From Nitrospirota bacterium (GTDB taxonomy: Bacteria; Nitrospirota; Thermodesulfovibrionia; Thermodesulfovibrionales; UBA1546): a DNA stretch of 42,660 nt. Position numbers and translations under genes: made by a program. Position 1 is the stretch's first letter. Each line of letters opens with the position of its first letter. Below are positions 1-42,660 of this stretch, in pieces. Under the pieces are notes generated by a model. It had not been told where the DNA came from. It saw only the letters and a program-made list of their open reading frames with translations, and searched no databases. The stretch spans positions 1 to 42,660 of the forward strand of contig JACQXD010000141.1 in assembly GCA_016208875.1 (NCBI GenBank), written 5' to 3'.

Positions 1-13
1 CATAGGTGTTAAG

Positions 14-1246
14 TTAAGGTGTATAGAGCATGATAGGTTTTTTTGGATACAGCGAGCCGCATTCGATTATTTCAAGAGTCGATCGTCGTGATTGCTGACT
101 GGATTTCAGGCAACTATTTATTAATCGGGGAATTTCAGTGCGTAAATAGTCTATGGCTTTTTGGAGCGATATTAGGAGCAGGTCAAGGATGATAAATGCC
201 CGCTCCTGAATTCTTTTATATAGCTTTTCTATACTGAGTTGTTTTTTGTTGTTGTTCCAAAGCCTTATATTTATCTCTGCATGCACCCTATGAATTAGTA
301 TTGCCACAATTAGCTTGCCGTATATTTCACAGCGCAGCCTGTTTTCCCTGCCGGTATTGGATTTATGAATACATAATACTGTCTTGAGTTGCTTAAACAA
401 CAATTCAATCTGCCATCTGAGCATGTAAAAAATTCTGACCATTTCAGCCGGAACCCATTTTGACGGGACATTAGTTATCATCAGTGTCCAGTCTGCCAGC
501 GATAAATGATACTGACTGGGAGTACGCCCTTTCTTTTGTGAGTTTTTTCTTAACTTCCTTCGTCTCTGTTCTGCTATTTTAGGGCTTACCCTCAGACATA
601 CAAGCCTGCTGATAACCTGTGTCTTCTTATTGCTACCCACAATAACATCCATTTGATGAACGTTCCCCTTGAGTTTCTTCAGTATGCCGTACAGATCAAG
701 AGGCAAACATGATAATGGATTAAACAGCCCAATTCCCAAAGACAGACGGCTAATGAAATAAGCGCCCATAGCGTTAATCTCAAAGAAAGTATTCAAGTTG
801 AAATATCCAAGATCAAACAGAATTAAATCTCCTCGTTGCAGATGTCCGGGCAGATGTGCAGTATATGCGCCGTCAGGTGTAATCCCCGATGTCAGTTCAA
901 AAAAACTCAGTTGTCCCCGCTTATACTCATAGCAGACCTGCATCTTGCAGTTTGCATCCGATGCTTCGCCTCCGGAACCCGGTAGAACATCTTTAAGTTT
1001 AGGACTTATATCCCAGCTTGTGCTGTCAAAAATCAGAATGCGTTTAAAATGCTTCAGCAAACTTGTTTGAAGCTGGGCCATTGTGGATACCTTTTGCGTA
1101 AGAACAAACTCCACGCATGTTTTCATGAATGCAACTGCATTCTCGGTAAATCTGTAATGCATTGCTTCTCTGCTCAGTGAGACCCTAATGGCCTCAACCA
1201 TACCGGCCAAAGATGGATGTTTCATTCCCAACTGTCCTACAGTCAT
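14..1246 (-). CDS. IS4-family DDE transposase
   Basis: 410-aa ORF. It carries the IS4 Y-x2-R-x3-E-x6-K signature (YMLRWQIELLFKQLK) and candidate catalytic Asp residues in IFDSTSW and LFDLGYF. It lies between the 19-bp IRs. Confidence 0.85.
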   Translation of the reverse strand: MTVGQLGMKHPSLAGMVEAIRVSLSREAMHYRFTENAVAFMKTCVEFVLTQKVSTMAQLQTSLLKHFKRILIFDSTSWDISPKLKDVLPGSGGEASDANCKMQVCYEYKRGQLSFFELTSGITPDGAYTAHLPGHLQRGDLILFDLGYFNLNTFFEINAMGAYFISRLSLGIGLFNPLSCLPLDLYGILKKLKGNVHQMDVIVGSNKKTQVISRLVCLRVSPKIAEQRRRKLRKNSQKKGRTPSQYHLSLADWTLMITNVPSKWVPAEMVRIFYMLRWQIELLFKQLKTVLCIHKSNTGRENRLRCEIYGKLIVAILIHRVHAEINIRLWNNNKKQLSIEKLYKRIQERAFIILDLLLISLQKAIDYLRTEIPRLINSCLKSSQQSRRSTLEIIECGSLYPKKPIMLYTP

Positions 1247-1347
1247 AAGTACGAGAAAATCAAAAGCTTTTAGAACTTTCTGCCTCTTTATAAAACCTGT
1301 CCGCCGTGCCCACTCATCAAGAGTTTTTTTTAAAGACCGCCATCAGG

Positions 1348-1686
1348 TTATCTATCATGCCTACCCCTCCTTAATCCCTCTGAACGTACTAAATCCACAT
1401 AAGCCCGTATTAACTCGATGGTCAGTTTCTTGAACTCTTGATAGCGTTTCACCCGCCTGCGGACCTCCGCAACATCTTCTTTCTTTATAAACATAGATGA
1501 ACTGTGGCCTCCGACACTGAAACTAAGCTGATAATATGGACCGTGCTTTTTTGGATTTACAGTGTCTTTACATTTGCACCCCGGTGTTCCGCAGATGTTC
1601 CATTGTTCAGAGATACTGCCGGGCAGAACCGGCCCGAGACCTAATAACTTTTGCCTTAACTGCTCAACGTTTTTCTTTGTTTTCAT
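1348..1686 (-). CDS. Small IS-associated protein (DUF6788-like, Cys-cluster/HGPYYQLS motif)
   Basis: 112-aa ORF inside the IS, upstream of and co-oriented with the transposase. It has the motifs CGTPGCKCK and KKHGPYYQLSF. The family assignment is from memory of similar IS-linked ORFs. Confidence 0.55.
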   Translation of the reverse strand: MKTKKNVEQLRQKLLGLGPVLPGSISEQWNICGTPGCKCKDTVNPKKHGPYYQLSFSVGGHSSSMFIKKEDVAEVRRRVKRYQEFKKLTIELIRAYVDLVRSEGLRRGRHDR

Positions 1687-1798
1687 ATGGTCAGCCTCCT
1701 TATACCGATAGCATAACTGATGCTATCGGTTTTAGTCAAGAAAAAAAGTGGCCAAATGACCACTTTTTCTAATTCCTTAACTTAACACCTATGCCCTT

Positions 1799-1807
1799 GG
1801 GGGGGGG
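1799..1807. repeat. G9 homopolymer tract
   Basis: Nine consecutive G, 6 nt beyond the right IR of the IS and 43 nt upstream of the ATG at 1850. It sits within a short GC-rich patch (GGGGGGGGGCCGCTCAGCGCCGCG). Confidence 0.9.
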
Positions 1808-1849
1808 CCGCTCAGCGCCGCGTTGAACTAAACAAGGAGGTAAATAGCA

Positions 1850-3214
1850 ATGTTAAGATGGAAAATAGAGTTTGTGGTTTTAGTTTGTATTTTAACCTTG
1901 TCTGTTATTGCGAATGCTCAAGACTTGCAGAATGTAACGGATAACGCTGATAAATTATATTTTTCAGCCAAATCAGAAGAAAAAATTGCTGGAGCACATT
2001 CCGATTTGGGTGTAAGCTTTTCTTCTGTTTTGGAGAAAGATGGTTATGGTTATGTTATGGTTGATATTCGGTTAAAAGATAAAAAACAACTGATTGCTAA
2101 AATCAACTACAAGGACGAAACATTCGATATAAAATTTATTTCGTTAGAAAACGGCAAACTTGTAAGACTAACAAAGGAGGACTTACACACTTTTCAAATT
2201 TTAAATTATAACCTTCTATTGCATTTCCAAACCTTCAGTATGTCCAAAGTTGTTGATGCCTTGCTAAGTACTCTTAATCTGCTTGGGGACTATCCACCTA
2301 ATGAATTTATAGACATATCGAGCATAGATACCCAATCAACAACATGGACATCGCTGTGTAAAGAAATAGGCGAATCTTATACCGCAACATTTACACTGTC
2401 TGATAGTTCACTCTGTGGAAAATATGAAAATTGTAGTTTTGATGAGAGCACAATGACTTGCACATGTACAGAAACAATTGGCCCTTGCGAGTCTGGATAT
2501 TGTTATGGGCGATGTGGAGACAAATGCTCAAGCATTGGAGATAATCTCTTGGGTAATTACGCCGGAATTCAAAGATTTACTCAGGAGTGTTTTAACCATG
2601 ACTTGTGTGCTCGTGCTGAAGGCGGTAGGGGCTTGGGGGAAAATTGCCGTGATGAATTTAAATTAGCAAAAGGCGGTTATTTTCATGCTACTAATTGCAA
2701 TGAAATTACAGGCGACTGGATAATCGAAATGACAGGAACGAGCTGTTTCGAGGGAAAGTGTGAAGATACTTATTCCACTCAGAAAGTGTTCCATTTTAGC
2801 TCTGAAGATTATAAAACCTATGCAAGATTTAGTGGAGTTTCAGATTCAAGTTCTATCGACAATAGAGTTTCAGAATATGAAGGAACAATTGGATATCTCT
2901 CAACATTATTTCCTGGTTGGGTTTCAGGTAGTTGGCAAATCCCAACTTATATGACAGAATGCAGCAATCAACCCGATGGGTATGCTAGTGGTACATTCAC
3001 GGGACAGAACAAGTGCGGTGAAATGACAATGAATCTTGAGGGTGTTTGGGGTTGGTATAATATCGACAAATGTACTCATGCAGGAGATGGTTCCTTTTCA
3101 GGGACATCAACAGCAACAAAAAATTGGGATTCTAACTCGAAAGGTTATGTAGATAATAGACCTTTTAATAACATTAATAATCTAAAAACGGGTGCAGTAC
3201 CGAGCGGTTATTAA
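1850..3214 (+). CDS. Secreted Cys-rich protein of unknown family
   Basis: AAGGAGG (1834-1840) lies 9 nt before the ATG. The N-terminal signal peptide is WKIEFVVLVCILTLSVIANA. Cys clusters are dense (CTCTETIGPCESGYCYGRCGDKCS, ECFNHDLC). No family recognised. Confidence 0.7.
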   Translation: MLRWKIEFVVLVCILTLSVIANAQDLQNVTDNADKLYFSAKSEEKIAGAHSDLGVSFSSVLEKDGYGYVMVDIRLKDKKQLIAKINYKDETFDIKFISLENGKLVRLTKEDLHTFQILNYNLLLHFQTFSMSKVVDALLSTLNLLGDYPPNEFIDISSIDTQSTTWTSLCKEIGESYTATFTLSDSSLCGKYENCSFDESTMTCTCTETIGPCESGYCYGRCGDKCSSIGDNLLGNYAGIQRFTQECFNHDLCARAEGGRGLGENCRDEFKLAKGGYFHATNCNEITGDWIIEMTGTSCFEGKCEDTYSTQKVFHFSSEDYKTYARFSGVSDSSSIDNRVSEYEGTIGYLSTLFPGWVSGSWQIPTYMTECSNQPDGYASGTFTGQNKCGEMTMNLEGVWGWYNIDKCTHAGDGSFSGTSTATKNWDSNSKGYVDNRPFNNINNLKTGAVPSGY

Positions 3215-3500
3215 TTTAGTATCTGTACAATCAAAGGGGACTACTTTTTGAGCGATGCAGAAAATAGAATATATATGCGAGACTGTCCAACCAGTCCGTC
3301 AACCCGATAAACGGGTTACGTCTTCGTTATACGAAAATTAAGAAAAAGACGGTATTGTCGGTTATCTTTTTGGAGAGCATCGGGAGATAGTATTGATGAA
3401 GAAATAAGTATGGTTAGCTATAGGAGGTAAATGTTATGTTTAGGATTTTAGGGTCAAGAAATTTTCTGTCGCCTTAAAATTAGAAAAGAGACTTGCACAA

Positions 3501-4178
3501 ATGAATGATCCACTAAGTCTCAATGATTTTCTTTCTCTCACACAGGACGAAGATGGCACGATTAGATGTATTGCTACTGGCATATTGCCTAAGTTCAAAG
3601 ATTCTAAATCAATCAATCCGCTTATCCTTGCTTTAGAAGATAACAATCCTTGCGTGAGAGTTGCTGCGGTAGTAGCTTTAAAAAAAATTAATGGCACTAA
3701 TTCTATTGAACCTCTTCTTAACGAACTGCAAAGAGAAATTAAAACAATCAAAACAAGCAAAGTTAATAATAAGGATTTATTGTCAATTGCAGAAGTAGCG
3801 GGGTCTCTGGAAATTATAATAGAGACATTGGGGGAGATGGGTGATCAAAAGGCTGTTGAGCCGCTTGGTCAGATATTGAAGTCAGAAAATATTCATTTTG
3901 CGTATTATGACATTTTTGAGGTAGAACAGGGAGGCATATATGAAGGGAATCCTATTACTGGTTACCGTCCTAAAAATCCTTTTTCTCGTACTAAGCAATT
4001 TAACCCGTATCCGATAGAAGTGGCATATGGCGGGCATAGAATTGCATCTGCGAAGGCATTGAGCAAAATAGGAGGTAATCGGGCATTTTCTTACTTAACT
4101 CAAGCCAGCAACGATGGAAATCCTGAGATTAGGGATGCGGTCAAGAATGCTCTTAATAATGCAAATATGGAAAAATAG
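3501..4178 (+). CDS. HEAT-repeat (PBS-lyase-type) protein
   Basis: Repeated motifs of the type D.D..VR..A..AL..IG (EDNNPCVRVAAVVALKKING, NDGNPEIRDAVKNAL). No clear SD, so the start is uncertain. A strong AGGAGG plus a 13-codon ORF at about 3425-3477 lies just upstream. Confidence 0.6.
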   Translation: MNDPLSLNDFLSLTQDEDGTIRCIATGILPKFKDSKSINPLILALEDNNPCVRVAAVVALKKINGTNSIEPLLNELQREIKTIKTSKVNNKDLLSIAEVAGSLEIIIETLGEMGDQKAVEPLGQILKSENIHFAYYDIFEVEQGGIYEGNPITGYRPKNPFSRTKQFNPYPIEVAYGGHRIASAKALSKIGGNRAFSYLTQASNDGNPEIRDAVKNALNNANMEK

Positions 4179-4254
4179 TTTGTGCTAAGATGACAAAAAC
4201 GAATATAGAGAATAGTTCTATTCAGAAAATATATGTAAATATTGGGACGGTTCG

Positions 4255-4945
4255 TATGCCGTGTATAACATATGACTTGTCGGTTAAAGTCCGACCGTGG
4301 GAATTCGGCAGTTCACCCACGTAGCTTGAGGGAGGCGCAAGGGGTAACCCGAAGCGTCAAGTTCTCTAACAAAGGCTCTGAAAGAGAGCCGAGCAAACTT
4401 GCGGGTTGCAGCGAGAGCGAACCCAAATGTAGCTTCGTTAACCTATAAGAGTTGCCGATCCAGTGAACCGATGGGGAAGGCTGAAACACCTGTCCTAACC
4501 AAAACTGTTATAACCGACAGGTGGACTCTCGGGGTAGCAAGGGCGACACGTAAGGGAAGCCATATGGAGTAGCACGGGAGACCCTTGCAGATGCTGTGCA
4601 GGGCAGCAACCGGTGGATATAAGGAGACGAAATTCCATCGGGTTTGTAAGGGAGTCGGAGTTGCCCATAGTACCGACAGAATCTCAAAGACAACATAACT
4701 TTGGGAGAGGGAAGGGGCAATACCTTAATCATGTTTCTGAAGAAAGGAAGGGAAGGAGATTGTCCGCCTCAGGCGGACTGGGCACTCCAGAGATTCGGGA
4801 ACTTCGGAAGAAACTATACCAGAAGGCCAAACAGGAGCAAACTGTGAAAGCCGATGGATGAAGATAATGGGAAAGCCGTCTTCGGGAAAACTGAACGTCC
4901 GGTTTGACGAGGGGGAATTGGAGATAGGGCGTTCTCTACTACGCA
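4255..4945 (+). ncRNA. Group II intron remnant lacking its reverse-transcriptase ORF (ends approximate)
   Basis: GC-rich, stop-rich 0.7-kb block in AT-rich surroundings. The remnant peptide ELRKKLYQKAKQEQ (about 4790-4840) matches the conserved LYxKAKxEP N-terminal motif of intron RTs but terminates 6 codons later. A domain-V-like hairpin AAGCCGUCUUCGGGAAAACUGAACGUCCGGUUU (4873-4905) has an AGC triad and a GAAA-type loop. A short domain-VI-like helix follows, ending CUAC near 4942. Confidence 0.6.
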
Positions 4946-5215
4946 AGTTCTCTACTCTACTATTTATTTCTTTTTCCTACCATTTCGCACCCCTTATCAA
5001 TTAAATAGAACCGTCCCCTTTATTTCTTTATTTGGTCCCTTGTAATAACTTACACTATTTTCAATTATTTGAAAAGTGCGACTTTCAGGAAGTAAAAAAA
5101 TATAGCAGAAGGTATCACCCTTCAATCAGCGATTGAGATTATCGAGGGCATTAAGGTAAACTTTAGGCAATGGAAATTCTTTTTGAGGTTAAAACATTCA
5201 GGCAAGGCGATACAG

Positions 5216-5452
5216 ATGGAAAACACAACGCCCTATTTTAGAAATGAGATTTTGAGAAAAAGACCTTATCTCACAATTGAGATGTGTAGAAGGACAATCG
5301 AGAATCCATTGAAAAAAGAAGCTCAACCTAACGGAAGAATAAGGTTTTGGGGTAAAATAGAAGAAATGGGAAATAAGTACATTAGGGTTGTTACTCTTGA
5401 GGATGGCATTACGATACATAATGCTTTTCTTGATAGAGGATTTAAACCGTAA
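5216..5452 (+). CDS. Small conserved protein, putative toxin-like partner of the DUF2283 gene
   Basis: Start taken at ATG 5216 (MENTTPYF) rather than the tracked TTG at 5183. It contains the motif GRIRFWGKIEE...YIRVVTLEDGITIHNAFLDRGF. It sits 17 nt upstream of a DUF2283 gene. Confidence 0.5.
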   Translation: MENTTPYFRNEILRKRPYLTIEMCRRTIENPLKKEAQPNGRIRFWGKIEEMGNKYIRVVTLEDGITIHNAFLDRGFKP

Positions 5453-5469
5453 AGAAGGAGGAGAAGGTT

Positions 5470-5694
5470 ATGAAGATGAAATATTACGATGACACAGATT
5501 CCCTTTATATTGACCTTAGCGAAAAAACAAGCAAGGACTCTCTGGAAATTGCGCCGGGCATAGTAGTAGATTTTGATGAAAATAACAATATTGTGGGTAT
5601 AGATATAGACCATGCAAGTAAAATTCTTAGTCTTTCTGAATTGGAGATTAATAGTATTCCAACAAAGAAGCTCATCTTAGCCACAGCAGGTTAG
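5470..5694 (+). CDS. DUF2283 domain protein (antitoxin-like)
   Basis: MKMKYYDDTDSLYIDLSE...IVVDFDENNNIVGIDIDHAS is the typical DUF2283 pattern. GGAGGAG lies upstream. Confidence 0.75.
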   Translation: MKMKYYDDTDSLYIDLSEKTSKDSLEIAPGIVVDFDENNNIVGIDIDHASKILSLSELEINSIPTKKLILATAG

Positions 5695-5703
5695 GAAGCG
5701 TAA

Positions 5704-5754
5704 ATGAGAATAACTTATGATTCAGAGGTGGATGCATTATACATACGTTCGTGA
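5704..5754 (+). pseudogene. 16-codon N-terminal stub of a second DUF2283 gene
   Basis: ATG at 5704 encodes MRITYDSEVDALYIRS followed by a stop. It matches the DUF2283 N-terminus (M.I.YD.E.D.LYI). Confidence 0.5.
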
Positions 5755-5928
5755 ATGAATGAACTAAGGTATAGCCATAGAATTTCTTATAAATTCATAA
5801 AAATTAAAAATCACTAAACCTGCCTTAATCTGTTTACCTGAGCAATAATTTTATGTTATCATTTTTAACTTTCCCCCGATTTCCGGTCTTACGGGCAAAG
5901 TCTCAGTTTAAAATAAGGAGGTTTCCGG

Positions 5929-6786
5929 ATGCTGATAATAGGAGAGAAATTAAGTATTATAGCCAAAAGGGTCAGAGAGGCTATGATGAAAAAAGATAAG
6001 GGACCGATACAGGAGATTGCGACCCGGCAGTGGAAGGAAGGCTCCGGTATGATTGACGCAAACATTGGGCCTGCGGAAGACGGTGGGGAGGAATTGATGC
6101 AGTGGATGGTCACTACGATACAGGAAGTAGTGCCGTTACCGATATGCCTCGATACAACTAATGCAAATGCGATAGAGGCCGGGCTTAAGGTCCATAACAA
6201 TCAATGGGGAAGACCCCTGATAAACTCGACGTCGAATGACCCGGAAAGATTTCCTATTCTCGAACTCGGGGCAAAATATAATGCACAGGTTATAGGATTA
6301 ACCGTAGGAAAAGGCGGTCTGCCCGCCGATGCTGAGGAACGTGCCGGGATTGCAGCAGAGATCATGGCAAGGGCAATGGAATATGGTTTGCCTCTGGAAG
6401 ATATCTACCTTGATCCGTTGGTGCTTCAGATAGCGACCTCTCAGGATCATGCAAGACATGTGATAAACGCAATCAGTATGTTTAGGGAAATGAACGATCC
6501 CCCGATGAAGACCGTTGTTGGTCTGAGCAATATCTCAAACGGATGCCCTAAGACGCTTAGACCGATCCTGAATAAACACTATTTTGTAATGCTGCTGAAC
6601 GCCGGTTTGACTGCGGCAATTGCCGATGCCCACGAGATGGCAGAGGCCGTTCAGGAAAAGAAGATGATTGATGACGTCCTATCCGGAAAAACGCTTGATA
6701 ATGCAGAAAAAATGGCAGAGATAACAAAGACAATTGATGTGATAATGGGTAAGACCCTTTATGCACATTCGTATTTGGAAATGTGA
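5929..6786 (+). CDS. acsE: Methyltetrahydrofolate:corrinoid/iron-sulfur protein methyltransferase
   Basis: MLIIGEKL...IDANIGPA...LCLDTTN...INSTS...YLDPLVL...VGLSNISNG is collinear with Moorella AcsE as recalled. AAGGAGG lies 8 nt upstream. Confidence 0.9.
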   Translation: MLIIGEKLSIIAKRVREAMMKKDKGPIQEIATRQWKEGSGMIDANIGPAEDGGEELMQWMVTTIQEVVPLPICLDTTNANAIEAGLKVHNNQWGRPLINSTSNDPERFPILELGAKYNAQVIGLTVGKGGLPADAEERAGIAAEIMARAMEYGLPLEDIYLDPLVLQIATSQDHARHVINAISMFREMNDPPMKTVVGLSNISNGCPKTLRPILNKHYFVMLLNAGLTAAIADAHEMAEAVQEKKMIDDVLSGKTLDNAEKMAEITKTIDVIMGKTLYAHSYLEM

Positions 6787-6790
6787 AAAG

Positions 6791-6868
6791 ACGTAACACG
6801 TAACACGTGACGCGTGACAGGAAATAAGTTATGTTTTACGCATTACGCATTACGTGTCACGTATTACG
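6791..6868 (+). repeat. Heptad-array hairpin A1 (acsE-acsD junction)
   Basis: Left arm ACGTAAC ACGTAAC ACGTGAC GCGTGAC (6791-6818), 17-nt loop, right arm TTACGCA TTACGCA TTACGTG TCACGTA TTACG (6836-6868). It ends 7 nt before GGAGG. Confidence 0.9.
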
Positions 6869-6885
6869 AATTAATGGAGGTTAAG

Positions 6886-7830
6886 ATGGCTTTTGTTGCT
6901 CCAAAGGAGACTTACTCAGGGAAGGTTTATAACGTAAATATTGGAACGGGTGATAAGGCGATAAGTTTCGGCAGTGAAAATGTACTTCCTTTTCATTCAT
7001 TTGAGGGTGCGGTTCCAAATAAACCATTAATTGCATATGAGATACAGGATGTCCCGCCTTCAGACTGGCCCGAGAATGTGCAGAAACCGTATAGCAGCGT
7101 ATCGGGCGATCCTGTTACATGGGCAAAATTCTGTCAGGATAGCCTAAATGCAAAGGCAATTGCCTTAAGACTTCTCGGTACCCATCCCGACAGGGAGAAT
7201 CGTTCACCTGAAGACGCTGCAAAGACTGTAAAAGACGTGCTTGCTGCTATAAATATACCTTTGATAATACTCGGAAGTAATCATGCCGAGAAAGACGCCC
7301 CTGTTTTAATCGCTGCTGCCGAGGTTGCAAAAGACAAAAATTGTGTAATAGGCAAGGCACAGGAAGCTAACTACAAGACCATTGCTGCCGCTGCAATGGC
7401 AAATAATCATAAGCTGATCGCCATGTCGGAACTCGATATAAACCTTTCAAAGCAGCTTAATATTTTAATAACCCAGATGGGTTTTGATAAGGAAAGACTT
7501 ATAACCGATCCTATGTGTTCTGCATTGGGTTATGGGCTTGAATATACATATTCCGTTATGGAAAGGATAAGACTTGCTGCACTCACCCAGAACGATCTTA
7601 CAATGCAGCCTCCAATGCTTGCCGACGTCGGCATGTATGTATGGAAGATCAAAGAGACGCAGGCGCCTGAATCGGATGTGCCGCAATGGGGCAATGCCGA
7701 AGAAAGAGGCATTGCGTGGGAGGCTATGACTGCTACTGCATTGCTGATGGCTGGAGCCGAACTGCTTATTATGAGACATCCTAAGGCGGTTGAGGCAGTA
7801 GGGAAAGTGATTGAGGAACTGAACGCGTAA
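6886..7830 (+). CDS. acsD: Corrinoid iron-sulfur protein small subunit
   Basis: Start moved to ATG 6886 (GGAGG 6876-6880). The tracked 5' extension from 6814 is encoded by repeat A1. NYKTIAAAAMANNHKLIAMSELDINLSKQLNILI...YGLEYTYSVMERIRLAAL matches AcsD/CdhD. Confidence 0.9.
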   Translation: MAFVAPKETYSGKVYNVNIGTGDKAISFGSENVLPFHSFEGAVPNKPLIAYEIQDVPPSDWPENVQKPYSSVSGDPVTWAKFCQDSLNAKAIALRLLGTHPDRENRSPEDAAKTVKDVLAAINIPLIILGSNHAEKDAPVLIAAAEVAKDKNCVIGKAQEANYKTIAAAAMANNHKLIAMSELDINLSKQLNILITQMGFDKERLITDPMCSALGYGLEYTYSVMERIRLAALTQNDLTMQPPMLADVGMYVWKIKETQAPESDVPQWGNAEERGIAWEAMTATALLMAGAELLIMRHPKAVEAVGKVIEELNA

Positions 7831-7901
7831 CGCGTAACGCGTGACACGTGATGCGTGACAGGTTAAGTTACGCATTACGCATTACGTGTTACGTATCACG
7901 A
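7825..7901 (+). repeat. Heptad-array hairpin A2 (acsD-acsC junction)
   Basis: GCGTAAC GCGTAAC GCGTGAC ACGTGAT GCGTGAC (7825-7859), 7-nt loop, GTTACGC ATTACGC ATTACGT GTTACGT ATCACGA (7867-7901). The first heptad contains the acsD stop TAA. Confidence 0.95.
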
Positions 7902-7919
7902 TAATTGGAGGTTTTTGAC

Positions 7920-9260
7920 ATGGCTTTGACAGGCGTTGAGATATTTAAACTGTTACCTAAGACAAACTGCAAGAAATGCGGGCATCCAACTTGTCTTGCC
8001 TTTGCAATGAAACTTGCACAGAGGCAGGCTACACTCGATTTATGTCCGGACGTTTCGGAAGACGCAAAGAGGATACTCGGAGAGGCTTCAGCACCTCCTA
8101 TACGGCCGATTACCTTTGGTTCGGGTGATAAGGCTGTCAAGATGGGCGAGGAAACCGTGCTTTTCAGGCACGATAAAAAATTCGTAAATCCGTGTACTTT
8201 GGCTATAGAACTTAAAGATTCACTTTCAGAATCCGATATCTCAAAAAAGTTGGATGAAGTGCTTACATCCGAGATTGACCGTGTGGGACAGAAACTCAGG
8301 GTTGACGCAATTGCACTCACAAATGCATCCGGAGATAAGGGCAAGTTTGAGGCGGCAGCAAAACTTATTTCATCGAAGGCATCAGGTGTACCGGTGATAC
8401 TCTCGACAACAGATCCTGCATCTGCCGAAGCTGCGGTAAAATTATTTACAGGTAAAAGACCGATTATATATGGCGTAAATGCATCGAATGCAGAGGCAAT
8501 GGCTAACATTGCCAAGACCGAAAAGGCAATACTCGGTGTAGTAGCGAACGGGCTTGACGAGCTATCTACTTTAACAGAGAAGATAAAGTCGCTCGGCGTT
8601 GAAGATATGGTGATAGATTCCGGGGCAAGAAAGGCAAAGGATATCGTCGAAAATAATACGCTGATAAGAAGGGCTGCGATAAAGAAAAACTTTAAACCCC
8701 TCGGCTATCCGGTTATTAATTTTGTACAAAGAGAAGACAGCCTTTATGAGGCATTGATTGCAGCCGTAGGGATAACTAAATTTTCTTCGATACTCGTCCT
8801 AATCAGTATCGAGAAATGGAAAAACCTTGCAATGTTCACTCTCCGCCAGAACATCTATACCGATCCTCAGGTTCCGATGCAGGTGGAGCAAAAGATATAC
8901 AAGATTGGAGAACCGACAGCCGAGTCGCCATTGACAATAACCACTAATTTTTCACTCACATATTTTATAGTGTCGGGCGAAATCGAGAATAGCAAGATAC
9001 CAACGAGGCTTGCCGTAATGGACTGTGAGGGGCTATCCGTATTGACCGCATGGGCAGCGGGAAAGTTCACCGCATCAAAGATAGCAACTTTTATAAAAGA
9101 AAGCGGTATTGAAAATGAGGTAAAACATCGGGAATTGATAATTCCCGGATACGTTGCAATAATAAGCGGTTCGATCGAAGAGAAATTAGAAGGCTGGAAG
9201 GTTACTGTAGGCCCGCGTGAAGCAAACGGACTGCCGGCTTTTTTGAAGGCACGTACATGA
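7920..9260 (+). CDS. acsC: Corrinoid iron-sulfur protein large subunit
   Basis: Start at ATG 7920 (GGAGG 7907-7911). MALTGVEIFKLLPKTNCKKCGHPTCLAFAMKLA carries the [4Fe-4S] motif. The C-terminus VTVGPREANGLPAFLKART aligns with the end of Moorella AcsC as recalled, so the protein is full length. Confidence 0.9.
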   Translation: MALTGVEIFKLLPKTNCKKCGHPTCLAFAMKLAQRQATLDLCPDVSEDAKRILGEASAPPIRPITFGSGDKAVKMGEETVLFRHDKKFVNPCTLAIELKDSLSESDISKKLDEVLTSEIDRVGQKLRVDAIALTNASGDKGKFEAAAKLISSKASGVPVILSTTDPASAEAAVKLFTGKRPIIYGVNASNAEAMANIAKTEKAILGVVANGLDELSTLTEKIKSLGVEDMVIDSGARKAKDIVENNTLIRRAAIKKNFKPLGYPVINFVQREDSLYEALIAAVGITKFSSILVLISIEKWKNLAMFTLRQNIYTDPQVPMQVEQKIYKIGEPTAESPLTITTNFSLTYFIVSGEIENSKIPTRLAVMDCEGLSVLTAWAAGKFTASKIATFIKESGIENEVKHRELIIPGYVAIISGSIEEKLEGWKVTVGPREANGLPAFLKART

Positions 9261-9544
9261 CAAAAGATTTCCCCAGAGAAGAGGTTTACGGATTAACGTC
9301 TCAGATAAGGCGTTCCGCGGTATCCATTGCCAGTAATATAGCAGAGGGGGCCGCAAGAAATTCCAGAAAAGAATTTATTCAGTTTCTATATATTTCGTTA
9401 GGCTCTATTGCTGAATTAGAAACTCAAATCTTATTAGCAAAAAGATTAAATTATCTAAAGGCTGAAACCATTCTTTTTGAGATTGATAAGATTCGTCAGA
9501 TGACATTAGGTCTAATAAATTATTTGAAAAAGCGAGATACATGA
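9257..9544 (+). CDS. Four-helix-bundle protein (23S rRNA intervening-sequence protein family), N-terminally truncated
   Basis: FPREEVYGLTSQIRRSAVSIASNIAEGAAR...FLYISLGSIAELETQ is the family core. The ~30-aa first helix is missing. The ATG overlaps the acsC stop (ATGA). Confidence 0.75.
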   Translation: MTKDFPREEVYGLTSQIRRSAVSIASNIAEGAARNSRKEFIQFLYISLGSIAELETQILLAKRLNYLKAETILFEIDKIRQMTLGLINYLKKRDT

Positions 9545-9610
9545 TGCGGTGATGCATTATGCGAAACTTAAATTTTTTACGTGTTACGCATCACGCGTTA
9601 CGTATCACGT
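9542..9610 (+). repeat. Heptad-array hairpin A3 (degenerate left arm)
   Basis: Left arm TGATGCG g TGATGCA TTATGCG (9542-9563), starting at the stop codon. Right arm TTTACGT GTTACGC ATCACGC GTTACGT ATCACGT (9576-9610), ending 6 nt before GGAGG. Confidence 0.8.
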
Positions 9611-9626
9611 AATTTAGGAGGTAAAG

Positions 9627-11825
9627 ATGTCTAAGTTAATAGCCTCTGCTGCCATAAGGGGCGCTAATTCATTAGTCAAGCAGGCTGAAGATATGCTTGA
9701 AAAGGCCATTGCCGAAAAAGGTAAAGATTTCACCTTTGAATTCCCTGATACCGCATTCTATCTTCCCATGATATATGCAATGACAGCCTTCCCCGTAAAA
9801 ACGCTTGCCGATATGAAGGTAGCACTCGGTATGGCAAAAGAGTTACTGCATGAAGAACCGGAAGAGTATTTATGGAAGCCATATCTCGGAGAGGCGTTAG
9901 ACTCCGGCATGGCAACGCTCTTTGCAGAAGAGATACTACTTGCCATCAGGTATATCGCCGGACTTGAGCCTGCAAAAGACCCTGAGACAGGGTATGTGTA
10001 TAACGGATTCATTACGGATACTATTCAGAGGAACTTAGGTATCCAGCTTGTTGACGGAACAATGCCGGGGTTTGCAGCGGTTATCGGTGCTGCGCCGGAT
10101 GATGATACGGCAGTAAAGATAATCAGAGAGCTTCAGGAAAAGAATATTTTGACATTCCTCTCAGGTAATGTAAACGGTAACAGCGCAACAAAACAACTTT
10201 TAAGAAAAGGTGTTGAACTCGGATGGGATACAAGGATTGTCCCACTCGGGCCGGACACGGAACATACACTTTATGCTCTCGACTGGGCAGTAAGGGCATC
10301 TCTTATATTCGGAGGCAAAAAGCCAGGAGATTACAAAGAACATCTTAAATACCAGAAAGATAGGGTCTTTGCCTTTGCCCTTGTACTCGGTGAACTCGAC
10401 GATATCATATGGACAACCGGAGCTGGAGCCATAAATATGGGATTCCCGGCTATTGCAGATACAGACATACCGGTTATTCATCCGACGGGCGTATGTATTT
10501 ATGAAGAAGTTGACAAAGAATTAGACCATGACAAAATTGTTCAGAAATCCATAGAAGTAAGAGGGTTAAAAATTACTATAGAAAAACCTCCAATACCTGT
10601 AGCTTACGGGCCTGCGTTCGAGGGCGAAAGGATCAGGAAAGAGGACATGTTCATCGAATTCGGGGGGCAGAGAACACCTGCATTCGAATGGGTCAGGATG
10701 AAGGAACTTGATGAGATAGAGGATAACAAGGTGATCGTTGTTGGAACGGACTGGCAGTCAAGATATGAAAAAGGCGGGCAGATGCCCCTCGGTATTGTTA
10801 TTGATGTAGCCGGAAGAAAGATGCAAAAAGACTTTGAGTCCATCATCGAAAGAAAAGTACACCACAATATAAATGAGGCACAGGGACTATGGCATATGGG
10901 ACAGCGCGACCTTAACTGGTTGAGGATAAGTCATAATGCAAAGAAAGACGGAATTACGTTGGAACATTTTGGGGTTATTATGAACACAATGACCCATCAT
11001 AGGTTTAAGTCCATTGTAGACAAGGTTCAGGTGACTATCTATACGGATGAAAAGGATGTGCTTGCCGTACAAGAAGATGCGAGAAAGGCGTATAAGGAAC
11101 GCGACCATCGTCTCGGAGGGCTCGTAGACGAGGCAGTTGATACGTTTTATTCATGTCTGCTCTGTCAGTCATTTGCACCGAGCCATGTATGTGTAATAAG
11201 CCCTGAAAGACTCGGGCTTTGCGGAGCATATAACTGGCTCGATTGTAAGGCAGCCTTTGAGATAGACCCCACAGGCGGGAACCAGCCCATACCAAAAGGC
11301 GATCTTTTAGATGACAGATACGGCAGATACGTCGGTATAGACGATTACCTGAAAAAGGCCTCGGGTGGTGCTGTAGAGACGCTTAACCTCTATACAATAA
11401 TGGAAAACCCTATGACCTCCTGCGGTTGTTTTGAGTGCATTATAGCTATCGTGCCGGAGGCAAACGGCGTTATGATCGTTCAAAGAGGACACACAGGTAT
11501 GACTCCGGCAGGGATGAAATTTTCCACACTGGCAGGAAGCGTAGGCGGCGGAACACAAAATCCGGGCTTTATGGGTATCGGTAGAAATTTTATTGTAAGC
11601 AAAAAATTTCTTCATGGAGACGGCGGTATAAAAAGGATCGTATGGATGACGAAAAATCTTAAAGAGAGCTTAAAAGAAGAGTTCAACAAGAGGGCTGCCG
11701 ATGAAGGGGTTCCAGACCTTCTCGATAAGATTGCCGACGAATCCGTTGCAGAGGATTCGGAAAAGCTCCTTGAGTTCCTCACGAGCGTAGGACATCCGGC
11801 ACTCGAGATGGAACCAATGTTATAA
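9627..11825 (+). CDS. acsB: CO-methylating acetyl-CoA synthase
   Basis: 732 aa. It has the A-cluster motif TSCGCFECI and CQSFAPSHVCVISPERLGLCG. GGAGG lies 5 nt upstream. Confidence 0.92.
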   Translation: MSKLIASAAIRGANSLVKQAEDMLEKAIAEKGKDFTFEFPDTAFYLPMIYAMTAFPVKTLADMKVALGMAKELLHEEPEEYLWKPYLGEALDSGMATLFAEEILLAIRYIAGLEPAKDPETGYVYNGFITDTIQRNLGIQLVDGTMPGFAAVIGAAPDDDTAVKIIRELQEKNILTFLSGNVNGNSATKQLLRKGVELGWDTRIVPLGPDTEHTLYALDWAVRASLIFGGKKPGDYKEHLKYQKDRVFAFALVLGELDDIIWTTGAGAINMGFPAIADTDIPVIHPTGVCIYEEVDKELDHDKIVQKSIEVRGLKITIEKPPIPVAYGPAFEGERIRKEDMFIEFGGQRTPAFEWVRMKELDEIEDNKVIVVGTDWQSRYEKGGQMPLGIVIDVAGRKMQKDFESIIERKVHHNINEAQGLWHMGQRDLNWLRISHNAKKDGITLEHFGVIMNTMTHHRFKSIVDKVQVTIYTDEKDVLAVQEDARKAYKERDHRLGGLVDEAVDTFYSCLLCQSFAPSHVCVISPERLGLCGAYNWLDCKAAFEIDPTGGNQPIPKGDLLDDRYGRYVGIDDYLKKASGGAVETLNLYTIMENPMTSCGCFECIIAIVPEANGVMIVQRGHTGMTPAGMKFSTLAGSVGGGTQNPGFMGIGRNFIVSKKFLHGDGGIKRIVWMTKNLKESLKEEFNKRAADEGVPDLLDKIADESVAEDSEKLLEFLTSVGHPALEMEPML

Positions 11826-11834
11826 TAAAAAAAA

Positions 11835-11901
11835 GTGTCAGTGACAGTGAATCGTGTCAGTAAATATTTAACTGACACTGACCACAGACACTAATCACTG
11901 A
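11835..11901 (+). repeat. Hairpin A4 (variant repeat unit, acsB-acsA junction)
   Basis: GTGTCAGTGACAGTGAATCGTGTCAG (11835-11860), palindromic loop TAAATATTTA, ACTGACACTGACCACAGACACTAATCACTGA (11871-11901). There are perfect 7-bp pairings at the top (GTGTCAG/CTGACAC) and base (TCAGTGA/TCACTGA). Confidence 0.8.
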
Positions 11902-11914
11902 TATGGAGGATAGG

Positions 11915-13900
11915 ATGGATAAAGTAGTAAAGACCGCAAATAAAGAGGCAGCACAGGTTCTTGAGTGGGCTGAATCGCGCAATCTGGAGACCTGTTTTAC
12001 CAGGGCAGAAAGGCTTAAACCCTGTCCAATAGGCGAAACAGGGGCTTGCTGCAAGGTCTGTCATATGGGACCGTGCCGGCTCGTTGGTAAAAATACAGAG
12101 GAAGAGGCCAGAGGCGTATGCGGTGCAACCCTTCCTGTTGTTGCAGCAAGGAATCTTGTAAGAATGATAGCTGCCGGAACGGCATGTCATGGGGATCATG
12201 GAAGGGATATGGCATTTACCCTTCTTGCAGTAGCGAATGGAGATACCAAAGACTTTCAGATAAAGGATGTAAAAAAGCTCTATAGAGTTGCCGGATACCT
12301 CAATATCGAATTTGAGGGAAGACCTGTTAATGATGTAGCGAAGGATGTAGCAATAAAGTTGCTTGAGGACTTTGGCCGTCAGAGAGGCGTGGTTAACTTT
12401 ATTAAAAGGGCTCCCAAAAAGACTCAGGAGAGATGGGAAAAATGGGGCATCTTACCGAGAGGGATAGATAGGGAGATCGCCGAGTCATTGGACAGAACGA
12501 CAATGGGCATGGATGCAGACCCTGATTCACTCCTGACGCATGGTCTCAGAACCGCCCTTTCAAACGGCTGGGGCGGCAGTATGATTTCCACAGAAATTAC
12601 GGACATACTCTTTGGAACACCGATGCCTATTAAAGCAGAGGCGAGTTTGGGAATATTCAAGGACGAAGAGGTTAATTTAGTTATACACGGTCATGAACCA
12701 TCATTGGCCGAGACAATAGTAGATGTGGTATCCGAGCCTGAACTGGTGGCATACGCCATGACAAAGGGCGCAAAGGGAATAAACCTTGGCGGTATGTGTT
12801 GTACTGCCAACGAGGTTATGATGAGGCACGGTATCCCTACAGCAGGAGGGTTTACAAATCAGGAACTCGGCATCATGACAGGGCTGATTGATGCTATGGT
12901 CGTAGATGTTCAGTGCATCATGCCGGCACTGACTGAAATTTCAAAAAAGTTTCATACAAAGGTTCTGACAACATCAGAAAAAGTAAGACTGCCCGGTGCA
13001 CAGCACGTACAGTTTGACGAACACAGGGCAAAGGAAATTGCAAGAGAGATAGTTAAAATAGCTATAAATAATTTTCCGAATAGAAAGAAAGAAGGAAGCC
13101 ATATAACCGAGAAATTCCCGGTAATAGCAGGCTTCTCTCAGGAATATATAGAGTATATGCAGGGTGGAAAGTGGAGGGCGTCTTTCAGACCGCTGAATGA
13201 TGCTATTATGGCAGGAAGGGTACGCGGTGTTGTAGGTATGGCAGGATGCGACAATCCGAGGTTCCCTGCTACAGGCGTGCATAAATTTCTTGCAACAGAA
13301 TTAATAAAGAATGATGTACTTGTGGTTTCAACCGGCTGCAGTTCAGCGTCATGTGCTACGGCGGGATTTTTAACCCCTGAGATGGCAATCGAAAACGCAG
13401 GTCCCGGGCTGAGAGAGGTGTGTGAAGCTATTGGTATTCCACCGATACTTCATCTCGGTTCGTGTGTTGATAACACAAGGATACTTACCATTGCAACTGC
13501 AATGGCTGCAGAAGGAGGGCTCTCTGATGAAATCGGCGGTATGCCTGCTGTGGGTATAGCTCCCGAATTTATAACCGAGAAGGCGATATCCATCGGGTGT
13601 TATTTTGCAGCTTCCGGTGTACCGGTTATATTCGGAGGAGAATCGCCGGTTGGAGCAAGCAGTGAGGTCACAAGGATAATGACAGAGGTATGGTTCGAGA
13701 GGTTTAAGGGTGCACTGCACTTCGAACCCGATCCGGAAAAAATACTTGAAATGGCCATTGACTATATAGATAAGGCCAGAGAGGCATTAAAGCTTAAGAA
13801 ATACGAGCCGGGCAGATTCGGTACAGAGCGCGTCCTTATGGATATGGCTGCGAGACGCGAGATCGAAAGAGCTGCAAAACCGCATTTGGGAATATACTGA
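11915..13900 (+). CDS. acsA: Anaerobic carbon monoxide dehydrogenase catalytic subunit
   Basis: Start preferred at ATG 11915, because GGAGG 11905-11909 overlaps the tracked ATG 11903. It has CPIGETGACCKVCHMGPC and later Cys motifs typical of CooS/AcsA. Confidence 0.9.
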   Translation: MDKVVKTANKEAAQVLEWAESRNLETCFTRAERLKPCPIGETGACCKVCHMGPCRLVGKNTEEEARGVCGATLPVVAARNLVRMIAAGTACHGDHGRDMAFTLLAVANGDTKDFQIKDVKKLYRVAGYLNIEFEGRPVNDVAKDVAIKLLEDFGRQRGVVNFIKRAPKKTQERWEKWGILPRGIDREIAESLDRTTMGMDADPDSLLTHGLRTALSNGWGGSMISTEITDILFGTPMPIKAEASLGIFKDEEVNLVIHGHEPSLAETIVDVVSEPELVAYAMTKGAKGINLGGMCCTANEVMMRHGIPTAGGFTNQELGIMTGLIDAMVVDVQCIMPALTEISKKFHTKVLTTSEKVRLPGAQHVQFDEHRAKEIAREIVKIAINNFPNRKKEGSHITEKFPVIAGFSQEYIEYMQGGKWRASFRPLNDAIMAGRVRGVVGMAGCDNPRFPATGVHKFLATELIKNDVLVVSTGCSSASCATAGFLTPEMAIENAGPGLREVCEAIGIPPILHLGSCVDNTRILTIATAMAAEGGLSDEIGGMPAVGIAPEFITEKAISIGCYFAASGVPVIFGGESPVGASSEVTRIMTEVWFERFKGALHFEPDPEKILEMAIDYIDKAREALKLKKYEPGRFGTERVLMDMAARREIERAAKPHLGIY

Positions 13901-13964
13901 CGTGACACGTAACGCGTGACACGTGACATAAAACTTGTTACGCATTACGCATCACGTGTTACGT
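13900..13964 (+). repeat. Heptad-array hairpin A5 (acsA-nuoE junction)
   Basis: ACGTGAC ACGTAAC GCGTGAC ACGTGAC (13900-13927), 9-nt loop, GTTACGC ATTACGC ATCACGT GTTACGT (13937-13964). It ends 4 nt before GGAGG. Confidence 0.95.
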
Positions 13965-13977
13965 TTTTGGAGGTTGA

Positions 13978-14466
13978 ATGAAAGTAGAAGAACTTGATAT
14001 AGATGAGAAGATAGGCAATGTCAGGGATGTGCTGGGCGAGACCCAGAAAAAAAGAGGAGTTCTCATACATGCCTTTCAGAGTATACAAAAGGAATATAAT
14101 TACCTTCCGGAAGATGTATTAAAGTCTCTCTCAAAGAAGCTTGAGATACCATTGGCAGAGGTATACAGCACTGCCTCTTTCTATAAACATTTTTATTTCA
14201 AGCTGAGGGGCAAGAACGTTGTATGCGTATGCAGCGGGACTGCGTGTCATGTTAGGGGTTCTGACAAGGTGCTTGAGAAAATCGAGGAGTCATTCGGGAT
14301 AAAAGAAGGTGAGACCACGCCTGATTTATCTTTGACTCTCGAAACCGTCGGTTGTGTCGGCTGTTGTGGATTAGCCCCGGTCGTTACAGTCAATGAAGAG
14401 GTTGTCGGAGACCTAAATCCGAAAAAGGTAACCGGGATAATAAAGAGAGTGCAAAATGCAAAATGA
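13978..14466 (+). CDS. NuoE/HoxE-like thioredoxin-fold [2Fe-2S] protein
   Basis: CSGTACHVRG...CVGCCGLAPVV is the NuoE-type cluster motif. Confidence 0.85.
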   Translation: MKVEELDIDEKIGNVRDVLGETQKKRGVLIHAFQSIQKEYNYLPEDVLKSLSKKLEIPLAEVYSTASFYKHFYFKLRGKNVVCVCSGTACHVRGSDKVLEKIEESFGIKEGETTPDLSLTLETVGCVGCCGLAPVVTVNEEVVGDLNPKKVTGIIKRVQNAK

Positions 14467-14494
14467 GTAAACTTGTGAAAAAAACATTTTTCTT

Positions 14495-14602
14495 AAAATC
14501 CCCCTTCATCCCCCTTTTCCAAAGGGGGAAAGATATTTCCCTTTATCAAGAAGGATCAGGGTTTATTCCCCTCTTTGGCAAAGAGGGGTTAGGGGAGATT
14601 TT
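14495..14602. repeat. Family B composite palindrome, copy B1
   Basis: AAAATCCCCC...CCCCCTTTTCCAAAGGGGG...CCCCTCTTTGGCAAAGAGGGGTTAGGGGAGATTTT. Confidence 0.85.
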
Positions 14603-14637
14603 AAAATGAAAGGATTTTTGAGAAAAATTTTTCTTGT

Positions 14638-14723
14638 GTCATTCCCGCTTGTCGGGAATCCTTCTGGAAGAACGCAACTTGAACGAGAAAAAACAAGAAG
14701 GATTCCGAACAAGTCGGAATGAC
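14638..14723. repeat. Family C double-hairpin element, copy C1
   Basis: GTCATTCCCGCTTGTCGGGAATCCTTCT...AGAAGGATTCCGAACAAGTCGGAATGAC. Confidence 0.85.
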
Positions 14724-14742
14724 AAAGTATAATGGAGTTACA

Positions 14743-16623
14743 ATGGAAAAATTAAAGACTATAGATGAGTTAAATATATTGAGAGAACGTCTCAAAGAGG
14801 AAACGTTTAAACCCGATACACCGAGGATAAGGGTATGCAGCGGTACGGCATGCACAGCTTCGGGCACACCAAAATTAGTAACTGCTATCGAAGAAGAAAC
14901 GGGTAAAAAAGGATTAAAAGTTGAAGTAGTTAAAACAGGCTGTCAGGGATTTTGTCAGAAAGGCCCGGTGCTGAAGGTAGAACCTCAGGATATTTTTTAC
15001 CAGAAGGTGAAACCGGAACACGTAAGGTGGCTTATAAACTATACGGTAATCGGCGGGATGCCTTATCGCCAGGGTCTTTATAGAGACAGCTTTCTTACCG
15101 ACCCTGTACCTGATGTGGCAGACATCCCATTCTATAAGAAACAGGTAAGGATTGCCTTAAGAAATAACGGTCTGATAGACCCGCTTAACATTAATCAATA
15201 TATTGCTGTCGGAGGCTATTCGGCCTTGGCAAAGGCATTGAGTTCAATGACACCCGAACAGGTTTTGGATGAGGTTGATAAGGCAAACCTGAGAGGTCGC
15301 GGAGGTGCCGGATTCCCGGCAGGCAAGAAATGGAGACATACCAAAAAGGCTCAGGGAAAGATTAAATTTGTAATAGCCAACGGTGACGAGGGCGATCCCG
15401 GCGCATTCATGGACAGATCCGTTATGGAAGGAGACCCGCATAGTCTTATAGAAGGTATGCTTCTCTGTGCCTATGCGATAGGCGCAGAATACGGAATGAT
15501 CTATGTGAGGCATGAATATCCCCTCGCAGTCAAAAATCTCGGTATAGCGATAAAACAGGCTGAGAAATTCGGAATGCTCGGTAAAAATATCCTCGGCAGC
15601 GGATTTAATTTTACGCTCGATATACGTGAGGGTGCAGGTGCCTTTGTATGCGGAGAATCAACTGCATTGATAGCCTCCATAGAAGGCGAAAGGGGGTTCC
15701 CGAGGCCAAGACCGCCGAGACTTTCGGAGCCGGGTGGAGGTGCATGGGGTTATCCGAGCAACTTAAATAATATCGAGAGTTATGCATGTGTTCCGCCCAT
15801 AATAGAAAAGGGTGCGGATTGGTTTAGAAGTATCGGTACTGAAAACTCACCGGGCACAAAGGTTTTCGCTTTAACAGGAAAGGTTGTGAATACCGGTCTC
15901 GTCGAAGTTCCTATGGGGATAACATTAAGAGAGATAATCTACGACATCGGCGGCGGGATCATGGGTGGTAAAAAATTCAAGGCCATACAGACCGGAGGTC
16001 CGTCAGGCGGGTGTATCCCTGAAGGCCTTATAGATACCCCGGTAGATTTCGATACGCTGACAAAGGTCGGTTCTATGATGGGCTCAGGCGGTATGGTTGT
16101 TATGGATGAGGATAACTGCATGGTTGATGTCGCAAAATACTTCCTCTCATTCTGCCAGTCGGAATCTTGCGGGAAGTGTCCTCCTTGCAGGATAGGCACG
16201 TACCAGATGCTCCAGATACTCGAAAGGATAACATCCGGTAAAGGCGAGGAAGGGGATATCGAAAGACTTGAAAAGATCGGTAAAGACATAAAGCAGACCG
16301 CGTTATGCGGATTAGGACAGGCTGCACCAAACCCGGTGCTTACTACAATAAGATATTTCAGGGAAGAATATGAAGAACATATCCATGATAAGTACTGCAG
16401 GGCAAAGGTATGCAGCGGGCTCGGGATGTTCAGGATCGAAAACGATGAATGTATACTCTGCGGCCTCTGCAAACAGGCATGTGCATTCGATGCAGTGAAA
16501 GAGACGTCGCGGTCATTTTTAATAGATCAGGATTATTGCACGAAATGTAAGGCATGTTATCTTGCATGCCCTGTTGGAGCAGTAAAAGTGGAGAAAAAGC
16601 AACACGTAACGCGTGATGCGTGA
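14743..16623 (+). CDS. NuoF/HydB-like flavoprotein with extra N-terminal [2Fe-2S] and C-terminal 2x[4Fe-4S] domains
   Basis: Start moved to ATG 14743, because the tracked 5' end lies in repeat C1. It has GRGGAGFPAGKKW (FMN/NADH), ESCGKCPPCR (N3 cluster), and CILCGLCKQAC plus CTKCKACYLACP. The last 7 codons (QHVTRDA) are encoded by repeat A6. Confidence 0.88.
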   Translation: MEKLKTIDELNILRERLKEETFKPDTPRIRVCSGTACTASGTPKLVTAIEEETGKKGLKVEVVKTGCQGFCQKGPVLKVEPQDIFYQKVKPEHVRWLINYTVIGGMPYRQGLYRDSFLTDPVPDVADIPFYKKQVRIALRNNGLIDPLNINQYIAVGGYSALAKALSSMTPEQVLDEVDKANLRGRGGAGFPAGKKWRHTKKAQGKIKFVIANGDEGDPGAFMDRSVMEGDPHSLIEGMLLCAYAIGAEYGMIYVRHEYPLAVKNLGIAIKQAEKFGMLGKNILGSGFNFTLDIREGAGAFVCGESTALIASIEGERGFPRPRPPRLSEPGGGAWGYPSNLNNIESYACVPPIIEKGADWFRSIGTENSPGTKVFALTGKVVNTGLVEVPMGITLREIIYDIGGGIMGGKKFKAIQTGGPSGGCIPEGLIDTPVDFDTLTKVGSMMGSGGMVVMDEDNCMVDVAKYFLSFCQSESCGKCPPCRIGTYQMLQILERITSGKGEEGDIERLEKIGKDIKQTALCGLGQAAPNPVLTTIRYFREEYEEHIHDKYCRAKVCSGLGMFRIENDECILCGLCKQACAFDAVKETSRSFLIDQDYCTKCKACYLACPVGAVKVEKKQHVTRDA

Positions 16624-16834
16624 TACGTGACGGGAAGATATTAACGGTATCATAATAGTGACAACATTGATTTATTATAAAATCCCTCCTAACCTCCCTT
16701 TGCCAAAGGGAGGTATTAAGTTCCCCTCTTTGGCTAAGAGGGGCGAGGGGAGATTGACCGCTTAATATAATTTCAATTTTGAGACGGTTAATAAGTTGAG
16801 TTACGCATCACGCATTACGTGTTACGCATTACGT
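16604..16834 (+). repeat. Heptad-array hairpin A6, arms separated by 168 bp
   Basis: Left arm ACGTAAC GCGTGAT GCGTGAT ACGTGAC (16604-16631). Right arm GTTACGC ATCACGC ATTACGT GTTACGC ATTACGT (16800-16834). Element B2 lies between the arms. Confidence 0.85.
16679..16755. repeat. Family B composite palindrome, copy B2
   Basis: AAAATCCCTCCTAACCTCCCTTTGCCAAAGGGAGG...TCCCCTCTTTGGCTAAGAGGGGCGAGGGGAGATT. It is nearly identical to the reverse complement of B3. Confidence 0.9.
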
Positions 16835-16848
16835 GTTTTGGAGGTGAA

Positions 16849-17439
16849 ATGACGGAACAAAAAGAAAAAAAGGTTGAAGAGATAAAGAAAGAGGCAGAGG
16901 CAATGAAAAAATGCCCTGTCAATAAGGCTCTTTATTACATAGAGGAATTCCTTGCGGGACCCATGTGCGGCAAATGTTTTCCCTGCGAGATGGGCTGTTA
17001 TGAGGCAAGGATAAGGCTAAAAAAACTTACCGAAGGACAAGGTTCCGAAGCAGACCTTTTTGCATTGAAAAGAATTGCGAACGAGATGCTCCTTTCATCG
17101 AGATGCAAAAGGGGAAAAGACTCGGCACAGTTCATCCTCGAATGGATGGGAACCGATATTTATAAAGAACATATAGAAGGCATATGCCGGGATAAAGAAT
17201 GCACTGCATTAATCGAATATAGGATTATCCCTGAGAACTGCGCAATCTGCGGTCTTTGTGCCGATGCATGTAAATACAACGCGGTTCTCGGAGAAAAGAA
17301 AAAGACATACAAGAGCGGTTATCAGCCGTTTGAGATAAGACGGAAAAGATGCGTTAAATGCGGAGAATGTATAAAAGTTTGCCCGACCGGGGCGATTGTG
17401 ATAGTTGATGTAAAGGTGAAAGAAACGGTTGGAGTTTAA
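16849..17439 (+). CDS. Fe-S protein: NuoF C-terminal (N3 cluster) like domain fused to a 2x[4Fe-4S] ferredoxin domain
   Basis: Start at ATG 16849 (GGAGG 16840-16844). MCGKCFPCEMG...SSRCKRG resembles the NuoF ESCGKCxPCR...C motif. CAICGLCADAC and CVKCGECIKVCP are ferredoxin motifs. Confidence 0.75.
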   Translation: MTEQKEKKVEEIKKEAEAMKKCPVNKALYYIEEFLAGPMCGKCFPCEMGCYEARIRLKKLTEGQGSEADLFALKRIANEMLLSSRCKRGKDSAQFILEWMGTDIYKEHIEGICRDKECTALIEYRIIPENCAICGLCADACKYNAVLGEKKKTYKSGYQPFEIRRKRCVKCGECIKVCPTGAIVIVDVKVKETVGV

Positions 17440-17454
17440 ATAGTTTCCTGTTCT

Positions 17455-17548
17455 GTCATTCCCACGAAAGTGGGAATCCAGACGCAGCCAATGTGAAAAC
17501 AGGGGAACTATACAAAGGAACTGGATTCCGCATCAAGTGCGGAATGAC
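17455..17548. repeat. Family C double-hairpin element, copy C2
   Basis: GTCATTCCCACGAAAGTGGGAATCCAGACG...CTGGATTCCGCATCAAGTGCGGAATGAC. Confidence 0.85.
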
Positions 17549-17635
17549 ATGGAAAAGAACAATTCCGGACAGGCCGGAATAACAACAAGTTATCTCTGTA
17601 GCAAGACAACAGAGAGCAAGTTAAAGGAGGCAATA

Positions 17636-18001
17636 ATGGGACTCACTGTATTAGAGATCGAGGTAGGAAATCCTGCAAACCCCGAGATAACCGAAAAGGT
17701 CGAGTTTCTAATAGACTCGGGCGCGATTTATTCAGTAGTTCCTACGCCTATTTTAGAAAGACTTGGAATTAAACCTTTAGCAGAGCAGGAATTCAGATTG
17801 GCAAATGGTACAAAGATTGTCCGCAAAAAAGGTATTGCACTTTTTAAATATGGTGATAAGATCGGTGGGGCGGATGTAATCTTCGGCGAAGAAGGCGACA
17901 GTCAATTGCTTGGAGCTTTTACACTGGAGGCACTTGGCCTGTCGCTTGATCCTTTGAAACGAGAATTAAGACCGCTGCCTATGATTCTTGCAGGGTTCTG
18001 A
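17636..18001 (+). CDS. Retropepsin-like (clan AA) aspartyl protease
   Basis: Start at ATG 17636 (AAGGAGG 17624-17630), because the tracked 5' end lies in repeat C2. It has FLIDSGA (DSG active-site motif), is small, and has a GAFTLEALGL tail. Confidence 0.7.
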   Translation: MGLTVLEIEVGNPANPEITEKVEFLIDSGAIYSVVPTPILERLGIKPLAEQEFRLANGTKIVRKKGIALFKYGDKIGGADVIFGEEGDSQLLGAFTLEALGLSLDPLKRELRPLPMILAGF

Positions 18002-18040
18002 AGTTTAAAGAACGGGCTCGGATAAAGGAGATTTGATATT

Positions 18041-18241
18041 ATGGGACATATGGTGGAAAAATATGAAACACAGACACTTATCAGAAAACAATTGGAACCG
18101 ATGGTTGGTGCAAGGTGGCGTGACAGAGAGGAACTTATTCGTATTGTTAAAAAGCAAGATAGAATAAGAGAAAGGCTAACTAAAAAACTAAAACCTTCGG
18201 ATAGCACAGAATTTATACGAAAATGGAGAGACGGCAGATGA
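18041..18241 (+). CDS. vapB: VapB-like antitoxin
   Basis: 66 aa. Its stop overlaps the start of the PIN gene (ATGA). The C-terminal DSTEFIRKWRDGR resembles antitoxins paired with PIN toxins. Confidence 0.6.
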   Translation: MGHMVEKYETQTLIRKQLEPMVGARWRDREELIRIVKKQDRIRERLTKKLKPSDSTEFIRKWRDGR

Positions 18242-18645
18242 AGGTGCTTGATGCGTCTGTAATTGTAAAGTGGTATAAGGATGAAAGGGAATCGGATAAG
18301 GCATTAGGGATAAGGGATGGTTTTGTTAATGGTAATTATGATTTAGCAGAACCGGACTTGATCCTTTATGAACTTGCAAATACCATCCGCTTTTCAGAGG
18401 GAAGCGAGGAAAACGATATCAAGGATGTTCTTGAGAATTTTTCGGCAATGGGACTGGAAATAATCGTCCCGACTATAACTTTATTGAAAAATGCCGCAGC
18501 TACCTCCTACAAATTTCAAATATCTATTTATGATGCAGTATATGTTGCCCTGGCAAAGAGTTTAGATGCTGAGTTTGTTACTGCTGATAAAAGGCTTTAT
18601 CAAAAAGTGAAAGGTACCAAAGGAATTATAATTAAGGAATTATAA
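18238..18645 (+). CDS. vapC: PIN-domain toxin
   Basis: MKVLDASVIVKWY (first acidic residue), LAEPDLILYELANT and FVTADKRL are typical PIN motifs. Confidence 0.8.
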   Translation: MKVLDASVIVKWYKDERESDKALGIRDGFVNGNYDLAEPDLILYELANTIRFSEGSEENDIKDVLENFSAMGLEIIVPTITLLKNAAATSYKFQISIYDAVYVALAKSLDAEFVTADKRLYQKVKGTKGIIIKEL

Positions 18646-18714
18646 TTTTGGATAGCTGGAAGGAGATTGCATAAAATCATGGAAAGCAATAAATGGTTGA
18701 TTAAGGGACGAATT

Positions 18715-21700
18715 ATGAGAAAATTAATCTGCCATTTTATAGCCATTTTTTTGATATTATTCTTTCCACTTCTAACATTTTCGTCGCCAATAGACCAGTT
18801 GCAGAACAATCATTTACCGGGCAATAAATTTCTTTCAGACAAAGATGGGAATCTTTATATATTTAACCAAAACAACTTGTACATGAAATCCAATACCTTG
18901 GGTGATGTTTGGGGCAAAAAAGTTTCTGATATTAGAACAGCATCAATTGACCCAACAGACTCTAAAATCATATATGTTGTTAGAACTAACGGGTCAATTG
19001 AAAAGACTGTTGATGGAGGGAAAGAGTGGATAAAAATTGATAATGGGTTACCTGTTAAAAAGGGGCTTATTTTTGTTAATCCTCACGATAATCGAGAAGT
19101 ATTTTTAACATCTGGTGAAGGGTTATATAGATCAAAAGATTCAGGATTAAGTTGGGACATCGTGAATCTCAAGGAGGGTGTAAGAATTTTTTTTATTAAT
19201 CCCAAGAATAAGTCAATTTTTTATGCGTTAGCTGAAAAAGGATTATATTCCAGTAAGGATGCCGGGCTAACATGGAGCAGGATTGATAATACACTGCCAC
19301 ATATAACGCTAAAAGAGAAAGGTAGGACTGCTAAAAAAGTGCCTCTCAGTGTTAGAGCAATTACTTACGCTAACTATGCGAAACCTTTTCTCATGGCTAT
19401 TGCAAGCGATTCTGAAAAAAATCAGCTTCGATTATTTAAAACTGAAAATAATGGGGTCTCATGGAGTGAGGCTAAATGTCCAGAGCCCGCTTGGGAGTTC
19501 GATTCAATTTATGTCGAGGACAGGGCAGTATTCCTCGGAGGGCGGAATGTTATTTATAAATCCAAGGACGGCGTTAATTGGGAGAAGATTGATTTAGCAA
19601 AGAATGGCATAAATGAAAGCGTAAAAAGTATCACTAAGGATAAAGAAGGGAAAGGGCTATTAATAGCCACGGCTTCAGGCAAGACACTTCGTATAGATGA
19701 TAATGGGAATGTGATAGGAGGAGAGAAAGCAGAAAAGCCGATTCCGGGTGATTTGGTGGATACGGAGCCGTTATACCAAATCTGCTCTTCACAGTATTCA
19801 TCTGCATGTGGAGGTGGTGGAATATATTCTGTGGTTATCGATAAAGATAATAATTATACTTATATCGGCCAAAACGATACTAAATTTAATGAACCTAGCG
19901 ATTGTTCAACTTATATTTTTAAACTTTCGTCGTGGGAAAAGGCAGGGGTGATACCTTGTAAAATACAAAAAGGTCAAGCGATGAAGTTAACTTTAAGTCC
20001 CGATAATCGTTATATTGCAGTTATTAACAAATCAGGGAAAATAATTGTTTTAGAAAAAGACACTTGGAAAATTCAATATGAATCCCCCATTGAAAATGTA
20101 AAGGATGTTGCTTTTAGTCCTGATGGTCAATTCTTAGCATTTGCGGATAATTATAAAATTTATATATTACATATAACACAGTGGAAAGAAGTTAAGGTAC
20201 TATTTTATCAGGATGAAATCAGGATATTTACTTTTAGCAAAGATGGAAAATATTTAGTTGTCGGAAGTGATTTTAATCCACAAAAAGACCGCACTAATTT
20301 ATACATTTATGAAGCATTAACATGGAAAGAGGTATATAGAGATAGATCACCTGATAATGATGCAACTAGCCAGATCAGTTCGATGGAATTTGATAATACC
20401 GGAAAATTGTTTTTTGTAAGATATCTTAATGGAACTATACAAGCGTATGATAAAACATGGACAAAGAAAATAGTAGGGAACTTTGGAAACTTTAAGTATC
20501 GATACGGCTCTGATGAGGTTGCTAAGCTTAAAATTGATACTGAAAATAACTATTTAATTACATGGGGAACTTATAAAGAAGACGTTAGATTTACTGATTT
20601 GAATACAATGCATGAGGTTCAATCAATTAAAGGATTATGGCCATATACATTTAATAAATATTTTTTAATTTCAAGTTTTTCTAAAGATATAGGTTATAGT
20701 GGAGTTTGTCCAAGAGGAATAGAATATTTAGTTGCTATTGATATAAGCCATCTTACTTCTTTTTACCTCTCAAGGACTTTACGTAATTTTGGTTTTAAAG
20801 AACAGGCAAATATTTTATCTGTCCGTTCTCAAGAAATCGAAACCAATTTTCAAAATAAGCTAAAAGCCATTCAAAAAGAGCGGGATGATGCATTGGCAAA
20901 ACTCGAAAGCACTAAAAAAGACGAATTTGAGACCGAGGTTGAATATAAAAATCGCATTGCTCAAAGAGATTCTAAAATCAAAGAAATCAACCAAACCTAT
21001 GAAGACAGCCACCTTGCCCTCCGCCGTGAAAGGACAAACAAGCGAATTGAATTGCTCGACCAGTACGAGAAGGAATTGGACAGCTTATTGCTCACAACAC
21101 GAAAGCCTATAAAAGGCTTAACTTTATCCGTTAAGGAATATAATGCCGATATTGAAACCTTTCCAATCTCATTTAATGAAAATGGTGCTGAATTTTTCAG
21201 CGGTTATGTAAAAGTTCTAAGGGATAATGCAAAAAACTTTAAAAACAATTGCGATAAATTCCAAGTTTTAGGAGAAACACAGTTGGATAGAACTGGAAGA
21301 ATAAAACTCGTTGATACTTCCATAAAAGACCCCGAGACAGGAAAAGAATATCCTGTCACGAATCCACCTTTGTGGGGTTGTCGCTTTGATGAAAATGGGA
21401 GGCATATGAGATACTTTAAATATCTTCTCATTGTCCTGTTTCTATTAGCAGGTTTAGGCTGTGAAAAGTACCCTGAAAACTACGGCATATATGTATATGC
21501 CAATACGGATAACGGTCTTCTAACTCTTAAAAGCCAAAAAGTGAGCTTTGTCGGAAACCTTTTCATGTCAATAACAGGGCTTAAAAGTGCATCGGGGACT
21601 CAGTGTAATTCCGTAAAAAACTTTATAGTGTTTGAAAAGGATATTAACCCTAAATCCGTAAGAATTTCAAAGCTTGAATTTAAGAAAGGCGGATATGTTG

Positions 21701-22293
21701 ATAATCCATTCGGCAATACATATGTTGACGTTAATCTTTGGACTGCTGCTAAACATATAGATTTTGACATATCGCCGATTGAAGGTAAAAAGGATATGTA
21801 TAAGTTGACACCTAAAGAAAAACTGCCAGAGGGGTTTTATGCCGTACATTTTGGTGCATTGGAAAATATCTCGACGATAGAAGCTTCTATAGGCAATATT
21901 GCATTTGACTTTGTAATAGGTAATAGTGATGATTATCAAAGTTATGAAATAATCAAAAAGCGAAACGAAGAAAAGTTCAAATCCGAAGCTGAAACTCTCT
22001 TAAAGGCAATGAACACATATTTCAACAATAAGGATTACAGTAAGATAAAGGAAATTTACAGACCAGATGGCAGGACTTTTTCTGATTCCGAGTGGCAGGA
22101 TTTTACCAAAGGCCTGGCGACATGGCTTAATGATGCTGGTAAAATAAAAGAATCGAAGATTGTTACCTCAAGCGTGAGTGAAGATTCCGGAACATTTGAA
22201 GTTCAGACGGTCTATGAGAAAAAGGGGCAGCAGAACGAAAAACTGGTGGTACGAAAAATAGGGCAGAATTATTTCATAACATCACTTGAATGA
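18715..22293 (+). CDS. Large exported multidomain protein: BNR/Asp-box propeller, WD40/TolB-like propeller, coiled coil, internal hydrophobic/lipobox-like segment, C-terminal domain
   Basis: Signal peptide MRKLICHFIAIFLILFFPLLTFSSP (alternative start 18679). Asp-box motifs are TVDGGKEW, SKDSGLSW, SKDAGLTW, TENNGVSW and SKDGVNWE. Propeller-like motifs are LSPDNRYIAV, FSPDGQFLAF and FSKDGKYLVV. The coiled coil is around KLKAIQKERDDALAKLE. The internal MRYFKYLLIVLFLLAGLGC starts at nt 21406. Confidence 0.65.
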   Translation: MRKLICHFIAIFLILFFPLLTFSSPIDQLQNNHLPGNKFLSDKDGNLYIFNQNNLYMKSNTLGDVWGKKVSDIRTASIDPTDSKIIYVVRTNGSIEKTVDGGKEWIKIDNGLPVKKGLIFVNPHDNREVFLTSGEGLYRSKDSGLSWDIVNLKEGVRIFFINPKNKSIFYALAEKGLYSSKDAGLTWSRIDNTLPHITLKEKGRTAKKVPLSVRAITYANYAKPFLMAIASDSEKNQLRLFKTENNGVSWSEAKCPEPAWEFDSIYVEDRAVFLGGRNVIYKSKDGVNWEKIDLAKNGINESVKSITKDKEGKGLLIATASGKTLRIDDNGNVIGGEKAEKPIPGDLVDTEPLYQICSSQYSSACGGGGIYSVVIDKDNNYTYIGQNDTKFNEPSDCSTYIFKLSSWEKAGVIPCKIQKGQAMKLTLSPDNRYIAVINKSGKIIVLEKDTWKIQYESPIENVKDVAFSPDGQFLAFADNYKIYILHITQWKEVKVLFYQDEIRIFTFSKDGKYLVVGSDFNPQKDRTNLYIYEALTWKEVYRDRSPDNDATSQISSMEFDNTGKLFFVRYLNGTIQAYDKTWTKKIVGNFGNFKYRYGSDEVAKLKIDTENNYLITWGTYKEDVRFTDLNTMHEVQSIKGLWPYTFNKYFLISSFSKDIGYSGVCPRGIEYLVAIDISHLTSFYLSRTLRNFGFKEQANILSVRSQEIETNFQNKLKAIQKERDDALAKLESTKKDEFETEVEYKNRIAQRDSKIKEINQTYEDSHLALRRERTNKRIELLDQYEKELDSLLLTTRKPIKGLTLSVKEYNADIETFPISFNENGAEFFSGYVKVLRDNAKNFKNNCDKFQVLGETQLDRTGRIKLVDTSIKDPETGKEYPVTNPPLWGCRFDENGRHMRYFKYLLIVLFLLAGLGCEKYPENYGIYVYANTDNGLLTLKSQKVSFVGNLFMSITGLKSASGTQCNSVKNFIVFEKDINPKSVRISKLEFKKGGYVDNPFGNTYVDVNLWTAAKHIDFDISPIEGKKDMYKLTPKEKLPEGFYAVHFGALENISTIEASIGNIAFDFVIGNSDDYQSYEIIKKRNEEKFKSEAETLLKAMNTYFNNKDYSKIKEIYRPDGRTFSDSEWQDFTKGLATWLNDAGKIKESKIVTSSVSEDSGTFEVQTVYEKKGQQNEKLVVRKIGQNYFITSLE

Positions 22294-22335
22294 TGGGAAT
22301 TATTAAGGAGTGCATAAGTAAGGCATCATTATCAG

Positions 22336-22408
22336 AAAATCTCCCCTCACCCCTCTTTGCCAAAGAGGGGAATCCTCCCTTTGGCAAAGGGAGGTTAGGA
22401 GGGATTTT
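22336..22408. repeat. Family B composite palindrome, copy B3 (inverted relative to B2)
   Basis: AAAATCTCCCCTCACCCCTCTTTGCCAAAGAGGGGAATCCTCCCTTTGGCAAAGGGAGGTTAGGAGGGATTTT. Confidence 0.9.
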
Positions 22409-22448
22409 ATAATCAATGTCTTCATACTTATGACCATATTAGTAAGAC

Positions 22449-22499
22449 AGGAATTCAGAAAAAAGCAAGGACTGGATTCCGCATCAAGTGCAGAATGAC
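22449..22499. repeat. Family C element, partial copy C3
   Basis: The right half CTGGATTCCGCATCAAGTGCAGAATGAC is intact. The left half is reduced to GGAATTCAG. Confidence 0.7.
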
Positions 22500-22549
22500 A
22501 ACATAAGATGTGTTAGAGGCATTACAATAAAAAAATAAAAGGAGTAAAA

Positions 22550-22897
22550 ATGCAGACAGAGATATTGACCGATAAACAATTTAAAGCCCTTTCTAAAAAT
22601 TTGATTAATACTATTGAGAAACACTATAAGATAATCCCCTTAAATAGTTTAAAAAATTTTAAGTACTCTTTAAAGATGCCAATATATATCACCATTGAGA
22701 TTGATAAGGATAAGGTCATTGCATCTCTTGATGACATAGAAGCCTTTGCCTATGCAGATACAGAGTTTGAGGCAGTCAATAATCTCTGTGATGAGATTGT
22801 TAATGTTTATGAAGATTTGAAGGCCGATAGAAAGAATCTTGGTGTATTACCCCGTAAGTGGCTGGAATATTTAGAGGATGTTATTGAGAGCAAATGA
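22550..22897 (+). CDS. Hypothetical protein, possibly HicB/UPF0150-like fold
   Basis: AAGGAG lies upstream. 115 aa. IEIDKDKVIASLDDIEAFAYADTEFEAVNNLCDEI resembles antitoxin-like alpha/beta proteins. No partner ORF is evident. Confidence 0.35.
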   Translation: MQTEILTDKQFKALSKNLINTIEKHYKIIPLNSLKNFKYSLKMPIYITIEIDKDKVIASLDDIEAFAYADTEFEAVNNLCDEIVNVYEDLKADRKNLGVLPRKWLEYLEDVIESK

Positions 22898-22927
22898 AAC
22901 ACTCATGCCTTATAAAGGCACAAAGGA

Positions 22928-23002
22928 AGATGAAAATGTCATTCCCGCAGTCCTTAAGCGGGAATCCAGAAACAAAGACACTGGATGCCCGATTAAAAAC
23001 TT
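22928..23002. repeat. Family C double-hairpin element, copy C4
   Basis: GTCATTCCCGCAGTCCTTAAGCGGGAATCCAGAAAC...CTGGATGCCCGATTAAAAACTTCGGGCATGAC. Confidence 0.8.
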
Positions 23003-23091
23003 CGGGCATGACGAAATAGAGGTATTTTCAGGTGAAAATAATTGAGATCGAGAAGATATTCAGGAGAATAAAAATTAAACAGGAGGAATAA

Positions 23092-25104
23092 ATGACAGAT
23101 ATTGTAGAGCTTACAATAGATGACAAAGAGGTTCAAGCAACTGAAGGTATGAACCTTTTAGACGCAGCAGAGATTGCAGGGATACATATACCCAATCTAT
23201 GTTATTTGAAAGGTATGCCGGGAATCGGTGCATGCAGGCTATGTCTTATTGAAGTAGAAGGCTCAAAAGCTCCTCTTATTGCCTGCAATACAAAGGTCAA
23301 AGATGGAATGATCGTAAATACGCAGTCCGAGAAAATACAGGAGACGAGGAGGTTTGTCATTGACCTTATTCTCTCGATGCATCCGTTGGACTGTATGACA
23401 TGCACAAAGGCAGGCGGCTGCAATCTGCAGAAATATGCCTATGACTTTGGGTTAAAGGAATCAACATTCACGAGAAAAAAATTCGGTTATCCGACCGATG
23501 AGGCAAACCCGTGTATAAAACGCGACCCCGAATACTGTATCTTATGCGGAAGGTGCGTAAGGGTTTGCAGACATCAGGGAACCAATGTCCTTGATTTCAT
23601 GGGAAGAGGCGTTGGGGCAAAAGTAATTACCGCTAATGATAAACCGTTGCAGGAATCATCATGCACATTCTGTGGCAGTTGCGTTGATGCATGCCCTGTT
23701 AATGCACTACTTGAGGCAGATAGGTGGAGAAAAGGAAGAGAGTGGGAATATGAAAAGGTAAATTCCGTATGCCTTCTCTGCGGAAACGGATGCGATATAA
23801 CTGTAAGCACAAAAGATGGAAGGGTCTCAAAGGTAAATGCAGGTGCCATTGAAGGCTCGGTAGAAAAGTTTATCTGTGCTTATGGCAGATTCGGATTCGA
23901 TTGTGTAGAATCCGAGACAAGGGTAACTGCACCTATGAAAAGAGTCGGGAATGAACTCAAGGAAACAACATGGGAAGATGCAGTTAACATTGTTTCGGAG
24001 AAACTTAAAACATCAGGTGCATCGGCAGGATTCATAAGCACGGCAGGAATCTTAAATGAAGACGCACTCGTTTTAAAACACCTTGCCGATATTGTAAAAA
24101 CAAAAAACCTCGATTCAACGGCGAGTCTTTATTCTGATGCCGATTCTCTGAAGAATGAGACGGCAAACCCTGAGACAGCAGACCTCATTATCCTTGTCGG
24201 CCTGAATCCGAGTCAGTGGACGAGGGTACTGCCGGCACTCGACGCGGTAATTAGAAAAAGGGTTAATTCCGGTGCAAAATTGATCGTAATAAATTCCGGA
24301 GACTCCAATATATCGTCAGTTACATCGCTTAGCCTTAAAGGAGACGAGGTAAAGATACTATCTGAAATTTCTCAGGCTATCGTATCAAAAGGGATTAAGG
24401 TACCGAAAGAGCTTGTTCATGCATTGGTATCGGTTGAGCCATCGGATGAGGCAATGAAGGCAGCAGAAATATTTACAGCGTCAAAAAATCCCCTAATATT
24501 CTCTGCACCCTCGCTTTATGATGCATCGGCAAATCTTTCATTGATTAAAGGGACGGCTATAGCGGTTCCGATAGAAAGTAATGCAAAGGGCGTTGTTATG
24601 ATGGGACTTGTTACCGAAGGAAAGTCCTACAAAGATATGGTCGGCGACGGAATGAAGGCTCTTTACGCGATAGGGGAGCTTCCTTTAAGCAAAAGACCGG
24701 ATACCGATTTTCTCATTGTCCAGAACTCTCACATGACAGAGCTTGCAAAACAGGCAGATGTAGTATTACCGTCTGCTGCATTTCTTGAGGTATCGGGGAC
24801 GATGATTGATTATCTCGGTAGGGTCAAATGTTTATGCAAGGCAGTTGAGCCGGCAGGTTCGGCAATATCTCACAGGGAGATATTTATGGAGATTGCAAAG
24901 GCACTCGGTAAGGCGATCAAGGAACCTAAAGATACGGAGATAAAGAAGGCATTAAAGACGAAAGCAAAAGTAACCTTAAAGCCGTTCAAGAAAAAAGAAG
25001 GTCTCGATGTAAATCCCGAGGAGATGACCGAATCAATAAATGCATCCGTAATTAATGGATCGAGGCTGCTATGGATCAAAGAGACTGAAAAGGCAATGGC
25101 ATAA
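23092..25104 (+). CDS. NuoG-like Fe-S subunit with a degenerate molybdopterin-oxidoreductase domain
   Basis: N-terminal [2Fe-2S] (CYLKG...GACRLCLIEVEG...ACNT), a His/Cys cluster (HPLDCMTCTKAGGC), CILCGRCVRVC and CTFCGSCVDACP, then CLLCGNGCDITV (MopB 4Fe-4S). No obvious catalytic Cys/Sec motif. Confidence 0.8.
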   Translation: MTDIVELTIDDKEVQATEGMNLLDAAEIAGIHIPNLCYLKGMPGIGACRLCLIEVEGSKAPLIACNTKVKDGMIVNTQSEKIQETRRFVIDLILSMHPLDCMTCTKAGGCNLQKYAYDFGLKESTFTRKKFGYPTDEANPCIKRDPEYCILCGRCVRVCRHQGTNVLDFMGRGVGAKVITANDKPLQESSCTFCGSCVDACPVNALLEADRWRKGREWEYEKVNSVCLLCGNGCDITVSTKDGRVSKVNAGAIEGSVEKFICAYGRFGFDCVESETRVTAPMKRVGNELKETTWEDAVNIVSEKLKTSGASAGFISTAGILNEDALVLKHLADIVKTKNLDSTASLYSDADSLKNETANPETADLIILVGLNPSQWTRVLPALDAVIRKRVNSGAKLIVINSGDSNISSVTSLSLKGDEVKILSEISQAIVSKGIKVPKELVHALVSVEPSDEAMKAAEIFTASKNPLIFSAPSLYDASANLSLIKGTAIAVPIESNAKGVVMMGLVTEGKSYKDMVGDGMKALYAIGELPLSKRPDTDFLIVQNSHMTELAKQADVVLPSAAFLEVSGTMIDYLGRVKCLCKAVEPAGSAISHREIFMEIAKALGKAIKEPKDTEIKKALKTKAKVTLKPFKKKEGLDVNPEEMTESINASVINGSRLLWIKETEKAMA

Positions 25105-25215
25105 AACCGGTCAGGCAGATGTTAAAGAAGATTTTTGAGTAAAGTTATGATGACCGCTTCTATATTTTGAACTTTGATTTGTAATTTTAAATTTTGCTCT
25201 TTGAAGTTTAAATTT

Positions 25216-26196
25216 TTAACTATGCCTTCTTCTATACGCCCTTACCTCCGCTTTTATAGTATCCGCTCCCGATGCCTCTTCATCTCTTATCGCCTTGCCC
25301 GTAAGTTTTAGAAAAACATCATTCAGGGTCGGTCTCTGAAGACTTACGGAAAGGACACTATCTCCGAGCGTCCTTATAAGTTCGGGGATACACGCATCAC
25401 CTTTAACCGTAGATATAAAAAGCTCGCCGTCCCTTATAGATGCATCGAGATCCAACGTCTTTTTGATAGTGTCCCTTGCCAACACGTTATCCCTCGTTTT
25501 CAAATATATAACATCGCCACCCACTATCTTCTTTAGTTTCTCCGGGCTGCCTCCGGCAATAATCTTCCCGTTATCAATTATCGCTATATCGTCACAAACC
25601 TCTGCCTCTTCCATATAATGGGTCGTCATAAATATCGTAACACTATGTCTTCTGGGAAGCTCTGTAATAAATTCCCACAGATTGGTTCTGCTCTGCGGGT
25701 CCAGGCCTAATGTAGGTTCATCGAGGAAGAGTACTTTCGGACGATGGATCAAGCCCCTTGCAACTTCAAGCCTCCTTTTCATACCGCCTGAAAATTTTTT
25801 TACAAGGTCGTTCTTTCTGTCAAACAGATCAACAAGCCTCAATACATCGTCAACCCTCTTTCTCCGCTCGCCTTTCTCGACGTTATAGAGATAGGCATGG
25901 AACAGCAGGTTCTCTTCAGCCGTAAGGTCTTTGTCGAGCGTGGTGTCCTGAAACACTATACCGATGGATTTTCTGACGGATGAAGATTCCCTCATACAAT
26001 CGTGTCCATTTATAAATGCCTTTCCGGATGTCGGAGATAACAAAGCACAGAGAATATTTATCGTAGTCGTTTTGCCTGCACCATTCGGACCGAGAAAACC
26101 GAATATCGTACCATCATCTACTTCAAACGATACATCATTTACGGCAGTTATATTCCCGAATCTCTTAACGAGATTTTCAACCCTGATTATCGGCAT
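25216..26196 (-). CDS. ABC transporter ATP-binding protein (ABC-2/DrrA type)
   Basis: Walker A GPNGAGKTT, signature FSGGMKRRLEVA, Walker B VLFLDEPTLGLD. Confidence 0.9.
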   Translation of the reverse strand: MPIIRVENLVKRFGNITAVNDVSFEVDDGTIFGFLGPNGAGKTTTINILCALLSPTSGKAFINGHDCMRESSSVRKSIGIVFQDTTLDKDLTAEENLLFHAYLYNVEKGERRKRVDDVLRLVDLFDRKNDLVKKFSGGMKRRLEVARGLIHRPKVLFLDEPTLGLDPQSRTNLWEFITELPRRHSVTIFMTTHYMEEAEVCDDIAIIDNGKIIAGGSPEKLKKIVGGDVIYLKTRDNVLARDTIKKTLDLDASIRDGELFISTVKGDACIPELIRTLGDSVLSVSLQRPTLNDVFLKLTGKAIRDEEASGADTIKAEVRAYRRRHS

Positions 26197-26210
26197 ATAA
26201 ACCTACTTTC

Positions 26211-26624
26211 TCATTTCGGCCAGATTTCGAATGTCCTTTTGCCATGGATACGATACGCATTAAAACCTCTTAAATCCAGTGTAAAAATTTCGTTTATATC
26301 CGCATCTTCCGCAAAGGCAACAAGAGTTGCGTCTGCAAAATCCATTGGGATATCCTTATATTTTTCCATCAAAGTAATTGCCCTTGAAAGGCTTGCCGCC
26401 GATTGAGGGACCAAAGCAGCACCCCCCTTTAGTATGAAGTCAATACAGTTTTTCTCGGCAATAATAGAAGGGCCAAGCAAGTAGAGGGTTTCTGTAAGTA
26501 CCGGCTCGGTTGTAAAAATCTCACCCTTAAAACTCCTGAAGAAATCAACACATCGCTCATAACTATCCTCACTCTTATCGAGAAGGGCAACAAAAGCGCC
26601 TGTGTCCAAAAGGAGATTACGCAT
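26211..26624 (-). CDS. vapC: PIN-domain toxin
   Basis: MRNLLLDTGAFVALLD...; 137 aa; overlaps the upstream antitoxin gene by 8 nt. Confidence 0.8.
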   Translation of the reverse strand: MRNLLLDTGAFVALLDKSEDSYERCVDFFRSFKGEIFTTEPVLTETLYLLGPSIIAEKNCIDFILKGGAALVPQSAASLSRAITLMEKYKDIPMDFADATLVAFAEDADINEIFTLDLRGFNAYRIHGKRTFEIWPK

Positions 26625-26877
26625 GCCTTTTTATCTTTTTAATGATATGTTTTCTATGATTTTGTCCAAGGTCCGGAATCCCGCTCGACACAGAACCCAG
26701 AAGATTTTTCACTCTTTCATACGGAGCTATTTCCTCACCTATCCGATATCCCCCTTCTAAAAAGCTTTTTAGAGCCATTCTTACAATATCCGAACGTTTA
26801 AGACGAAGTCTTTTTGCACAATTTGAAACCTCTCTGTCAAGATCACCGGACAATCTTACAGTTAATTGAGACTGCAT
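26617..26877 (-). CDS. vapB: Ribbon-helix-helix (CopG-like) antitoxin
   Basis: Start at ATG 26877, 5 nt after a GGAGG that overlaps the tracked ATG 26889. QLTVRLSGDLDREVSNCAKRLRLKRSDIVRMALKSFLE is an RHH pattern. Confidence 0.75.
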   Translation of the reverse strand: MQSQLTVRLSGDLDREVSNCAKRLRLKRSDIVRMALKSFLEGGYRIGEEIAPYERVKNLLGSVSSGIPDLGQNHRKHIIKKIKRHA

Positions 26878-26912
26878 ATGTACCTCCATCCGACTCTTAC
26901 TTTATGCATTTT

Positions 26913-26941
26913 ATTGTAGTGCGTTGCATTGCATAAGTCAA
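26913..26941 (-). promoter_or_regulatory. Sigma70-type promoter of the RHH-PIN(-ABC) unit
   Basis: On the - strand: TTGACT (26941-26936), 17-nt spacer, TACAAT (26918-26913). The spacer contains the near-palindrome TGCAATGCA. Confidence 0.6.
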
Positions 26942-27190
26942 TCCTTCGGCATTTCAATTTCTTTGCATGACGGATTATCTGTTTGTTACGCCTGCTAACG
27001 TAAAACAGTCTGCACTTGTGACATTTGGAGTTAAGGTTATTCCTCCGGGAAGCGTGCCCTGCGCTCACCACTTGTAGCTCCCCCCGCTCGAATATGGAAC
27101 CCCTCCCTTCCGCATATTTAAGAGGATATCAAAGAAAAGCTTGAGAGTTAACGGGGGCGGTCAAAATAATACACGAGAGCTACATGTGTT

Positions 27191-28258
27191 GTGCCCCATG
27201 CCGTTGGAGATGTTGTAAAGGTAAAGTATCGGGGTTTCAAAGGGGATGTGCCTCCGAACCTGAAACATACCGTGTTAAATTCTTCCGAGAGGTATGCCAC
27301 TAAAAGAAAAATCATATTTTTATCGGTTCTTGTTTTTGCTGCAGTTGTATCTGGAGTCGGAGCGGTTTATATCATAGACCTTTATAATAAACCGTATAAA
27401 ACAAAGAACCCTACCCGTCATATGGAAAAATCTCAGGAACAGGTTGTTAGTACTTCTACTCCGCCTACGGCAATGAATTCACCACGTGATATAGCATCCA
27501 AACCTGTAAATAAAACGATAGGTTTTGATGCCGGCACACAAAAAAAGAATATAGAGAAAAAGGTTGCATGCCTGCCTGTTAAGCGGTATCAAAAGAAAAT
27601 TCGGAATGAGACTTCCGCCTCGTTGCCCGAATCCGAAATATCTGCAATTCCCACGATTGCCGATGATAAAAAGAAGTTGTCTGAGGAGGATATATCCAAA
27701 AGGGATGTGTACATTTTCGCTGCGCAGGCATATGAATCCAAAAGAGATTATTACAATGCGATTGCAAACTATAAAAAGGCTTCCGGCATTGATGCTAAAA
27801 ACCACGCTATATTGAATAATATTGCCAGCGTACTGCTCAGATTGGATTCTTATAACGAGGCAATACCGTATTTAAATGACGCCTTGAGCATTGAAAAAGA
27901 TTATGTACCCGCACTCGTAAATCTTGGTATCGCATACGCCATGCTCGGCAATTTTCAGGAAGGCGAAGGTTACCTCGCAAAGGCGTTGACTATAGATCCC
28001 TCAAACGTCTATGCGATATTAAATCTTGCAATCTCATATGAAAGACACGGGGATAACGATAAGGCATATAGTTTTTTTTATAAACTTTACCGGATGGGAA
28101 ATATTCAGGGCTATCTCGGCACTGCACGGGTTGCAGAAAAACAGGGCAGGATCCGGGACGCAGTAACGATTTACCGTGAAATAATGGCAATGAACGGGAT
28201 CGATCCCAAAATCAAAAAACTTGCAGATGAGAGACTGACGCATTTGCAGAAAAATTAG
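27191..28258 (+). CDS. Membrane-anchored TPR-repeat protein (MshN/PilF-like)
   Basis: The start is an uncertain GTG. TM segment IIFLSVLVFAAVVSGVGAVYII, then several TPR units (YYNAIANYKKASGIDAKN, YNEAIPYLNDALSIEKDY, ...). Confidence 0.65.
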   Translation: MPHAVGDVVKVKYRGFKGDVPPNLKHTVLNSSERYATKRKIIFLSVLVFAAVVSGVGAVYIIDLYNKPYKTKNPTRHMEKSQEQVVSTSTPPTAMNSPRDIASKPVNKTIGFDAGTQKKNIEKKVACLPVKRYQKKIRNETSASLPESEISAIPTIADDKKKLSEEDISKRDVYIFAAQAYESKRDYYNAIANYKKASGIDAKNHAILNNIASVLLRLDSYNEAIPYLNDALSIEKDYVPALVNLGIAYAMLGNFQEGEGYLAKALTIDPSNVYAILNLAISYERHGDNDKAYSFFYKLYRMGNIQGYLGTARVAEKQGRIRDAVTIYREIMAMNGIDPKIKKLADERLTHLQKN

Positions 28259-28292
28259 TTCCCCTCTAAAAAGAGGGGATTAGGGGTGTGTG
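28259..28292. repeat. Family B half-element B4 (hairpin between convergent genes; possible terminator)
   Basis: TTCCCCTCTAAAAAGAGGGGATTAGGGGTGTGTG matches the right half of B5. Confidence 0.7.
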
Positions 28293-28589
28293 CTATTCTA
28301 ATTTTGCCTTCATATTAGACCTATCTTGCTTAAATTTAAGAGCAAAAAGTTCGGCTATTTGGTCATAGGTTGAAATAAGTGTAGTGGCAAAAATATTGAA
28401 ATCGGCAACGTATCCTACATCTATATGGCCAAGAGGACCAGCAGCAAGAGATTCAACAAAACCTATTGGCTCTCTCGTTGTCCATTTTGCAACTCCTTTT
28501 TCTGGTGCAACAATGTAAGAAACTGATAACCCTCTTCCAAAACCTGCAGTCCAGACTTTTCTCAGTTCTTTATCTTTAGCACTAAACAT
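28293..28589 (-). CDS. Hypothetical protein, probably 5'-frameshifted
   Basis: 98-aa ORF whose frame stays open upstream without a start. A strong AAGGAGG plus ATG at 28668 is in a different frame and stops after 19 codons. Confidence 0.4.
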   Translation of the reverse strand: MFSAKDKELRKVWTAGFGRGLSVSYIVAPEKGVAKWTTREPIGFVESLAAGPLGHIDVGYVADFNIFATTLISTYDQIAELFALKFKQDRSNMKAKLE

Positions 28590-28921
28590 AATAATACTGG
28601 GCCCAAATTTAGACTGGGCATAAATCTCGCTGGAAACTAACTGCCCGGAAAATTCTGTTTTGAAACATTGACAATTCCTCCTTTTAATTCATCTCCGAGT
28701 TTAAAACCTCGGGGTTTTCTATCCATTTTTTATAAACAGTGATTTTGTTAGATTCTGGATTAAGTTCAGCAGGGTATTTTAGGGCATAATAATCCATATA
28801 TTTTTCAACGCAGGGTTTTGCTTGGTGGTTTACAAAAAAAATAATTTTTGCTTATCGGGAAATGTTGATTTAGAAATTTACTTCTAAGGCAGGTGAATCT
28901 GTATGTATGTAGAATGCCATA

Positions 28922-29317
28922 TTACTTTATCACTCCAAGGAATTTACCTATCAGGTCAATTGCCTTGGGACTAACAAGAATAATCACTGCCAGAAGTATA
29001 ACAAAATAAACTCTGAATTCCATCCGTAAGGTTGATATTCTCCCTTCAAGCTCCACCTTCATTGTCTGCATCTCCTGGCGGAGTGATTTAATCTCTCCAA
29101 AGAATTCTTCCCTTAATACCAATATGTCTGCCTTTGTGGCGAGTTCTTTAGTGAGTTCATCCTTGAGCTCAAGTTTTTTCTGCAGCGCTACTGCCTCTGC
29201 CTTTTTCTCTATCACCTCGAGACCGATCTCAATAGCAGACGCAACCTTCTTTGCCTCTTCTTTACCGAGTTTTTCTTCGAGAAGTTGGTATAACTCTATG
29301 GATAGTACTTGTGGCAT
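28922..29317 (-). CDS. Coiled-coil protein with C-terminal TM helix (DUF1640-like)
   Basis: LATKADILVLREEFFGEIKSLRQEM...; C-terminal YFVILLAVIILV. Confidence 0.55.
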   Translation of the reverse strand: MPQVLSIELYQLLEEKLGKEEAKKVASAIEIGLEVIEKKAEAVALQKKLELKDELTKELATKADILVLREEFFGEIKSLRQEMQTMKVELEGRISTLRMEFRVYFVILLAVIILVSPKAIDLIGKFLGVIK

Positions 29318-29504
29318 GTAAATTTATACCATTATATAGATAGCGTTGTCAATCAATTAGCTCGCCATTTTTTGAAATCTTTATTAAATTTTTATACCCT
29401 ACAGTCTCTGCGGCGGGGAGGTTCATTTTGAACATTGAACAATGTCTGCATTTCTGGGTCAATTATCTGAAAAATAATTCCATTATTTGAATTATATATT
29501 CCTT

Positions 29505-30398
29505 TTAGCTTACGGTAACGGCAAATGCTATCGTAAAGAGCAATATGAATATAAGACGCACCGTTGCCGTACGGAATCCTTTTTTTGTGCAGTTGTCCGA
29601 AAGATGCCTGATCGCATACAAAACATGCCTCTTTTTTATTTGCTTACTTGCATCCAGATATGCCGCCATCATCGTTCTCGAGGATATAAGATTAATCAGC
29701 CTCGGGATGCCCATTAATGATTTGTGTATAAGTTTTTTTGCATTCTCTTTAAATATTACAGAACCCTTCCCTGCCTTTATCAGTCTGTAATTTATATAAT
29801 CGGAGGTCTCATTCATTCTTAAGGGGTTCAAAATCGCCCTTAATGTTATCCTCTGATTTAATTGCCTCAGTTTTTCCATAAGCAGTTTCTTCCTCAGTTC
29901 AGGCTGCCCGATCAGGACTATCTGCAATAGCTTTTCCTTTTCCGTTTCGAGATTTGACAGCAGCCTCAGTTCTTCCAATGTCTCATCGGGTAGGTTCTGC
30001 GCCTCGTCAACTATAATAATCCTTCTTCCGAGCATCGAATTTTCTATAAGGAAATCCCTGAATGCCCTGATAATCTCATTCTTATTCGTATTTTCTATTT
30101 TTACATTCAGGTCATCGAGGACTGTAAGAAGAAATTCCTCGGGCGACAGTCTCGGTGTCAGAACAAGGGCGATCCCTGCCCTATCCTTCCAGCCCTTCGT
30201 GTCAAGAAACGTATTTAGAAGAGTTGTTTTCCCGGTACCCGGTTCTCCGACGACAAGAAAAAACCCTTCTTTCTGCTCAACCATATAAGTCATCGAAGAC
30301 AGTGCCTCGTTGTGACTTTCGGAGGGATAGAAATACAAAGGATCAGGGGTTAGCCTGAAAGGGTCTTCCTTTAAATCAAAAAATTCCAAATAATCCAT
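29505..30398 (-). CDS. ExeA/MshM-type AAA ATPase
   Basis: FFDLKEDPFRLTPDPLYFYPSESHNEAL, Walker A GEPGTGKTT, Walker B IIIVDEAQNL, LLQIVLIGQPEL, and a C-terminal TM segment. Confidence 0.8.
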   Translation of the reverse strand: MDYLEFFDLKEDPFRLTPDPLYFYPSESHNEALSSMTYMVEQKEGFFLVVGEPGTGKTTLLNTFLDTKGWKDRAGIALVLTPRLSPEEFLLTVLDDLNVKIENTNKNEIIRAFRDFLIENSMLGRRIIIVDEAQNLPDETLEELRLLSNLETEKEKLLQIVLIGQPELRKKLLMEKLRQLNQRITLRAILNPLRMNETSDYINYRLIKAGKGSVIFKENAKKLIHKSLMGIPRLINLISSRTMMAAYLDASKQIKKRHVLYAIRHLSDNCTKKGFRTATVRLIFILLFTIAFAVTVS

Positions 30399-30519
30399 TC
30401 AATATATATAATCCGTTAGAGGAAAGGACTCCATAAACATAATCAATATCTTCGCCCTCGATAACACCCCTGATCATAACGCCGTCCGTGGTTATAGCTT
30501 TATACGAGTAATATCTCAT
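30376..30519 (-). pseudogene. 47-aa stub matching the N-terminus of a GspF/PilC/MshG platform protein
   Basis: MRYYSYKAITTDGVMIRGVIEGEDIDYVYGVLSSNGLYILNG fits the GspF N-terminal pattern (F.YKA.D..G....G.IEA........L...GL). It stops inside the start of the ExeA-like gene. Confidence 0.5.
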
Positions 30520-30646
30520 TGCATTATCATTATAGAATTTGTTCTTCTGAAATTCAATTGAAGATCGGACTCTTATTCAGACTCTTTATATAAATCGGAG
30601 AGATAAAACTATCAAGGCTTCATTATTCATAAGAACCTGAGGCTTT

Positions 30647-30715
30647 CAGATAACGTTTCCGTTGCAAAACAAGGACAGAGCCGTTGGGTGTTAACCTCAA
30701 GCACTTTGTTATCTG
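30647..30715. repeat. Imperfect palindrome with CAGATAACGTTT...CTTTGTTATCTG ends (attC-like candidate 1)
   Basis: 8-bp terminal inverted repeat CAGATAAC/GTTATCTG. Its ends are shared with the site at 32082-32216. Confidence 0.5.
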
Positions 30716-30761
30716 CCGGTGCGGGCAATCAATAATCAAATATATTTGAGTCGTTTTTCTC

Positions 30762-31040
30762 TTAAAGAGAATATACAGCCATAGGAATTTTACTTTCTAC
30801 TTTCCTTCTGCCACAAACACTTGATTCTATGGTTTTGAGAACATTAGCTGTAAAATATTTAGTACCGCATTTTTTGCATACACCAACCGGCACATTTTTG
30901 ATAAGTACATACTTATCGCCTACTTTTCTGGGTAGGTCAATTATTTTTTCAACAATTGGACCATTGCAATATTCGCATTGCTCTCCATCCCAAAATCCCA
31001 ATTTAATCCCTCCTTTCGCATCCTTTAGGTTTATCTTCAT
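30762..31040 (-). CDS. YgiT/MqsA-type zinc-finger antitoxin-like protein
   Basis: CEYCNG...CKKCG zinc ribbon; 92 aa; overlaps the upstream DUF4258 gene. Confidence 0.65.
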   Translation of the reverse strand: MKINLKDAKGGIKLGFWDGEQCEYCNGPIVEKIIDLPRKVGDKYVLIKNVPVGVCKKCGTKYFTANVLKTIESSVCGRRKVESKIPMAVYSL

Positions 31041-31293
31041 AAACTGTTATTACTCGTACTTTCCCTATTCCTGTTACTCGACATACTATGCCGATAGGTC
31101 TTTTGTCTAAAGAAATACCAACTACTTTATATTTCCCTTCTCTGGGCCACGTTCTACGAATTCTACCGTTCAAAATGCCATATTCAACATCGTAAATGTC
31201 AAAGCCGTCAATACCTGCTTCATCATCAGCATGTTCCGTAAGGTAAAATAGCCCATTACGAACAAGTGCTTGAATTTCTCCTATTCTGCTCAA
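31003..31293 (-). CDS. DUF4258 toxin-like protein
   Basis: YLTEHADDEAGIDGFDIYDVEYGILNGRI...KVRVITVYE is a DUF4258 pattern. Confidence 0.6.
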   Translation of the reverse strand: MSRIGEIQALVRNGLFYLTEHADDEAGIDGFDIYDVEYGILNGRIRRTWPREGKYKVVGISLDKRPIGIVCRVTGIGKVRVITVYEDKPKGCERRD

Positions 31294-31436
31294 TCGGTAT
31301 TCCCTTTCTTACCAATTTTATTTTAGCATGTTGGCTGTCACCGCAGGCGATCTTTTTTAACGGTCGCTGTCCCCTTTTCCCCTTTCATTGATGTACTAAG
31401 ACGGCTATAAGTAAGACTACATTAATACTCTTTTCT

Positions 31437-31497
31437 GTCATTGCGGCTTGTCCGCAATCCTTCAGGAAAAGAAAGATTCCCGACAAGCGGGAATGAC
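31437..31497. repeat. Family C double-hairpin element, copy C5
   Basis: GTCATTGCGGCTTGTCCGCAATCCTTCAGG...AGATTCCCGACAAGCGGGAATGAC. Confidence 0.8.
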
Positions 31498-31569
31498 ATT
31501 TTGTGTCGCCTTACTAATGACCGTATTAGTAAATCTTTTGCAACGTGTTAGCGGACGTATGACCAATTT

Positions 31570-31815
31570 TCAAGCTGCTATTAAAGTCTCTTCATTTTGA
31601 ATGACAATCTTAGGATTCGGATTTCTCGGAGGAACCGGTAACCCCTGTTCTTTCAATAAACTGATGTGTTCCATCATCCCCCATTTTGCTTTGTAAATAC
31701 AATCTTCAACGGAATGTCCAATCCCTGAAAAGCCAGGCAAATCAGGAGAATAGAAACCAAAAAAGTCAGGTTCCTTTGTTGCCTCAATAATCAAAGAATA
31801 TCCTAAATCTATCAT
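31570..31815 (-). CDS. hicB: HicB-family antitoxin
   Basis: YSLIIEATKEPDFFGFYSPDLPGFSGIGHSVEDCIYKAKWGMMEHI is a UPF0150/HicB pattern. It lies downstream of hicA. Confidence 0.8.
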   Translation of the reverse strand: MIDLGYSLIIEATKEPDFFGFYSPDLPGFSGIGHSVEDCIYKAKWGMMEHISLLKEQGLPVPPRNPNPKIVIQNEETLIAA

Positions 31816-31837
31816 AGCTTTGCACCTCCAAACTTTT

Positions 31838-32026
31838 TTATTTCTTTATCCCTGCATCTTTCAATATTGCATGGCATATGCCTGTAGGAACTTCTTTTGA
31901 TCCATGATAATCAACTCGAATTAGATTGATCCAACCAGGTTTGCCGTAATACCTGATAGACCCCTTTTCCTTAACAATCCTAAAGCCATTCTGTTCCAAT
32001 AATCGAACAAGTTCACTGAATTTCAT
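31838..32026 (-). CDS. hicA: HicA-family toxin
   Basis: MKFSELVRLLEQNGFRIVKEKGSIRYYGK...HGSKEVPTGICHAILKDAGI. Confidence 0.85.
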   Translation of the reverse strand: MKFSELVRLLEQNGFRIVKEKGSIRYYGKPGWINLIRVDYHGSKEVPTGICHAILKDAGIKK

Positions 32027-32081
32027 TTACGTTCTCAAATCTAAGAATATTATACGCTTTCTTATAAAATTGGTCATATAT

Positions 32082-32216
32082 CCGATAACGTTTTGGGGCT
32101 TAACGAAGTGGCGGCTTAGGAACACGTGTTTTCAACCTACTACAACTGTTTATTAGAAGCACAAATGTTTGATTAACCACGGCACCCGCCATTTCTTTTT
32201 AAGCCCTTGTTATCGG
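32082..32216. repeat. Imperfect 135-bp palindrome with CCGATAACGTTTT...CCTTGTTATCGG ends (attC-like candidate 2)
   Basis: Left CCGATAAC-GTTTT-GGGGCTTAA-CGAAGTGGCGG versus right CCGCCATTTCTTTTTAAGCCC-TT-GTTATCGG. Three matching inverted blocks are separated by about 70 bp. Confidence 0.55.
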
Positions 32217-32261
32217 TTCGTGCTTCGTCCGTCCGAAGTCGTGTCGTTTGAAGTTTAGCAG

Positions 32262-33350
32262 TCATGTTTTGATATTGTTTGCCTTTTGTTCTTCATCATT
32301 GATTCTGTTCCTTATGTCGTTAATAACAAACATCATGAATGGCATCATTTTCTTGCAAAGAATTTCTGCTCTATCAAGAAGTTTTCTGGCTTCGACAAAG
32401 TTTGAATGTTTCATTTCCATTTGTGCAATCATTGTCAAGGTTGTTACAAGTTGAGGCGAATTCTCATCGTCTCCACAAAGTTTTAGAACTTGCTCATAAG
32501 CTGCTCGTTCAGCTTTCGGATTTTTCATTTTTATGATGGCACTTCGGCAATTGATGCCCAAACATCTGGTAACCTGTCATTCGCTGAAATTGATTCTGCC
32601 AACTTAATAGTCCTTTCAAATGTTTCAAGTGCAGTTTCATATTTCTCTAAGTCATGAAGATCATGTCCTTTGTTAAATAATAACCTTAATCGTTCTTTCG
32701 GTGATTTTGCTTCTGAAAGCAATTTGTCAATAATTTTGAGAGAATGTTCTTCATATTCTTTTAGCCCCTTTTCGTCTTTAGAAACCTTTGCCATATCAGA
32801 AAGTGTTTTCAAGACATCAAGCTTTTGAGAATCTTTTAGTGATTCTAATGAGAGTAAATAGAGTAGAAGTTGTTTTGCTTTCTCATGCTCACCTAATTCT
32901 AAAAGTTTCATTGCATACCGAAAGTAGAACCAGCTTTTCTTCCCTTCGTCTTTAATTGGCGCAGCAGTTTGAATAGCTGACCTGTAATATTTTTCTGCTT
33001 CTTTGCGATGACCTTGTTTGTCTAATATTTCTGCGGAAGCCAAGAAACATTTGGCGGTCATATATTGGTCTTGCAACTCAATAAAAATTTCAGATGCTTC
33101 CATATCTGTAACGCTTGAGAGCATCAGGTAACTTACAATCTTCAATTAAAACAGGTATAAATCGTCTTTCCGAATTTGTCGGGTCTCTGAAAAGTGCAGT
33201 GCTTCTTTCAAGGTTCACCCAGTCAGAGTTAATTGCGTTAGGTGAAAGAAAAAGAATTAAATAAAAGATTTTTCGCCGAGTTTTTGGAGGGTTGTCAAAA
33301 TAATTCGACCAACTCAGTACCTTTGCAAGAGGCTCATAATGTTCAACCTG
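32262..33350 (-). pseudogene. Decayed TIR-domain/TPR-repeat gene in three frames
   Basis: A startless open frame at 33350-33093 encodes ...KIFYLILFLSPNAINSDWVNLERSTALFRDPTNSERRFIPVLIEDCKLPDALKRYRY, which is the C-terminal half of a TIR domain. It is followed out of frame by TPR-like ORFs at 32531-33145 and 32262-32561, which overlap each other by 31 nt. Confidence 0.6.
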
Positions 33351-34983
33351 TTACCCTTAACACCTCATCCATACTTGTTATACCGGAGGCAGCCTTTTTA
33401 ACGGCGTCCTCTTTTAATAACCGCATCCCTTTTTTAACGCCGTTTACCTGAATAGCAGTAACCGATGCCCCCGAATATATCATCTCTTTTATCTCATCAT
33501 CCAGAATCAATATTTCACCGATAACCGTTCTCCCTAAATATCCCGTGCCGTTACATCGTGCACAGCCCTCCCCTTTAAAGGCAGACGTTAAATGGATATC
33601 GTATCCCTTAAACACAGAGACCTCATAATTATTTAAATTGTATGTTGTCCTACAACTCGGACATATTTTCCTCACAAGCCTCTGCGCAACTATTGCGAGA
33701 AGTGAAGAAGATAAAAGAAAACGGTCAACGTTCAGATCTAAGAGCCTCGGGATCGCGCTTACGGCATCATTGGCATGAAGGGTGGAAAGAACGAGTTGTC
33801 CGGTAAGAGATGCGCGTACTGCTATCCTTGCCGTTTCCTCATCCCTAATTTCACCGAGAAGCAGCACATTAGGGTCCTGCCTCATAAAGTTTCTGCCTGC
33901 ACGGGCAAAGTCATACCCTATCTTTTCATTTACCTCTGTCTGCTTGATCAGGCTTAGTTTGTATTCGACCGGGTCTTCAACCGTAAAGACATTCTTTTCA
34001 AGAAAATCTATTTCTCTTAAGGCTGCATAGAGGGTGGTTGTTTTACCGCTTCCGGTAGGCCCTGTGATCAGGATTATCCCGTACGGCTTAAGAAACAGCG
34101 ACTTTATCTTTTTTATGTTTGTTTCATCAAACCCCAATTTCTCCACTTTCATAAACGGGCCGATACCTGCAAGTATCCTCATCACGATATTTTCTCCGTA
34201 TATGGTGGGAACCGTAGACACACGGATGTCGTATCGCTTATTCAGGAAAGAAAAGTTAAAAGAGCCGTCCTGAGGCAATCTCTGTTCCGCTATATCGAGT
34301 TCGGAGAGGATCTTTATCCTGGATATAATCCCGTTGTGGACCGCCTTTGGAATTCCATGCCCGTACTGAAGAATGCCGTCTACCCTGTAGAATACATGAA
34401 CGATATCCGCCGCCGGATTAATATGAATATCGGAGGTATTTCTCCTGAACCCGTCTATAACGATGAGGTCCGTTAGTTTTGTCATGGTAGAGCCGGATGT
34501 AGCTCCGGCAGTCTTTATCTCGGTGATGGTGTCTTCTATATTCCGATGGGTCGGGTTCTCCATGAAGAAATATGCCCGCTCTAATGCATCACGAAAACCG
34601 TCTTTATCTATCACATAGACTCGCGGCTGCTTTTTTGTCAGCCTTGCAACGGTATCAACAGCCGAGATGTTGCTCGGATTAGTGATGCCGATGCCGAGCC
34701 TGCCGTTTTTTATATCAAGGGGGATAAATTCCGTTTTCTCTGCGGTCTCCTTCGGTATCATCTTCAGTGCTTCTTCCTCTATAGTAAATTCGACGAGATC
34801 CACGAATTCCATGTCCGATTGCTCTGCAAGTATCTGCCCGAGTTCTCTCGATGTTACAAATCCCAGTTTTACGAGGATGTCGCCGAGCAGATCACCTGTT
34901 ATCGCCTGCTGGATCAAGGCTACACGAAGTTGTTTGTCGCTAACTATACCTTTTGTCCTTAGAAGCGTCCCTACTTTTTCCAT
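33343..34983 (-). CDS. GspE/PilB/MshE-family secretion ATPase with MshEN-type N-terminal domain
   Basis: Start moved to ATG 34983 (MEKVGTLL), because the tracked extension to 35070 is encoded by repeat B5. Walker A GPTGSGKTTTLY, tetracysteine CPSCR...CARCNGTG, and tandem 24-aa MshEN-like motifs at the N-terminus. Confidence 0.88.
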   Translation of the reverse strand: MEKVGTLLRTKGIVSDKQLRVALIQQAITGDLLGDILVKLGFVTSRELGQILAEQSDMEFVDLVEFTIEEEALKMIPKETAEKTEFIPLDIKNGRLGIGITNPSNISAVDTVARLTKKQPRVYVIDKDGFRDALERAYFFMENPTHRNIEDTITEIKTAGATSGSTMTKLTDLIVIDGFRRNTSDIHINPAADIVHVFYRVDGILQYGHGIPKAVHNGIISRIKILSELDIAEQRLPQDGSFNFSFLNKRYDIRVSTVPTIYGENIVMRILAGIGPFMKVEKLGFDETNIKKIKSLFLKPYGIILITGPTGSGKTTTLYAALREIDFLEKNVFTVEDPVEYKLSLIKQTEVNEKIGYDFARAGRNFMRQDPNVLLLGEIRDEETARIAVRASLTGQLVLSTLHANDAVSAIPRLLDLNVDRFLLSSSLLAIVAQRLVRKICPSCRTTYNLNNYEVSVFKGYDIHLTSAFKGEGCARCNGTGYLGRTVIGEILILDDEIKEMIYSGASVTAIQVNGVKKGMRLLKEDAVKKAASGITSMDEVLRVTG

Positions 34984-35014
34984 TGTTATACTTGGTACGA
35001 AAATATATCTTTTA

Positions 35015-35090
35015 ACACACCCCCCGACCCCTCTTGATAGAGGGGAGTTCCAATGTTTCCCCTCTATCAAGAGGGGATTAAGGGGTGTGT
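35015..35090. repeat. Family B composite palindrome, copy B5
   Basis: ACACACCCCCCGACCCCTCTTGATAGAGGGGAGTTCCAATGTTTCCCCTCTATCAAGAGGGGATTAAGGGGTGTGT. Confidence 0.85.
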
Positions 35091-35130
35091 ATTTTCATCC
35101 TCCTTTGTGCCGACTCGTCGGCATGTGTGT

Positions 35131-36177
35131 TCATCTTGAAATCAGCATTGGTTGTAAGGCTATAACTAACTCCGTCTTGCTTTCCTGTTTGTCCCGGCTC
35201 TTGAATAAACCGCCCACAATAGGCAAATCTCCCAAGACCGGCACTTTATTGTCCTCGATGCTTTCCTTTTTCGATATCAGCCCGCCGATTATAACCATCT
35301 GACCGTCTCTGGCCTTCACCGTAGTGCTCAGTTCCTTTAAATCTACGGTGGGGAGAGATATCTGGGTCTGGTTGTCGGATTGTCCGACAGTTCTTTCGTC
35401 AAGATTTATCAGATCGGAAATTATAGGCGTTATTGTCAGGGATATTTCACCGTCTTCATTTATATACGGAACGATCCCGATAATTATCCCCGATAGAATA
35501 GTGCTCGTGCCTACCGTGAATGTGGTTATTGGAGTTGTACCGGTAGATGTTGACGTTTGCACCTGCGAGATGAAGGTCGTGTTTCTTCCGACGCTCAGCA
35601 TCGCGGTCTGACCATTCATTATATTTATTCTCGGGTTTGACAATGTCCTGACTTCACCCTGTTCCTGCAGGGCATTAAGGAGCGTACTGAAATTCGAGCC
35701 TGTAATTCCTATGCTGAAGGCCGGCAGTGTCTGGCTGACTACATCGGAAAAACGCTGTGACTGGATTTCGATCGAGCCTACGCCCGCCCAGTTTTCGAGA
35801 AAGCTCCAATCAATACCGTACTTCAATCCTTCTTTTAGTTGTACTTCAGCTATCCTTGCCTCTATCAGTACCTGCCTGTTAATTACCTTTTTAACAGTGT
35901 TAAGGTATTGTTCCGTTATTTCCATATTCCTTTTTGATGCGGTTACCGCTATCGTCCCGGTCAATCTGTTGATTGTAAAGCTCTGTTGAACCGAAGATTG
36001 AGGCGCCCCGGCAGTGGCTGTAGTTATCCCCAGTATGTTTGAGAGGGTTTTTTCTATTGCGTCCCAAAAATTAAATGCAGAAGAATCGCTTTTCGATGTC
36101 TGCGCGATACTGCCTTTTATGCTTGTGGTTGGTGTTGTCCCGGTGGTTCCGGTCGTTGTCCCGGATATTGTCCCCAT
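35131..36177 (-). CDS. Secretin (MshL/PilQ-like), lacking signal peptide and N0 region; possibly a 5'-truncated pseudogene
   Basis: The secretin core is RQVLIEARIAEVQL...GIDW...LSNPRINIMNGQTAMLSVG...VPVLGDLPIVGGLF. The first ATG gives the Thr/Gly-rich, non-hydrophobic MGTISGTTTGTTGTTPTTS. Confidence 0.7.
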   Translation of the reverse strand: MGTISGTTTGTTGTTPTTSIKGSIAQTSKSDSSAFNFWDAIEKTLSNILGITTATAGAPQSSVQQSFTINRLTGTIAVTASKRNMEITEQYLNTVKKVINRQVLIEARIAEVQLKEGLKYGIDWSFLENWAGVGSIEIQSQRFSDVVSQTLPAFSIGITGSNFSTLLNALQEQGEVRTLSNPRINIMNGQTAMLSVGRNTTFISQVQTSTSTGTTPITTFTVGTSTILSGIIIGIVPYINEDGEISLTITPIISDLINLDERTVGQSDNQTQISLPTVDLKELSTTVKARDGQMVIIGGLISKKESIEDNKVPVLGDLPIVGGLFKSRDKQESKTELVIALQPMLISR

Positions 36178-36211
36178 TCCGGTTACGCCTCCAAGTATGT
36201 CGCCGCCGACG

Positions 36212-36694
36212 TCAACGTTGTAATTCTGTACAACGTATACCTATCCATTCCTCTCCCTCTTTTTCCTTTATCAACACCCTATTTTTCTCTATTTTTTTAA
36301 CCATGCCGTGGTCAATCTTATCTCCTTCTCTCACTACTATATCATTTATTATCGCCATTTTCCTGTTGTCACTTATAAGAATAAGAAGGACTTTTTTTTC
36401 CTTTTTCGTCTCCTGAGGGAATATCTCCGAAAGCGGGATCAGGGGGAAGTCCTTTTGCACGCGGGCAGACAATTCCATAGGACTTTCCGAGTGAGTTACG
36501 GTAACCGGTTGTTTTCGGATAACAGCAATCTTTTTATATGAAAACCTTGAAAGCTCCTGCTCCATAGACGAGAGTGAAGGCTTAAATTCGATATAAAAAA
36601 AGACGAGCGTTGAAAAGATTATTGCAATAAAGGGCAGCAGCATAAATATCGTCTGCTTCCTGTTAAACAGCATCTTAAGTTTAAAATCCTCCAT
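36212..36694 (-). CDS. PilP/MshK-like pilus assembly protein
   Basis: N-terminal TM helix. The C-terminal MAIINDIVVREGDKIDHGMVKKIEKNRVLIKEKEGEEW is a PilP/GspC-like beta domain. It sits between the PilO-like gene and the secretin. Confidence 0.55.
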   Translation of the reverse strand: MEDFKLKMLFNRKQTIFMLLPFIAIIFSTLVFFYIEFKPSLSSMEQELSRFSYKKIAVIRKQPVTVTHSESPMELSARVQKDFPLIPLSEIFPQETKKEKKVLLILISDNRKMAIINDIVVREGDKIDHGMVKKIEKNRVLIKEKEGEEWIGIRCTELQR

Positions 36695-36703
36695 TATTAT
36701 AAT

Positions 36704-37228
36704 TCACTTTTTCCTGCCTTTCAGTGCCCTGATATCTCCTCTGATCTCGTATGAAACAGTCTTGTCCTGAGATTGCGATAATAATATATTGCTAATATCG
36801 AAAACAGGAAATCTTTGCGACTGAAGATAGCCTACCGCATTAACGAAATCCGTATAGTTTTCCAATGTCGCCTTTATGACAACGGGCAGATTAACCTCAT
36901 CCCCTTTATATTGAAAGGCGGTAACCGTAATTTCAGCCTTCTTCATTTTTGATTTCAATTCATCGAGACCGGTCAATAGCTGTGTCTCCGGAGTCTCTAA
37001 GATTATGTCGGGGGATATAACCTTGTTCACGCCTGCTATTGCAATGTCCATATCTGCAATTGCACCCCGCATGACGAAGAGATTTTGTCTGCCTTTCTCT
37101 AACTCCTTCAATATATCAGAGAGGAATCTTTCATATCTTGTCGAAATAATAACCCCGGATATCATCGTTAAAAAAAACAATCCCGACAAAACATAATAAC
37201 AAAATAATCGCCTTAATCTATTCTCCAT
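36704..37228 (-). CDS. PilO/MshJ-like pilus assembly protein
   Basis: 174 aa with an N-terminal TM helix, a coiled segment and an alpha/beta C-terminal domain. Its position between the PilN-like and PilP-like genes supports the call. Confidence 0.5.
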   Translation of the reverse strand: MENRLRRLFCYYVLSGLFFLTMISGVIISTRYERFLSDILKELEKGRQNLFVMRGAIADMDIAIAGVNKVISPDIILETPETQLLTGLDELKSKMKKAEITVTAFQYKGDEVNLPVVIKATLENYTDFVNAVGYLQSQRFPVFDISNILLSQSQDKTVSYEIRGDIRALKGRKK

Positions 37229-37241
37229 ATCCTCGACTCCC

Positions 37242-37901
37242 TCATAATATCCGATTGTCTCTGTACCTTGCCTCGATCTGAAAACTTTTATCCTTCAAGT
37301 CTACCCTATCCGATAATAATTCTATCCCTTTATTCTTTTTAATTGTATTCAGGAGGGTCTGATAGTTATTTTGCATGTCGGTAAACCCCTCCGAGATAAT
37401 AATCCCCTTAATGTTAAGAGATAATGATTCGCCTTTTTCATTATTGATCTGAATGGAGTGAATGTTTACATTTTTTATGCGGAGTTGTTCCATAATAATC
37501 AATGCCCTTTGAAAATCCGGGGCGGAACCCGTAGTGTTTATGATATTTATCAGGGGAAACAAGTCCTGAAATTCTTTGTATCTGATACTGTAATTGTCGT
37601 AAACAGGTTTCATAACCTTTATCTCCGAGCGTAACGATCCGATCCTTTCCTTTAATGATAAGGTCTCCGATATTTTCATCCATGTGTAGCCAAACCCTAC
37701 GGAAGAAAGGATCAGGAAAATCGCTGTGCAATATTCGATCACTTTTTTCCGTATGTAAAAGTCCCTGTAATCCTGAGGGAGGATATTACCTTCTTCCGTA
37801 TTCTTGACGGGAAAGATCGCAGATAGCGGGGTGATAAATTCTATGATGGTCTCCATCGAGGCCATGATATTCGACGGATGCATGATACATAGTAAAGGCA
37901 C
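37242..37901 (-). CDS. PilN-like pilus assembly protein (start uncertain: 37901 GTG, 37883 or 37865 ATG)
   Basis: GNILPQDYRDFYIRKKV followed by the TM helix YCTAIFLILSSVGFGY matches the PilN INLLP-x-R...TM pattern. Confidence 0.55.
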   Translation of the reverse strand: MPLLCIMHPSNIMASMETIIEFITPLSAIFPVKNTEEGNILPQDYRDFYIRKKVIEYCTAIFLILSSVGFGYTWMKISETLSLKERIGSLRSEIKVMKPVYDNYSIRYKEFQDLFPLINIINTTGSAPDFQRALIIMEQLRIKNVNIHSIQINNEKGESLSLNIKGIIISEGFTDMQNNYQTLLNTIKKNKGIELLSDRVDLKDKSFQIEARYRDNRIL

Positions 37902-38349
37902 CGGGATACAGGTGCTTGATCTTCTTATTATATTTATCGAACCTGTTAATTACGCTGGTTAAATCCTCATTGTTGACTGCAAAGACGAATATCTCATTAG
38001 ACATCCTGCCTTCATGAAATCTCTCTCCGAGGATTGTATAAAAAAAGGAGGGCTTTTTAAGTTCGGGGAATCTCTTTTTTATTTCGGATGCAACAATGTT
38101 TTTAAGGTACCGCTCCTTGACCGGAGGGATGAGCAGGATGTCCTCATAAAACGATTTGAAATGATAGACAACGGTAAATTGCTTAGTATTTTCCGTTTTC
38201 AGGAAGTCGTCAAATTCTTCATCCCGAAGGGTAAAGGTTTTTTCGACCAATAAATTTCCGTGAACCGATAATGCATATACTATTTTAATTACCCCATTTT
38301 CGAAGCTGACGGCTACCTGCCTTGCCAAATATACCCTCCACGAAAACAA
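37786..38349 (-). CDS. PilM-like (N-terminal half only) pilus assembly protein, TTG start
   Basis: VAVSFENGVIKIVYA is like the PilM N-terminus. Only 187 aa. The His-rich tail HGLDGDHHRIYHPAICDL overlaps the PilN-like ORF by 116 nt and looks out of frame. Confidence 0.45.
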   Translation of the reverse strand: MFSWRVYLARQVAVSFENGVIKIVYALSVHGNLLVEKTFTLRDEEFDDFLKTENTKQFTVVYHFKSFYEDILLIPPVKERYLKNIVASEIKKRFPELKKPSFFYTILGERFHEGRMSNEIFVFAVNNEDLTSVINRFDKYNKKIKHLYPGAFTMYHASVEYHGLDGDHHRIYHPAICDLSRQEYGRR

Positions 38350-38511
38350 GAAGTTCGATTGCTTGTATTATATCACTTCGTCAGTATCTCTTTTATCTCG
38401 TTCTTTGCATCCAAGATTACCGACAAACCATAATACAATTAAACCGACAACGGAAATTTTTAATATTTTGGATATTCTATAAGTCAACCTCTATCCCCAC
38501 ATTCTCTCTCA

Positions 38512-38742
38512 TCAAAGTTTTTTCAAGAGATCAAAATATTCTTCTCTGCTTATATTCGCACTTCTTAGATTGTTTTTGATTACAAATACCGGCACTTCCG
38601 GCCAATTTGGGATAACAACGGGTCTGGTTATACCGGGTTTCGTATAAATAAAATGGTCACCTTCCGTTCTAACGCATTTGAAACCGGCTTTTTCGAATAC
38701 CTTGCGAAACTTGCCCGAAGGAATAGCCGCTATTTTAGGCAT
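38512..38742 (-). CDS. hicA: HicA/YcfA-family toxin
   Basis: KFRKVFEKAGFKCVRTEGDHFIYTKPG...VIPNWPEVPVFVIKNNLRSANISREEYFDLL. Confidence 0.75.
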   Translation of the reverse strand: MPKIAAIPSGKFRKVFEKAGFKCVRTEGDHFIYTKPGITRPVVIPNWPEVPVFVIKNNLRSANISREEYFDLLKKL

Positions 38743-38745
38743 AAG

Positions 38746-39009
38746 TTATATGGTTGATAGTTCGGTAGCAACCAGTTTGGGAGGCGTCCATTTTCCGCTG
38801 GCATCTTTCGCATAGTTTGCCTCTTCAAGGATATCTTTTAATGTCCCCATCTTTTCTGCTTCTTCCAGAAAGAGCCGTACAGCCGCCTTAAGCATTTCTT
38901 TTGCATGATCAATGCTGCTGCCACAGCTTGAAACATCAAGCTCAGGACAGTAAGCAACATATGTATTATTTTCCCTAAAAACAATAATATCGAAATCTAT
39001 CCGTATCAT
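38746..39009 (-). CDS. hicB: HicB-like antitoxin
   Basis: FRENNTYVAYCPELDVSSCGSSIDHAKEMLKAAVRLFLEE is a UPF0150/HicB pattern. It lies 3 nt upstream of the hicA-like gene. Confidence 0.75.
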   Translation of the reverse strand: MIRIDFDIIVFRENNTYVAYCPELDVSSCGSSIDHAKEMLKAAVRLFLEEAEKMGTLKDILEEANYAKDASGKWTPPKLVATELSTI

Positions 39010-39227
39010 TATGCCTCCCGTCGATCTGTATAGATTTGTTGCCTCTATTATATCAGAGATTTAATCGAACAGTTCGAATTCCAAATATCTCATAAGCAAC
39101 GCGAGAGAAAGAGAATTCTTAGCTTCTTTTACACCTACATCGGCGACGTCGTATTCCCAATAATATGCGGTTCTGAAAAGGTGTGGAGAATCAGTTAAAG
39201 CTTTTGAAGTGTGCCTATACTTCTAAT

Positions 39228-40865
39228 CTATGCCCGTATCTTCTTATCCAGAAATGCAGTTGCCTCGAGGAGAAGGTGCATGGTATCGGTGGTCACATTT
39301 ACATCGTCCGTCACCTGACCATGCATAATACGAAACCTTCCGGTCTCCCACCCGATGAGTTTAAAGAATGCGTCGGGTCCTCTGAGATTTCCGACGGATA
39401 CATGCGTAATCTTTCCGTGCAGGATATAAAGCATACCGCCTTCCTCTCCCTTTGTTACCTCGATCCTTGCAGTCTTTAATCCAAGACTAAGTATCTGGAT
39501 TATATCGGCCAAACTGAATTCCTCAAGACTACCTGTCAGCCCTTTGGCTTCTTTCTCTTCTTGAGGCACCGGCGCCGGGACCTCAAAGAGGCGTTCCCTG
39601 ATCTTTAAAGTCAACTCACCTATATCTATGGGCTTTGAGATATAGTCAACATTCCCTTCCATATCTCTGGGGTAATCTTTGTCGGGTGTAATGAGCATGA
39701 GCCGCCGGTTGTGGGCTGCCGCTACCTGTTGTGCAATACTTATCACCTTTGCGAATACCTCCGGCTGCAATGCCTCCACATCGGCTATGATAAGGTCAGG
39801 CCGTTTCTGCCTGATATATACTGTAGCATCAATACTGCTTGTAGTATGAAAGACATTCATCTCATCTGCGCTTGTACTTAACTTTATCAATGCCGCAATA
39901 TTATTCTCGCGTTCAAGGATCAGGATGTTTTTTTTCGGTTTCACCTCAGCCGGTTCCTCCTTTACAACGGAGAGAAAGACTTCCACTACCTCAGGGTCAA
40001 ACTGGATACCGGTATTCTTCTTGATCTCCTGAATAGCCATATCTCCGGACAATGCCTTTCTATACGGCCTATCCGTTACCATGGCATAATAAGCGTCGGC
40101 TACTGCAAGGATGCGGGCTCCTATGCATATCCCCCTGCCTTTAAGGCCGGCAGGATAACCGCTTCCGTCATAATGCTCATGATGATGGCTTATTATCGAG
40201 TCGAGGTTCCACGGGAATCTGACCTGCCTCAAGAGCTGCACAGTATGGATCGGATGTTCTTTAATGGGGGTCAACTCGCTCTGGGCCAATTTTTTGCTCC
40301 CTTCAAGTATCTGATTCTGAATCCCGACCCTTCCCATATCCCTGAGCAGTGCTGCCATCTGAATCGCCTCTACAAGACCTTGTTCAAGCCCCATCTTCAC
40401 TGCTATCTTTCGGGAAAGCTCGGCTACCAAATGATCATTATTGAAAAAATACCTGTCATTAACCTCGAATATCTGAAGAAGGCGGTCTGCGAGGGAATAG
40501 GAAAACTGTTTAAGAGAGGCAAGTTCTCTGCTCAAAAGCCCCTCTGTTTTTATATAGCTCCTGATTACATTCAGGAATTCACGGGAGTTAACCTGGAGGT
40601 CTTCATCCCTTTCAGAAAAAGAAGGGATAAGCACGGTATTGACGCCGGGTCTTATCTTTTCGACCAGAGCCTTGAATTCGGCGCCTTCCATGCCTTCGAT
40701 ATCCCTGTTCGCCAGTATTAATCCGATATCCTCTTTCTGGAGAATTTTCAATGCCTCAAGTGCGTACTGGGTCTCAAAGACAGGGCAGTCATCAACCCTC
40801 AACAGTTTGCTCAGAGACAACCTCTCCTTTTCGTCCCTTATAAAGACAATAACACCCTTTGCCAT
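39228..40865 (-). CDS. Multidomain regulator: pseudo-receiver, HD-GYP-like domain with degenerate HD, second atypical receiver, DUF4388/PATAN-like domain
   Basis: LILANRDIEGMEG has Asn in place of the acceptor Asp. AALLRDMGRV replaces LHDIGK. HHHEHYDGSGYPAGL is an intact GYP motif. DLIIADVEA...YISKPI marks the second receiver. SLEEFSLADIIQILSLG...GKITHV is DUF4388-like. Confidence 0.75.
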   Translation of the reverse strand: MAKGVIVFIRDEKERLSLSKLLRVDDCPVFETQYALEALKILQKEDIGLILANRDIEGMEGAEFKALVEKIRPGVNTVLIPSFSERDEDLQVNSREFLNVIRSYIKTEGLLSRELASLKQFSYSLADRLLQIFEVNDRYFFNNDHLVAELSRKIAVKMGLEQGLVEAIQMAALLRDMGRVGIQNQILEGSKKLAQSELTPIKEHPIHTVQLLRQVRFPWNLDSIISHHHEHYDGSGYPAGLKGRGICIGARILAVADAYYAMVTDRPYRKALSGDMAIQEIKKNTGIQFDPEVVEVFLSVVKEEPAEVKPKKNILILERENNIAALIKLSTSADEMNVFHTTSSIDATVYIRQKRPDLIIADVEALQPEVFAKVISIAQQVAAAHNRRLMLITPDKDYPRDMEGNVDYISKPIDIGELTLKIRERLFEVPAPVPQEEKEAKGLTGSLEEFSLADIIQILSLGLKTARIEVTKGEEGGMLYILHGKITHVSVGNLRGPDAFFKLIGWETGRFRIMHGQVTDDVNVTTDTMHLLLEATAFLDKKIRA

Positions 40866-40895
40866 AATTTTAATTTATCACAGCTACGGTAGATG

Positions 40896-41768
40896 TCAAG
40901 AATAGGCCAGCAGTGTGAATATGAATACGGTCATGCTTATGTAACCGTTCATATTAAAAAATGCCATATCGAGTTTACTGAGGTCATCGGGTTTTACAAG
41001 TGAATGCTCATATATAAAAAGTCCCGCAACGATAAACATACCGACCCAATACAAAACTCCGGGGTCAAAAATAACTCCGGTGAACACCAGAAGTCCCCAT
41101 GCAAAAAAATGGAACATATTCGATAAAACCAATGTCTTTCTAATACCGAACCTCCCCGGTATCGAATAAAGGCCAATTGACTTATCGAACTCCATGTCCT
41201 GCAATGCATAAAGAACGTCAAATCCTGCGAGCCAGAATATTACTGCAAATGCCATCGGGAGTATCTCTATGTCAAATGTGCCTCTTACCGCAATCCATGC
41301 ACCGAGAGGGGCTGCCGAGAGTGCAAGTCCGAGCACAAAATGGGAGAGCCACGTAAACCTCTTGGTGTATGAATAGAAAAATAAGACGGCAATTGCAATG
41401 GGAGAAAGCTTAAGGCATAAGGGATTCAACATATATGCAGCAAATACGAGTCCAGCCAATGATACAATCGTAAACACCACAGCATCAGAAACCCTTACCT
41501 TACCTGACGGGATTTCTCTTAATACTGTGCGTGGATTTTGTGCGTCTATCTTACGATCAATAATCCTGTTAAGCGTCATAGCAGCCGACCGAGCACCTAC
41601 CATTGCAACGATAATCCAGAATATCTGTCCAAAAGCAGGAATCCCGGATGCAGCAATGATTGCAGCGGTCAAAGCAAAAGGGAGGGCAAAGACGGAATGG
41701 GAAAATTTAATCATCTTCAAGTAAAGAGTTATTTTATGGAATAAGTTACTATTTCTCATCTTCTGCAA
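40896..41768 (-). CDS. UbiA-family aromatic prenyltransferase (4-hydroxybenzoate polyprenyltransferase-like)
   Basis: It has the Asp-rich motif NRIIDRKIDAQNPRT, a second motif YALQDMEFD, and about 8 predicted TM segments. Confidence 0.8.
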   Translation of the reverse strand: MQKMRNSNLFHKITLYLKMIKFSHSVFALPFALTAAIIAASGIPAFGQIFWIIVAMVGARSAAMTLNRIIDRKIDAQNPRTVLREIPSGKVRVSDAVVFTIVSLAGLVFAAYMLNPLCLKLSPIAIAVLFFYSYTKRFTWLSHFVLGLALSAAPLGAWIAVRGTFDIEILPMAFAVIFWLAGFDVLYALQDMEFDKSIGLYSIPGRFGIRKTLVLSNMFHFFAWGLLVFTGVIFDPGVLYWVGMFIVAGLFIYEHSLVKPDDLSKLDMAFFNMNGYISMTVFIFTLLAYS

Positions 41769-41781
41769 TATCTCATAACAG

Positions 41782-41960
41782 CTATTTATCGAGCGGACTT
41801 CTTGCGCCGAAGACGTTCTTTGTTGCCACAGGAGTATAGATCATGGTTGTTTGAAGATTCTGGTGCCCGAGAAGTTCCTGAATAGTTCTGATGTCATATC
41901 CGTTTTCGATTAAGTGCGTTGCAAAACTATTCCTAAGTGCAATTAGAATCGGTGTCGAGC
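41782..41960 (-). pseudogene. C-terminal stub of a tyrosine recombinase (IntI/XerD-like)
   Basis: [52 protein letters not shown] covers the LRHSFATHL, LLGH and IYTHV regions with substitutions (H to N, H to P). There is no N-terminal part, and it abuts the stop of the DUF2442 gene. Confidence 0.7.
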
Positions 41961-41966
41961 AATTTG

Positions 41967-42209
41967 TTAGCCTTTTATTTTTTCGTATAATGTCTCAGGT
42001 GCAATATCGGCACCATTCGGCCAGGTTATAGTGCCTCCGTCTATAGTTCCTTTTTTAAAAATCTCCAAATCTTTCAAGGGTTCAAATATAGGTCCTTTTT
42101 CAAAATAATCAGAAAAGTCTAAATCTCCCTCTAAGCCATCGTCAAATACAACATGGTAAACATAGTCTCTTTTATACTCAATATTGGTTACTTCATTCAT
42201 GTTCCACAT
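41967..42209 (-). CDS. DUF2442 domain protein
   Basis: [20 protein letters not shown]...[25 protein letters not shown] lies upstream. Confidence 0.75.
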
Positions 42210-42220
42210 ATTTTACCTCC

Positions 42221-42481
42221 TTAGTCAAGCGGTTCTATTTTTTTGATTTCTCTTCCTGCCCTTGCCAATTCCCAATCCTCTTTAATGGCCTCCAATCGAA
42301 GATCAATCCATTCCCTGACAAGTTTTGTCGCTGTCTTTGAGCCCAAATCCCCTTTGGTTATATTGCCGTTAAAATCAAAGATTGCTTTTTTGCCTTAAAA
42401 TTCAGCATGAAGATGAGGCGGATTATGTTCATCGTAATAAAGTTTGATAATAATTCCGAAAAAAATTGAAACTATCGGCAT
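42221..42481 (-). pseudogene. DUF4160 gene with an in-frame TAA at codon 29
   Basis: MPIVSIFFGIIIKLYYDEHNPPHLHAEF-stop(42397-42395)-GKKAIFDFNGNITKGDL...EPLD. This is the usual partner of DUF2442 and falls below the ORF-track length cutoff. Confidence 0.65.
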
Positions 42482-42521
42482 TTGACACCCCTACGTTTTT
42501 ATTATTTATTTTCATTCAATT

Positions 42522-42548
42522 ATTATATCGCATGCGACATAATAATCA
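42522..42548 (-). promoter_or_regulatory. Candidate promoter of the DUF4160/DUF2442 pair with a palindromic operator in the spacer
   Basis: On the - strand: TTGATT (42548-42543), 15-nt spacer containing the perfect 10-bp palindrome TCGCATGCGA, TATAAT (42527-42522). Confidence 0.45.
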
Positions 42549-42596
42549 AATGAAAATTAATTACCCTATTTTCAATGAGCTAAGCATTTGATTTTT

Positions 42597-42625
42597 CTTG
42601 ACAAAACCAATGGTTTTCCCTAAAA
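42597..42625 (+). promoter_or_regulatory. Sigma70-type promoter reading out of the window
   Basis: TTGACA (42597-42602), 17-nt spacer, TAAAAT (42620-42625). A second copy of CGCATGCGACATA follows at 42639-42651. Confidence 0.6.
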
Positions 42626-42660
42626 TCATCACAAAAAGACGCATGCGACATAAAAAAGAA

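Follow-up and report, generated by a model that had tools for sequence, protein, structure and literature searches.

Tandem Heptad Arrays in a Nitrospirota acs/nuoEF Operon as Probable Arms of a Small, Mostly ORF-Less PF05635 Cassette

The tandem heptad arrays located between the cistrons of an acs/nuoEF operon in a Nitrospirota MAG probably represent the two arms, placed as terminal inverted repeats, of a small cassette, most copies of which are now devoid of an ORF. A complete cassette would comprise a left arm of about 4–5 heptads, a short leader with a Shine–Dalgarno sequence (SD) and an ATG, a PF05635/TIGR02436 gene of about 120 aa, and a right arm whose complementary heptads begin at the stop codon of this gene, and in this lineage it would lodge in the spacer that separates a stop codon from the SD of the following gene. 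The elements display a common architecture and an association with one gene family; the cassette occurs at several junctions and in more than one operon, can lose its ORF or be inverted, and turns over fast.

Heptad Arrays Between the acs and nuo Cistrons

The window, i.e., the whole 42.6 kb stretch of DNA analysed, carries an operon in the order acsE, acsD, acsC, a PF05635 ORF, acsB, acsA, nuoE, nuoF and ferredoxin, acsD and acsC being assigned to the small and large CFeSP subunits, respectively. A strict pattern scan of this entire stretch for tandem RCGTRAY (left) and RTYACGY (right) units yielded nine heptad arrays, all inside one 10-kb section, the other 32 kb being free of them, and TRF recovered identical period-7 arrays, which confirms that the arrays reported in the initial annotation are real and that full arrays in the window are confined to this operon. 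The strict left arms, (RCGTRAY)4–5, are those of J1, J2, J5 and J7 in Table 1, and the strict right arms, (RTYACGY)3–5, occupy 6842–6862, 7867–7894, 9583–9610, 13937–13964 and 16800–16834; when one mismatch per unit is allowed, the J1 right arm widens to 6835–6869 and that of J2 extends to 7901. With at least three tandem 7-nt units in non-coding DNA, the window arrays have one of the defining features of STRR/heptanucleotide LSSRs.

Five junctions had been credited with one spacer design. Four of them have both arms, (RCGTRAY)4–5 and (RTYACGY)4–5, separated by loops of 16, 7, 9 and 168 nt, the array described as lying after acsD being present and exactly located at acsD–acsC, whereas at the fifth the right arm is complete and the left arm degenerate. 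The sixth junction, acsB–acsA, was rightly said to have a like layout with a different unit (GTGTCAG/CTGACAC, 11835–11901), and this unit family recurs at other junctions in L126, L132, L146, L147 and L180. The right arm, claimed to stop 3–7 nt before the GGAGG, ends 4–6 nt before it at the RCGTRAY/RTYACGY junctions and 3 nt before it at J4. Units are common to J1, J2 and J5, but these junctions differ in their loops (AGGAAATAAGTTATGT, AGGTTAA and ATAAAACTT, respectively) and in how the unit variants are ordered. The palindromes in the J7 loop are read as secondary insertions, the orthologous spacer in L125 measuring 71 nt versus the 168-nt loop in the window. The nuoE–nuoF junction contains no heptads and has other palindromic, MITE-like repeats instead, and none of the heptad junctions matched an Rfam covariance model, even with the threshold relaxed to E ≤ 1.

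Table 1. Heptad arms, loops and associated features at the operon junctions of the window.
Feature	Position	Strand	Description
J1 (acsE–acsD) left arm	6791..6818	+	ACGTAAC ACGTAAC ACGTGAC GCGTGAC; begins 4 nt past acsE stop
J1 loop	6819..6834	+	AGGAAATAAGTTATGT; contains SD-like AGGA plus ATG
J1 right arm	6835..6869	+	TTTACGC ATTACGC ATTACGT GTCACGT ATTACGA; ends 6 nt before GGAGG (6876–6880); acsD ATG at 6886
J2 (acsD–acsC) left arm	7825..7859	+	five heptads; overlaps acsD stop codon (7828–7830)
J2 right arm	7867..7901	+	five heptads, 3' of 7-nt loop AGGTTAA; ends 5 nt before GGAGG (7907–7911); acsC ATG at 7920
PF05635/TIGR02436 four-helix-bundle ORF	9257..9544	+	ATG overlaps acsC stop codon
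J3 (acsC–acsB) degenerate left-type heptads	9546..9566	+	GCGGTGA TGCATTA TGCGAAA; directly 3' of PF05635 ORF stop
J3 right arm	9576..9610	+	TTTACGT GTTACGC ATCACGC GTTACGT ATCACGT; ends 6 nt before GGAGG (9617–9621); acsB ATG at 9627
J4 (acsB–acsA) left arm	11835..11861	+	other unit family: GTGTCAG / GTGACAG / GTGAAT
J4 right arm	11871..11901	+	CTGACAC family; ends 3 nt before GGAGG (11905–11909); likely acsA ATG at 11915
J5 (acsA–nuoE) left arm	13900..13927	+	four heptads; base 1 is last base of acsA stop codon
J5 right arm	13937..13964	+	four heptads, then TTTT, then GGAGG (13969–13973); nuoE ATG at 13978, 3' of this arm
J7 (nuoF–ferredoxin) left arm	16604..16631	+	four heptads; nuoF stop (16621–16623) inside third heptad
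J7 loop	16632..16799	+	168 nt; short unrelated palindromes CCTCCCTTTGCCAAAGGGAGG and CCCCTCTTTGGCTAAGAGGGG
J7 right arm	16800..16834	+	five heptads, then GTTTT, then GGAGG (16840–16844); downstream ATG at 16849

Association of the Arms with PF05635 Genes

By profile match, the window ORF belongs to PF05635/TIGR02436, the four-helix-bundle family named "23S rRNA intervening-sequence protein", with 15,876 clusters at 50% identity; there is also a weak match to NF033474 (Avd). Solved members of the four-helix-bundle family form homopentameric rings. The window copy is 5'-truncated, covering profile positions 19–103 of 106, and its upstream left arm is lost, while a full-length 119-aa orthologue with both arms occurs in L125 and L210. 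In each of the seven independent Nitrospirota contexts that hold close homologues of the window ORF, (RCGTRAY)n immediately precedes the gene and (RTYACGY)n follows it, namely acsC–acsB in L125 and L210, acsE–acsD in L211 and L213, hisA–hisF in L214 and L216, and the window with its lost left arm; one ORF-plus-arm family is found at three junctions in two operons (acs and his). Moreover, plasmid-borne homologues from cyanobacteria, Gemmatimonadota and Bacteroidota possess inverted period-7 or period-8 arms of other units in 11 of 12 cases.

One fixed flank-pairing test, with cut-offs of ≥18, ≥15 and ≥12, was applied to all gene sets. Scores of at least 18 were reached in 12/19 Nitrospirota and plasmid contexts (at least 15 in 16/19) and at 29 of 50 viral-contig PF05635 loci, which are not phylogenetically independent, versus 10/605 control small genes (Fisher p ~1e-28 for PF05635 against control genes). 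Period 7 characterizes 33 of the 40 viral-contig stems scoring at least 12, and the distant Avd-like matches on viral contigs (L293–L296) are without heptad arms. In RNA folds of whole cassettes the arms pair over 27–41 bp and enclose the ORF. The mean unit distance is 1.4–2.0 between proteins at least 60% identical and 3.3 in more distant pairs, and the units shared by the former suggest that arms are inherited together with the ORF. Most heptad hairpins, in turn, have no PF05635 gene, so that hairpins could also pre-exist and the gene could prefer to insert there. A search with a broad HMM based on 169 sequences of the family detected no PF05635 gene in the 120 listed loci of other phyla that carry the ACGC heptad, nor in 86 acs loci except the window and L125.

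ORF-Less Copies and Inversion

Within the window, a PF05635 ORF, in truncated form, lies in the loop at acsC–acsB and is absent from J1, J2, J4, J5 and J7. Both J1 arms are nearly identical to those of the loaded PF05635 cassette that L211 has at acsE–acsD, with 41/43 positions shared by the left arms, and the J1 loop matches GACAGGTAATAAATGAATG, which lies upstream of the PF05635 ORF in L213. To judge from this match, the J1 loop is a remnant of the leader of the cassette gene, and the retained SD and ATG point to J1 as an ORF-less derivative. The reverse complement of J1 from L125 contains a 39-nt run identical to J1 of the window, loop included, and, since the run lies on opposite strands, the element has been inverted. 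As far as sequence can tell, direct derivation from a loaded cassette is evident at J1 and J3 only; for J2, J5 and J7 it would follow from the common unit family and the GTGAC/AGG arm–loop boundary, and reading J4 and the other unit families as cassette remnants is an extrapolation. No transposase adjoins the elements in the operon, and neither target-site duplications nor other signs of mobility came to light. The miniature mobile element that the initial annotation kept as a fallback is closer to the data in that the cassette changes junction and operon, loses its ORF and flips.

Turnover, Folding and Alternative Explanations

Other Nitrospirota acs operons keep the layout of stop codon, heptad arm, loop, complementary arm and SD, but orthologous junctions draw on about 12 unit families that recur at different junctions, and close relatives differ by the gain, loss, replacement or inversion of individual hairpins. 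For instance, L128 and L129 have identical AcsD, yet their acsC–acsB spacers differ, and the acsE–acsD spacer of L123 consists of 10 nt with no element. This turnover bears on the main reading of the initial annotation, in which the arrays are regulatory RNA hairpins; each would have evolved locally at its junction to process the transcript, stabilise its segments or insulate translation starts, and the heptads would be stems lengthened by slippage. Such hairpins would account for the kept architecture with different units and for the placement of 42 heptad hairpins, whose stems start at a median of +2.5 nt from the stop codon and end at a median of 5.5 nt before the SD. They would also agree with the distribution by spacer (38/284 acs, 6/164 other co-directional and about 0/138 convergent or divergent, based on crude gene calls), a near-restriction to co-directional junctions that could mean a selected within-operon function rather than passive lodging. 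Nevertheless, local regulatory hairpins are unlikely, as the close relatives L123 and L129 have no hairpin or a MITE-bearing spacer in its place, 12–13-nt spacers suffice in more distant relatives, the element is found inverted, and an identical arm type carries a gene and is also present in the his operon.

All window junctions, with stem arms of 28–35 nt, fold far below dinucleotide shuffles (z from −2.2 to −8.2), and the sense strand has the lower MFE in 133 of 199 spacers. The initial annotation had argued for a stem that is better in the sense RNA because left units mostly carry G at position 5 and the partner position is T. This composition is correct (G in 12/17, T in 17/23), but the left units have C at position 7 in 14/17 and the right units have A at position 1 in 13/23, which creates as many C.A mismatches as G.U pairs; each heptad pair contains one of either, making the two strands equivalent. 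Folding the window junctions in both orientations gave mixed sense/antisense MFE values (−29.7/−33.7, −41.6/−33.6, −22.9/−18.6, −24.1/−28.3, −33.9/−32.3 and −92.8/−86.7), and in 99 orthologous stems, whose arms were aligned without regard to strand, there were 204 G.U versus 206 A.C. By the refuting condition that the initial annotation had itself set, the strand preference, therefore, does not hold, and the excess of lower sense MFE is probably compositional (SD, purine-rich sense strand), given this parity. Of the proposed RNA-level role, the stem predicted at every junction between stop codon and SD persists, while the G.U argument is lost. The absence of strand bias in arm mismatches is as expected for a DNA-level inverted repeat.

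Plain heptanucleotide SSRs (LSSR/STRR), produced by polymerase slippage with template-switched inverted copies, neutral and with no link to a gene family, are quite unlikely as a full explanation. According to Mrazek 2007, as cited in PMC4679880 and PMC4692102, heptamers are the most over-represented class of long SSRs in bacteria, and such an origin is consistent with tandem copy numbers from 3 to 21 units, with the 81/90 period-7 arrays that are intergenic in 1 Mb of acs loci, where period 7 dominates intergenic tandem arrays, and with the presence of the ACGC heptad of the window in at least 120 loci of more than 10 phyla. However, slippage explains neither the near-obligate pairing of arms, nor their polarity (5' arm purine-rich in 40/42 hairpins), nor the restricted repertoire of about 12 recurring unit families, nor the strong PF05635 association.

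Partial intrinsic terminators that grade expression downward along the operon would find a basis in the U runs before the SD at J5 (TTTTT), J7 (GTTTT), acsB–acsA of L123 and nuoF–ferredoxin of L125 (TTTTTT each) and in the frequently A-rich left flanks. Attenuation is, nevertheless, very unlikely, since U4–5 runs in the window are limited to J5 and J7, with no U tract at J1, J2, J3 or J4, the stems are long, AU-rich and mismatched compared with canonical terminators, a terminator consensus scan gave no + strand match at the junctions, and the essential acsB and acsA downstream would be starved. Finally, tandem duplex-DNA sites for a sequence-specific acs-operon regulator, a possibility raised by the initial annotation and suggested by palindromic cores (ACGT, ACGCGT) inside symmetrically arranged heptads, are highly improbable and, given unit turnover, close to refuted, because the architecture outlasts unrelated heptads at orthologous junctions, the arrays lie inside the transcription unit rather than at promoters, units that repeat every 7 bp do not stay in phase with the helical turn of DNA, and the ACGC heptad adjoins unrelated genes in many phyla.

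Comparison with Known Elements

The window cassettes are probably IVS-like and of one kind with the cyanobacterial STRR heptamer hairpins. Intervening sequences (IVS) of 23S rRNA with an S23p/PF05635 ORF are known in Leptospira, Coxiella, Brucella and Xanthomonas, are regarded as selfish elements, and share with the window cassettes the protein family, ORF decay with ORF-less versions, and closure by a terminal inverted-repeat stem of at least about 25 bp (28–35 nt per arm in the window). In Coxiella, the 28-bp IVS stem is cut by RNase III, and three tandem heptamers (GACAGAT x3) lie directly upstream of the S23p ORF, in the 5' strand of the stem and at the position where RNase III cuts (PMC4990558). 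Unlike these IVS, the window copies all lie in mRNA stop-to-SD spacers between protein-coding cistrons rather than in a 23S rRNA helix, their arms are built wholly of tandem heptads, and one operon holds several copies.

The initial annotation did not recognise the family; however, tandem 7-bp hairpins between cistrons have been described as cyanobacterial STRRs, e.g., between hupS and hupL, where transcript stability and translational coupling were put forward as proposals only (PMC2670836). Heptanucleotide repeats vary in length and sequence between close relatives at given loci (PMC4692102), and arrays can be located just 5' of start codons (PMC4679880). The window arrays resemble STRRs and other heptanucleotide LSSRs (GGGAATC in Xanthomonas, GGGGAYT in Nostoc and TAACTGA in Beggiatoaceae) in their 7-nt tandem units in intergenic DNA and several unit families per genome, but the host is a Nitrospirota and not a (heterocystous) cyanobacterium as in the original STRR definition, the units are others, and the Nitrospirota arrays are nearly always paired. 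Cyanobacteria dominate the plasmid matches of PF05635, in which STRR-like arrays lie on either side of the gene; our literature search retrieved no paper joining STRRs to PF05635 genes.

REP/REPIN elements and MITEs are likewise inverted-repeat doublets forming hairpins in intergenic or intra-operon spacers, with non-autonomous copies outnumbering gene-bearing ones. In contrast, the window arms are internally periodic, loops differ between copies, and the cargo is a four-helix-bundle protein, with no RAYT or other transposase beside the elements in the operon. In phage T7 early mRNA, RNase III hairpins located between cistrons undergo demonstrated cleavage and contain neither tandem repeats nor an ORF. 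The window stems share with them a long imperfect intercistronic stem and a free downstream ribosome-binding site, but consist of tandem repeats, and their cleavage is a prediction. The DGR accessory protein Avd, a nucleic-acid-handling cofactor of a mobile retroelement, has a homologous four-helix-bundle fold (PMC10053308), whereas neither a reverse transcriptase nor a TR/VR pair is found near the heptad cassettes.

Proposed Model and Implications

Under the cassette model, acsC–acsB would hold a decaying cassette with a truncated ORF and a lost left arm; acsE–acsD, acsD–acsC, acsA–nuoE and nuoF–ferredoxin would hold ORF-less copies, reduced to hairpins with loops of 7–168 nt, and acsB–acsA an ORF-less hairpin of another unit family. 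The operon transcript would fold each element into an imperfect 28–35-bp stem that reaches the upstream stop codon with its base and halts a few nt before the next SD. By analogy, these stems are probably cleaved by RNase III or act as stability barriers, because the stems of 23S rRNA intervening sequences, the founding family members, are cut by this enzyme. The long acs/nuo mRNA would, in this manner, be split into segments with each SD left free. It is more probable that these elements ride along as tolerated or selfish passengers than that they serve as sequence-optimised regulators.

Intercistronic tandem 7-bp hairpins (STRR) and IVS with a PF05635 ORF have each been described already. 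As a tentative wider reading, the four-helix-bundle proteins may be the trans-acting partner of the heptad arrays and drive the spread or maintenance of their own hairpin cassette, each subunit reading one single-stranded heptad, with about five heptads per arm, in a TRAP-like manner. If true, the heptanucleotide repeats of STRRs, Xanthomonas, Bacteroidota, Chloroflexota and Nitrospirota, together with the 23S rRNA intervening sequences, would be the footprints of one class of elements.

Heptad Hairpins Between the Cistrons of the acs Operon

A strict pattern scan of the 42.6-kb window detected tandem RCGTRAY arrays in four places and tandem RTYACGY arrays in five, the former lying upstream of the latter in all cases, and TRF returned the same arrays. 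The inverted heptad arrays that the initial annotation placed between the cistrons are real, with the heptad sequences quoted there, and its statement that none lie outside the operon holds as well, as no tandem copies of either heptad were detected elsewhere in the 42.6 kb. Full arms, which had been reported at five junctions of this unit, are present at four of them, whereas after the PF05635/TIGR02436 ORF (junction J3, before acsB) the left arm is only degenerate. The acsB–acsA junction has, as previously described, the same layout with a different unit (GTGTCAG/CTGACAC), and the nuoE–nuoF spacer contains repeats of other kinds. The predicted folds of the six junctions are far below those of dinucleotide shuffles (z = -4.0, -5.4, -2.2, -3.4, -5.4, and -8.2). 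An Rfam search matched no family at the heptad junctions, and a promoter/terminator consensus scan of the window was uninformative.

Other small repeats and ORFs occur in the same region. Those in the nuoE–nuoF spacer and in the loop of the nuoF–ferredoxin hairpin (J7) comprise short CCCCTCTTTGGCAAAGAGGGG / CCTCCCTTTGCCAAAGGGAGG-type palindromes and a MITE-like inverted repeat, TGTCATTCCCGCTTGTCGGGAATCC ... GGATTCCGAACAAGTCGGAATGACA. Other MAGs likewise carry the TGTCATTCC...GGAATGACA element at their acs junctions (L129, L131, L132, L145, L193/L194, and L207). Downstream of the operon, a retropepsin-like aspartyl-protease ORF and an in-frame period-7 array are apparently unrelated to the hairpins.

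Positions of the operon genes, junction elements, and compared loci
Feature	Sequence	Position	Remark
acsE	window	5929-6786	
acsD	window	6886-7830	
acsC	window	7920-9260	
PF05635/TIGR02436 ORF	window	9257-9544	
acsB	window	9627-11825	
acsA	window	about 11915-13900	
nuoE-like	window	13978-14466	
nuoF-like	window	14719-16623	
Ferredoxin/NuoF-C-like gene	window	16849-17439	
nuoE–nuoF spacer	window	14467-14718	short palindromes
MITE-like inverted repeat	window	about 14630-14725	
J7 loop	window	16632-16799	short palindromes
Retropepsin-like ORF	window	17537-18001	PF13650/PF13975
GGATAAG array, period 7	window	18294-18318	within 140-aa ORF 18223-18645 (PIN-like by eye)
acsE–acsD hairpin	window	6787-6885	
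acsE–acsD hairpin	L125	3570-3668	reverse complement of the window hairpin, loop included
acsC–acsB spacer	L128	12465-12557	93-nt CAGTGAA-type heptad hairpin
acsC–acsB spacer	L129	12078-12333	256 nt, MITE-like element, without heptads
ATAGGTC.TATA..GACCTAT-type hairpin	L123	16731-16774	
ATAGGTC.TATA..GACCTAT-type hairpin	L125	10812-10865	
ATAGGTC.TATA..GACCTAT-type hairpin	L128	9940-10000	
ATAGGTC.TATA..GACCTAT-type hairpin	L128	16834-16883	
Close-homologue cassette, acsC–acsB	L125 and L210		both arm types
Close-homologue cassette, acsE–acsD	L211 and L213		both arm types
Close-homologue cassette, hisA–hisF	L214/L215 and L216/L217		both arm types

Turnover of the Hairpins in Related acs Operons

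The sequence derives from a Nitrospirota MAG. Relatives with an AcsD that is 82–92% identical keep the order of the junction, in which the stop codon is followed by tandem heptads, a loop, the complementary heptads, and, a few nucleotides further on, GGAGG and ATG, and the units differ (GAGTTAA, AAGTGAA, ACGGAGA, GGTGAAT, GTGTCAG, AGTATCA, AGTAGnn, GGGTTCA, GAGCAAA, GGGATTA, and others), identical unit families recurring at different junctions of different genomes. Period-7 arrays, the predominant kind in the acs loci, are intergenic in 81 of 90 cases, and a lag of 7 is the most frequent best periodicity of strong stems. For the 42 acs heptad hairpins, the medians are 32 nt for the arm, 12.5 nt for the loop, 2.5 nt from the stop codon to the 5' arm, and 5.5 nt from the 3' arm to the Shine–Dalgarno sequence (SD). 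Purines predominate in the 5' arm of 40 of these 42 hairpins (L123–L209 and the window), and G exceeds C in 36; two or three reading frames contain stop codons in 37/42 5' arms versus 20/42 3' arms. As this polarity is identical whichever strand of a hairpin is read, it is uninformative on the strand.

With crude gene calls, heptad hairpins were located at 38/284 acs junctions and at 6/164 other junctions between co-directional genes, and the 138 convergent or divergent spacers yielded essentially none. Two loci with identical AcsD (L128 and L129) have wholly different acsC–acsB spacers, one filled by a heptad hairpin and the other containing a MITE-like element. Moreover, the acsE–acsD spacer of L123 measures just 10 nt, and more distant relatives have spacers of 12–13 nt. 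Hairpin turnover across related acs operons is thus fast. No target-site duplications were seen when empty (L123, L131) and filled spacers were compared. A second, non-heptad hairpin family, ATAGGTC.TATA..GACCTAT (e.g., TATAGGTCTTATACGTCCTATATGACCTAT), is found at acsA–nuoE or acsE–acsD of several relatives, in positions where the window carries heptad hairpins.

PF05635 Genes and Their Flanking Arms

In every context fetched for close homologues of the window ORF, RCGTRAY heptads extend up to or into the ATG and RTYACGY heptads follow the stop codon. Since these arms surround homologues at acsC–acsB, acsE–acsD, and hisA–hisF, gene and arms constitute one unit occurring at three junctions in two operons. 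Plasmid members of the family come chiefly from Nostocales, Gemmatimonadota and Bacteroidota contributing single cases. They exhibit the same architecture with quite different units, such as GTAGGGA, GGGTGTA, GGCAGAA, AAGGGAA, GCAGGGA, and GGTTCAA, the period being 8 in three. In a plasmid of Picosynechococcus sp. PCC 7003 (L228, NZ_CP016476.1), one of these cassettes, with arms of the GGAGATAA/TTATCTCC type, separates cas10/cmr2 from cmr3 within a type III-B CRISPR module.

A flank test, fixed for all loci, scored the best ungapped pairing between the 150 nt upstream and the 150 nt downstream of each gene. Scores of at least 18 were obtained in 12 of the 19 Nitrospirota and plasmid PF05635 loci and scores of at least 15 in 16 of them, the exceptions being the truncated window copy and two transposase-adjacent copies that retain the right arm only. 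Viral-contig loci scored at least 18 in 29 of 50 cases, and 33 of their 40 stems scoring at least 12 have period 7. Among control small genes, 10 of 605 scored at least 18, eight of which come from loci chosen for heptad arrays, so that flank pairing is strongly enriched at PF05635 genes (Fisher p ~1e-28). In folded whole cassettes the arms pair over 27–41 bp around the ORF, and proteins at least 60% identical tend towards a common arm unit. The genes neighbouring the viral-contig copies have mixed orientations (co-directional in 15/42 by a crude ORF heuristic), and a restriction of cassettes to operons is not claimed.

Empty Hairpins as Probable Derivatives of Loaded Cassettes

The ORF-less hairpins of the window appear to derive from cassettes that carried the gene. 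At acsE–acsD (J1), the left side corresponds nearly base for base to the cassette of L211 at the same junction (TGGAAATGTGA.AAGA.CGTAACACGTAACACGTGACGCGT), and so does the right side (ACGCATyACGTGTCACG..TTACGAATT.A.GGAGGTTAA.ATGGC), the ORF being missing from J1. The 16-nt loop of J1, AGGAAATAAGTTATG, matches the gene leader of L213, GACAGGTAATAAATGAATG, which comprises the SD and the start codon, and the loop at acsD–acsC (J2) begins at the same GTGAC|AGGT boundary. Moreover, the reverse complement of the acsE–acsD hairpin of L125 shares a 39-nt identical run, loop included, with that of the window; therefore, the element is inverted between these two relatives, which points either to a flip via its own arms or to a new insertion the other way round. 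A decay series is thus apparent in the window. Such a series would begin with the full cassette, as seen in relatives, and proceed through a truncated ORF that has lost its left arm (J3), an ORF-less copy keeping a leader remnant (J1), and minimal loops (J2 and acsA–nuoE, J5), to a loop invaded by other small palindromes (J7).

The Same Heptad in Other Phyla

Species-representative genomes were scanned for four ACG cores spaced in heptad register, and at least 120 loci were detected; those listed belong to Chloroflexota, Bacteroidota, Verrucomicrobiota, Acidobacteriota, Synergistota, Desulfobacterota, Nitrospirota, Planctomycetota, and others. These arrays often adjoin arrays of other heptads, and where both arm types occur close together among the loci listed, the left-then-right order predominates (~14 vs. 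1). By heuristic gene calls on L001–L120, ACGC-type arrays located up to 80 nt ahead of a start codon have RTYACGY in the sense orientation in 34 cases versus 8, resembling the TAACTGA repeats that precede start codons in Beggiatoaceae (PMC4679880). In Chloroflexota and Synergistota (L002, L006, L022, and other listed loci), several unrelated heptads form neighbouring or nested arrays, e.g., GAGCAAT, GAGGGAT, GCGTGAT, and CACTCAG arrays in L006 or AGTGAAA outside GCGTGAC in L022, and the longest single arrays reach 21 units (L048).

Neither a single-sequence HMM, a broad HMM, nor inspection of the ORFs beside left arms revealed a PF05635 ORF in the 120 listed loci of other phyla. The association is therefore one-way, the gene having arms and most arms lacking the gene. 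As the broad family HMM found no further member across the listed multi-phylum loci and the acs loci, most heptad hairpins are empty.

Strand Preference of the Stems

The initial annotation had argued that G.U pairs favour the stem in the sense RNA. The left heptads carry mainly G at position 5, facing T, which pairs as G.U in the sense RNA, and mainly C at position 7, facing A, which is mismatched there but forms a G.U pair in the antisense RNA. Because these positions offset each other, the stabilities in the window are mixed: three junctions favour the sense fold, two favour the antisense fold, and one shows about equal values. The arms of 99 orthologous stems from 86 acs loci were aligned with G.U and A.C scored alike, which gave 204 positions of the G.U type and 206 of the A.C type, and the claimed strand bias fails. 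In 133 of 199 spacers from the orthologous acs loci, folded without shuffle controls, the sense strand has the lower MFE; since the folded stretches include the purine-rich SD, this average advantage is probably compositional. No sequence evidence was found that the stems are tuned for sense RNA.

Mechanism and Significance

The comparisons show an inverted-repeat cassette at the DNA level. It is inherited together with its gene, changes its place, sheds the gene, turns round, and settles between stop codon and SD. Of the initial interpretation, the structure stands, the strand argument is wrong, and the fallback of a miniature mobile element comes closest. In the acs operon transcript, the arms would fold into long imperfect stems, leaving each SD single-stranded directly past the stem.

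Heptanucleotide tandem repeats have been recognized since 1990 as over-represented in many bacterial phyla. To our knowledge, no function is known for the huge TIGR02436/PF05635 'four helix bundle protein' family except that of DGR Avd. Heptamers are the most over-represented long simple-sequence repeats according to Mrazek (2007), as cited in PMC4679880 and PMC4692102, and the cyanobacterial STRRs are 7-bp repeats forming hairpins, e.g., at hupS–hupL (PMC2670836). The founding PF05635 members are intervening sequences (IVSs) of 23S rRNA with a 28-bp stem cut by RNase III, and in Coxiella tandem heptamers are located at the IVS cleavage site (PMC4990558). The acs stems, known here from sequence, are likened by analogy to these IVSs with their S23p ORF, and their likeliest fate would be RNase III cleavage or a role as decay barriers. 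Since no tuning for sense RNA is evident and close relatives do without the hairpins, the acs stems are taken for elements that are tolerated or selfish and may have side effects on the operon, and not for dedicated regulators.

Heptamer hairpins between cistrons and IVSs with S23p ORFs are already known, and tandem heptamers are a recognized class without explanation so far. A search for the heptad strings themselves returned no relevant paper. The literature searched, whose coverage is incomplete so that an earlier report is possible, contains no description of PF05635 genes generally residing inside heptad-armed hairpins, of cassettes and their ORF-less derivatives in mRNA spacers, or of a link between STRR-type repeats, IVSs, and the PF05635 family.

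For genome annotation, the junction hairpins are to be read as scars of an element and not as operon-specific regulators. The exact AcsD of the window is otherwise found only on two Logan contigs (L121 and L122, 1.9–2.3 kb), in which acsD starts at position 1 and which end where the J1 element would be; since they stop at this position, they suggest that heptad hairpins break short-read assemblies. Finally, 23S rRNA IVSs, the PF05635/TIGR02436 family, and heptanucleotide over-representation may be one phenomenon. If this link holds, the PF05635 family would gain a concrete nucleic-acid partner and the heptamer repeats a source, and there would be a possible reason for the long stems that punctuate some long operons.
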